Below, piece by piece: positions 1 to 64,000 of a stretch of 64,000 nucleotides of DNA. The first letter of the stretch is position 1. Every line of letters begins with the position of its first letter. The position numbers and the translations under genes are program-made. This DNA is from Eledone cirrhosa (lineage: Eukaryota), in contig OZ024747.1 of NCBI GenBank assembly GCA_964016885.1, forward strand, positions 50,716,001 to 50,780,000. The letters are read 5' to 3'. Below the pieces are notes generated by a model that saw only the letters and a program-made list of their open reading frames with translations, was not told the origin of the DNA and ran no database searches.

Positions 1-115
1 AGGGGAAGATAAACTTACAGCTTCCCCTGCTACTGTCACAGTAGCAGAGGTCAAGAAGAAAGGTCAGCCAGAGGAAGAATTTTCTCCACCTGTTAACCGA
101 CAACTTGACGTTGCC

Positions 116-1714
116 ATGGCAACAACCCAAAGAACCAGCGGCACCAGCAACAGCAACAACAACAACAATGCGACGGACGAAAACAACACCAATAAGAATA
201 ACAACAACAACAAGACCAATAACTGTGACAACAACAACAATAATAACAACAACACCACCAACTACAACAACAACACAAACAAACAAAATTTCTCCTTCGC
301 CGAGACGACAAGGAAAACCCTCGACTATCTGCCAGTAGATATAACCAAAGCGAAGGAGCTACTGGCAGATGCCAAAAAATATATAGTGTACGGAGAAAAT
401 GGTTCATTCACAATCCATTCCCCCCCGGAACTAAAAAGCCAGAGACTCCTAAACACTGTCATGTTTAGGACAATCTCGAATAAAAGTAAAAAACCAGCTC
501 AACCATCACAGAGTGAGATAGAGCTGGTTTTAAAAGACGTCATGAAGGACATCACCTTCATTCAGAAGGATAGACTCTACGGGAGTCTATCCATTCTCAT
601 AAAGGACAGGGATACAGCAGTGAAACTGTCCATCAAACCAATCACATCCACCGCATACACCTTCTACCCTACGTACATGGGTAGAAGAACACAAAAAATA
701 AAAATCCACACCATCCTGCTGATTATGGACATATGGTGGGTTTTGACAGGTTTCCTGGACCTGGAGGATGACATGCTGGTGTCCATGGGAAAGGCATCGG
801 GTGACGCGTTCAGTGGAACGAGCCTCGAACTTGTAGTTCAAATGAGGCCCGAAAGGATCGCCCAGATCCCTGAACGCGTCAGACTGGATGATCTAACCTT
901 CATCAACATTACCGTTGAGGGTAGACGGCCCTCGTGTTACCTCTGCGTAACCAGGGGTCACCTGAGTGCTGTCTGTCCCCAACTTAATAAGAAAACCCCA
1001 ATCCTGCCTACACCACCAACAACTGCACAACCAACACAATCACCACAACTACCACTACAAAAACAACCACCACAGCTCAAACCAAAACAAAACAATGTCC
1101 AACCCATCCCCTCCACTCAAAAAACAAAAACAATTTCCAAAACACCCGCACCGCAAACACAACCCGAAAATATACCCCTCCCCTCCAACGCGGAAGATGA
1201 CCCTAGTTCGTCGTCAGACGAGGAGGAGCACTTCCACACAATCAAAAGAAAAAAAAGAAAACACACCTCAGACACACAAATGAAAACAACCCCTCCCCAA
1301 AACATAACACTGACACCAACACAAAAAAGCTCACAACAACAGCAAACAAAAAACACCACACAAAAGCAAAAACATGCATACACATACATAAACACAAGAA
1401 ACAAAAAACTGTTAAACATTGTGTACAACAACAATCTAATAAAAACACAAGGGCCTAACTTCACCCAGGCAGGGGATTTCCCCCACCTCAAAATGATTAA
1501 GGCCCCACAGGACACCTATAAAACTTTAAAAAACAATTTTAAAGAGGACGTGGGTCCCCCCTGCGTCGGGCCCATTAACCGCGTCCTCCTAAAAAACTAC
1601 CCCACCCCTCCCCAAACACCCACACAACTCCAAACTCCCCAACCACACAACACACTGATGCCCCTACACTTCCACAAACCACCCTCCCACCCAACAACCC
1701 ATCCCCCAACCTAA
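116..1714 (+). CDS. Tx1-type ORF1 (gag-like nucleic-acid-binding protein)
   Basis: 532-aa open frame with CX2CX4HX4C knuckle (CYLCVTRGHLSAVC), Asn-rich N-terminus, P/Q/T-rich C-terminus and basic KRKKRK patch; lies immediately upstream of ORF2. Confidence 0.85.
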   Translation: MATTQRTSGTSNSNNNNNATDENNTNKNNNNNKTNNCDNNNNNNNNTTNYNNNTNKQNFSFAETTRKTLDYLPVDITKAKELLADAKKYIVYGENGSFTIHSPPELKSQRLLNTVMFRTISNKSKKPAQPSQSEIELVLKDVMKDITFIQKDRLYGSLSILIKDRDTAVKLSIKPITSTAYTFYPTYMGRRTQKIKIHTILLIMDIWWVLTGFLDLEDDMLVSMGKASGDAFSGTSLELVVQMRPERIAQIPERVRLDDLTFINITVEGRRPSCYLCVTRGHLSAVCPQLNKKTPILPTPPTTAQPTQSPQLPLQKQPPQLKPKQNNVQPIPSTQKTKTISKTPAPQTQPENIPLPSNAEDDPSSSSDEEEHFHTIKRKKRKHTSDTQMKTTPPQNITLTPTQKSSQQQQTKNTTQKQKHAYTYINTRNKKLLNIVYNNNLIKTQGPNFTQAGDFPHLKMIKAPQDTYKTLKNNFKEDVGPPCVGPINRVLLKNYPTPPQTPTQLQTPQPHNTLMPLHFHKPPSHPTTHPPT

Positions 1715-1779
1715 TGGAAATTGTGCAGCCCGATACCCGGGACGCAGAGAGGTAAGTGCCTTTTCTCTTCACCACCAAC

Positions 1780-4700
1780 ATGGCTATGCTAAGAGTAGGC
1801 TGTTTAAATGTGCGTGGCCTGGGCTCAACTTGGAAGCAAGCAATGCTTCTAAATGACCTCAGGTCACAACGTATAGATGTGATGGTTATTTGCGAGGCCC
1901 AGATCAGCAACGTGCGACAGCTGGCCCCCACCTTTGATGACTTCGAGATGCACGCATCTCTCTGTCAGCCCGGAGTGGGGGTGGAGTTGTCGTTCTGCTG
2001 CAAAAACATCTGGGTCTCGCAACACAGATGGTACATTTGGACCCGGAGGGTCGACTAGGCAAATCGTAGCGGATCATCTAGGTCGTACCTAGATAGGTTC
2101 TTAGTTAGAATTAAGGATAAGGACTTTTTAAGTTGTCCAAAAATGCGTATGGTTGGCTATTCAGACCACAAGTTAGTGACCTGCATGATCAACCTTGACA
2201 GAACTCATAGACAGGGTTACTGGAAGCTCAACTTGTCCTTACCGGCAAGTAAGGCTTACAGGGACCGGATTAGCACTTTAGTTAAGGAGCGGTTGACGGG
2301 CGCCATCGTCAACAGCAGGTGGTGGGGATCTCTCAAAAGAGAGATTAGAGTAGTCTCTATAGAATTTAGTAAGGAGTTAGCCTCAAATAGAAATAGGAAG
2401 GAAAGGGAGTTGGTAGATAGTGTAGAAGTGGCAATTAGAAGCGGCGACGTGGTCAGAGTGCTAGCGTCGAGAACGGCCCTGGGCCAGTTCTTCGACATGA
2501 AACACGAAGGCTGCATCGTCCGAAGCAAAATACGTGCTCTGGGAAACGAGGGGACCAAAGCTGTTAGCTGGGCCCGCGTGACAGAAGCCAAAAGAGGGAG
2601 CAGATCCACTATCCGGTCTTTGCGAGATCAGGATGGACGGGTGATCCTTGAACCTAAGCAGATGTGCGAGGTTTTTCAAAAGCACTTTGCCGGATTGTTC
2701 GGAAGGGGCGGGGAGCCGGTTGGGGATGTGGACTTCGGTCCATACCTCGACGGCCTGCCGCGTCTCTCGGACAGGGAGGCGAAGTCCTGCGAGGAGCCGA
2801 TTTCAGCCGCTGAGATAGAGGACGTGCTGAGCCAATGCGGCAAACGCAAATCCCCGGGTCTCGATGGTCTTCCATACGAACTATATCTAGCTATGCCGGA
2901 CTTGTTCCCCGATCTCCTCGAGGCGGTCTACTGCAACTGGCAACAGAACGGGAGAATTCCCTGTGCTGTGACCAAGGGCGTAGTTACGCTAGTGAGGAAG
3001 GACGAGAACAAGGGGGACGATATAAATAACTTCAGGCCCATAACTCTGCTAAACACAGAGTTACAGATTTTGGCCAAGGTGCTAGCAAAGAGGTTGGCGC
3101 TTGTCGTGGGCAACCTGGTGGGAGACGCGCAGATATGTGCTATCCCGTCCAGGTCCATCCACGACAACCTCCACCTCATGCGATACATCATAGAGAGAGT
3201 TGGGAACGAACCCGGCTTTGGTGGGGCCCTGATCATCTTGGATCAATCTAAGGCATTCGATAGGGTCGACCATGGTTACCTGGATGCGGTGCTAGCGGCG
3301 GCAGGCTTCGGACCCGTTTTCAGGGGCTGGATCAATGCCATGCACAGCAGCCGCATCTGCTCTAGGGTCAAGGTGAACGGCTACCTCTCGGAGCCGTTCG
3401 AAATCGCGCGGTCCATCCGACAGGGGTGCCCTCTCTCCTCCCTTCTGTATGTAATGACTCTAGAGCCACTGCTGCGGAAGTTGGAGTTGTTGCAGGGCAT
3501 CCCGTTGGAACCGGGATTGCGGAAAGCGGTGTCAGCCTACGCCGATGACGTAACAGTAATGGTGTCGACGGCCTCGGAAATCGGGGCGATCGGCACCTTA
3601 CTGGAGGAGTACGAAAGGTTTACAGGGGCTAAGCTGAACCGGGACAAGTCGATCGGTCTGCAACTCGGCACGTGGAGGGGCAGATCGATGCCCTCCGATG
3701 GCGTCGTCGGGCGCTGGACGGAGGGCCCGGTGAAGTTGCTCGGGGTCTGGTTCGGACCAGACCTCCAGGTGGAGAAGAACTGGGGCGAGGTAACGAACAG
3801 GGTGTTTGCACTGACCCAGAAGTGGGCCGAGTGCAAACTGTCCCTGAAAGGTCGGGCGGAGGTGGCGAACACTTATATAGCGTCCGTCATCTACTACCGC
3901 CTGACCGTTGTGCCTTGCCCAAGGGAAACGCTCGCCAAAATGGAGCGCGCACTCTTCCAATTCCTTTGGAAGAAGCGGACTCCTATGGTGAGGAGATCCA
4001 TCTGCTGTCAACACCCTTCGAAAGGAGGGCTGGGGATGCCGTGCCTAATGATACGTAAACACGCATTAAGGCTACGGCACCTTCAGGTATTCCTCTCCGG
4101 TCAACCGGTGTGGGCCCCGTTTGTGAGACGAGCCTTTCACAGACTCGTCTCACTCACCGAGCTGCAATCCTGGGTCAAGGAAAGACCGAGAAAACTGGGC
4201 GCCTGGCACACCGAGTGTGCTCAGGCTCTCACGGCTCTCTGGCAGGCGGACCCGGCTGTCAGTGGAGAATCCACCTCGTCATTCTATAGAGGGCTGGTGG
4301 TTAGCAGGTGCAACGACGCCCTCGGAGAAGCCCTAGGCATGGAGGAAGACGAACTGGCTAACCTGTTCGGTAGGACATTCAGCCCGGGACCCATGGATAA
4401 CTTCCAGAGGTCCCTGGCCTGGCAATGCTACAGAAGGGCTCTGCCCGTTCGAGAAACGCTCTACAGACACGGGCGCCCGAGTAGGGACCCCTCGAAAAAG
4501 ATCTGTCCCAGATGCGTGTGCGACGAGGAAACCGTTGCACACGCATTGGTACACTGCTCGGGCATTGCCGATCTGTGGGGCTACGTCGAACAACTGCTGT
4601 GAAGGGTGGGACCGATCCGGTTGACCACCGAGTCTATTGTAACGATCAAGCCACTTCCCCTCTTCAAAAACGAAGAAGAGGCGGTGTTTCTGTGCGTAAT

Positions 4701-4920
4701 AGCCATGGCGAAAGAGGTTGTATGGTGGACGCGTCTGAAAGGACTGAGGTCAGGCACCTTTCTCTCTGGCCAACAACTGGTCCGTTTCTTCCGATATCAT
4801 TTCGGAAGAAGGATCAGGATGGAGAGAGAGGTGCTGCACCCCAGCCGTTTTTATGAAAGATGGGTGGAAGTGGCGAGAATGGCCCTTGTGAATGGGCCTT
4901 CACTCTACATCAGACTATAG
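1780..4920 (+). pseudogene. Tx1-type ORF2 (APE endonuclease + reverse transcriptase), disrupted
   Basis: APE start MAMLRVGCLNVRGL; frameshift near 1980; internal deletion near 2058 (HLDPEGRL joined to ANRSGSSRSYLDRFL...YSDH, no GDFN motif). RT motifs KSPGLDGLP, FRPITLLN, LDQSKAFDRV, IRQGCPLS, AYADDV; CPRC...HALVHC; premature TGA at 4600-4602 with the frame continuing to TAG at 4920. Confidence 0.92.
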
Positions 4921-5207
4921 GTGAGGAAGATGAAAGACCAAGGGAGCACCCCCTCTCTGTGCTCCCGAGGAAAAGGGTTGCACACTTTTTGTCGGGGGTG
5001 TGTGCGACCCCCCCCCCCCCCCCCCCCCCAAGGCGCCTCCTCTCTACTGAGGACTTTGTTATAAATTTTATTTTTTGTTATATTTTACTTTATTTTTATT
5101 TTTATATATTGTTATTGCCTCCTCCCTATTGAGGACGCCTTGTTTTGTAAACTCCCCCCATTGTACTTGTCCCACTTTTGATGCCCTGGTGGCAAATAAA
5201 AGAAACA

Positions 5208-5272
<65 letters not shown>

Positions 5273-5411
5273 AACTAAATCCCTACACTCACTATCTACA
5301 GTCAGTTCTCACCAAGAATCACAAAAACGTTTAATAAAGCCATGTAGTTAAACCATCGTTTTCACGCCAGTTCCATTGAGGCTGGCGAAACATTTGACCA
5401 CTTGTTGGCAC

Positions 5412-5514
5412 ATTGATGGTCTCTCAAAGACAACCAATCAGCATTGATGGTCCCTCTCGGACAACCAATCAACATTGATGGTCCCTCTCAGACAGACAAC
5501 AACCAATCAACATT
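5412..5514. repeat. ~31-bp tandem repeat, about 3 copies
   Basis: CATTGATGGTCYCTC..GACAACCAATCAR repeated three times. Confidence 0.75.
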
Positions 5515-5570
5515 CTTCTGGCTTTGTCAGCCAATGAAACTAACAATCCCACCGTTTATTGTTAGACTTC

Positions 5571-5624
<54 letters not shown>

Positions 5625-5837
5625 ACTTTTCTTTCTTTATACCTTTCTTCTTTTTCTTCACTCTTTCTCTCTCAATATATATAAATAAATATATATATAT
5701 AGAAAGAGAGAGAGAGAGGGGGGGGGAAAGAAAGATAGATAGATGTAGCAGGCATACCTGTATTACTTAATATTTTTCTCTCTCTCTCCTCTCTCTCTCC
5801 CCATCTCTCCCTCCGTCCTCCTCTCTTTCGCTCTCTC

Positions 5838-5868
<31 letters not shown>

Positions 5869-6351
5869 TTCACACAGAAACACTCATACACATCTACAAA
5901 CTCATACAATTACACCCACACACTTACATACCCATACACTCACGCATACCCCCCCCCCCTACCACTACACACACTCAGTGTGAAGTGCCGGTACAATCGT
6001 TTATATTAACGCTATCGCTTACTGCCATTCTTGTATTCATTTATTCCTTACATTCCTTCATTCTCTTAATCGTTCACTCATTTCATTCGTACGTTTTATC
6101 CAAGTTATTCTACGCTATATTGTCTGCAAGCCATAGTAAATTTGGTTGCTTCTTACTGTTGGTATTAGAGGGTACCTTTTAGAGAATATCGGAATATCAG
6201 AATAGTAAGAATGGTTGTTTTCTGTGCCTGCAAGGTTTGGTCTTAGCTAAAGAAGACAGTTTAATGTTACACCAAGAGAATAAGAATGGATTACGGCTCA
6301 CCTCTGAGAATAGTTTACTTTATGTTATATAATATTGTAGTTGATGTTGCG

Positions 6352-6440
6352 TCTTCTTCTTCTTCTTCTTCTTCTTCTTCTTCTTCTTCTTCTTCTTCTT
6401 CTTCTTCTTCTTCTTCTTCTTCTTCTTCTTCTTCTTCTTC
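6352..6440. repeat. (TTC)n microsatellite
   Basis: Pure TCT run, directly visible. Confidence 0.97.
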
Positions 6441-6459
6441 ACAGTTGCTCGTAATCTAT

Positions 6460-7290
6460 CACTTAACCCCCCCTCTCTCTCTCTCTCTCGCACACTCACT
6501 CTCTCTCTCTCTTTCACAATGTCTTTTTGTCTTATCTCACTCACTTTGTCCCCCTCTCTCTCTTCCTCACACTCACTCTCTCTCTCACTCACTCACTCAC
6601 TCACTCTCTTTCTTACTCACACACACACACTCTCTCTTCCTCTCTCCCTCACAATATCTTTTTGTCTTATCTTACTCACTTTGTCCCCACTCACTCACCC
6701 CCCTCTCTCCCTCACAATATCTTTTTGTCTTGTCTCACTTTCTCTCTCCCTCACAATATCTTTTGTCTTCTCTCACTCACTTTGTCCCCCTCTCTCTCTC
6801 ACTCTCTCCCCCACAATGTCTTGTTGTCCTCTCTCACTCACTCACTCTCTCTTTCTCTCTCTCTCAAAATATTTTTTGTCCCCACTCACTTACTCTCTCT
6901 CACTCACTCACTCTCTATCTCACAATGTCTTTTTGTCCTCTCTCACTCACTCACTCTCTCTCTCACAATGTCTTTTTGTCTTCTCTCACTCACTCACTTA
7001 CTCTCTCTCTCTCTCTCTCACTCACTCACTCACTCTCTCTTTCTCTCTCTCACAATGTCTTTTTGTCCTCACTCACTCACTCTCTCTCTCACTCACTCAC
7101 TCTCTCTCACAATGTCTTTTTGTCCTCTCTCACTCACTTACTCTCTCTCTCTCACTCACTCACTCTCTCTTTCTCTCTCTCACAATGTCTTTTTGTCCTC
7201 ACTCACTCACTCTCTCTCTCCCTCACAATGTCTTGTCCTCACTCACTCACTCACTCACTCACTCTTTCTCTCTTTCCTTCTGTCTGTTTC
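6460..7290. repeat. Compound minisatellite: CACAATRTCTTTTTGTC motif interspersed with (CT)n/(CACT)n
   Basis: About 12 recurrences of the motif separated by variable-length CT/CACT runs. Confidence 0.85.
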
Positions 7291-7445
7291 TCTATCTCCT
7301 CCTCACGTTGATTCAATCTACCTCTCTCATCTACATGTCCTTGTATAGCCCTCTTGCCAATTTAACTATAATTACCATTTCTTTCTTTCTTTCTTTTTTC
7401 CTCTCTTTCTTCCTTTCTGTCTACTTTGATTTTAACTATTTAAAA

Positions 7446-8176
7446 TCTACAGGCACGGACGCCCTGGCAGAGATCCTGCCAAAAGGACCTGTCCAAGATG
7501 CGAGCAGGACATCGAGACCGTTCTGCACGCAATTGTTCAGTGCCCAGGGGTGACCGACCTGTGGAATTATGTCGAACAGCTACTGTCACGTGTGGGACGC
7601 ATCCAGTTGTCAACCGAGTCCCATCGTGAGGATCACCCCCACCGCCTTCATTTAAGAATGAAGGAGAGGAGGTTTTCCTCTGTCTGGTGGCTATGGTGAA
7701 AGAGGTAATATGGTGCACGAGGTTAAAAGGACTGAGGGCAAACACCTTTCTCTCCGGACATTTCATCCCCTTCTTTATGTACCACTTCAGAAGGAAGATG
7801 AGAGTGGAGAGAGAGGTGCTACACCCCAGTAAATTTGCTGAAAGGTGGGTGAATGTGGTGAAAATGGCCCGAGTGAATGGGTCTTCTCTGTATATAAACC
7901 TGTAGGTTGAAGAAGATTAACATTTTGAAGACGAAAACACCTACAAAACGTGTTCCTGGTGTTGAGGGTTGTTCTATCCACGGGGTATAAAACAACCCCG
8001 CAGTAACTTTACCCTTATTGGGGATTTCGATTGTTTTATTTTATATATAATTTATTGTTATTCATTATTGTTAAAGATTTTATGTAAAACCCCCGCCGTC
8101 ACGTCTTGTAATGTCCATTTTTGTGCTCCCCTGTATGAAATAAAGAAATCTAACTACCTATCTAGCTATCTATCTA
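7446..8176 (+). mobile_element. 5'-truncated, diverged Tx1-family copy 2
   Basis: Homologous to about 4460-5270 (KEVIWCTRLKGLR...NGSSLYINL*); AATAAA at 8139-8144; degenerate (TATC)n tail at 8148-8176. Confidence 0.9.
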
Positions 8177-9337
8177 CGCGCTCAGGCTGCGGCACCTCCA
8201 CGTATTCCTCACCAGACAACCGGTGTGGGCCCCGTTCGTGAGGCGAGCCTTCCCACGACTCGTCTCGCTGACCGAGCTGCAGACCTGGGTCAAGCAAAGA
8301 CCGAGGAAAATGGGCGACTGGCATTTCGAATGTGCTCAGGCGCTCACAGTCCTCTGGCAAACAAAGCCGGCGATCAGTGGAGACTCCAGTTCGACATTCT
8401 ATAGAGGATTGGTCCGCAGCAAGTGCGACGACACGCTCGGAGAAACTCTAGGCGTAGAGGAGGGCGAACTGGCCAGTCTGTTCGGTAGGACCTTCCGCCC
8501 GGGACCAATGGACAACTTCCAAAAGTCCCTGGCCTGGCAGTGCTACTGAGGAGCTCTACCAGTTTGAGACAAGCTCTACAGACACGGGCGCCCGGGTAGG
8601 GACCCTTCGAATAAGATCTGTCCGAGATGCGTGCGCGACGAGGAAACCATCGCACACGCATTTGTACACTGCCCGGGCGTTACCGACCTGTGGGGCTATG
8701 TAGAACGACTATTGTCGCGGGTGGGACCAATCCAGTTGACCACCGAGTCCATTGTCATGATCAAACCGCCACCTTCCTTCAAAAACGAGGGAGAGGCGGT
8801 TTTCCTATGTGTTATGGCTATGGAGAAAGAGGTTATATGGTGGACGAGGTTAAAAGGGCGGAGGTGAGACACCTTTCTCTCCGGCGAGCAACTGATTCGT
8901 TTTTTCAAATATCATTTTGGAGGAAGAATCAGGGTGGGGAGAGAGGTGCTGTACCCCAGCAAATTTTATAAAAGGTGGGTGAATGTGGCAAAGATGGCCC
9001 GAGTGGTTGGGCCTTCTCTCTATATAAGCCTGTAGGTTGAGGAAAAAGAGGAAGAGAGGAAAGAAGTACTCACTCTTGGTGCTCCTGGAGATGAGGGTTG
9101 TACATTTTTTCGGCGTGTGTACAACCCCTGTGTAACACCTCCCCCCTATTGGGGATTTCAATTGTTATTTGTTGTTTTATTAATAGTTTTATTTTCATAT
9201 ACCTGTATGTAAACTCCCCATTTGTATTTGTCCCCTTCTTGTGTGCCCTTGTGGCTAATAAAGAAATTTATCTATCTATCTATCTATCTTCTATCTATCT
9301 TCTATCTATCTATCTATCTATTTATCTATCTATCTAT
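8177..9337 (+). mobile_element. 5'-truncated Tx1-family copy 3
   Basis: Homologous to about 4061-5270 (WAPFVRRAF...GPMDNFQKSLAWQCY...); internal stops; AATAAA at 9257-9262; (TATC)n at 9269-9337; begins directly at the tail of copy 2. Confidence 0.92.
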
Positions 9338-9844
9338 TTTCAGTGTAGTACCAGTCCAGGGTTAGTGGATTGGTGTAATTGTTAAAAACTTGAACATGTG
9401 ATTTGCTATATACTTTCAGGCTTCGAGTGATCTTGCGACCAATGGTACCAGTAATGGCAAGAACAACGGAAACATTGCTTCGCTGGTCCGATCTAACTAT
9501 CGGCTCTTTTCTTTTCTTTTTTAGGTTTCTGATCCCAGAGTCAGTGCAAGTTTGGAGTGATGTTTAAGTGTAGAAGGCGAGGTTTAAATGAAAGTTGGTA
9601 TCATCTATGACGGTGGTGCTTTGCTAGAAAGGATGTCAAATATGTCAATAGAAGGATTGCTATGAACTATACAGACTAGCGTCGCAGAGGATGCTTTTAT
9701 TCAACTCACCAATATATTTAAGTCTTTCTCGAATCTCAAATCTTAGGTCTGATCATATTTCGATTTCGCTTTAAGTGGCTCAATATACAAGACTTCCCTT
9801 GAACGGATCACCAGTCCTTAGAAAGCTTACCTCTAGTTGCTGTT

Positions 9845-9925
9845 GTGGAGCAACGTAATATGAAGTAACTTTCTCCTGGACAAGAAGACACTACTCGGTC
9901 TGGGAATCAAACCCAGACCATAGTA
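9845..9925 (-). mobile_element. Degenerate tRNA-derived SINE fragment
   Basis: GGAGCAACGT..ATGAAGT..GGACA..GGGAATCAAACC; reverse complement contains a B-box-like GGTTTGATTCCC. Confidence 0.45.
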
Positions 9926-10544
9926 CAGTAGTATTTATTTTTTAATTAATCATATTAACAGCACGCCTTAATTAAGTCATGCGCTTTACAATTGATATCT
10001 GATATAATAGCAAGTTTCATGTACGATTTTCTAGGATAATGGGTGACAAAACAAGAAACATTTCATATTGCGCTGGCAAAGCAGAATTATTTTCTTCTAA
10101 ATCATTACAAACATTCATTATAATAAAATATATCAAAACTTCAATGTAAATCTAAACTGTTTTTACACGTTGCACACATTTACAGCCTCAACAACAACAC
10201 CGACACACAAAGGTAACAACAACAACCATTCACGCGAACACATACATATTAGCATATTTGTTTGTACGGCCATTCATAACCTAACATATATATTAACATA
10301 CACACACACAAACACCTATTAACACAACCACACAAACAAATATTAACATACACAAACATGTGTATTTTTAACACACACAACGCGCACACAAACGTATACA
10401 TTAGAATACACACATAAGCATATATTAACAGAAACACACACACATACATTGACATACACAAACAAAATATGTGAGTGGTGGACCTTTGACGGTTTCAACG
10501 AGGAATGTTCACCTTGTGCTCGTGAAATTTACATGTAAATAATT

Positions 10545-10740
10545 GAACATTCCAATGACACGTGTACCTTAACTTAGATTTCTGTGAGATTCAACGGGAT
10601 AAAGTATGTACTAGGGCTACCTTGTTAAATTACAGGTTGAGTGGAATGGAGGAACAGGCAATAAGATACTTGATTAAGGACACAGGGAAGCGAACGTACC
10701 ACCTTACAATCGTGAACCCAATACTCTAACAAGTGAGCCT
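10545..10740 (-). mobile_element. Degenerate tRNA-derived SINE
   Basis: Resembles a cephalopod SINE body as recalled (CATTCC..GACACGTGTACC..TTACAGG..AAGGACAC) followed by an eroded tRNA-like head; not database-checked. Confidence 0.45.
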
Positions 10741-11074
10741 TTCAAACATATACATTAATATACACACACACTGTAGTTATATGTTAACAAATCTACACTA
10801 ACATTCACATACACACACATACACACATATGTATATATATAGTTTCATACACATACAAACACATATATATTTACATACACCTATTAACAATCACATACAG
10901 GTATATACATTAACATACATATACAAGCATATACAATAACATACATATACAAAGGTACATACAAAAACATATATATAAGCATACACTCAGAAACCCATAT
11001 ATGTATTGCCATGTCTATTTTACAAACATACATACATACGCAACCATATGTGTATATAATCATACACTCACAAA

Positions 11075-11133
<59 letters not shown>

Positions 11134-11216
11134 TCACGAACCTATATATATATATATATATATACTCACAAACTTATATATATATATACTCACGAACCTA
11201 TATATATACTCATGAA

Positions 11217-11276
<60 letters not shown>

Positions 11277-11797
11277 CATATACTCACAAATACATACATG
11301 TATTACCATATTTATTTTACAAATATACATACACAACCATATATATATATATAATAATACACTCATAAGCCCATACATATATTACCATATTTATTCTACG
11401 CACACTAATAATGCGGAAATACATAGCTACATTGTTCTACTTTTAATGTTAACACCTCGATATAATTATTTTAGCTTTAGTAGTAACATGGCTTATTTTA
11501 ATGCCTACACAAATGAACGGTGCTATTTCAATCAAATTAAAGACTTAACAATTTCCATTCTCATAAATGCTTTTTAAAATTAACTGATATTTTAAATTAT
11601 ATCACTTTTCAAATTGTGTAATGATATGAAAGGTATGAATCAATATTTGAGAACATTATTATACACATATAATAGAAATCTATATATACACACATATAAT
11701 AGAAATCTATATATACACACATATAATTATACGTTATTAAATTATTTCTCCACTTCCTTCCGCCGCCACACTCACTCCCATGCTCTTTTCGGTGAAA

Positions 11798-11836
<39 letters not shown>

Positions 11837-11999
11837 TAAAATTAGAATTTTATTTCTCGTCCTAGCACAGCTGATATATAAATGTAAGTATGCACACTTA
11901 CACACACACACACACACACACAGACACACACATATATATATATATATATATACACACATACGTTCATATACATATGTACATTTGGGTTATATCGTACAT

Positions 12000-12310
12000 T
12001 AATAATTGTTTCTACTTTTGGCACAAGCTCAGCAATTACCCAGTGCATTACTGGTACTTTATTTTATCGACCCCGTAAGGATGAAAGGCAAAGTTAACCT
12101 CGACGGGATTTGAACTCAGACCGTAATGGTTACGTAACTATGCTAGAAAGCATAGCGGCTAACCCTCTACCGATACTTAATAATCGTTTCAACTTTTGGC
12201 ACAAGGCCAGCAAATACTCAGTGTATTACTGGTACTTTATTTTATCGACCCTGTAAGGATGAAAGGCAAAGTTAACCTCGGCGGGATTTGAACTCTGACC
12301 GATACTTAAT
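12000..12310 (-). mobile_element. Two tandem partial copies of a tRNA-derived SINE with Meta-like central domain
   Basis: Reverse complement has B-box GAGTTCAAATCC followed by GCCTTTCATCCTTACGGGGTCGATAAAATAAAGTACCAG; same family at 13690, 23198, 30751, 37606 and 45498. Confidence 0.85.
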
Positions 12311-12485
12311 AATAATGCCCGATTCGTTTGTAAACAAACGGCCCGATTTGAAGCTGTGCCGGTGCCCGATCGTCACATGTTTGTTATATGTATATATATA
12401 TCCAGGGTGTTTAACGCGGAGTTTCATATGAATGTTAGAATTTTTTGTACGCCATGTATATTAATTCTGTCATTACTACCAAAGA

Positions 12486-12570
12486 GTTCCGACGAGCTAT
12501 TGATTCCGGAGTCGGGCTAGATCGATACAGATCGAACCTTGAGCTGATCAGTAGTGAAACACGTGTCAAC
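12486..12570 (+). ncRNA. Hammerhead ribozyme-like motif (type I, core CCGACGA, long stem II)
   Basis: GTT-CCGACGA-GCTATTGAT...ATCAGTAGT-GAAAC-ACGT-GTC/AAC; palindromic loop III; related eroded copies near 23860-23960 (-) and 24074-24105 (+). Confidence 0.6.
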
Positions 12571-12639
12571 AACCAATAAACGTAATGAAGGAGTAACCAT
12601 TCCTCCTTGTATTATTATATATAAATATATATATGTATA

Positions 12640-12689
<50 letters not shown>

Positions 12690-12690
<1 letters not shown>

Positions 12691-12880
12691 AAAAATGACT
12701 TCTACCGGACTAGAACAGTTTCATTCCTTATAGGTTTTTACGAACAAAACAGTTCTAGTCCTGTAGAAGCCATTTCTATTATAATATAAATATTCCTGCA
12801 CTCTACTAATATATTGAGTACCTTATTATCTGTAGTCATCTCCTGATATACATCGGGAATCCACTCAACACCATGAAGCA
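12690..12880. mobile_element. Fold-back remnant of the PLE terminal repeat family seen at 18968/22345
   Basis: TTCTACCGGACTAGAACAGTTT is inverted against AAACAGTTCTAGTCCTGTAGAA, followed by the ACTCTAC...ATTGAGTAC motif. Confidence 0.6.
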
Positions 12881-12985
12881 TCCCAGATTACATCTGGTGG
12901 TCCAAACTGAGAATATGGAGTGAAGAATAAGTTTGCATAAGTTTTCTATTACAAATCCGGCCTATTATGCGTACATGTTTTTCAT

Positions 12986-13011
<26 letters not shown>

Positions 13012-13016
<5 letters not shown>

Positions 13017-13350
13017 GAAAAGTATAGAAATTATTGTAGCAAGAAGCCAACAGTATTCCATAATATATAAGTGACTATAGCGTCAAAATGGGAAAATAGT
13101 TAACGTAAGATGTGGGAAAAATAATTCAAACTCAATTCAAAAAGAATCAGGATATAGATTCATCCAACAGAATTTAGTAAAATCCAGGGAAAAATCAATA
13201 GAGCCTTAACTCATGATAAAATAAAGTTTAAAATACTCATCCTTCAATTTGGAATAACTACAAATGCTATGTATAGTCTTGAAAAGACTATTTCACGAAA
13301 ACTTTCAGTGGGGATGATCACGGTTGGAATTCGATCCTCAGCAGAGCTCA
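13012..13350 (-). mobile_element. PLE-type terminal repeat fragment beside (TA)n (second copy at 47698-48030)
   Basis: ~335-bp sequence duplicated ~35 kb away; both copies abut (TA)n at the same end and contain an HHR motif. Confidence 0.75.
13266..13347 (-). ncRNA. Hammerhead ribozyme motif (type I)
   Basis: Minus strand: GCTCTG-CTGAGGA-T-CGAA...TTCG-T-GAAA-TAGTC(TTTTCAA)GACTA-TA/CATAGC. Confidence 0.7.
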
Positions 13351-13376
13351 ACACGATAGTCAAAATTTCACTGATT

Positions 13377-13449
13377 TACCGAGCGATTTTACGGGGGCTT
13401 TGCCTAAAATTATGTATATATATATATTATAAATTATGTATATATAAAT

Positions 13450-13495
<46 letters not shown>

Positions 13496-13530
13496 ATTTT
13501 CGGCAAAGCCCTCCGTAAAATCGCTCGGTA
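13377..13530. repeat. Inverted repeat enclosing (TA)n
   Basis: TACCGAGCGATTTTACGGGGGCTTTGCCTAAAATTATGTA versus TACATAATTTTCGGCAAAGCCCTCCGTAAAATCGCTCGGTA. Confidence 0.8.
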
Positions 13531-13890
13531 TCCAAATTAGGCTTATCAGTCGGTGTATACAGTTCTAGCGACTAGCGAGTAACAGTGACGAGAGAATACA
13601 TAGTCTTGATAAGGAGCAATAACTCTCTGCTACCTACCGCCGGAACAAAATGATGACGCCAATCGGCTAGATAACACACATGCAGTTATGGGTAATAAAG
13701 CACCAGTAATATACTAGGGTAATTGCTCGCCTTGCGCCAAAAGTAGAAATGATTATTATTATTCACTCACAAATACATTTACGTATCCGCCATGTTAGAT
13801 TGAAAACAAATTTTGATATATATATATATATAGGTATATATATATGTGTATATATATGTATATATGTATATGTATATATGTATGTAGATG

Positions 13891-13972
<82 letters not shown>

Positions 13973-14003
13973 CGTGTGTGTGTATGTACATATATACATA
14001 TAT

Positions 14004-14050
<47 letters not shown>

Positions 14051-14081
14051 CGTGTGTGTGTATGTACATATATACATACAT

Positions 14082-14169
<88 letters not shown>

Positions 14170-14322
14170 AGTACTTGTCACCCGGAGTCATATTTAAGGG
14201 TGTGGAACATAACATCTGACAAAAGAAAGAAAAAATATGCCACCTTTCTTATTTCTACTGTAATTCATCCAGAAGCGGATTATTTACTTGACAGTAAGAG
14301 GGACTTCAACACACACACACAC

Positions 14323-14449
<127 letters not shown>

Positions 14450-14630
14450 TGAACAGAGGAGATTGTCTCGATTACATTTATTAATAAGCTAATCCGGTCC
14501 GAATGCTTAACTAGTTTATATCTTCTATAATTTCCATCCCAATCTCCCAATCTCCAGCAACCATTAATTCCGATAGACCTAAGACAAGCTTCACTCTATT
14601 GTAATCAATGGAAATCTTCACGGAAAATTG

Positions 14631-14853
14631 AAATGTATCACGACTGCCAATTTAGCGATAGAAACAGCTATGAAATGGATCACGACTGCCAATTTAGGGA
14701 TAGAAACAGCTATGAATTGGATCACGACTGCCAATTTAGGGATAGAAACAGCTATGAAATGGATCATGACTGCCAATTTAGGGATAGAAAAGCCATGAAA
14801 TGGATCACGACTGCCAATTTAGGGATGGGAACAATCATGAAATGGATCACGAC
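14631..14853. repeat. 42-bp minisatellite, about 5.3 copies
   Basis: AAATGGATCACGACTGCCAATTTAGGGATAGAAACAGCTATG head-to-tail; one unit is 41 bp. Confidence 0.92.
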
Positions 14854-15926
14854 TTGAAGGTTAAGACAAATGATTTTCTGTTTTTATTTAAAATCTATCT
14901 TTCCTTGTCAATCTTCACTAAATCTATCCCGAAATACTCGTCTTCAGATTTTGCTTTTTGCTGTTTAATGAAGGAGGTAAAAGTAGGACCCGAGACTCTT
15001 CTTTAAAACACCAACACAGAGAGTGGGAGGGAGTATGGAAGGTATTTTCAAATCGTAGACTCGGCTGAAACATTTGCAGCCGACTGGTTTCAACTAAAGG
15101 ACCCCCATGTGGTGATATTGTTAAACCAGACGAGCTATTAAGCCGTCTTACACCAGTTCTTCGTTTGTTGTCGAAGAACTGTGAATTTCAATGCGACGTT
15201 AGAGACCTTTCTATTTTATTGGTTTTGTCTTTCAACATTCTTTTTCTTTTTTCCTTTTTTCTCTCTTTACCTCGCCAGCTGTCGCCAGCAGTCTGCTACC
15301 CCTGCTCGCTTTCCCATCTTTTTTTCCATTATCAGAAGTCGATAGGTCGGGGCTGCTGTTTATGGTCGGGAAAGAAGATCTTCAGTTTCTTGATTGGCTA
15401 ATAGAACCAAGCACGAGGAGATTTCTTATAATATTTCCGGATATGTGCTTGGTGGTGCCCTAGCAACCGCAGCCTTACTCGACTGTTTTTGATGTTGTTA
15501 ATGTTTTTTTTTTGTTTTTTTCAGTTCTTTAACCTTCTTCAGCTCTTTTCCACTGATTGTCTTATACAAATATTTATGGTTCAATAAAGCCAACAGATAT
15601 GTTTCTTTATTACCCCCACCATCCTTACATTAATTTTCGTTTTTTTTTTTACTCTCATCAAGCTCCTCATCGGTGGTCTTTGATCCCTTAGTGTAAAAGT
15701 ATACGTACATACATACATGCATACATACATATACAAACATACACATTTACAAACATAATGCATACATATATAACATACATAATTATATGCATACATACTA
15801 ATATACATATATACATATATACATACATACATATATACATACATATATACACATATACATACATATATACATACATACATACATATATAGATATATACAT
15901 ATATACATACATACATATATACATAT

Positions 15927-15984
<58 letters not shown>

Positions 15985-16129
15985 ATATATACATACATAC
16001 ATATGTATATGCATATATACACACACATACATATACAGATACGTACATGCATGCATACACATATACATACTCTCGAGCGCGCTCACACACATATACATAT
16101 ATATACATTTGCACTAATAAGCCCAAAAC

Positions 16130-16295
16130 TTATCATCAACATCATTAATATCACCACCACCATCATCATCATCATCATCAACATCATCATCATCATCACC
16201 ACCACCACTATCATCACCACCATCATCATCATCATCGTCACCACCACCACCATTATCATCATCATCATCAGGCGTGGGAGACAAAGAGAAGAAGT

Positions 16296-16329
<34 letters not shown>

Positions 16330-16432
16330 CGAAGGAGGTGTGGTAAGGAACCAGATGGATCATAACGCACCAGAGTGCTCAATACTTAGGATAGTAGAGG
16401 GGGTAATAGGAAAATGTTTAACCCCATTTTCC

Positions 16433-16467
<35 letters not shown>

Positions 16468-16687
16468 CTACATATTACTTTTTCTGCTTATTTCATTTAA
16501 TGCCAAAATCATCATCATCATCATCCTCATCATCATCATCATCATCATAATCATCATCATCATCATCATCATCATACACTTTAGCATCAACAATGGCAAT
16601 AAAGAAAACGAGAAAAATAACAACGTCTACATTACAACAACAACAATAACCAAAATAATTCCAAACAACGAGAATAAAAGATAAAAG

Positions 16688-16754
<67 letters not shown>

Positions 16755-16762
16755 TAATAATG

Positions 16763-16793
<31 letters not shown>

Positions 16794-17050
16794 GAAGAAG
16801 AAGAAGAAGAACATGTAAGACCAATAACAATAGCAACAGCAGCAACAACAATAACAAAAACAACAACAGCAGTCACAACAATAATAAAAACAACAACAGC
16901 AGTCACAACAACAGCAGCAACAACAGCAACAACATAGCAACAACAACAAAAACAGCAGCGGCAACAAAAATAGCAGCAACAACAACAACAACAGTAACGA
17001 CAAGAGCAACAACAACAAAACCAACAGCAACACAACAACAACAAGAATGG
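16130..17050. repeat. Compound trinucleotide tracts (CAT/CAC, AAT, AAG, CAA/CAG), interrupted by a PLE-end fragment at about 16328-16432
   Basis: Tracts directly visible; the fragment matches 30135-30225 and 41435-41520. Confidence 0.85.
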
Positions 17051-17460
17051 TAAACACTGCGATGAGACAATCTGTAGATCAAGTCACAGAATCAATACAG
17101 TAGAGTGTTTGTGAAGCAATATAAAGTAAAATATAATTTTAAAAGATGGCGACGGTTTAATGTGTCCTTAACTATTTCTCTTTTATATATTATATTGTTG
17201 TCGTTTTATTTACATATCGTAGCTGTAGAATTAATAGGGAAGTGGACGGAGACACAGGAAGTAAAGCAAGAAATAAACAATTAAAACATTTTTACTAATT
17301 AATAAATAAACATAGCATTGTTTAAACTTAAGACACTTCGGTGAACGGATTTTTGAAGGATTTCTAATTAACTTTTGCACACGAAACTTTTTTGAAATAA
17401 CGTCAAAATTTGAAACGACTAGTATATGTACATCTACCTATCTATCTACCTATCTATTTA

Positions 17461-17581
<121 letters not shown>

Positions 17582-17741
17582 TAATATATTAATAAAAGGA
17601 ATTCCAACTTTGTCTGATTAACTCGTTTTATTTACAATCCTTTAAAATTATAATGATATTATAATGAAATAGTATGGTCGAATATTAAATGTTAAGTGTT
17701 AATTGAACAAGTACTTTCATGCTTTCGCATTGACTTGACTG

Positions 17742-17798
<57 letters not shown>

Positions 17799-17801
17799 TG
17801 T

Positions 17802-18934
17802 TGGCTTTCCACAAAATACATATAGTTAGCACCCCAAACACTTAAATTGGGTTTATACTAACGTATAACCTAATGTTTGTTGAGTGAGATGGTTACCAGT
17901 CGGAGTTTAGCTTAAAGCTATCTCTGTTATTGTATTAAATATTTTACTCTTGATTTGGCCAGAGATTTTTATTTCTAGGTACCTTATAAGCTTGACTTTC
18001 CGTATTTATTACTGTTATGAGATATTGTTTGTTTTTTGGGAGTATAACTTCTCTGTTTTTAGCCTAAGAAAATATATATATGCGTGTGTAAATAATTACA
18101 TGCATACATTTATTTTTTTAAATTAATTGAGTTCTTAACACGCGAAATTAATATTGGCTTTGAAATAACTAATTAACTCGCGTGTATTAAATATTTTACT
18201 CTTAATTTGGCCAGAGATTTACATTCCCAAACGCCTTTTAAAGCGTAACTTTCCGTATTTATTGCAGTTGTGAGATGTGGTTGGTTTTTAGGTATTCACT
18301 TCTCTGTTTTTAGCCTAAGAAAATATCTATATGCGTGTGTAATTAATACACGCATACATTTATTTTTTAAAAATTAATTGAGTTCTTAACACGCTGGAAT
18401 GATAATGTTTTTGAAAAAACTAATTAACCCACGTGTATATTATTTTATTTTTCTCGTGACTAATGGTTGTCTCCCTTTTCCGCGTCGTGACGCTATGATA
18501 CATCCTCAGTCAAAAGACTGCTGGAATTTCAAATTTGGCGGTCATTCGATGCGTGAAGGGACAACTTAACAGACACGAAAATTAACTGCGGTAAGAAATT
18601 TTTTCTTATATCAAAGTTTAATGGGCTTCCACTTAAGATTTATAAGTGCCCACCTAAATATATTCTTACATGAAAATATGTTAGGCTTCTACATAAACTG
18701 GAAACATTCTCCCAACTTGTAGAAAACTTATAATGAAACAATTGTTTGGAAAGAGAGATATATTTTAACTTTAATTATATCTCATATAAAATAATACAAC
18801 TGGCTTTCCACAAAATACATATAGTTAGCACCCCAAACACTTAAATTGGGTTTATACTAACGTATAACCTAATGTTTGTTGAGTGAGATGGTTACCAGTC
18901 GGAGTTTAGCTTAAAGCTATCTCTGTTATTGTAT

Positions 18935-18940
<6 letters not shown>
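17802..18940. mobile_element. Unclassified ~1.14-kb element with identical ~140-bp direct terminal repeats, flanked by (TA)n
   Basis: 17802-17941 is repeated at 18801-18940; diverged internal ~253-bp tandem duplication (about 17930-18180 / 18183-18440). Confidence 0.6.
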
Positions 18941-18973
<33 letters not shown>

Positions 18974-18985
18974 TTAATATAGATG

Positions 18986-19036
18986 AGATTCTACAGGACT
19001 AGAACTGTTTCATTCTTTAGAAATCATCAGGTATCT
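18986..19036 (-). ncRNA. Hammerhead ribozyme motif (type I)
   Basis: Minus strand: AGATAC-CTGATGA-T-TTC(TAAA)GAA-T-GAAA-CAG(TTCTAGTC)CTG-TA/GAATCT; one stem I mismatch. Confidence 0.7.
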
Positions 19037-19582
19037 GGGTATCAAAAAATAATTATGGTATTTATAGGTCTCTTCATGTGGTAGAAGAGGGTAGGGAGTG
19101 GGATGGGTGTAGGTCATTGGTTGATAGAAAAGGGAATTCATTAAAAGCTAATTCTTCAAAGCTATAGTTTATTTTTAGAGTAACAAAGGCAGAAAGAATT
19201 CTATAAACAAGTTCGGGATGGGGTGCCACTCCTTATTTTTAAGTTTCTCTTAAGCTAACAATGCCTAGATATCAGGTGTCTATAAGATCATTGGGGGTCA
19301 GTCATGGTTGATGGATTTAAAGAAAAGGGACATTCTTTATATGCTAAATTCTTTAAGGTTCTACTAAGTGACAAAGGCCTAGAGAATTCTATAGACCAAT
19401 TCAAAATATTGAGTGCATATCATACCATGTATGTGTGCGTATGTGTGCGCGTGTGTGTATGTGTACATATATACATGTGTGCATGTGCATGTGCACACAT
19501 GTACACACGGGTATACACATGTGTATCTGCAGGTACATACATGTACATACATACACATGCGCACGCACGTGCGTATGCACAT

Positions 19583-19678
<96 letters not shown>

Positions 19679-19764
19679 GTATGTGTGTATATATATATAT
19701 ATATATTATACTTTCACTCGTGTAGGACACCTCGGTTATTTTTCATTTTGTAAAAAACCCTCAC

Positions 19765-19844
<80 letters not shown>

Positions 19845-20129
19845 ATATATATGTGTGTGTGTGTGTGTATATATATGTGTGTATATATGTGTGTATATTC
19901 TATAGACCAATTCAAAATATTGAGTGCATATCGTACCATTATCTTCAAATTTCTCTTAAACTATTCAACTATATTCCAAAAATCAACAGACACATTCACA
20001 AACACTCACTCACACACTCCCGCGCACCCACATACACCCACACATACATATATACATATATACATATATATATAAATATATACACACATACATATACATA
20101 TATATATACATATACACACACATATATAT

Positions 20130-20212
<83 letters not shown>

Positions 20213-20262
20213 AGAGACGTAAAATAAGAAAATTATAAAATTAACTTACTTACTAAAAAATC

Positions 20263-20345
20263 ACTTCCAACTAATTAGTTTCTGGAATGGAGTAAATATA
20301 TTTTCCGAAGAAACATATAAAAAATCATTCCGTCATCAGGAAAGA
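20263..20345 (-). ncRNA. Hammerhead ribozyme motif (type I, long stem II)
   Basis: Reverse complement of the motif at 20799-20881. Confidence 0.75.
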
Positions 20346-20798
20346 CTTTTTCCGTGTAACTCTCCAAGCATAGCGAGGACTCTGGAAACTTATTAAAAAA
20401 ATAATTCAGTGGAAAGGAAATAGCGAAGCGTGGACTGGATTCCTAGCCATTGAGAAAATCACTGCCTCTACGTCTGTGGCAAATTCAAAAAGAATCAATC
20501 ACGTGACATCGAGGTCAATCAGTGGAAAGCGAGTGGTTAATAAGACAGCGGCCAGCCTACTACCATAGTAGCAGTCATGGCCAAATATTGCTCGACAAAT
20601 GAATTGCAGATAATTATAAGGAATTCATATCTAGTAACATTTATATACACACAGATGCATATCAATGCTAGCAAATATATAGGTTTTGTCTTATTAACAT
20701 TGTGGTTCAATGCATGGGGTTGCAGAACAATAATATGAATTATTTTTTTAATAAGTTTCCAGAGTCCTCGCTATGCCTGGAGACTTACACGGAAAAAG

Positions 20799-20881
20799 AC
20801 TTTCCTGATGACGGAATGATTTTCGATATGTTTCTTCGGAAAATATATTTACTCCATTCCAGAAACTAATTAGTTGGAAGT
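20799..20881 (+). ncRNA. Hammerhead ribozyme motif (type I, long stem II)
   Basis: ACTTTC-CTGATGA-C-GGAATG...CATTCC-A-GAAAC-TAATTA-GTT/GGAAGT; palindromic AACTAATTAGTT stem III; predicted cleavage after 20875. Confidence 0.78.
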
Positions 20882-21324
20882 GATTTTTTTAGTAAGTAAG
20901 TTAATTTTATAATTTTCTTATTTTACGTCTCTCATATTATTGTTTTGCAACCCCATGCGTTGAACCACAATGTTAATAAGACAAAATCTATATATTTGCT
21001 AGCATTGATATGCATCTGTGTGTATATAAATGTTATTAGATATGAATTCCTTATAATTATCTGCAATTCATTTGTCGAGCAATATTTGGCCATGACTGCT
21101 ACTATGGTAGTAGGCTGGCCGCTGTCTTATTAACCACTCGCTTTCCACTGATTGACCTCGACGTCACGTGATTGATTCTTTTTGAATTTGCCACAGACGT
21201 AGAGGCAGTGATTTTCTCAATGGCTAGGAATCCAGTCCACGCTTCGCTATTTCCTTTCCACTGAATTATTTTTTTAATAAGTTTCCAGAGTCCTCGCTAT
21301 GCTTGGAGAGTTACACGGAAAAAG

Positions 21325-21407
21325 ACTTTCCTGATGACGGAATGATTTTCCATATGTTTCTTCGGAAAATATATTTACTCCATTCCAGAAACTAATTAGT
21401 TGGAAGT
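21325..21407 (+). ncRNA. Hammerhead ribozyme motif (type I, long stem II)
   Basis: Second direct copy; predicted cleavage after 21401. Confidence 0.78.
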
Positions 21408-21647
21408 GATTTTTTAGTAAGTAAGTTAATTTTATAATTTTCTTATTTTACGTCTCTCATATTATTGTTCTGCAACCCCATGCATTGAACCACAATGTTA
21501 ATAAGACAAAACCTATATATTTGCTAGCATTGATATGCATCTGTGTGTATATAAATGTTACTAGATATGAATTCCTTATATATATATATATATATACACA
21601 CATATATACACATATATACGTACACACATACACACATACATATATAC

Positions 21648-21724
<77 letters not shown>

Positions 21725-21837
21725 TACATATATATATATACATATATATACACACACACACACACACATACACACATATATACACATATATACACACATA
21801 TATAAATACACACACAGAGAACCACACAAACACATAC

Positions 21838-22301
<464 letters not shown>

Positions 22302-22340
22302 CACATTTCACAATGCTTCAAGCAATCTTTAACACCCTCT

Positions 22341-22372
<32 letters not shown>

Positions 22373-22921
22373 TACATGTGCATACGCACGTGCGTGCGCA
22401 TGTGTATGTATGTACATGTATGTACCTGCTGATACACATGTGTATACCCGTGTGTACATGTGTGCACATGCACATGCACACATGTATATATGTACACATA
22501 CACACACGCGCACACATACGCACACATACATGGTATGATATGCACTCAATATTTTGAATTGGTCTATAGAATTCTCTAGGCCTTTGTCACTTAGTAGAAC
22601 CTTAAAGAATTTAGCTTTTAAAGAATCTCCCTTTTCTTTAAATCCATCAACCATGACTGACCCCCAATGATCTTATAGACACCTGATATCTAGGCATTGT
22701 TAGCTTAAGAGAAACTTAAAAGTAAGGAGTGGCACCCCATCCCGAACTTGTTTATGGAATTCTTTCTGCCTTTGTTACTCTAAAAATAAACTATAGCTTT
22801 GAAGAATTAGCTTTTAATGAATTCCCTTTTCTATCAACCAATGACCTACACCCATCCCACTCCCTACCCTCTCCTACCACCTCAAGAGACCTATAAATAC
22901 CATACTTATTTTTTGATACCC

Positions 22922-22972
22922 AGATTCCTGATGATTTCTAAAGAATGAAACAGTTCTAGTCCTGTAGAATCT
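22922..22972 (+). ncRNA. Hammerhead ribozyme motif (type I)
   Basis: AGATTC-CTGATGA-T-TTC(TAAA)GAA-T-GAAA-CAG(TTCTAGTC)CTG-TA/GAATCT; perfect 6-bp stem I; GUA cleavage triplet. Confidence 0.8.
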
Positions 22973-23067
22973 CATCTATATTAAAACTATTATACTCTGC
23001 AATGTATTGAGTACCTTACTTACTGTGGTTACCTCCGACTCATCCCGGAATAACGTATATATATATA

Positions 23068-23360
<293 letters not shown>

Positions 23361-24250
23361 ATTTGTTATGACTTCATTACGTTTACTTCGGGTGGTTTTC
23401 TGCTACCATGTGTAGTGTGTATATTGATATTATACGCAAGTATATATATATGTAAATATGATACATCAAATAAAATCGTAATTGACAATATACACAGAAA
23501 TTGAACGAAGACTGCGTTACACTGTCTTATGTAATCAATAACGTAATCCACGATACATAAAAAAAAGACGATATTATATATAAACTGCATTAGGAGAAAA
23601 TTAGTGACAGAAATATATGAATGTTTATTTAAGCGATCGCTAACCGAAAGTGTTGACATTTGAAAAATTTAAAGAAGCGAATCTTAAAATAACCAACAAA
23701 ATTATTTATATTTAATCAAGAATAACGAAATTTAGTAGATACATTATGTAATATTCATTCATTATTTATTCAAAGTAGCCCAACTTATTTTACTAATGGG
23801 ATAAAAAAGTACATTCTGGACGTAGTCCCGCACTCCTTACTTTATTATAGTTTAGATTGAGTAGTGAGTGACGCGCCTTTCGCTATTAATCATATCAAGG
23901 TTCGATCTGTATCGATCTAGACCGACTCTCGAATCAAAAGTACGTCGCACCCCTGCTGTGGTAACGACAGAATTAACCTGTAGGGCTTAGAAAGGTATAT
24001 AATGATTCGCACACATTTATGGTGGTAGTGGGGAGCGAAGGTTGGTGTGAGTTACGGGGGTGTGGTGTTTTGACTGGTCAATAGTGAAACGCGCGTCACT
24101 ACCCAATAAACATAATGAAGACATAACAAATCGCCCTTTTTATTATTATTATTATAATTACACTTTGCTTAGTTGTACAGCGCTATACCGACCGGAAACT
24201 ATGAATCGAGTTCTCACTCTGGTGAAACTACAGTGACTGGACGTTACATT

Positions 24251-24351
<101 letters not shown>

Positions 24352-24704
24352 CAGTTCAAGAGTAAACCAATCTTAAATGGAGAGATAGAGATAGGATAGG
24401 AGAGATTGGTGACGGTGTTAGAAGCCAAAAGATTAAAAGTGGGTGCTCGATGTGCAAGATAAAATCGTATGGAGTAGTGAAACAATTGTAAACTGACATT
24501 CTTATCCTTTCTTTTTTATATTAAACTGCACTTAATGTTGATACTCTTTGACTAATGTCTTCTATGTGAGCTTGTGGTCTTGATTTGCTTAACTACTGAA
24601 TATATATATATAGTAATAATAATAAATGTGAAAACTAAAATCCGAAGAGGGCTCGATATGGATAATATATATATAAAAAAATATTTTAAAAACCTTAGAG
24701 GAAA

Positions 24705-24832
24705 TATTTATTAAAATAACAGTTTAAAGTTTAAGCTTCTTTCACCCTTAACGGGATCTTCTGAGTTTTAGAAGATCCCGTTAAAGGGGAAAAGCAGAGA
24801 TACTTAAACTTTAATCTGTTATTTTAATAAAT
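24705..24832. repeat. Imperfect hairpin containing an HHR-like motif with a CAGAAGA core
   Basis: TATTAAAATAACAG..AAAGTTTAAG..CCCTTAACGGGATCTTCT versus AGAAGATCCCGTTAAAGGG..CTTAAACTTT..CTGTTATTTTAATA; same family at 30057-30127. Confidence 0.7.
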
Positions 24833-25163
24833 ATGTGTGTGTGTGTGTGTGTGGTGGAAGCGTGTGTAACATTTTCATCATCATTTAAGGGACGGTATTT
24901 TTTATACACACACACACGCATACACACACATATTCATACATACATGTGTACACCTCCCACTCATATATATAAACATATATGCTTATATCTATATACATAT
25001 ATATATATATATATATAAGGATTAAAATACTGGAGCGTGTTGGAGTTAAACACCTTCTTCGTATTATAGAAATGACAGTAAAAGGTATAGCTCAATGTAA
25101 TTAAACAGAGCCGAAGAATTATGAAAATAAAACAAAGAAGCCTTCAATACATCAAAAGTCTTT

Positions 25164-25208
25164 ATTAGCCAACAATGTTTCGTCCTATTAAGGACTCATC
25201 AGGGCAAT
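25164..25208 (-). ncRNA. Minimal hammerhead ribozyme (canonical core)
   Basis: Minus strand: ATTGCC-CTGATGA-GTCC(TTAATA)GGAC-GAAAC-ATT-GTT/GGCTAAT. Confidence 0.85.
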
Positions 25209-26891
25209 CAAAACCACAAGAAGCACTATCGGCCAATACAAGCCGAAAACTCCGAAGAATATGGAGTGTACATACACTAAAGTATTGGAAGATTATGGGT
25301 AAAAATATATAATAAAAATCACTAAGGAGGTGGATAACATTTTGAACCATATTACAAATATAGTCCAAAGCAAAAAAACTAGAGCTAAACAAAGTTATAT
25401 AGAGCGGGAATTATAGTACTATATGTAATACAATATAATATAATATAATATACTTGTAACAATATTAAAATTAAAATTAAAATTAAAAGGCACAATATAC
25501 ATATGTATATATGTACGCACACGTACGCACATAGACATATACATCAATACACATTTCCATCATTAACAGCACAAATCAAACCTTATTAAGAGTTTAAATA
25601 TAAATAAGCATAATAGGAATAAAAATTAAAATAATACGTATATCTAATATACAGTATAACATGAAGTAATGAAATGATTAAAAGTAACACATATAATATA
25701 TAATAAACTATATAATTATATAATATATAATATAATATAATAGATAATCTCCGGTTAATTTACACAAACAATATAGATGTCACAATAATACTATAATAAT
25801 AATATAATAATATATAATATATAATGGCATGTAAGTTAACAAATCAATTCATATAGAGTTACAGAGTAGGTAAGAAAAAAATATAAATTGTACAGTACCC
25901 AAAATTATGATGGTACAAAAATATAAACATCTTACATGATATATAAAATTTAACATATCATAATGGTACATAAAATCATCAGTAAGTAATAAGGATCAAT
26001 AGTACATTTACAAAGAGTTGAATAACAACTTCAATATAAAATAATGAACATAATATAATATATAATTACTTATAATTACAAGGTTGGTAAACAGACACAT
26101 ATGTGAATGAGTGAATAAGGGCCAGACAGAAAATACTATGCACAGTAGTATTAATAAATAAATAAATAAAATCAACCGGAAATTAAAAAACAAAAACAAA
26201 AGTATTTACTTAGGTCTCACATGCAGTTAAGTAAAAACTTAGGAAACAACCCAGATAAATGACTAGAAAACCCTATTTGATAAATTAATATTAAAAATAT
26301 TTAAAATACCTAATAAGGCAATACAATATTAGCTATGGTTTAAGTAATCAAAATTCCTAAACATTAATATTTCACTATAAATATATATAGAAAGGAATGA
26401 AATATTCTACTATCATTTACATAACGATATCTAAAAAACTGACTTAAGCAGATTATGGTAGGCTAATAGGGACAGAAAAAAAGAAATGTATGAAGGATAC
26501 AAAGGAGCATAAAATCATAATCAATATACTGTATTATATAATAGAAAGGAGCATAAAAAGGGGGGGATTAAATATAATCATAATATATTTGAAGGGGTTA
26601 GCAATAAGTTTATGTGTGCATAAGGGGGGGGGGGGTTATCTAAAGAAGAATCCAAATAAAATAAAATAAAATGAAATAAAATAATATAAAATATATAATC
26701 AGATATATACTCATAAGGTGTTAATAGTGAAAATTTAATGTGTAAGAAGATAGATATGGTATAGTAGCCAAAAGATTATGAGAGCTACAATAAAAAGTTG
26801 TCAAAAACCAATGATAATAATGATGATAATAATGGTGGTAAACAAAAAGAACCTAAACTAAAAAAAAAAAATAAGTAATGGAATATATCAG

Positions 26892-27225
26892 CTAATGGAT
26901 ACAATTTACACTACTAGAACCTTTAGGTTTATAATAAAAGTAAGAATTAGAAATAGCGTGGGGGCAAGAAGAGAATATCTCAGACTTTCTATTAAGTAAG
27001 GATTCACTAGAGAAAATTATAGAGTGTGTCTCGAGGATACAGAGATTACAAAATTTAGTATGTGTAGAAAGGTTATTAGAGCGTGCTACTAAACGCCAAT
27101 TAAGGCTATATGGTATATTAGCCCCCTTAAGATCCCAGATATAGTGTGCTAAAGAAGTAGAATTCTTAAACTTAACATGTTTGAAATTAGAGATATGAGA
27201 ATTAAACCTAGTCTTAAAAGTCTTG
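26892..27225 (-). pseudogene. C-terminal part of a PLE GIY-YIG endonuclease (uninterrupted frame, no start)
   Basis: Manual translation: KTFKTRFNSHISNFKHVKFKNSTSLAHYIWDLKGANIPYSLNWRLV...CNLCILETHSII...LLNRKSEIFSSCPH...*; missed by the ORF track. Confidence 0.82.
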
Positions 27226-27255
27226 TATTGGCCGATAGTGCTTCTTGTGGTTTTG

Positions 27256-27300
27256 ATTGCCCTGATGAGTCCTTAATAGGACGAAACATTGTTGGCTAAT
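27256..27300 (+). ncRNA. Minimal hammerhead ribozyme (canonical core)
   Basis: ATTGCC-CTGATGA-GTCC(TTAATA)GGAC-GAAAC-ATT-GTT/GGCTAAT; predicted cleavage after 27293. Confidence 0.85.
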
Positions 27301-27341
27301 AAAGACTTTTGATGTATTGAAGGCTTCTTTGTTTTATTTTC

Positions 27342-27413
<72 letters not shown>

Positions 27414-27440
27414 TAGGAATACAACAGTTAGTTCACCATA

Positions 27441-27479
27441 CCGAGTACAATTGTTTCACCTTGCGGATCCTCAGCTCGA
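27441..27479 (-). ncRNA. Minimal hammerhead ribozyme in an ~83-bp island within (TA)n
   Basis: Minus strand: TCGAG-CTGAGGA-T-CC(GCAA)GG-T-GAAAC-AATT-GTA/CTCGG; GNRA loop II; palindromic loop III. Confidence 0.8.
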
Positions 27480-27490
27480 ACAGAGAATGG

Positions 27491-27662
<172 letters not shown>

Positions 27663-27687
27663 CGTGTGCGTGTGAATATACACGCAA

Positions 27688-27720
<33 letters not shown>

Positions 27721-28115
27721 GATATATGTGTAAATAAATACATTTCTCAAATGTTGACGGTGTGCCTAGCTTACTAGAACTTGGAACTATTTCAAAATTT
27801 GATGACCATCTCATCATATTTCGAAGACATGGTGTGAATCAACAACTACTTTATATCACTTATTCTCCGTTTGACTGCTATTTCCTGCAGATCAGTTGAT
27901 CAGAAGTGGCGTAAGTAATAACGAAGTAGTTGACGTGAGAGGGGAAACCGTATCGTAGTCTTGACTTATCTACTTATATCCTGCAATACGATGATTGTCT
28001 GATCAGGAACGGAAGATTATTCAAGCAGGTTGAGGCGCTGAGAAATATGGCCTGAAGCAGGGTCAACTGTTCAATGGTCTCAACAGTTGATAGACTATTG
28101 AAAAGTGTATCTATA

Positions 28116-28204
<89 letters not shown>

Positions 28205-28305
28205 ATGTGTGTGTGTGTGTGTGTCTATATATATATATATATGCATTGGTCAGTGTTAGGAAGGGAATGTGGAGTGGATAGAGATAGATAAGAAAAATAA
28301 CTATG

Positions 28306-28337
<32 letters not shown>

Positions 28338-28385
28338 TGTATGCAACTCTCTTTCTCTTTATATGTATATATATGTACATACACG

Positions 28386-28512
<127 letters not shown>

Positions 28513-28624
28513 ATGTATATATATATATATATATATCTTATTGTGTGTATGACTGCTATTTGGGAGAATGAGAGAGGCGAGTTAAGCTACCAGAAATAGA
28601 AAGAGATGAGATAGACGGAAATAA

Positions 28625-28679
<55 letters not shown>

Positions 28680-28949
28680 GAGAGAGAGACGCTACTTATG
28701 ATTAATCCAAAATTTTCAGTTAAACGCTATCAACATAATGGGGAACATAAACCGATTACTTATTGCAATTGTTCAATGGAGATTTGGAATAATGGAATAA
28801 CGGTATAATGGTATAATGGAATAAATGGAATAATGGAATGGTTTACAAGTAGTCGGGGACAGCGGTGGAGAGAGAATCAAGTGAAATCCGGTCTCTATAA
28901 AAATTGATTATTTAATAGAGATATTCAATTGCTTACACTAATATATATA

Positions 28950-29002
<53 letters not shown>

Positions 29003-29011
29003 TATAAATAT

Positions 29012-29086
<75 letters not shown>

Positions 29087-29480
29087 AAAGAGAGGGAGAT
29101 TAGATTTCGATGATAGTTTCATTTGTCTAACTAGGAACTATTTCGAAATTTGATTGATTTAGATTAATGATTTATGTCTGTATGTATAAATGTATATATG
29201 ATTATATGTATGTATATATATATGAATATATACATATGCGTACAAACATACATGTATACATACACAATACACAATACATACGTATATACATACATACACA
29301 CATACACATCTATACATATATACGTACGTATATATATATTTGTAATTTATTATACTTTTCAAATAGGATCTACTTTTTATTTAATATAATACAGATTTAT
29401 GGAACACACCACTTTTTCATTTACTCTCCGATTCTTTCTTTTCCGCCAGACACGTACGCACTTTATAAATATAAGCGTGC

Positions 29481-29552
<72 letters not shown>

Positions 29553-29560
<8 letters not shown>

Positions 29561-29775
29561 ATGCTTTGGGAGGGTCATATTGCAAATAAGAAACACACGC
29601 ACCAGTGCGTTCACTCCAATTTATTATAAATTTAATTTATAATAAATTGGAGTGAAAGCAACTGGTGCGTGTGTTTCTTATTGGCAACATGACCCTCCCA
29701 AAGCATAACAATATCGGTTTCAACACACGTTTTCAGATAAAGCATCTTGCTAAACAAATTCAGAAACGAAATATA
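29553..29775. mobile_element. ~160-bp palindrome plus tail, in (TA)n (second copy at 51949-52200)
   Basis: CTTTGGGAGGGTCAT..CACCAG..TTTATTATAAAT / ATTTATAATAAA..CTGGTG..ATGACCCTCCCAAAG; same unique tail in both copies. Confidence 0.75.
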
Positions 29776-29805
29776 TATATATATTTATGTACAGAGAGAG
29801 AGAAC

Positions 29806-29871
<66 letters not shown>

Positions 29872-29910
29872 ATTAAATAAATGGAAAACTATATTTATAA
29901 AACCATATTT

Positions 29911-29974
29911 ATTTCATTATATATATTTCGGGGATATCATATTAACAATATGCTATGCCTTCATCAGACAAAAT
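29911..29974 (-). ncRNA. Hammerhead ribozyme motif (type I)
   Basis: Minus strand: ATTTTGT-CTGATGA-AGG..CATATT(GTT)AATATG..CCC-GAAA-T(ATAT)A-TA/ATGAAAT. Confidence 0.62.
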
Positions 29975-30076
29975 ACAATATAAACAGTTTTATAGATAAA
30001 TAGATTCGACATACCGTTATAACACCGACTTTCCATATATATATATATATATATATTTATTAAAATAACAGATTAA

Positions 30077-30127
30077 ATTTTAAGCAAAGAATCGCTGCTT
30101 TCACCCTTAACGGGATCTTCTGAAACT
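30077..30127 (-). ncRNA. Hammerhead-like motif with CAGAAGA core variant
   Basis: Minus strand: AGTTT-CAGAAGA-T-CCC(GTTAA)GGG-T-GAAA-GCA(GCGATTCTT)TGC-TT/AAAAT. Confidence 0.55.
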
Positions 30128-30134
30128 AACAATG

Positions 30135-30320
30135 AGTTGTGGTAAGGAACCAGATGGACCAGAATGCACCAGAGTACTTAATACTCAGGGTAGTAGAGTG
30201 GGTAATAGGAAAATGTTTGACCCCGACGATAGAGCTCAAGCCGTTTCGACGGGTATTTCTGTCCAGAAATAGCCGTCGAAACTGCTTGAGCTCTGCCGTC
30301 GGGGTCACACATTTTCCCAT
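30135..30320. mobile_element. PLE-end fragment folded back within its HHR (related copy at 41435-41633)
   Basis: Palindrome at about 30208-30318 whose arms carry a GAAA..TTGAGCTC..GTC/GGGGTC half-HHR. Confidence 0.65.
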
Positions 30321-30750
30321 ATATATATATATATAAGAAATTGAGTATTTTTTTAATGAAAAAAAAAGCAAAAGAAAATACGAGATATCCTACGCGGGTG
30401 AAAATATAAGGAAAAGAAATAGAAAATGCAACTGCAGTCTTTTTAAGAATATTTATTTCCTTTACCGGTTTCACATTTCTTATGCTTTTCAAAAGTAAAA
30501 TTGGCATGGAGCGTTTGTGGTTTGTCTCGCATCTGGTTCGTGTTCGAAAGTTCTTTCTGCGTTATGTGGAACGAGTGGCTGGAATTGCTGGGGCTTTTTA
30601 AAAAAAGTAATTCGGTTGGTTGATGACTGTCACGTGAATAAATACATCAAATTTAGTTTCTCCCATGATTGGCCATATAATATAGGGGCCATAAAAGGAC
30701 GGTTTGTCATAGAATGTTTTGTGCTAAACAAAAGATAATGGTCAAATAAT

Positions 30751-30935
30751 TGTTTCTACTTTAGGCACAAGGCCAGCAAATACCCAGTGCATTACTGGTA
30801 CTTTATTTTATCGACCCCGTAAGGATGAAAGGCAAAGTCAACCTCGGCGGGATTTGAACTCAGATCGTAAAGGGACGTAACTATGCTGGAAAGCAAGGCG
30901 TCCGACCCTCTTCCGATACTGCCAATCCACCGCCC
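30751..30935 (-). mobile_element. Full-length tRNA-derived SINE with 12-bp target-site duplication
   Basis: A/B-box head plus Meta-like domain; TGGTCAAATAAT at 30739-30750 and 30936-30947. Confidence 0.9.
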
Positions 30936-31317
30936 TGGTCAAATAATGGTCAAATAATGGGAGGGGGATTAATAGTTCTGGTTCAGTGAGTATGGTTGAT
31001 GCCGTGCTGAGGTGTAAAAATTCAGACTATTGAAATAAATTGAATGTTTGTGTCAATAGTGGTGGCGGGGGCAGGATAGAAAAGGGAAATATATTTTTTT
31101 GTTTGTGTGCGGATGTGTGTGTGTGTGTGTAGCAAAGCGGTATATCGTTTTGGTAATAGAAATATAAATGATTCCATTAGTAGAAATGGAGAATGGTGTT
31201 ATGTGTGTTTGTATATGTGTGTGGTGGTGTGGTTAGCATGTTAAAGTGTTAAAATATTAGCGTATGTTAAATTATATTTAGCTCTGGTCTTTTATTTTCG
31301 AATATGGAGAAGGGTGT

Positions 31318-31404
<87 letters not shown>

Positions 31405-31437
31405 TTAGCATGTTATGGTGTTAAGATATTAACGTAT

Positions 31438-33204
31438 ATTAAACTATATTTAATGCTGGTTTTTATTTTTGAATAAACATATTTTCCTTATTTATTCGTA
31501 TTTGGTCTGTAGTGCAAAGATAAAGTGGGAAGACTTGGAATTTGGGTTTCTTATTGTTTGCGCATATGTCTAGATGTCCACTGAGTGGTATCTGTCTTGT
31601 GGTAGGGCCTTGTAATTGCTGGCGATGAATTGTCATTCTGTTTCTGGGGGTGAGTTTAGTTTGTCCTATATAATCTTCATTACATCCTGTACATTTAATA
31701 CATTTTTTGATAAAATAAAAATTTTGATGAATAAGTGAAATGATATTTTATAACAAAATTGTGTCCTGATTGAAATGTATACATTGTGCCTTAAATAAGG
31801 TGAGTGCAAGTTCCGCAATTAGCGTGACCACATGTTTTGACAGATGGTTTTGGGTTTGTGGTGGGTAATTTGGCTTTGGTGTGTGAATTTTTTTAGTGAT
31901 TTAAGTTGTCTTTTTCTTTTCAAGTGCTTTTTTCATTCTTGGGTCTTGTTTCAATAGTGGAATGTTCTTGTGAATAATGTTGTGTGCTTCCGTATCTCTT
32001 GGGTTGTATGTTGAGATATATGATAGAATATTGGGCGTACCATGAATTTGTTTCGGTTTTCGTAATTTTTCAATGTCTATTGCTTTAGCCCTTTCTATTC
32101 CATTATCTATTAGTAACGGTGGGTACTGTCTTTCGAGCAAAATTTCTTTTAATTCTTGGAGTTTTTTTATTCCGTGTTTCATAATTGGAGACAATTGTCC
32201 AAATTCTTCTTTGTAGATTAAAAGGGATTTTCGTCTTCGTATGCTGGAGGTGAATAGCAAGTATTGGAATCTGTTCGTTTGTAGTGGATGTCAATTTCAA
32301 TATTTGTGTCTTTTTTATGATTAAGATATCTAGAAATGGGAGTTGGTCTTGACTTTATTACATTGTGAATTGGATATGGTTATTGATGTTGTTAATTAAA
32401 TTTTTGAATTCATTTAGTTGGTCGAGTATGTGAGACTATAGAATAAGGCAGTAATCCAAGTAGCGTTTCCAATTCTCTGACAAATATTCGTCGAAGTTCA
32501 AGCGGTATTTTAATTTGAAATGTTCATATATCTGGATATCTGGACTTCCAAGTATGCCATGTCTAAGTTAGCGTAAGTTGGAGCGACTTTTGTACCCATC
32601 GCAGTCCCCGATATTTGTTTGTAAGTGCTGCCATCGAAATAAAAAAAATGTTGTTTGGTGAAATGAATTTTATTCCGTCAGTGATGAAGCTTTTTATCTA
32701 TTTTTTCTGGGATCTCATTGGAGTATTTTTCTAGCAAGAATCGTATTGCTTTTAGTCCGTATCGGTGTGGGATGGTCGTGTACAGGTTCACTACATCGAA
32801 AGAGACAATAGTAGTGTCGTTGTTGTCATGTTTGGGGAAGTGGTTTAAGAAGTCCAGGTCGTCTCTTATGTGTTTGAGAATGGGTTTTAGTAGTATCTCT
32901 ATAAGGTTGCTCAGTCTATGTGTTTCACATATGGGCCCGCTACAATTGATTTTTAATTTAAGGTCAGTGGGCTGTTGTATGTTTACGCAGGTTGGGGTGG
33001 ATTCTTTACAGGCATTGTTAATTGTTTTACACTCGTGGATCGGAAGTCCGTAAGGGTTAAATAATCACGTTCTTTCTGGTATTGACAAATGAATGCGATT
33101 AATCTGGTCATCGTTTTTGATTGCTGGTAGTTATTTACTCTTTCATAGTATTTAGTGTCTTGTAAGAGAGAAAATATAGTGTTTTTATACTGTTCAGCAT
33201 CCAT
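31438..33204 (-). pseudogene. Penelope-type RT-GIY-YIG polyprotein, frameshifted
   Basis: Motifs IVAGPICETHRLSNLIEILLKP, VSFDVVNLYTTIP, GTAMGTKVAPTYANL, WKRYLDY (degenerate YLDD), LPFLDILI, CGHANCGTCTH, CTGCNEDYIGQT, LSGHLDIC. Confidence 0.88.
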
Positions 33205-33246
33205 ATATCATAATTTCCATAAATTATAATTTCCTTTCTACTATTT

Positions 33247-33317
<71 letters not shown>

Positions 33318-33383
33318 TGTATGTATGTATGCACATATATACATATACATATACATAGACACACATACATATATGTATATATA

Positions 33384-33420
33384 CTAGTAGAGATACCCGG
33401 TTAATCATCGATGTATTTTT
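33384..33420 (-). mobile_element. Helitron-like 3' terminus fragment
   Basis: Minus strand ...ACCGGGTATCTCTACTAG|T resembles the 3' end at 40705-40733. Confidence 0.4.
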
Positions 33421-33569
33421 TCACACATTACAAAATTTGACTAATATAATAGATCCTCTGTATATTTTCAAAAAGCGTCTACGGAAACAAACTCATTAAT
33501 AACAATTATAGCCATCACTTTTCGAGCACTCTCAACGAATCAAGACAGATATATCCAGCAACAAACCCT

Positions 33570-34555
33570 AATCAGTAAAATTTTTCCTATACTGCCCGGC
33601 GAGATCTATATTCATATACTAACCAATAGAGTGGAAAACCTTATCAACAGAATGCAATGGAAAGCACATTTTTACAAGAATAATCATGTAAACTTACTAA
33701 ACAACACATTCAGAATTGATATACTTAACTACACACTGCGGATCAAAGGAGTCGAGAATTTAAAGCGGAACTCTTGAAAATAATGAACACAATAGGAATT
33801 TATTAAATATAATATCTTTCAACATAAATTAGATTCCGATAACACAACCGTTAAAAATTCTGCACATTTTCAAATGAGAGAAAAAAAAAGAAAGTATTAT
33901 GGATACATATGCTAAATACTTAATGCCCAACATCACAGAAAAATATAGGAAAACTAATAGAAATACCAACTATAAACTTAACGAAGGTAATAATAATTTA
34001 CACGACTCTTCAACTAGACAATGACGTACAGTATTTAACCAAACGCGAAACATATGTAACTTTTAAAGACCACAAGTTGGATTTCACAACAAGCTCCAAA
34101 TGTTGGTCTATAAATCTCAGTAACATTGAGCTGGCGGAAGCTAGCTCTCATATAACTAAATCACAACATTACAAATGATACAAGATTACAAACAACGGAA
34201 TAATTGGTGCTATAATTAACTGTGTTTGCAGGATTAGTGATAAAATTAGTTGTGAATTCATCTAGTTATATATTGTCAACATCTAAGCCCCTGCCTTACT
34301 GAGGCTCTGACATATAGTGATATTAACTATAGTGTTGTAAATATAATCATGCACGCCATGAAGTCATAGACTTTTGTAAGGGACGCAGCATGGATGAAAC
34401 AATTGATGATACATTTGTTGTGTTGATCGGCTGGTTTGCCGGAGCAGAGGTTGGGGTTCCAATTGAATTATTCATTCTAGATAGGCTTAAATCCAAATTT
34501 AACACCTCAGACATAGGCTTGGACAGGGATAATGGTTTAACTATTTTGAACAACC
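33570..34555 (+). pseudogene. Highly decayed PLE reverse transcriptase (YRDD-type group)
   Basis: Manual translation: VENLINRMQWKAHF; ETYVTFKDHKLDFTTSSKCWSIN; IMHAMKS; FAGAEVG...LFIL; DIGLDRDNGL, matching recalled PLE motifs RMRWKA, ITLKDHK, FDGAEVCEL and GLYRDDGL. Confidence 0.7.
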
Positions 34556-34789
34556 ACTACTATATCTAAACTTACAATCGCCATCATTACTACACCTAAA
34601 CCAACCACGGCAATCACATCAAGCTTCGACCACAACATTCATAACACTTAAAACTATCATCACAATAAGAACTATTCATAAAACTAGTCACAGCTATCAT
34701 TGCTCAGAGAATTACAATCAAATCTATGAACCTCTAACGTTTCTGTTGTTATCAAACTAACATCCAGTGATGTTATGTTATAACAACAT

Positions 34790-35960
34790 ATTTACTACCA
34801 CCACCTACATCACCACCACCACCACCACCTCCATCACCACCACCACCTACATCACCACCACCACCACCACCACCACCTCCATCACCACCACCGTCACCAC
34901 CTCCATCACCACCACCACCTACATCACCACCACCACAACCACCACTACCACCACCACCACCATCACCACCACCACCTACATCACCACCACCGTCACCACC
35001 TACATCACCACCACCACCTACATCACCACCACCACAACCACCACTACCACCACCACCACCACCATACCATCACGACGATCACCAATAACACTACAACTAC
35101 CATCACCACCACCACCTACATCACCACCACCACAACCACCACTACCACCACCATACCATCACCACCACCACCACAACCACCACTACCACCACCATACCAT
35201 CACGACGATCACCAATAACACTACAACTACCATCACTACCACCAACACCACCATCATCCCCCCAACCACCAGCACAACCTCTCCGCCACCACCAACAACA
35301 ACAATATACACATATTATCATTGTTGTTGTTATTAGTGGTGGTGGTGGAGATGGCAGTGTGTTGTTAGAGGTGGTGGTGGTGGAGGTAGTGTGTTGTTAG
35401 TCATGGTGGAGGTAGTTTGTTGGAGGTGGGTCGATGTTGTTGTTGTTAGTGGTGGTGGTGGTGGTGGTGTTGTTAGTGGTGGTGGTGGTGGTGGTGTTGT
35501 TAGTGGTGGTGGTGGAGGTAGTGTGTTGTTAGTCATGGTGGAGGTAGTTTGTTGGAGGTGGGTCGATGTTGTTGTTGTTAGTGGTGGTGGTGGTGGTGGT
35601 GTTGTTAGTGGTGGTGGTGGAGGTAGTGTGTTGTTAGTCATGGTGGAGGTAGTTTGTTGGAGGTGGGTCGATGTTGTTGTTGTTAGTGGTGGTGGCGGTG
35701 GTGTTGTTAGTGGTGGTGGTTCAATGTTGTTGTTGTTAGTGGGGTTGGTGGTGGTGGTGGTGATGTAGGTGGTGGTGGTGATGGTGGTGTGATGGCATTG
35801 TTGTTGTTGTTGGTGCTTATGGTGTGTAGTAGGGTGGTGGCGTAGTTGGTGGTATGTTGTTGTTGTTAGTATATTGTTATTGTTGTTGTTGATGTTGTTA
35901 TTGTTGTTGATGTCGTCACTGTCAAATGTGACGATTGTTTCATCATCTTTGTCATTCATT
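34790..35960. repeat. Low-complexity (ACC)n-derived tract followed by a (GGT)n-derived tract with ~120-bp internal repeats
   Basis: Strand polarity switches at about 35320-35335; GGAGGTAGTGTGTTGTTAGTCATGGTGGAGG...GGTCGATG occurs three times. Confidence 0.85.
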
Positions 35961-36330
35961 CATTATTTATTTATAGCATTTAATATCATTTCATTATCTA
36001 ATCAGATTCATAGTATTGAAATTGACATACCATTCTTTAATATCTTGTTGTTGATCTTCCTGTTGGTGTCGTTGTTGTTGGCGTTGTCATTGTTGTTGTC
36101 TTTTTCATATAACGTTTCCAATCATTCTCTGTCAGTGTTTAATGTATATTTTATGTATGGCCTCGTTCTATTTTTTAAACATTTCTCGGAAATAGAGAGA
36201 GCCGGTTTCTAACACAGGAATATAGCTTTTCTTTTACTGGAATTTAAACATCAACTAGGTAATTATACGCACCTAACTGCATGTACGTATACAGGTGTGG
36301 TTGTCAGTATGTGTGGATCTGTACGTTTTG

Positions 36331-36395
<65 letters not shown>

Positions 36396-36649
36396 AGTAA
36401 TTACCAAATATGGTTTTACATTATAGCCTTTTGTACTGGTTATTATAATAATTTACCGTATTTTGAGCTGTTTTAACTTCTCCACCTACTTCATTCCAGT
36501 TTTTACATTGCTATTTTAAAGACGATATTTTTTTCATATATATACATATGTATATATATGTATAACACGCATATGTTTCTATGAATCGAATTATTAGAAG
36601 CTAAACATTTGGAATATTTAAAATATTTTTGCATTTCCAGTAGAAGGTC

Positions 36650-38690
36650 ACTCTAATATAAAACTTGCAACTTCGCTTGTGTCCAATGATGTAGACCAGG
36701 TTTTCTTTTTAGACAGATACATTCGGTGTTCAGAGAATGGGATTGACCCTTTGCAAAGCGTTATGTCACTTAAAACAGCTTCAAGCATAAGCATTGCTTG
36801 ATATGTGACATTTTGTGCGATGCATGGTATTGCTGTCCATAGGCAACTCCGCAGCAGGACTAAAAAGCCACGTCCATGATGCTCACGTTTAAGTGTCAAG
36901 CGATAGCATTACTCGAAATTGAGTTGCAACCATCATGTATGTATGTATGTATGTATGTATGTATGTATGTATGTATGTATGTATGTCGGGTCACTCTTGA
37001 GTGCTACTGGTAACATGTAACCCAGTATGGCGACGAAACCGGCAACACCACCAAGTTTATTTGGTGAGGAGGGTGATTTTAGACACCCTGCAGGACAAAA
37101 AACAAAACCTGACAAAGGGCGGAAGAACTCATAAGAGTCAACGGCCATCCAAAAGTGTGTAAATATGTATATGCACATGTACATATGTATGTATATGTGT
37201 ATATACATGGGTGCATGTGTATGTATATGCGCGGGTACATAGAAATAGTTGGGCTGGACACCCGATCGCGCGGTTAAACCACTGTGAGTGAAGGACCCCT
37301 AGCATTTGTCAGGGCATTCTTCTAGGAGAAGGCAACTCAGGAAACTGGGATAACTCCGATATAAAACCTGCGGCTCAGTAGTTACTGATGATGTTCATCT
37401 TTTCTTATTTTCGGGTTATAGCTACTGTCGCTCAGACAGTGGGATTGGCTCAGTGCACAGTCTTTCCTCACTTTAAACAAATATCTTCACGCACAGGCAT
37501 TGCTCGAGAGAATTGATTAATAATTATTAATAATGGTATATCGTGCAATGGCCATATTCGATAACAAGGGGGCAGCCATCATGTATGTATGTATTTATGT
37601 ATATCGGCGGCGAAATGGCAGAGTGGTCAGAACGTCAGATAGAATGTTTTGTGCTATTCGTTTCGGCTCTCTGCACTCTGAGTTCAATTCATGCTGAGGT
37701 CAACTTTGCCTTTCATACATTCATACAACGGACCAGTCAAATAGTGGGGCCCAGTTCTTCCGCTACATCTCTTTCTCACTTTCAATCCTTCTCTGGACGA
37801 AATCTGCTGTAATCAGACCAGGAAAGGAGAAGGGCTGAGCCAGGTTTTAAAATTGCCCTTAAAAAGCTGTGTGCTAATATGGCGCCCCTACGACTCCCTC
37901 GGGAGTTGCGGGATTAAACACATAAAAATAACATGTATGTATGTAAGCATGTATGTATTTGTGTATGTATGCAGACATGTATGTGTGCGTGTATGTATGT
38001 ATGTATGTATGTAAAAACTAAACCTGTCAAAGGGCAAAGGAGCTCTTAAGAGTCAATGGCCATCCAAAATCACCGGGAGAGATGACCCCTTAGCCTTTGT
38101 CAAGGCAGAATTCTAGGAGAAGGAAAACTCTGATATAACACCTGCAACCCTGATGGTATCCAATGATGTTGACTTGTTCTTCTTTTTGGTAAATATCATC
38201 TTGGTTAAGAGAGTGGGACTGGCTTTGTGCAGTGCCTTTGCTCACTATAAAAGCTTCACGGCACAGGCATTGCTTTATATCTGGAGATCTCTCTGCACTT
38301 GTCGTCACATGGTATCATGGGCCCAGCACTATGTGTCAATAATTGTCACAAGTATAGTGTTTGTACCAGAGTTTTTAAGTCGCTGGCTGGACTAAAAAGT
38401 CACACTCGTTCAGCGCATCGGTAAGGGTTCTCCTACATGGATATAAAGTAGTGGCCGTACTCGAAAACGAGTTGGCAGCCACCATGTATATATATTATAT
38501 GTATGTATATATATTAAAGGGCAAAGGAGCTCTTAAGAGTCAATGGTCATCCAAAATCACCGGGAGAGATGACCCCTTAGCCTTTGTCAAGGCAGAATTC
38601 TAGGAGAAGGAAAACTCTGATATAACACCTGCAACCTTGATGGTATCCAATGGTGTTGACTTGTTCTTCTTTTTGGTAAATATCATGTAT
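36650..38690. repeat. Cluster of related interspersed-repeat fragments separated by (TATG)n; near-identical 171-bp direct repeat at 38029-38199 / 38516-38686
   Basis: AAAGGGC..AAGAGTCAA.GG.CATCCAAAA occurs three times and TTCTAGGAGAAGG.AACTC occurs three times. Confidence 0.7.
37606..37745 (+). mobile_element. Older tRNA-derived SINE copy
   Basis: GGCGGCGAAATGGCAGAGTGG (A box) ... GAGTTCAATTC (B box) ... CTTTGCCTTTCAT. Confidence 0.75.
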
Positions 38691-39329
38691 GTATGTGTAT
38701 GTATGTATATGTATGTATGTATGTATTTGTGTATGTATGCAGGCATGTATGTATGTGTGTGTGTGTGTATGTATGTATGTATTTGTGTATGTATGGAGGT
38801 GTGTATGTATGTTTGTGCGTATATTCTTCTGGTTTTATAATTTCACAAAGTTTTACCAATAGAGAGAGAGTCGGTTTCTAACATAGACACAAGACTCTCT
38901 CATTGGAATTTACACAACATCAACTAGGTAGATATGTATGTATGCATGCATGTGTAGATATGGATGTTATTGTATGTGTGCATGTGTATATGCTTTGTAT
39001 CTGTACATGTGTATATGCAGTTATTAGATGCAAAAGTTTTGGAATGTTTTGTATATTTTTACTGTTCCATTAATGGATTGTACTTGTAGTTTCCTAACTA
39101 GTTGTGTTCTTTCTGTTCCTGTGAAGCCCAGCTTCTCAAGATTTGTATTGGTGCAGTTACTAACATATCCCAGTGTCCTAATAATCACAGGTATAAATCT
39201 GAAGGTGTAATCAGAGTGGAGTATCTGCAGATTATGTATGTATGTACGTACGTATCAAAGAAAGGTATCCCCGTTGTTTCTTCCGCTCTTTCAGTCTCTT
39301 TGAATTACAAAATCTGAGGTAGATATTGC

Positions 39330-39510
39330 CTCATGGCCCCAGCCGACAGAATTAAAAGTTCCCATCCCCAGGGAGACACGTTGAAAGATCCAGTCCAACT
39401 TGTGTTTATTGTGGCAGGTGACCAACACTCTTTCGATTGCTGAATGTAGAGATGTAGTTCTGTGATCGAGAATGCTAGAAGTTTCCATCGCCATGTAGAT
39501 ACCGCATGAT
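39330..39510 (-). pseudogene. Decayed restriction-like endonuclease C-terminus (CRE-like non-LTR element)
   Basis: AMETSSIL...LDWIFQRVSL, paralogous to 46085-46440. Confidence 0.55.
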
Positions 39511-40219
39511 TTTAACCCCCCCCCCCCCCTCTCTCTTCTTCGCTCACTTATTCCTGTGATGGTCATGGGGGCAAACATCCTCCAACACTCCTTCCTTGTC
39601 AGAAGCAACCGTCTTCAACTGATCCAGCTGGATCCCCCAAGCGAGACAAACCAAGTTCATGGATGTTATCCAACTATCTTGCTCGGGGTCTACCCTTAGG
39701 TCTCCTACCTGTTGGTTTTGCCCATGAAATCTTTACAGCGATTTTAACTACTGTATGGATAATTGCTGCTTCATCCATACATTTCGAAATCTGTGACTTC
39801 TTGACATACGTGATGCTATATCTACATTTCTATTTCGAATATCATAATATGTCAAAATCCCAAGTCGTGGCAAGTAGGAAGAAAGTCTCTTGGACATTGA
39901 TGGGTAAAATTAATACATATTGAGATTGGTAGATTTGGGACTATTATTATCGTTAAATTTGCTAAAATTTGTTAATAGTGTGTAATTTTACCGTTGTAGC
40001 ACAAAAACCGACGCGGTTTTACAATTAGATTACAGATACAATTGATCTAACGGGCCTCCACGCACGTGGCTTGGATTGACTCTCAGATTTGATAACAGAC
40101 ATTTGCTAACGATAACACGCAATGGGATCGAACCCAGATCATCACAAATGCGAATAGAACTCCTTAGCTACTCAGTGACACTTGCATCCAATATACACAT
40201 ACACTTACATATACGCATA

Positions 40220-40732
40220 TCTATATACATAAATGGCAATTTCTTTCTGTTTGTTTGTGGATTCTTTTATGAACCTAAAACTCAAAAACTACCAAACCTA
40301 TCTTGATGAAACTTGACACGTATTTGGGGCTCATGCCCATTTGATTTCTTATGTATATTTCATTTTAATCAAAGGGTTCTCCGGGAGTTCAAACCCTTCC
40401 TGAAAATGTTTCCCTTCGATTTATATGAAATTTAAACCATAGGTAAATGACAAGATATTATGCCGATTCACAAAATTTCAGCAATGAAACCCCGTAATGG
40501 GGGTTCTATTTTTATCCTTATAGCAACACTCAACTTCTCTGACAAACATTTTTTCGCCTGACCAATGCAATCAACAATATTTATTTGTATTATTGTTTCG
40601 TAAATGAATTTGTCTTCGCTTTTGATTATCTGTCCTATATTTTGATTTCATTTTTGGTCTGAGAGGCATTGGTCATTTTAATGGGAACTGGGAATACCCC
40701 TGCTCCCAGGTATTACTGGGTACCTCAGCTAG
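40220..40732 (+). mobile_element. Non-autonomous Helitron
   Basis: A|TC 5' end, (TGTT)n, CTACCAAACCTATCTTGATGAAACTTG core, subterminal hairpin CCCAG..CTGGG (40705-40720), CTAG|T 3' end. Confidence 0.7.
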
Positions 40733-40733
40733 T

Positions 40734-40893
<160 letters not shown>

Positions 40894-41357
40894 GGAAGTA
40901 CAGCATATTCGAAGCCATAGCCTCAGCTAAGCTGACGAATGCATTCAGCAGTGCAGCCAAGCACTCAACATGGTATAGGACCTCAGAGTAATAACATACA
41001 GTTTAAAGGGCTTTGCAAAATGAAGAGAGCGACCCGTAATTTGGCCGGGGTCCGTAGCTACGAAAGAACTGACTAGTGAGAAAAAAATTCATACACATAT
41101 ACATATACATATATATATATATAAATATACACATATACACATATATATATATGATTCGCCAAGTAAACTATACATTCCCATACCCGCTAGCAAACTAGCA
41201 GGGAAGATTTGTTAAAAATAACCTCACTCAGAGGCGGGTGAGCAACGTGGCTGCATGTTACAATGTCCGTCCCTTGGTCAAAAACATAGCACACATATTT
41301 TCCTCTTCGTTTTTTTTTTAAAGGATATTCAACAGATTTTGCTCCTATAATTTCACT

Positions 41358-41434
<77 letters not shown>

Positions 41435-41436
<2 letters not shown>

Positions 41437-41633
41437 CGAAGGAAATGTGGTAAGGAACCAGGTGGACCATAACGCACCAAAGTACTCAATACTTGATGTA
41501 GTAGAGTGGGTAATAGGAACCAGTAAGACCCCGACAGCTGAGTTCAAGCCGTTTCGACGGCTAATTCGTTGTTTGTAATGAATTAGCCGTCGAAACGGCT
41601 TGAGCTCAGCTGTCGGGGTCTTACTGGTTCCTA
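41435..41633. mobile_element. PLE-end fragment with a near-perfect ~120-bp fold-back centred in HHR stem II
   Basis: 41515-41633 palindrome; plus arm reads GTC-GAAA-CGGC(TTGAGCTCA)GCTG-TC/GGGGTC. Confidence 0.7.
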
Positions 41634-42014
41634 TATATATATATATATATATTATAATCCTGGTATGTATATATACATTTTTTCTTCTAACTTTAATTTT
41701 ATACCTAATTGTGTATGGTTGACAATATATTTAATCGATTTCCACGTGCTATCAAAATGCTGGGTAAATATTCTATAGCTGTTGATCGCGAATAGATGGC
41801 TGTCGTTTATTTATCTATTATTTCTTCATAGATGCCTTTTAATCTTATAGCCTGGTTTAATTAGTTTTTTGTGTGGTTGATTATGGTGATTGGGAGAGGA
41901 GATGGTGTATATATCTTATCAAATGATTCTATGGACATACTTTATTGTATGTCGAAATACCAACGATAATCAGCAGACTACTGAAGGGGACATTTTAACC
42001 CTTGTCTATTTTTA

Positions 42015-42087
<73 letters not shown>

Positions 42088-42301
42088 TCGATGGCACGAG
42101 CGTTTGTGTATGCATTGTTGTTTGTAATGTATATTATACGTTCATACGCAAATTAATTGATGTCTATATATATAATTATAATCAAATGCTCTTATACATA
42201 CACACATTCACAGATACAGAAATAATATAATTATACTCTCGCACAGACACTAATATATATACACACACATACAGAAACACTCACTCACACACACACACAC
42301 A

Positions 42302-42374
<73 letters not shown>

Positions 42375-42654
42375 TATAAACGATTCCTGTATATACATAT
42401 ATTCATGCATACATCTTTCGTGTGTGTGTGAGAGAGAGAAAGAGAGAGAGTAAAGGAAAAAGAAGGGAGAGATAAGGAAAGTGAGAGATATACGGAGATA
42501 AAGTGACGAGAAGAGATAGATAGATCGATAGATAGATCAATAGCGAGAAAGAGAAAGAAAGAAAGAAAGAAAGAGACAGAGAGGGGGGAGTGTGTGTGTG
42601 TGTGTAAATAGTTGAAAGGTGTGGTGTGAAGAGGTGTGCTGCAATAATTTATAG

Positions 42655-43760
42655 TGCGCTGTTGTCTGTGATGAGGATGTGGTGTGGCGTGGCACGGTGT
42701 AGAGGGATGTGGTGTGGTGTGGAACGCTGTAGAGGGAGGTGGTGAGGTGTAGATGGGTGTGGTGTGGTGTGGCGTAGCACTGTGTAGAGCGGTGTGGTGT
42801 GGCGTGGCACGGTGTAGAGGGATGTGGTGTCTTTGTTGTGAAATGTTCTGTTGTGGTGTGTAGTTGTGTGTAGTTGAGTGGTGTGGTGAGGTGGGTGGCT
42901 CTGGGACGAACGCGGTGATGTGTATTTTGTTGTTGAAAAGCTGGTTGTCATTAAAGGGGAGGGAACTCTAATTCAGATACACAATAAAATTTAATGAAAT
43001 TTATTTAGGTGTAATTAGTCCGTGACCGACACGTAATTTGATTCAATTAAAAGTGGAATTTTTCCAGTCAGATGACAAAAAGATTGTATTCTATGAAATG
43101 ACACCTTCCGTTGATGCCAATTGTAAAAATCGCTGCCACAACATGGCAGACGAGAAGAGCGTTCGCTAGCTAATTAAATTTCTGTTCAACTTAAATTTAA
43201 TGATGTACACATAGAAATTAATTGAATTCCCATATGTGGCAACTCTTTCGTCCCCACCACACTACACAGCACCACACAGCACCAAACCGCACAGCACCAC
43301 ACAGCACCACACCACACCACACCACACCATACCACACCACACCACACAGCGCCACACAGCACCAAACCACGCCATACCACACAGCACCAAACTACACCAC
43401 ACCACACTTTACGATACCACAAAACACCACACAGCCCCACACAGCACCAAGCCACACCACACCACACCACACAGCACCAAACTACACCACACTACACCAC
43501 ACATACACTACACTATACCACACCATACCACACCAAACTACACCAAACTACACCACAACCATACCACACCACACAACACCACACAGCACCAAACCACACC
43601 ACACAGCACCAAACTACACCACACTACACCATACCACACAGCACCAAACTACACCACACCACACTACACCACACTACACTATATCACACCATGCCACACC
43701 AAACTACACCAAACTACACCACACTATATCCCACCCCACCATACTCTCACTATCACCTTT
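42655..43760. repeat. Degenerate pentamer repeats: (GTGTG)n then (CACCA)n, in opposite orientations around a ~300-bp unique spacer
   Basis: Directly visible; recurring CACAGCACCAAACTACAC unit. Confidence 0.85.
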
Positions 43761-44269
43761 TTGTCTTTATATGTGTTTGTTTTGTGTTGTTGTTTTGTCT
43801 GATGATTATCTTGGTAGCGTTCATAATGTTGGTAGTATTTGGTTGAGGCGATGGCGGTGGTGTTTGTTTATATTACTGATCTCGATCCTGCTGCTGCTGT
43901 TGGTGCTGCTGCTGTTGCTTCTGCTGTTGTTGTTGTTAGTGCTGCTGCTCCCGCATTAATGTTAACGAGGATGTGTTGTCGTTTAGCCCTAGGTCAATCC
44001 TAATCGAGCACGAATATGATCAAATGGTTGCAACTTTGACCGTCTCATTCTTTATAGTTTCCGATTACCACAGTCTTCATAATACAATGTGTAATTACAT
44101 AAAACTATAGCATGTTTTTTTAAAGGATATTTTGCTACTGTTTCTAGCAAGTTAATCAACCACGTATAGTTTGTATTTGGGGATCCTATCTATGGGGTAT
44201 GAAAAGTAATTAGACACAATTCTCAATACACTACCCTCAAAATAGGTGACCAGCTTCAGTATCGGAACC

Positions 44270-44730
44270 TTTATCACTAGTTTATGACCAATGTATTCTG
44301 CCGACTGCCACTTACGTATCAGAAAACTGGAACCTAAAAAAAAACAAAAAAGTCTAAAGCTACAAACAGTGCAAAGAACACATGAAAGGATCATGTTAAA
44401 CGTCACATGGTCAGATCGTAATTCCCGCCTAATTGATCTGAGAAAAGAACCAAAGTTCGCGACATTCTAGAAATCACTAGCAAAGTAAAATGGAAGTGGG
44501 TGGGACACATTGCCAGAAAGATTGACAACAGATGGATCACCTACGTCTCCCTCTGGACCCCATGAGGTCACACAAAGAACAGAGGCCGCCAGAAGGTCAG
44601 GTGGTGAGACGAGCTCGAGAAAATTGAAACATTATGACCATGAATGGCTGGGGATCGCCAAAGTTGGCGCAGCTCAGGGAAGAAGGCCTATGTCCAACAA
44701 TGGACTTTCCAGAGATGAAGATAAGATGAA
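44270..44730 (+). mobile_element. RTE-clade LINE 3' fragment
   Basis: VYDQCILPTATYVSENW; KLQTVQRTHERIMLNVTWSDR; TKVRDILE...KWKWVGHIARKIDNRW; short GATGAA-type tail. Confidence 0.8.
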
Positions 44731-45497
44731 GAATTTTAAAACACCAAGTTTCAGATGACCAAAGCACATCAAATGTCCCAACAGTGCCTACTACACGTCC
44801 ACCGGGACTCATTTATGACATACCTATAAATTTGTAATATGTAAGATACTTAAGAGAGTATTGAAGTTTGCTTGAAGCATTGTGGAATAATAAAAAAAAA
44901 TTTTGGGGTCGTTTTGGAAGTTATGCAGATGGGTAAATCTCCGAGTAACAGAATCCGGTGGTGAAGAGAGAGATGTAAGGGAGTGTAGAATGAGATGTAT
45001 AGTGTGTAGAGGAACGTAGGAAAGAGCGTAAAAAATAAAAATAATAACACGAGATAGAGATTTATTGGGAGAGATTTATTTGTCCCTATATTTCGGATTC
45101 GCATCCATCAACTGGGGGGTTGCCGGTGTGTGTGTGTGGGTGGGGGTGGGGGGTTATCTGTCGGAGAGGAACCGTTCGTGGCCTCTGTTGTCTACTGTTT
45201 GTGTGTAAGATACTTGTAGACGTGAAATTAGCCACTGCTATGAAAAGCAGGTACCACGTACGCTTCTATTGTTGTTGTTGTTTTAATCCTCTGACGGACT
45301 CTTATCAGGCAAACTTATGATCGAAAACGTTCCATTCGTGACCATCCCATCTTCTTGTATGTCGGAGATGACATTGTCTAATTAATGTGCCTTCCTCTTT
45401 TTAGCTCTTAACATTCTACACCACATGAAACTTCATTACCAAAACATTCCTGAAATATACGATACAGCTCTAGGACTGCATCATTATAAATATCATA

Positions 45498-45686
45498 AGA
45501 GGGCGGTGAATTGGCAGTATCGTTAGAGGGTTGGACGCCATGCTTTCTAGTATAGTTACGTCTCTTTATGGTCTGAGTTCAAATCCCGTCGAGGTTAACT
45601 TTGCCTTTCATCCTTATGGGGTCGATAAAATAAAGTACCAGTAATGTACTGGGTAATTGCTGGCCTTGTGTCAAAAGTAGAAACAG
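45498..45686 (+). mobile_element. Full-length tRNA-derived SINE with 14-bp target-site duplication
   Basis: TGGCAGTATCG (A box), GAGTTCAAATCC (B box), Meta-like domain; TTATAAATATCATA at 45484-45497 and 45687-45700. Confidence 0.92.
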
Positions 45687-46084
45687 TTATAAATATCATA
45701 GTCTTTATTTTAATACTACACATATTCACGATGATCTGTCCACTAGTAAAGATGCTATAAACATTTGAATTAACAGGTTATATGAAACCAAGTCAAGACA
45801 TTCTTGAAAAACAAAAAAGAGCTCTATGAGTGCATAACTATAAATATGACAATCTTTACTCAAAAACTAGAAATGTTCTCAATAATCTGTCTAACAGTAA
45901 AGATTATATAAGCATTTCAATTAAGAAATCACATTTTAGACATTTTCTGGCAGTTAGATAGCTGCTGTTAATACAGTCTAGACGGTAGACTAGTATTGTC
46001 AATACTATATGTATGTGAGAGAGAGAGAGGGGTGGAGGATAAAGATATCAAAAGGATATGTTCAAATTACTACTTCCTAAGGAT

Positions 46085-46440
46085 GGAGAAGGCGTTCCCC
46101 GGTGGACGGCAATGGAGACGCGCTGGAAAAGCCACTCCAACTCGCGGGGTTCACACCTGCGACTCGCCAGATCAGTGACTATTGTGGCCAGTAGGGAGGT
46201 AGCCCTAGGGCCGAGGACACCAGAAGTCTCCACTGCCAGGGGTACAACCGCAAACCTGTCGGAGTGCGACCGGTATTTGGAGAGTTTGGCCTCCTCAGCG
46301 CGACGTGCAGCAGAACCTGGGTTGGTTGCAGACTGCACCAGGTTGCGGCTGAAGAAAGTGTCGGTGCAAGTAGCATCCCAGACGAGGGGTTTGCCACCGC
46401 GGAACGGGAAGATGGTCATGCCATCTGGCCTTTTGCCGTC
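46085..46440 (-). pseudogene. Restriction-like endonuclease (PD-(D/E)xK) domain fragment of a CRE-like non-LTR retrotransposon
   Basis: DGKRPDGMTIFPFRGGKPLVWDATCTDT...AARRAEEAKLSKY...PLAVETSGVLG...WLFQRVSIAVHRG. Confidence 0.82.
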
Positions 46441-46487
46441 CCTTCTACATCATTGCAGGACATCTAATGTATATTCTGTAGTACATA

Positions 46488-46538
46488 CTGCTGTTGTTGT
46501 TGCTGCTGTTGTTGTTGTTACTCTTGTTGCTCTTGTGG

Positions 46539-46579
<41 letters not shown>

Positions 46580-47274
46580 GCTGTTGTTGTTGCTGTTTTT
46601 GTTGCTCCTGTTGCTCTTGTTGTTGCTGTTGTTGTTGTTGTTGTTGCTGTTGTTATTGTTGCTTTGATGTTGTTGTTGATGTTGCTGTTGTTGTTATTAT
46701 TGCTCCTGTTGTTGTTGCTGCTACTGCTGTTGCTATTGTTGCTGTTGATGGTGTTGTTGTGGTTGGTTGTGTTGTTATTGCTGCTGCTGTTGATGTTGCT
46801 GTTTTTGCTGTTGTTTTTGTTATTGTTGTTGTTGTTGTTGTTGGTGGTACTGCTGCGGTGGTTAGTTTTGTTGTCCCTTCTGTTGTTGCTGTTTTTGGGG
46901 GGGTTTTGTTGTTGTTATAGTTGTTTTTGTTGTTGCTGCTGCTGTTTTTTGGGGGGGTTTGTTGTTGTTATAGTTGTTTTTGTTGTTGCTGCTGCTGTTT
47001 TCGGGGGGTTTTGTTGTTGCTGTTGCTGCTGCTGCTGCTTCAGCGGCATCTATTGCTGTTATTTTGTTGTTGTTATTGTTGCTGTGGAAGTGGTGCAGTT
47101 ATTGATGTTGTTTATGTTGTTGCAGCTGTCCTTGTTGCTGCTGTTGTTTTTTTGCTTCTGTTGTTGTTGCTGCTGTTACTTTTGCTTTTACTTTTGCTGT
47201 TGTTCTGGTTAATTATGATGATGATAAAGATACTGAGGACGATGATGATGATAATCATGGTGATGACGATGATA

Positions 47275-47311
<37 letters not shown>

Positions 47312-47345
47312 CAGTGATGATGATGATTATTGGTATGTTGGTGAT
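46488..47345. repeat. Degenerate (GTT/GCT)n and (GAT)n tracts
   Basis: Directly visible. Confidence 0.9.
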
Positions 47346-47478
47346 GAAGAATCGGCTGCGACAATTTTATTCAATAAATTCTGCTTTGATTCCTGGTTCT
47401 CAAATATAAAATTTTTAATTAATTTAAAAAAAATGTCTAATCGAATTAAAATGTAAGAAATAATGTTTTAATGTGATG

Positions 47479-47560
<82 letters not shown>

Positions 47561-47640
47561 GTTTATATTTAGATGTGTAAACACATAGGTATTTACTTCC
47601 ATAAACACTTACAAACACACACACACACACACACACACGG

Positions 47641-47680
<40 letters not shown>

Positions 47681-47697
47681 ATATATATATATATATA

Positions 47698-48026
47698 TAA
47701 ATGAAAAGTATAGAAATTATTGTAGCAAGAAGCCAACAGTATTCCATAATATATAAGTGACTATAGCGTCTAAATGGAAAAATAGTTAACGTAAGATGTG
47801 GGAAAATAATTCAAACACAATTCAAAAAGAATCAGGATATAGATTCATCCACAGAATTTGGTGAAATCCAGGAAAAAATCAATCGAGCCTTAACTCAGAA
47901 TAAAATAAAATTTAAAATACTCATCCTTCAATCTGTAAAAACTACAAATGCTCTGCATAGTCTTAAAGACTATTTCACGAAACTTTCAGTGGGGATGGTC
48001 ACGGTTGGAATCGATCATCAGCAGAG

Positions 48027-48030
<4 letters not shown>
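47698..48030 (-). mobile_element. PLE-type terminal repeat fragment in (TA)n, with HHR motif at 47950-48027
   Basis: Copy of 13012-13350. Minus strand: GCTCTG-CTGATGA-T-CGA...TCG-T-GAAA-TAGTC..GACTA-TG/CAGAGC; the AUG triplet is likely inactive. Confidence 0.75.
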
Positions 48031-48063
<33 letters not shown>

Positions 48064-48563
48064 CTCATATATATATATATACATACATACAAACACGCAC
48101 AGACTCTCTCACACACACATACAAATATATACATACGCAAAAACTTTCCTTTCTAAAATTTCATATTAACGACACGATTGTTGTGTTCTAGTAAATCTGT
48201 TTTATTAAGGATATTTTATATTTTATATATATTGAATTCAGAACAACACTAATTCTAGGTACATTATCGTTATAACATCTCGCTGTCATTTCCTGAATGA
48301 ACGGATAACAGTGACATGTAGTCACTGCTTTTGTTGCTATAAATCATGGCAACATTGCTAGCAATGATAATATTGCTAGCCTTAGATTTAAAGTTCCACA
48401 GAGATTTGAAACAGCTACCACAAGCTATCCTGTCCAATGCTTTACCAACTTCGCCAATCACTTGCTCCTGGATTGGTAATATAACTATACACACTCACTC
48501 ACACAGACACACGCACACGCACGCCCGTGCGCACATACACACTCACACTCACAGAGACACGTG

Positions 48564-48644
<81 letters not shown>

Positions 48645-48684
48645 ATATTAAATAAATGGAAACTATATTTATAAAACCATATTT

Positions 48685-48742
48685 ATTCTATTATATATAT
48701 TTCAAGAGTACAAAACTTTGGTACGCTATCATCAGATAAAAT
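48685..48742 (-). ncRNA. Hammerhead ribozyme motif (type I) at the 3' end of an AT-rich PLE-like remnant (about 48645-49820)
   Basis: Minus strand: ATTTTAT-CTGATGA-T-AG.GTAC..GTAC.CT-T-GAAA-T(ATAT)A-TA/ATAGAAT; flank matches 29870-29930. Confidence 0.72.
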
Positions 48743-49826
48743 ACGAAGTGTGTTTTATAAATTTTGACATAACCAAGGAAAGTATACCTTAACGGTTCAA
48801 GTTTTCCTTGGATAGTGAAGAGATAAGAGAAGAAAAGACAGATATTTCAAATTATTAAGGTGAGTATGCAAATGAGGTTTAGGTAAAAGGGCTGAAAAAA
48901 ACGTTACTTTAGACGCTATGGAGAATTTAAATAATTATGATAAGTTTTTGTATGCGTAGGAAAGAAAATAAAGGAAAAAGTGGAATATGATTCCAGAGTT
49001 TAAATTTAAATTTATTTACCTATATTATGAGTTATAATATTGTATATATAATCAATTATATTATATGAAGAATTATTGTTGTAAGTATTTTTATCTTATT
49101 ACAATACAATAGTTTACACGTATATAAATATCTATATAGATTAATAATTGCGTATGTATTAGTATTATAGAGATAGAAATAATTTACGATAATTAGTTGT
49201 TTATATATTTAATATGAGTTACGAAGGAAATTGATTTTGTATTTTACTTAAAAAATAGGTGGTTCAATTTGTAGATTCGAAAATTTTGTTCAACATTGAA
49301 AATGTTTTCAGAATATTCTTATTTTAGTGAAGCTATATAGATTATCAAACGTATGTTTATGTTTGCACGATTGAGAAAGGAAAGATAACTCCAATTTTGT
49401 TTGTTAACCGTTAAATTTGATGAGTGATTTACTCCAAAATATATAGAGAAAATTATATATTATTATTTTGTGTGAGTTTAATTATTTTAGTCGAAAGATG
49501 TGTGAATGTTTAAATAACAAAAAGAGAGGAAAAACATAATGTGCTTTTCGAAGAACTATCGTAAAGAGGATACATTTTCAGAATATCATTTAAAGATTAT
49601 CAATCTACATCTAAAAAAATATATTTAGAGTGGTGTCATTAGAAAAATAATGCCAGAATTAAAATAATGTCGGAATTAAAAAATATTAAATATATATATC
49701 AAAAATATTAGAAATATTAGAGATATTAAAAAATTTAGAAATATTAAAAATATTAAAAATATTAAAAGTATTAAAAATATTAAAAATATTAAAAATATTA
49801 AAAAATTTACATTTAAATTTAAAAAA

Positions 49827-51213
<1,387 letters not shown>

Positions 51214-51859
51214 CATATATATATATGTATATAAATATATATATAGTAATAAGAATATTTATATTTATATATGTTTGATATATAGGGTACTAAGTACTAG
51301 CCGGTTACTGGTATGACAAAAGGCTCAATGCTAATTTTCAAGCGTTTTACAGAGCCGAGATACAAAGTGTTAAAACGATAAAATCTTAGTTTAGAACATT
51401 TATTTGCTGACAATTGTTTCTTCGGAGAGAAGTCTGGAATCATCGGAACATAAGGAATGTCGAAACATGTAACTAAAATCCTAGTCATTTAGAACATTTA
51501 GGGTACATAATTGTTATTAGTGTCAAATGCATCATGTGGAGAGTCAGGAGTTAAAAAGATGTTCTGCTTGAAAGAACACAATTACAGGCAGCACTGGTTG
51601 GAAGTGTAATAGGTATAAGCGAAAACCTCAAGCAAAAAAATCACAAGCAAAAAAACACAGGCAAAAAGGTTATAAGCAAGGAAAATTGGTGTACAATGCA
51701 GGGGTCAATACAGTCAATAAGGCATGTATGAGGAAAGAGTTATAATGCACTTGAAGTAAACATATTTTGTGTGGGGTGTTAAAGCATGTTATAATTGTTA
51801 TAAATGTTTAAGATAATGTGCAATTTGTTAGAGAGGCATGTGGTGATAATGTAGGTATT

Positions 51860-51948
<89 letters not shown>

Positions 51949-51953
<5 letters not shown>

Positions 51954-52200
51954 TACTTTGGGAGGGTCATGTTGCCAATAAGAAACACACGCACCAGTTG
52001 CGTTCAATTCAATTTATTATAAATTAAATTTATAAATTTAGGAATTTATAAATTTAATTTATAATAAATTGAAGTGAAAGCAACTGGTGCATGTATTTCT
52101 TATTGGCAACATGACCCTCCCAAAGTATAACAATATCGGTTTCAACACACGTTTTCAGATAAAAATTCTTGGTAAACAAATTCAGAAACGAAATATATAT
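51949..52200. mobile_element. Palindromic element in (TA)n (copy of 29553-29775)
   Basis: Same arms; the centre is expanded by extra ATTTATAAATT units. Confidence 0.75.
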
Positions 52201-52257
52201 ATATAGTAATAATAATAAATTTGAAGACTTTAATCTGTTATTTTAATAAATAAATAA

Positions 52258-52327
<70 letters not shown>

Positions 52328-52739
52328 AAACTCTTCCATACGTCAGAAACTCATACATAAGCATATTTTAATACATGAACATACATCTGTATGACTATGT
52401 GTGTTAAAGAAAGAGAAAGAGTGAGGTAGATAAAGAGAGAGGGAGAGAAAGAAATATAGAATGAGTGAGTAGGGAGTTTGAAAGACTAAGAAGAGTATAT
52501 CCTAATTTAATTTCTTCATATACTTTAATAATTACCTTACATAATTAGTATCTTTAGTTGAAATTCAAATTAGAAAATTAAAATTTACAAGAAATCGATA
52601 AGACATTTTGTAAAATATTTCTAAATATTAAATGATAAAAATTGATTATAAAATTATTTTCAGCGCAGTGAACACACTTCACATCTTGCACGTATATATA
52701 CACGTGCATATACATATACATATACTTATATATATATAC

Positions 52740-52792
<53 letters not shown>

Positions 52793-52930
52793 AAAGTTAG
52801 ACAAGTTTCAATGAATAAATCAAAGAATGAGTTTTACAATAGATTGGAAGCACTCAACAAAAATGGTTTTCCAGTGTTATTAATATTAATTCAAAATATT
52901 AACAAAATAGATATTCTTGTGATCAACTAT

Positions 52931-52995
52931 ATATTATTATACATATTTCAGAGGTACTGAGTTAAGTTCAACGGTACGTCCTCATCAGATAAAAT
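52931..52995 (-). ncRNA. Hammerhead ribozyme motif (type I) at the 3' end of an AT-rich PLE-like remnant (about 52790-54200)
   Basis: Minus strand: TTTTAT-CTGATGA-GGA.GTAC...GTAC.TCT-GAAA-T(ATGT)A-TA/ATAA; faint GIY-YIG-like words (GFTNTS, LKRSE) near 53800-54010. Confidence 0.68.
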
Positions 52996-55205
52996 AAGAT
53001 GATACATGACATACCCTGATATAGTAGATAGTTAAGATTCAATCATGGTAGTGAGTAATATATGACAAAACTCAATATTTATATACCTTAATATTGAGAA
53101 CATGAGAAAAATATATAATACATACAATATATAATACATACACTGAACTGGAGGTAAAACTACAAATATAGCATTACTAATAATGATTGTAATTATTTAT
53201 TTATTAAATTTATATCGTTTCATTAATAATACAATATGGTTGTACAAATATGTTTATCTAGTGTAATAACATGCTCCTACTTTCATTTATAAATAATTTT
53301 AGCTACTCAAATGACTCTCTATTGTTATAAGTGTTAGATATTCCATGGATCTTCGAAATTATATAATGATGATTACTTAATTTAATATAATTTAATTTAT
53401 TTTTAATTAAATTCAGATTACCTTCGGCTTTTTCAAGTCTTTAGCTCCTCTTTCTATCACATTCGCTGGACATTTTAGAAGTATCTTTTGTCTACTATAT
53501 ACTAAAACCCTCTTACATTTTAAACTATATTTTTAATATTGGATATTTTATGTTTCGCAAACAATTCATTATTTTTCACTTTTTACTTTTATTTTTATTT
53601 TTATTTTATTATCCTTAGGGCTCATGTAATTTTGACTTATATATTTATCTAAAGCATTAATTTTTAACAATATTCTCAGTAATGTATTTACTATATTATA
53701 TTATGGTATTATGATATGTATATTTGAAAGATATCACCTTAAGACTTTAGACAATATCATTTTTGTATATATTTTTTGATTAACACATATATGTAATTTA
53801 AAATTCAGACCTCTTTAAGTTTAATTATAAGGCCTGTTTATCATTTAGGCACTCAAATTGGTAATCATAAATTCTTTAAAAATTATAACTGTAATTATTT
53901 TCTAAATTATATTATATAAACTGTTGTCAATATTATAAATAATTTTGGTAAGGTTTACCTTTCGTGAGGTTGTAAAAACATTGTTTTCTTGCTCGTGTTA
54001 GTAAATCCTTTAAATTTAATTTCATAAAATTTGATTTTTGAAATTAAACTTGATAGTATACTTTAATTATTAATACAGATACCTATTAACTTTTATAACC
54101 TAAAATATTATTCATTACTCTGAACTAACTTAAATTAAATATTTTGAATATTAACGGTCAACCAAAGTTTAGGAATATATATTGTATATATATGGATAAT
54201 TGTCTAAAAACTTGAACATAAATTACTCCCCTTTGTCTCTCTCTCTCTCTCTGTGTAATCAACTCTCTTTTGTCTTTCGAGGCAACTACTAACTATAGTA
54301 TCCCATCAGCTGTTTTCTTCCTCTTTGCTTTCCTTTCTTTCCTCTTTCTTCAGTAATCCAATTACTTGCGCCAAACTATCTTTTATATGTAAAATTGGGG
54401 GGTTTGCTGCATATTCTATTTTGTGTGAGTGTGTATCTGTAGAGCCCCACACACACCCCAATGAATTTCACCGGGTTACACAAGGTCTAAATCCAACCCT
54501 GGATACACTGACTAGGCCTTTCAATAAATGTTCCTATTGTAAGCTGAAATTTAGAATATTACTTAACTCTTCTAAAATAAAATTATGATGGACATTTTGA
54601 ATATAAGCATAAATATTTTTAAATGATATCATAAATCCAAGGGATTATCGTATCAGAAGAGTTTATCTCATTTTTGTTAGAATACACAATCTAATTTCGA
54701 TATATTTGCTAATAGGTCTGTTATAACGGAGCTGATATGGTGCTAAACAAAAATATAAACAAACCGAACACCGGCTTTCTGAGCTGGATTTAAAGAAAAC
54801 ACCATCTCTGCATTTGTGTATGTGTAAGTGTGTGTATGTGTGTGAGAGTCTCGTGCGTGTTGTGGGTGTGTATATATATATTCATGTATGTGTGTGAGTG
54901 CGCTATATGAACCTGTTGTTCTATGGCAGAATTCAACCATTTCATTCAGCCCCTTGACTAATGCAGTAGTTGAGTTGAGCCGTAGATCAACGGTTCAAAT
55001 AATTTAGATAAGCTCAACAGATTATTAATTAATTAATATATCTCAAATACTCCTTTAAATATTTTGTTTGTCTAACTGTCTATGTCCGCCTGTCTGTCTG
55101 TTTAAATATATGTGTGCGGATACATACACATACATGCACATAACACACACACACTCACACGCATACACACACACACATATATATATATATGTGCGAGTGA
55201 GTGTG

Positions 55206-55256
<51 letters not shown>

Positions 55257-55879
55257 ATCTGTTCTACGAAGATACTGCCCTTATATTAGTTTCTCTAATT
55301 TTCCCATTTCACCTTTTACAAATAATAACAAATTAAAAATTCTACATAAAAAATATCAAAAAGAAAATCTAAAAACATTAATGTCAACAACAGAGAAAAA
55401 AGGAAAAAAACGAAGTAAAAGTCCACAATAAATGTCCAAAATAAAAGACCAATAAATATATACATTAATACAGAAATAAATATAAACAAGATGTCCGCCA
55501 ATAATCTTACGAGAGAGCGGGTTTTTACCAAATATTTAATTTAGTTTAATTTCAGCTAATTTCTTTTAATTCAATCTGCGTCTTCATTGTGAATCTTCCA
55601 GTGTCATTTTTGTTTGTATTCTTCTTACACGATCTGTTGACGCGTTATTAACCATTCTACCATACTCTCTCCGTCTCTCTCCCCTTTCTACCCCCTCTCC
55701 CCCTTTCTCTCTCCCTGTCTATCCCTCTCTCTCTCCCCTTTCCCCCTCTCCCCCTCTCTCTCCCTTTCGCTCTCACTTTCAATTGCACTTGCTCTCTCGC
55801 ATATTTCTTATTCCTTTTTTTGCTTTTCATTCTCAAACCTTTTTCTCTTTTTTATTAGATTTCTTTTATTTTACTGTCA

Positions 55880-56080
55880 CTTATTGCTATGACTGTTTTT
55901 GTTGTTAATGTTGTTGTCATTACTATTATTATTATTATTGTTATTAGTATTATTATTATCGTTATTGTTATTATTATTATTATTATTATTGCTACTAATA
56001 TTATTGGTGTTGTTGCTGTTGTCGTCGTTGTTGTTGTTGTTGCTGTTGTTGTTGTTGTTGTTGCTGTTGTTGTTGCTGTT

Positions 56081-56111
<31 letters not shown>

Positions 56112-56190
56112 TTGTTGCTGTTGTTGTTGCTGTTGTTGTTGTTGCTGCTGCTGCTGTTGTTGTTGCTGTTGTTGTTGTTGCTGCTGTTTG
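55880..56190. repeat. (ATT)n/(GTT/GCT)n tract
   Basis: Directly visible. Confidence 0.9.
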
Positions 56191-56364
56191 TCACTAAATA
56201 AAAATTTCTTTATTTAGCTAAATTTTCTTGTAATGTTTTTTACTTTCTTTACCTTTCTTCAAATATCATTTATTTGTTGTTGGGTTGTGATACAGTAGAT
56301 GGTAGTGACTAGAGTGTTGGTGTTAGCTCTGGGATTAGTGTTAATGGTGCTGGTTTTAAGGGTA

Positions 56365-57060
56365 GTGGTGGGTAGTAGTGTGGTGGGTAGTAGTGTGGTG
56401 GGTAGTACTGTGGTGGGTAGTAGTGTCGTGGGTAGTACCGTGGTGGGTAGAAGTGTGGTGGGTAGTAGTGTGGTGGGTAGTAGTGTGGTGGGTAGTAGAG
56501 TGGTGGGTAGTACTGTGGTGGGTGGTAGTGTGGTTTGTAGTAGTGTGGTGGGTAGTAGTGTCGTGGGTAGTACTGTGGTGGGTAGAAGTGTGGTGCGTAG
56601 TAGTGTGGTGGGTAGTAGTGTGGTGGGTAGTAGAGTGGTGGGTAGTACTGTGGTGGGTAGTAGTGTGGTGGGTAGTAGTGTGGTGGGTAGTAGTGTCGTG
56701 GGTAGTACTGTGGTGGGTAGAAGTGTCGTGGGTAATAGTGTGGTGGGTAGTAGTGTGTGGGTAGTAGTGTGGTGGGTAGTAGTGTGGTGGGTGGTAGTGT
56801 GGTTTGTAGTAGTGTGGTGGGTAGTAGTGTCGTGGGTAGTACTGTGGTGGGTAGAAGTGTGGTGGGTAGTAGTGTGGTGGGTAGTAGTGTGGTGGGTAGT
56901 AGAGTGGTGGGTAGTACTGTGGTGGGTAGTAGTGTGGTTTGTAGTAGTGTGGTGGGTAGTAGTGTCGTGGGTAGTACTGTGGTGGGTAGAAGTGTGGTGG
57001 GTAGTAGTGTGGTGGGTAGTAGTGTGGTGGGTAGTAGTGTGGTGGGTAGTAGTGTGGTGG
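56365..57060. repeat. 15-bp minisatellite GGTAGTAGTGTGGTG, about 46 copies
   Basis: Head-to-tail units with recurring variants; 2-bp deletion near 56757. Confidence 0.95.
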
Positions 57061-57202
57061 AGTGTCTGGATGCGGTGGAGGCAGGAGTGGTGGTCAAAGT
57101 ATTGGTAAAATTCGTAATGTTATTGGTGTTTGGAGCTAATAGCAAGGGTGTGTTGGTGTTACAGATGGTGATGATGGTGTAGAAAGTAATGTTGTTATTA
57201 AT

Positions 57203-60200
57203 GTTGGAGGTAGTGGTGTTGGAGGTAGTGGTGTTGGAGGTAGTGGTGTTGGAGGTAGTGGTGTTGGAGGTAGTGGTGTTGGAGGTAGTGGTGTTGGAGG
57301 TAGTGGTGTTGGAGGTAGTGGTGTTGGAGGTAGTGGTGTTGGAGGTAGTGGTGTTGGAGGTAGTGGTGTTGGGGGTAGTGGTGTTGGAGGTAGTGGTGTT
57401 GGGGGTAGTGGTGTTGGAGGTAGTGGTGTTGGAGGTAGTGGTGTTGGGGGTACTGGTGTTGGAGGTAGTGGTGTTGGAGGTAGTGGTGTTGGAGGTAGTG
57501 GTGTTGGAGGTAGTGGTGTTGGGGGTACTGGTGTTGGAGGTAGTGGTGTTGGAGGTAGTGGTGTTGGAGGTAGTGGTGTTGGAGGTAGTGGTGTTGGGGG
57601 TAGTGGTGTTGGAGGTAGTGGTGTTGGGGGTAGTGGTGTTGGAGGTAGTGGTGTTGGAGGTAGTGGTGTTGGGGGTACTGGTGTTGGAGGTAGTGGTGTT
57701 GGAGGTAGTGGTGTTGGAGGTAGTGGTGTTGGAGGTAGTGGTGTTGGGGGTAGTGGTGTTGGAGGTAGTGGTGTTGGAGGTAGTGGTGTTGGGGGTACTG
57801 GTGTTGGAGGTAGTGGTGTTGGAGGTAGTGGTGTTGGAGGTAGTGGTGTTGGAGGTAGTGGTGTTGGGGGTAGTGGTGTTGGAGGTAGTGGTGTTGGGGG
57901 TAGTGGTGTTGGAGGTAGTGGTGTTGGAGGTAGTGGTGTTGGGGGTACTGGTGTTGGAGGTAGTGGTGTTGGAGGTAGTGGTGTTGGAGGTAGTGGTGTT
58001 GGAGGTAGTGGTGTTGGGGGTAGTGGTGTTGGAGGTAGTGGTGTTGGGGGTAGTGGTGTTGGAGGTAGTGGTGTTGGAGGTAGTGGTGTTGGGGGTACTG
58101 GTGTTGGAGGTAGTGGTGTTGGAGGTAGTGGTGTTGGAGGTAGTGGTGTTGGAGGTAGTGGTGTTGGGGGTAGTGGTGTTGGAGGTAGTGGTGTTGGAGG
58201 TAGTGCTTTTGGAGGTAGTGATGGTGAACGTAGTGGTGTTGGAGGTAGTGGTGTTGGAGGTTGTGGTGTTGGAGGTAGTGGTGTTGGAGGTAGTGGTGTT
58301 GGAGGTAGTGCTGTTGGAGGTAGTGGTGTTGGAGGTAGTGGTGTTGGAGGTAGTTGTGTTGGAGGTAGTGTTGATGGATATAGTGGTGTTGGAGGTAGTG
58401 GTGTTGGAGGTAGTGGTGTTGGAGGTAGTGGTGTTGGAGGTAGTGGTGTTGGAGGTAGTGGTGTTGGAGGTAGTTGTGTTGGAGGTAGTTGTGTTGGAGG
58501 TAGTGCTTTTGGAGGTAGTGTTGTTGGAGGTAGTGGTGTTGGAGGTAGTTGTGTTGGAGGTAGTGTTGATGGATATAGTGGTGTTGGAGGTAGTGGCGTT
58601 GGAGGTAGTGGTGTTGGAGGTAGTGGTGTTGGAGGTAGTGGTGTTGGAGGTAGTGGTGTTGGAGGTAGTGGTGTTGGAGGTAGTGCTGTTGGAGGTAGTG
58701 GTGTTGGAGGTAGTGGTGTTGGAGGTAGTTGTGTTGGAGGTAGTGCTTTTGGAGGTAGTGTTGTTGGAGGTAGTGGTGTTGGAGGTAGTGGTGTTGGAGG
58801 TAGTGGTGTTGGAGGTAGTGGTGTTGGAGGTAGTTGTGTTGGAGGTAGTGGTGTTGGAGGTAGTGCTGTTGGAGGTAGTGGTGTTGGAGGTAGTGGTGTT
58901 GGAGGTAGTGGTGTTGGAGGTAGTGGTGTTGGAGGTAGTGCTGTTGGAGGTAGTGGTGTTGGAGGTAGTGGTGTTGGAGGTAGTTGTGTTGGAGGTAGTG
59001 TTGATGGATATAGTGGTGTTGGAGGTAGTGGTGTTGGAGGTAGTGGTGTTGGAGGTAGTGGTGTTGGAGGTAGTGGTGTTGGAGGTAGTTGTGTTGGAGG
59101 TAGTGTTGATGGATATAGTGGTGTTGGAGGTAGTGTTGATGGATATAGTGGTGTTGGAGGTAGTGGTGTTGGAGGTAGTGGTGTTAGTGGTAGTGGTTTT
59201 GGAGGTAGTGGTGTTGGAGGTAGTGCTGTTGGATGTAGTGGTGTTGGAGGTAGTGCTGTTGGAGGTAGTGGTGTTGGAGGTAGTGGTGTTGGAGGTAGTG
59301 GTGTTGGAGGTAGTGGTGTTGTAGGTAGTGCTGTTGGAGATAGTGGTGTTGGAGGTAGTGGTGTTGGAGGTAGTGGTGTTGGAGGTAGTGCTGTTGGAGC
59401 TAGTGGTGTTGGAGGTAGTGGTGTTGGAGGTTGTGGTGTTGGAATAGTGGTGTTGGAGGTAGTGGTGTTTGAGGTAGTGGTGTTGGAGGTAGTGCTGTTT
59501 GAGGTAGTGGTGTTGGAGGTAGTGGTGTTGGAGGTAGTGGTGTTGGAGGTAGTGGTATTGGAGGTAGTGGTGTTGGAGGTAGTGGTGTTGGAGGTAGTGG
59601 TGTTGGAGGTAGTGGTGTTGGAGGTAGTGGTGTTGGAGGTACTGGTGCTGGAAGTAGTGGTGTTGGAGGTAGTGCTGTTGGAGGTAGTGGTGTTGGAGGT
59701 AGTGGTGTTGGAGGTAGTGGTGTTGGAGGTAGTAGTGTTGGAGGTAGTGGTGTTGGAGGTAGTGGTGTGGGAGGTAGTTGTGTTGGTGGTAGTGGTGTTG
59801 GAGGTAGTGGTGCTGGAGGTAGTGGTGTTGGAGGTAGTGGTGTTGGAGGTAGTGGTGTTGGAGGTAGTGGTGTTGGAGGTAGTGGTGTTGGAGATAGTGG
59901 TTTTGGAGGTAGTGGTGTTGGAGGTAGTGGTGTTGGAGGTAGTGGTGTTGGAGGTAGTGGTGTTGGAGGTAGTGCTGTTGGAGGTAGTGGTGTTCGAGGT
60001 AGTGGTGTTGGAGGTAGTGGTGTTGGAGGTAGTGGTGTTGGAGGTAGTGCTGTTGGAGGTAGTGGTGTTGGAGGTAGGGGTGCTGGAGGTAGTGATGGTG
60101 GAGGTAGTGGTGTTGGAGGTAGTGGTGTTTGAGGTAGTGGTGTTGGAGGTAGTTGTGTTGGTGGTAGTGGTGTTGGAGGTAGTGGTGTTGGAGGTAGTGG

Positions 60201-63200
60201 TGTTGGAGGTAGTGATGTTGGAGGTAGTAGTGTTGGAGGTAGTGGTGTTGGAGGTAGTGGTGTTGGAGGTAGTGGTGTTGGAGGTAGTGGTGTTGGAGGT
60301 AGTGGTGTTGGAGGTAGTGGTGTTGGAGGTAGTGATGTTGCAGGTAGTGGTGTTGGAGGTAGTGGTGTTGGAGGTAGTGGTGTTGGAGGTAGTGCTGATG
60401 GAGGTAGTGGTGTTGGAGGTAGTGGTGTTGGAGGTAGTGGGGTTGGAGGTAGTGGTGTTGGAGGTAGTAGTGTTGGAGGTAGTGCTGTTGGAGGTAGTGA
60501 TGTTGGAGGTTGTGGTGTTGGAGGTAGTGGTGTTGGAGGTAGTGATGTTGCAGGTAGTGGTATTAGAGGTAGTGGTATTAGAGGTAGTGGTGTTGGAGGT
60601 AGTTGTGTTGGAGGTAGTGGTGTTGGAGGTAGTGCTGTTGGAGGTAGTGGTGTTGGAGGTAGTGCTGTTGGAGGTAGTGGTGCTGGAGGTAGTTGTGTTG
60701 GAGTTAGTGGTGTTGGAGGTAGTGGTGTTGGAGGTAGTGGTGTTGGAGATAGTGGTGTTGGAGATAGTGATGTTGGAGGTAGTGGTGTTGGAGGTAGTGG
60801 TGTTGGAGGTAGTGGGGTTGGAGGTAGTGGTGTTGGAGGTAGTGGTGTTGGAGGTAGTGGTGTTAGTGGAAGTGATGTTGGAGGTAGTGGTGTTGGAGGT
60901 AGTGGATTTGGAGGTAGTGGTGTTGGAGATAGTGATGTTGGAGGTAGTGGTGTTGGAGATAGTGATGTTGGAGGTAGTGGTGTTGGAGGTAGTGGTGTTG
61001 GAGGTAGTGGTGTTGGAGGTAGTGCTGTTGGAGGTAGTGGTGTTGGAGGTAGTGGTGTTGGAGGTAGTGCTGTTGGAGGTAGTGGTGTTGGAGGTAGTGG
61101 TGTTGGAGGTAGTGGTGTTGGAGGTAGTGCTGTTGGAGGTAGTGATGTTGGAGGAAGTGCTGTTGGAGGTAGTGGTGTTGGAGGTAGTGGTGTTGGAGGT
61201 AGTGCTGTTGGAGGTATTGGTGTTGGAGGTAGTGGTGTTGGAGGTACTGGTGCTGGAGGTAGTGTTGTTGGAGGTAGTGGTGTTGGAGGTAGTGGTGTTG
61301 GAGGTAGTGGTGTTGGAGGTAGTGGTGTTGGAGGTAGTGGTGTTGGAGGTAGTGCTGTTGGAGGTACTGGTGCTGGAGGTATTGGTGTTGGAGGTAGTGG
61401 TGTTGGAGGTACTGGTGCTGGAGGTAGTGGTGTTGGAGGTAGTGGTGTTGGAGTTAGTGATGTTGGAGGTAGTGATGTTGGAGGTAGTGATGTTGGAGGT
61501 AGTGATGTTGGAGGCTGTGGTGTTGGAGGTAGTGGTGTTGGAGGTAGTGGTGTTGGAGGTTGTGCTGTTGTAGGTTGTGGTGTTGGAGGTAGTAGTGTTG
61601 GAGGTAGTGGTGTTGGAGGTAGTGGTGTTGGAGGTAGTGCTGTTGGAGGTTGTGGTGTTGGAGTTAGTGGTGTTGGAGGTAGTGATATTGGAGGAAGTGA
61701 TGTTGGAGTTAGTGATGTTGGAGGTTGTGGTGTTGGAGGTAGTAGTGTTGGAGGTAGTGGTGTTGGAGTTAGTGGTGTTGGAGGTAGTGGTGTTGGAGGT
61801 TGTGGTGCTGGAGGTAGTGGTGTTGGAGTTAGTGGTGTTGGAGGTAGTGATGTTGGAGGTAGTGCTGTTGGAGGTAGTGCTGTTGGAGGTAGTGGTGTTG
61901 GAGGTAGTGGTGTTGGAGGTAGTGCTGTTGGAGGTAGTAGTGTTGGAGTTAGTGGTGTTGGAGGTAGTGATATTGGAGGTAGTGATGTTGGAGTTAGTGA
62001 TGTTGGAGGTTGTGGTGTTGGAGGTAGTAGTGTTGGATGTAGTGGTGTTGGAGTTAGTGGTGTTGGAGGTAGTGGTGTTGGAGGTTGTGGTGCTGGAGGT
62101 AGTGGTGTTGGAGTTAGTGGTGTTGGAGGTAGTGATGTTGGAGGTAGTGCTGTTGGAGGTAGTGCTGTCGGAGGTAGTGGTGTTGGAGGTAGTGGTGTTG
62201 GAGGTAGTGATGTTGGAGGTTGTGGTGCTGGAGGTAGTGGTGTTGGGGTTAGTGGTGTTGGAGGTAGTGATGTTGGAGGTAGTGCTGTTGGAGGTAGTGG
62301 TCTTGGAGGTAGTGATGTTGCAGGTAGTGGTATTAGAGGTAGTGGTATTAGAGGTAGTGGTGTTGGAGGTAGTGATGTTGGAGGTAGTGATGTTGGAGGT
62401 AGTGGTGTTGGAGGTAGTGGTGTTGGAGGTAGTGGTGTTGGAGGTTGTGGTGTTGGAGGTAGTGCTGTTGGAGGTAGTTATGTTGGAGGTAGTGGTGTTG
62501 GAGGTAGTGCTGTTGGAGGTAGTGATGTTAGAGGTAGTGGTGTTGGAGGTAGTGCTGTTGGAGGTAGTGGAGTTGGAGGTAGTGGTGTTGGAGGTAGTAG
62601 TGTTGGAGGTAGTGCTGTTGGAGGTAGTGGTGTTGGAGGTTGTGATGTTGCAGGTAGTGGTATTAGAGATAGTGGTATTAGAGGTAGTGGTGTTGGAGGT
62701 AGTGCTGTTGAAGGTAGTGGTGCTGGAGGTAGTGGTGTTGGAGGTAGTGGTGTTGGAGGTAGTGATGTTGCAGGTAGTGGTATTAGAGATAGTGGTATTA
62801 GAGGTAGTGGTGTTGGAGGTAGTGCTGTTGAAGGTAGTGGTGCTGGAGGTAGTGGTGTTGGAGGTAGTGGTGTTGGAGGTAGTGGTGTTTGAGGTAGTGG
62901 TGTTGGAGGTAGTGCTGTTGGAGGTAGTGGTGTTGGAGGTAGTGGTGTTGGAGGTAGTGGTGTTGGAGGTTGTGCTGTTGGAGGTAGTGGTGCTGGAGGT
63001 AGTTGTGTTGGAGGTAGTGGTGTTGGAGGTAGTGGTGCTGGAGGTAGTTGTGTTGGAGGTAGTAGCGTTGGAGGTAGTGGTGTTGGAGGTAGTGGTGTTG
63101 GAGGTAGTGGTGTTGGAGGTAGTGCTGTTGGAGGTAGTGAAGTTGGAAGTAGTGGTGTTGGAGGTAGTGCTGTTGGAGGTAGTTGTGTTGGAGGTAGTGG

Positions 63201-64000
63201 TGTTGGAGGTAGTGCTGTTGGAGGTAGTGCTGTTGGAAGTAGTGATATTTGAGGTTGTGGTGTTGGAAGTAGTGGTGTTGGAGGTAGTGGTGTTGGAGGT
63301 AGTGGTGCTGGAGGTAGTTGTGTTGGAGGTAGTGATGTTGGAGGTAGTGGTGTTGGAGGTAGTGGTGTTGGAGGTAGTGATGTTGGAGGTAGTGGTGTTG
63401 GAGATAGTGGTGTTGGAGGTAGTGGTGTTGGAGGTAGTGGTGTTGGAGGTAGTGGTGTTGGAGGTAGTGGTGTTTGAGGTAGTGGTGTTGGAGGTAGTGG
63501 TGTTGGAGGTAGTGATGGTGGAGGTAGTGGTGTTGGAGGTAGTGGTGTTGGAGGTAGTTGTGTTGGAGGTAGTGATGTTGGAGGTAGTGGTGTTGGAGGT
63601 AGTGGTGTTGGAGGTAGTGATGTTGGAGGTAGTGGTGTTGGAGGTAGTGGTGTTGGAGGTAGTGGTGTTGGAGGTAGTGGTGTTGTAGGTAGTGATGGTG
63701 GAGGTAGTGGTGTTGGAGGTAGTGGTGTTGGAGGTAGTGGTGTTTGAGGTAGTGGTGTTGGAGGTAGTGGTGTTAGTGGTTGTGGTGTTGGAGGTAGTGG
63801 TCTTGGAGGTAGTGGTGTTGGAGGTAGTAGTGTTGGAGGTAGTGGTGTTGGAGGTAGTGGTGTTGTAGGTAGTGATGGTGGAGGTAGTGGTGTTGGAGGT
63901 AGTGGTGTTGGAGGTAGTGTTGTTGGAGGTAGTGGTGTTGGAGGTAGTGCTTTTGGAGGTAGTGATGGTGGAGGTAGTGGTGTTGGAGGTAGTGGTGTTG
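57203..64000. repeat. 15-bp minisatellite GTTGGAGGTAGTGGT, about 450 copies, continuing past the window end
   Basis: Phase conserved throughout except a single 1-bp deletion near 59444; higher-order variant patterns. Confidence 0.97.

Follow-up and report, generated by a model that had tools for sequence, protein, structure and literature searches.

The locus at 20211..21577 of the window (the whole 64,000-nt stretch of Eledone cirrhosa DNA that was analysed) is best explained as one insertion of a high-copy, non-coding hammerhead tandem repeat of the animal non-LTR retrozyme type. It was likely inserted by a Neptune-like Penelope enzyme that copied one RNA, which for part of the family was likely a 526-nt circle. 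We consider this explanation as a whole fairly probable, and hold with high confidence the broader statement that the family is a non-autonomous parasite of Penelope-like elements (PLEs). The family is a young set of thousands of copies carrying the PLE integration signature. Its unit is non-coding, its copies end at two fixed 3' sites (A and B) and begin at variable 5' positions, opposite arms are joined head-to-head as A+B pairs, each insertion carries one haplotype, and the ribozyme fold is conserved. From these observations we infer the enzyme, the cleavage, the circle and the promoter.

Architecture of the locus and its hammerhead motifs

As listed below, the insertion comprises two arms lying between (TA)n-rich sequences.

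20044..20210, no strand: left (TA)n-rich target
20211..20738, minus strand: minus arm of the insertion, one unit; 3' end is site A, abutting (TA)n; 5' end head-to-head with the plus arm; 98% identity to the plus copy
20263..20345, minus strand: type I hammerhead of the inverted arm; predicted cut between 20269 and 20268; one stem I pair lost
20736..20738, no strand: arm junction, a 3-nt overlap (microhomology); across the family, overlaps between opposite arms are mostly 0-4 nt
20736..21577, plus strand: plus arm of the insertion, 1.6 units, 5'-truncated; 3' end is site B, abutting (TA)n
20799..20881, plus strand: type I hammerhead 1; stem I 20799-20804/20876-20881; core 20805-20811; stem II region 20812-20861 with UUCG loop; GAAA 20862-20865; palindromic stem III; predicted cut after 20875 (GUU)
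20876..21401, plus strand: cut-to-cut monomer, 526 nt, 35% GC, no long ORF
21163..21177, plus strand: conserved CACGTG-containing motif adjoining a CCAAT-like word; candidate internal promoter
21325..21407, plus strand: type I hammerhead 2; predicted cut after 21401
21459..21577, plus strand: 119-nt tail between site A (after 21458) and site B (after 21577), with two conserved hairpins at about 21467-21490 and 21516-21569
21577..21958, no strand: right (TA)n-rich target

The direct copies of the unit were spaced 526 and 525 nt apart, and the inverted pair 20208-20738 / 20932-21462 extended over 531 nt with 98% complementarity; the minus and plus arms were 97-98% alike. The architecture is tandem and not LTR-like. 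The longest stop-free frame at the locus was 77 aa and the longest ATG frame 53 aa, and a scan for tRNA genes at the locus was empty. The 526-nt monomer folded better than its shuffles (z -4.12), and the tail hairpins showed two-sided change across copies in 3 of 31 pairs. The words at 21163..21177, which we take to be promoter motifs of the CACGTG and CCAAT-like kinds, may serve as an internal promoter; similar words occur in the 3' UTRs of coding PLEs of this genome. In a read-through RNA of the locus the two arms are predicted to fold together and bury hammerhead 2 within a 531-bp hairpin, and the locus is thus possibly a poor source copy.

An earlier note on this DNA had predicted cuts after 20875 and 21401 releasing a 526-nt monomer without a long ORF, an unusually long stem II, one full inverted monomer joined to the plus array, and (TA)n on both sides. 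All of these were recovered: three type I motifs were located, the frames were as short as stated above, the inverted monomer is the minus arm, the (TA)n lies at 20044-20210 and 21577-21958, and the 50-nt stem II region covaries across subfamilies.

The hammerhead cores (CUGAUGA) start at 20805(+), 21331(+) and 20339(-), and each is followed by the 50-nt stem II region, GAAA, a 3-bp palindromic stem III and a GUU triplet. The weak points of the motif are this triplet, the 3-bp stem III and a C-A at the base of stem II; GUU is a poor cleavage triplet for hammerheads. The isolated motifs folded no better than shuffles (z -0.14, -0.15 and -0.76), and the active fold lay 2.5-6.5 kcal/mol above the minimum free energy, with a competing fold. 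The Rfam hammerhead families gave 0 matches over the window at the gathering threshold, and only chance miRNA/snoRNA matches at E<=10, a silence that is likely due to the long stem II.

Covariation was assessed in an alignment of the window copy with 59 copies from loci chosen by the A end and not by the ribozyme. The 59 were drawn from 66 such ribozyme-independent copies, the other 7 being mostly truncated or interrupted by indels. The type I fold was paired in 92.3% of the alignment cells. Its covariation reached 0.210, compared with 0.134 in shuffles (0 of 500 reached it, although relatedness inflates the figure) and 0.05-0.09 when the partners were slid. The basal helix of stem II was 98.6% paired, with one basal pair occurring as A-U, G-C, C-G and U-A, and the distal helix was capped by a UUCG loop, replaced by UACG in the most distant subfamilies. 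The core was intact in 53/66 copies not selected on it; shared variants fell in 0/6 columns of the 5' core versus 196/504 columns, a depletion that was not significant (p 0.087). Stem III and its loop were nearly invariant, which fits pairing between two ribozymes; hammerheads with a weak helix III are described as cleaving as dimers (PMC7761336). The ribozyme is therefore real as a conserved structure, and its self-cleavage is predicted. In the account given by Li et al., 8/9 Xenopus retrozyme dimers failed to cleave in vitro (bioRxiv 2026.07.22.740005).

The weak local folding and the silence of Rfam are what would be expected of a satellite that spread by DNA recombination and whose ribozyme motif is fortuitous or dead, and some arrays of the family did expand in DNA (see below). 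This explanation is hardly credible, however: the compensatory changes in stem II and the invariant core speak against it, as do short, dispersed copies that are 5'-truncated, have fixed 3' ends and show A+B inversion.

Several other elements were seen in the window. The retrozyme locus is enclosed by an older head-to-head insertion of another PLE-like family (18968-19617 on the minus strand and 22341-23055 on the plus strand), which carries hammerhead-like cores at 19030 and 22928 and a tail of about 66 nt on the right arm, absent on the left, as in an A+B pair. A solo tail of the coding L132 family lies between two TA runs at 19706-19770, as it also does in L043, and a foldback element with arms of about 100 nt lies at 21960-22320. 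A further PLE-like family, about 2 kb long, is represented by two short canonical type I hammerheads in inverted orientation (25018-25300, minus; about 27220-27345, plus), flanked by TA. The segment 30335-33204 (minus) holds a disrupted coding PLE, Neptune-like and related to L132, whose 3' UTR and tail are present; by eye, the 3' UTRs of this PLE and of L132 hold a hammerhead-like motif in which the core C-G pair is replaced by U-A. Hammerhead-like cores of another family, in which stem II is extended and GAAA is followed by an AT palindrome, lie at 29967, 48735 and 52988 (all minus). An 847-aa frame at 2059-4602 (plus) has RT-like motifs and is LINE-like by eye, and a long short-period tandem array at about 56250-63770 has open frames of over 1,400 aa on both strands.

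The family, its fixed ends and the coding PLEs

The subfamily ribozyme 27-mer had 2,208 exact copies in the 3.0-Gb host genome and its control had 0, so the locus is not a chance occurrence; a family 17-mer had 13,096 exact copies (control 1). Sampling went by position on contig C1 and reached a small fraction of the family. The first sample comprised the initial 100 matches to the ribozyme; the second, 89 loci out of the initial 100 matches to the A end, with one long array added; and the third, 30 loci of the 17-mer list. The 88 distinct full units spanned up to 32% distance in a ladder-like tree. Family GC is under 50% and the units have no protein-coding capacity: in 22 cluster representatives, up to 32% apart, the longest stop-free frame was 52-100 aa. 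Units joined head-to-tail gave 111 cut-to-cut intervals of 471-571 nt (loci overlapping) with no ORF between them. Contigs from two runs of one sample contained subfamily variants and head-to-tail joints only; RNA ends cannot be read from such contigs.

The copies stopped at two fixed sites, A lying 57 nt and B 176 nt after the cut. The first two C1 samples comprised 253 arms, of which 130 ended at A and 92 at B; the 31 with other ends were mostly short spurious microsatellite matches. Genome-wide, 1,298 exact A-end matches were counted versus 2,076 read-through matches. (TA)4 followed 207/222 of the A and B arms, part of the sample having been chosen on A end plus TA, and the (TA)n flanks hide any target-site duplication. 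The 5' ends varied and were spread throughout the unit, arm lengths being roughly exponential with a mean of about 420 nt; 39/109 A arms and 24/71 B arms were longer than one unit. The first 20 nt after the cut held 21-22 of the 5' ends versus about 11 expected (P 0.002-0.003 for that prior position). This pile-up is suggestive, with the caveat that 18.5% of uniform simulations gave an equally extreme window somewhere and that two other windows were enriched about 1.9-2-fold.

The pairing of ends was nearly strict. After one duplicated locus was dropped, 83 head-to-head insertions were scored, of which 74 were A+B, none A+A, none B+B, and 9 had one other end. In the subset picked by the ribozyme there were 29 A+B and 8 other, and in that picked by the A end 56/56 were A+B. 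The A end occurred on either strand among the A+B insertions (38 and 36). Reading by eye added 7 A+B and 1 other from the third sample (17-mer loci). By eye as well, 28 similarity-ranked insertions were divided into 16 A+B, 3 other or complex, 8 single and 1 foldback; the foldback (L010) paired A with a near-A end, 1-2 nt short of A, without TA. Random circular permutation of the copies was ruled out by the two fixed 3' ends and the A+B pairing. Classic same-RNA twin priming, for which the LINE-1 model is the reference, was ruled out by reasoning, both outer ends being fixed and both inner ends variable.

Coding PLE remnants are very common in this genome, with 10,598 GIY-YIG candidates. Five sampled coding frames matched RVT_1 in 5/5 and GIY-YIG also in 4/5 (Pfam), and several coding PLEs carried a Cys-rich linker ahead of the nuclease, as described for Neptune (PMC8557442). 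By sequence, the coding families L132, L134 and L143 appear Neptune-like. Four coding families had A and B ends in (TA)n and tails of about 33-66 nt. In the L132 family, an inverted partner end was visible in 23 of 30 A-ended loci and lay at B in all 23, the other 7 being single or running out of view. At loci L270-L299 of this family, 23/49 arm 5' ends clustered in a 17-nt stretch that lies upstream of both the A end (by about 150 nt) and the putative cut (by about 60-70 nt); this is possibly the transcription start of the L132 family.

Since ends, tail and inverted arms are all of PLE type and coding remnants are so abundant, the unit might be a mere terminal repeat (pLTR) of a coding PLE and the loci its truncated ends. 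The sampled copies, mostly from contig C1, strongly disfavour this reading and make it very improbable. A sense-strand RT/EN frame was found in 0/61 of the 5' flanks (0.6-2.5 kb) of single arms, 41 of which abutted a TA run, and in none of the 30 further loci upstream. Units follow one another head-to-tail at the 471-571-nt spacing without an intervening ORF, and the 83 head-to-head insertions leave no room for one. Two family copies beside coding PLEs (L117/L130 and L139) proved to be separate insertions, lying beyond the PLE's own end and TA run. In the search for a partner, 150 of the 10,598 GIY-YIG candidates were scored; none of 50 GIY-YIG loci compared by blastn (30 short and 20 long), 49 of them also by covariance model, shared the unit sequence, and only separate family insertions were met.

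The earlier note had expected the copies to be tandem genome-wide, to be mobilised by PLEs and never to be attached to an RT ORF, and had named a terminal repeat of a coding PLE as one outcome that would overturn it. The dispersed, high-copy, non-coding tandem family agrees with the first expectation; the fixed ends and pairing rule, which match those of the coding PLEs, agree with the second; and no attachment was seen among the sampled copies, whose head-to-tail units without ORF and frame-free flanks (0/61 and 0/30) speak against the terminal repeat. Its view of the plus array as circularly permuted held for the 1.6 units and the mid-unit ends and failed for free permutation, and copies elsewhere were likewise not randomly permuted, their 3' ends sitting at sites A and B instead.

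RNA template and growth of the arrays

We propose the following course of events. Tandem copies would be transcribed, perhaps from the conserved CACGTG motif, and neighbouring hammerheads, probably paired via the palindromic stem III, would excise monomers. Some monomers would be ligated into circles while partly cut linear multimers coexist, and the templates would probably be a mix of the two. A PLE RT-endonuclease, probably a dimer, would nick both strands of (TA)n. One cDNA would start at A and the other at B, flanking the two-hairpin tail, on the same RNA or on sister RNAs of one locus. The cDNAs would average about 420 nt in length and mostly pass the cut sites without stopping. By annealing over 0-4 nt of microhomology the two would yield head-to-head arms; otherwise one arm would join the target by itself.

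The haplotypes bear on the identity of the template. Differences at lineage sites, per 100 nt, were 0.17-0.25 between successive units and 0.21-0.44 between opposite arms, versus 1.7-3.5 between loci, while private differences were similar within insertions (1.8-4.5) and between loci (2.6-5.0). One haplotype therefore feeds both arms. For each private change, about 0.04-0.05 lineage-like changes are expected from recurrent mutation by itself, which amounts to roughly a third to most of the same-arm signal. The units of one locus grouped together in the tree, and arms were possibly mixed at a few loci (L207, L040 and L227). Such single-haplotype multimers would favour a circular template.

The cut-site window was read through in 212/235 passages. 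Stops within 21 nt after the cut site occurred in 10/161 first passes versus 13/74 later passes (background 4.9%; Fisher p 0.009). The raised stops on later passes suggest that some templates were linear, with their 5' end at the cut site. A uniform closed circle does not predict them and is thus disfavoured as the sole template. The unligated monomer is likewise disfavoured as the main template, no excess of stops being seen at the first cut site.

The arrays were of two kinds. In L304 and L307 (3-5 units), internal divergence equalled divergence from the opposite arm, as expected if these were born as multimers. In L309, L302 and L306 the units were closer to each other than to the opposite arm, and in L239 (C1:94665400-94675300) variants were shared among units in a nested manner, indicating that the longest arrays expanded in DNA after insertion. 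Separately, L239, L302 and L309, arrays of the family with 9-16 units, lengthened at the DNA level once inserted and show a satellite being born from a retroelement.

The DNA-level expansion means that multimers can arise without a circle and that uniform linear templates could be supplied. Given also the later cut-site stops, linear templates could suffice. The same non-autonomous PLE parasite would then be copied only from linear read-through RNAs of tandem arrays, with unequal crossing-over at the DNA level restoring the long uniform source arrays, and the hammerhead doing no more than trim 5' ends or help the enzyme recognise the RNA. The stops raised at the second and third cut sites and not the first, and the expansion of L309, L302, L306, L303 and L239, agree with this. 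The strand imbalance of the internal patterns (1,219 vs 989 for the 27-mer; 7,041 vs 6,055 for the 17-mer) may hint at unseen long arrays; PAc, the Poseidon element of Anolis, is reported to prefer unprocessed RNA (PMC11167929); and Li et al. 2026 propose local tandem amplification (bioRxiv 2026.07.22.740005). Against it, no giant master array turned up in the 40 candidates scored out of 2,461, the longest arrays there having 9-11 units. No sampled locus had all the array-specific variants of any of four expanded arrays, and none had two or more of those of L309 or L306 (134-193 locus ids per array, some overlapping). In the ladder-like tree, which covers a small sample of the family, haplotypes are numerous, and within each insertion all units carry a single one. 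We regard copying from linear RNAs only as unlikely, and a contribution of the circle as template as reasonably probable; the family haplotypes, the arm lengths and L304/L307 would fit rolling on a monomer circle.

A bolder form of the circle model would make the family a free-standing RNA-circle parasite lineage of Neptune PLEs, 30% divergent without a coding parent. Its insertions would then be the trace of an enzyme of two subunits that primes on both strands of the target, starting from two fixed sites on a single 526-nt circle, and rolls round that circle. We put this forward tentatively, as somewhat doubtful. If true, it would prove from genomic data that retrozymes transpose by a rolling circle, and would explain in general how the PLE tail and inverted repeat arise.

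Comparison with known systems

Animal non-LTR retrozymes are described as non-coding repeats in tandem, every unit bearing one type I hammerhead, with GC under 50%, arrays from dimers to multimers, copy numbers in the thousands and a proposed PLE dependence (PMC7229834; Li et al., bioRxiv 10.64898/2026.07.22.740005). The present family is alike in its tandem units with a type I hammerhead in each, its lack of coding capacity, its GC under 50% and its multicopy state, attachment to an RT ORF not having been seen in the samples. Its 526 nt lie within the 51-972 bp range given by Li et al. (bioRxiv 10.64898/2026.07.22.740005), and exceed the 150-450 bp of the animal retrozyme units characterised by northern blot. 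The 50-nt stem II with its UNCG-capped extension sets it apart from the animal retrozymes described. By the features that can be tested in sequence the family is an animal non-LTR retrozyme, for which self-cleavage and circRNA are predicted. The class itself is already known, Li et al. 2026 having called animal retrozymes non-autonomous PLE derivatives with units up to 972 bp; the additions made here are the long tail, the long stem II, the missing parent and the counted A+B rule. Nothing relevant on such a family in cephalopods, or on strand-coupled A+B starts, was found in the open-access literature.

In insertions of endonuclease-bearing PLEs, a 5'-truncated inverted copy is often present, together with a tail of 30-40 bp on one side (PMC8557442, PMC3846280). 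These elements, and L132, L134 and L143 of this genome, resemble the family in their two 3' end sites, one-arm tail, inverted 5'-truncated arm, partial tandems and (TA)n targets. The family differs in having no ORF and in arms that are multimers of one short unit, and its tail is 119 nt, against 30-40 nt in the published PLEs and about 33-66 nt in the local coding families. The non-autonomous PLEs of Chlamys, e.g. MRC1, share with the family a derivation from PLEs, pLTRs and insertions that hold multiple copies head-to-tail. Their 3' ends are similar to those of their autonomous partners, whereas the family had no partner among the 50 GIY-YIG loci, and most of them are described without canonical hammerheads, whereas the family has one (PMC8557442).

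The purified PAc enzyme nicked both strands and extended them, starting at two internal sites by which the tail is defined; it was predicted to be a dimer, and the RNA used in vitro was unprocessed (PMC11167929). PAc and the family share the two internal start sites defining a tail, near a stem-loop, as well as an AT-rich target and a hammerhead just upstream. PAc is a coding element, and its start sites were reported without strand difference (PMC11167929); the family is non-coding, and its two arms almost always use different sites.

The PLE link of animal retrozymes has so far rested, in the papers cited, on co-occurrence and pLTR homology. Here no pLTR homologue of the unit was found among the 50 GIY-YIG loci compared, and the link comes instead from the integration signature on thousands of young copies. 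The near-strict A+B rule and the one-haplotype arms make a sharp prediction for an in vitro PLE assay on the origin of the tail and inverted repeat, and the family offers a short non-coding substrate for testing that mechanism.
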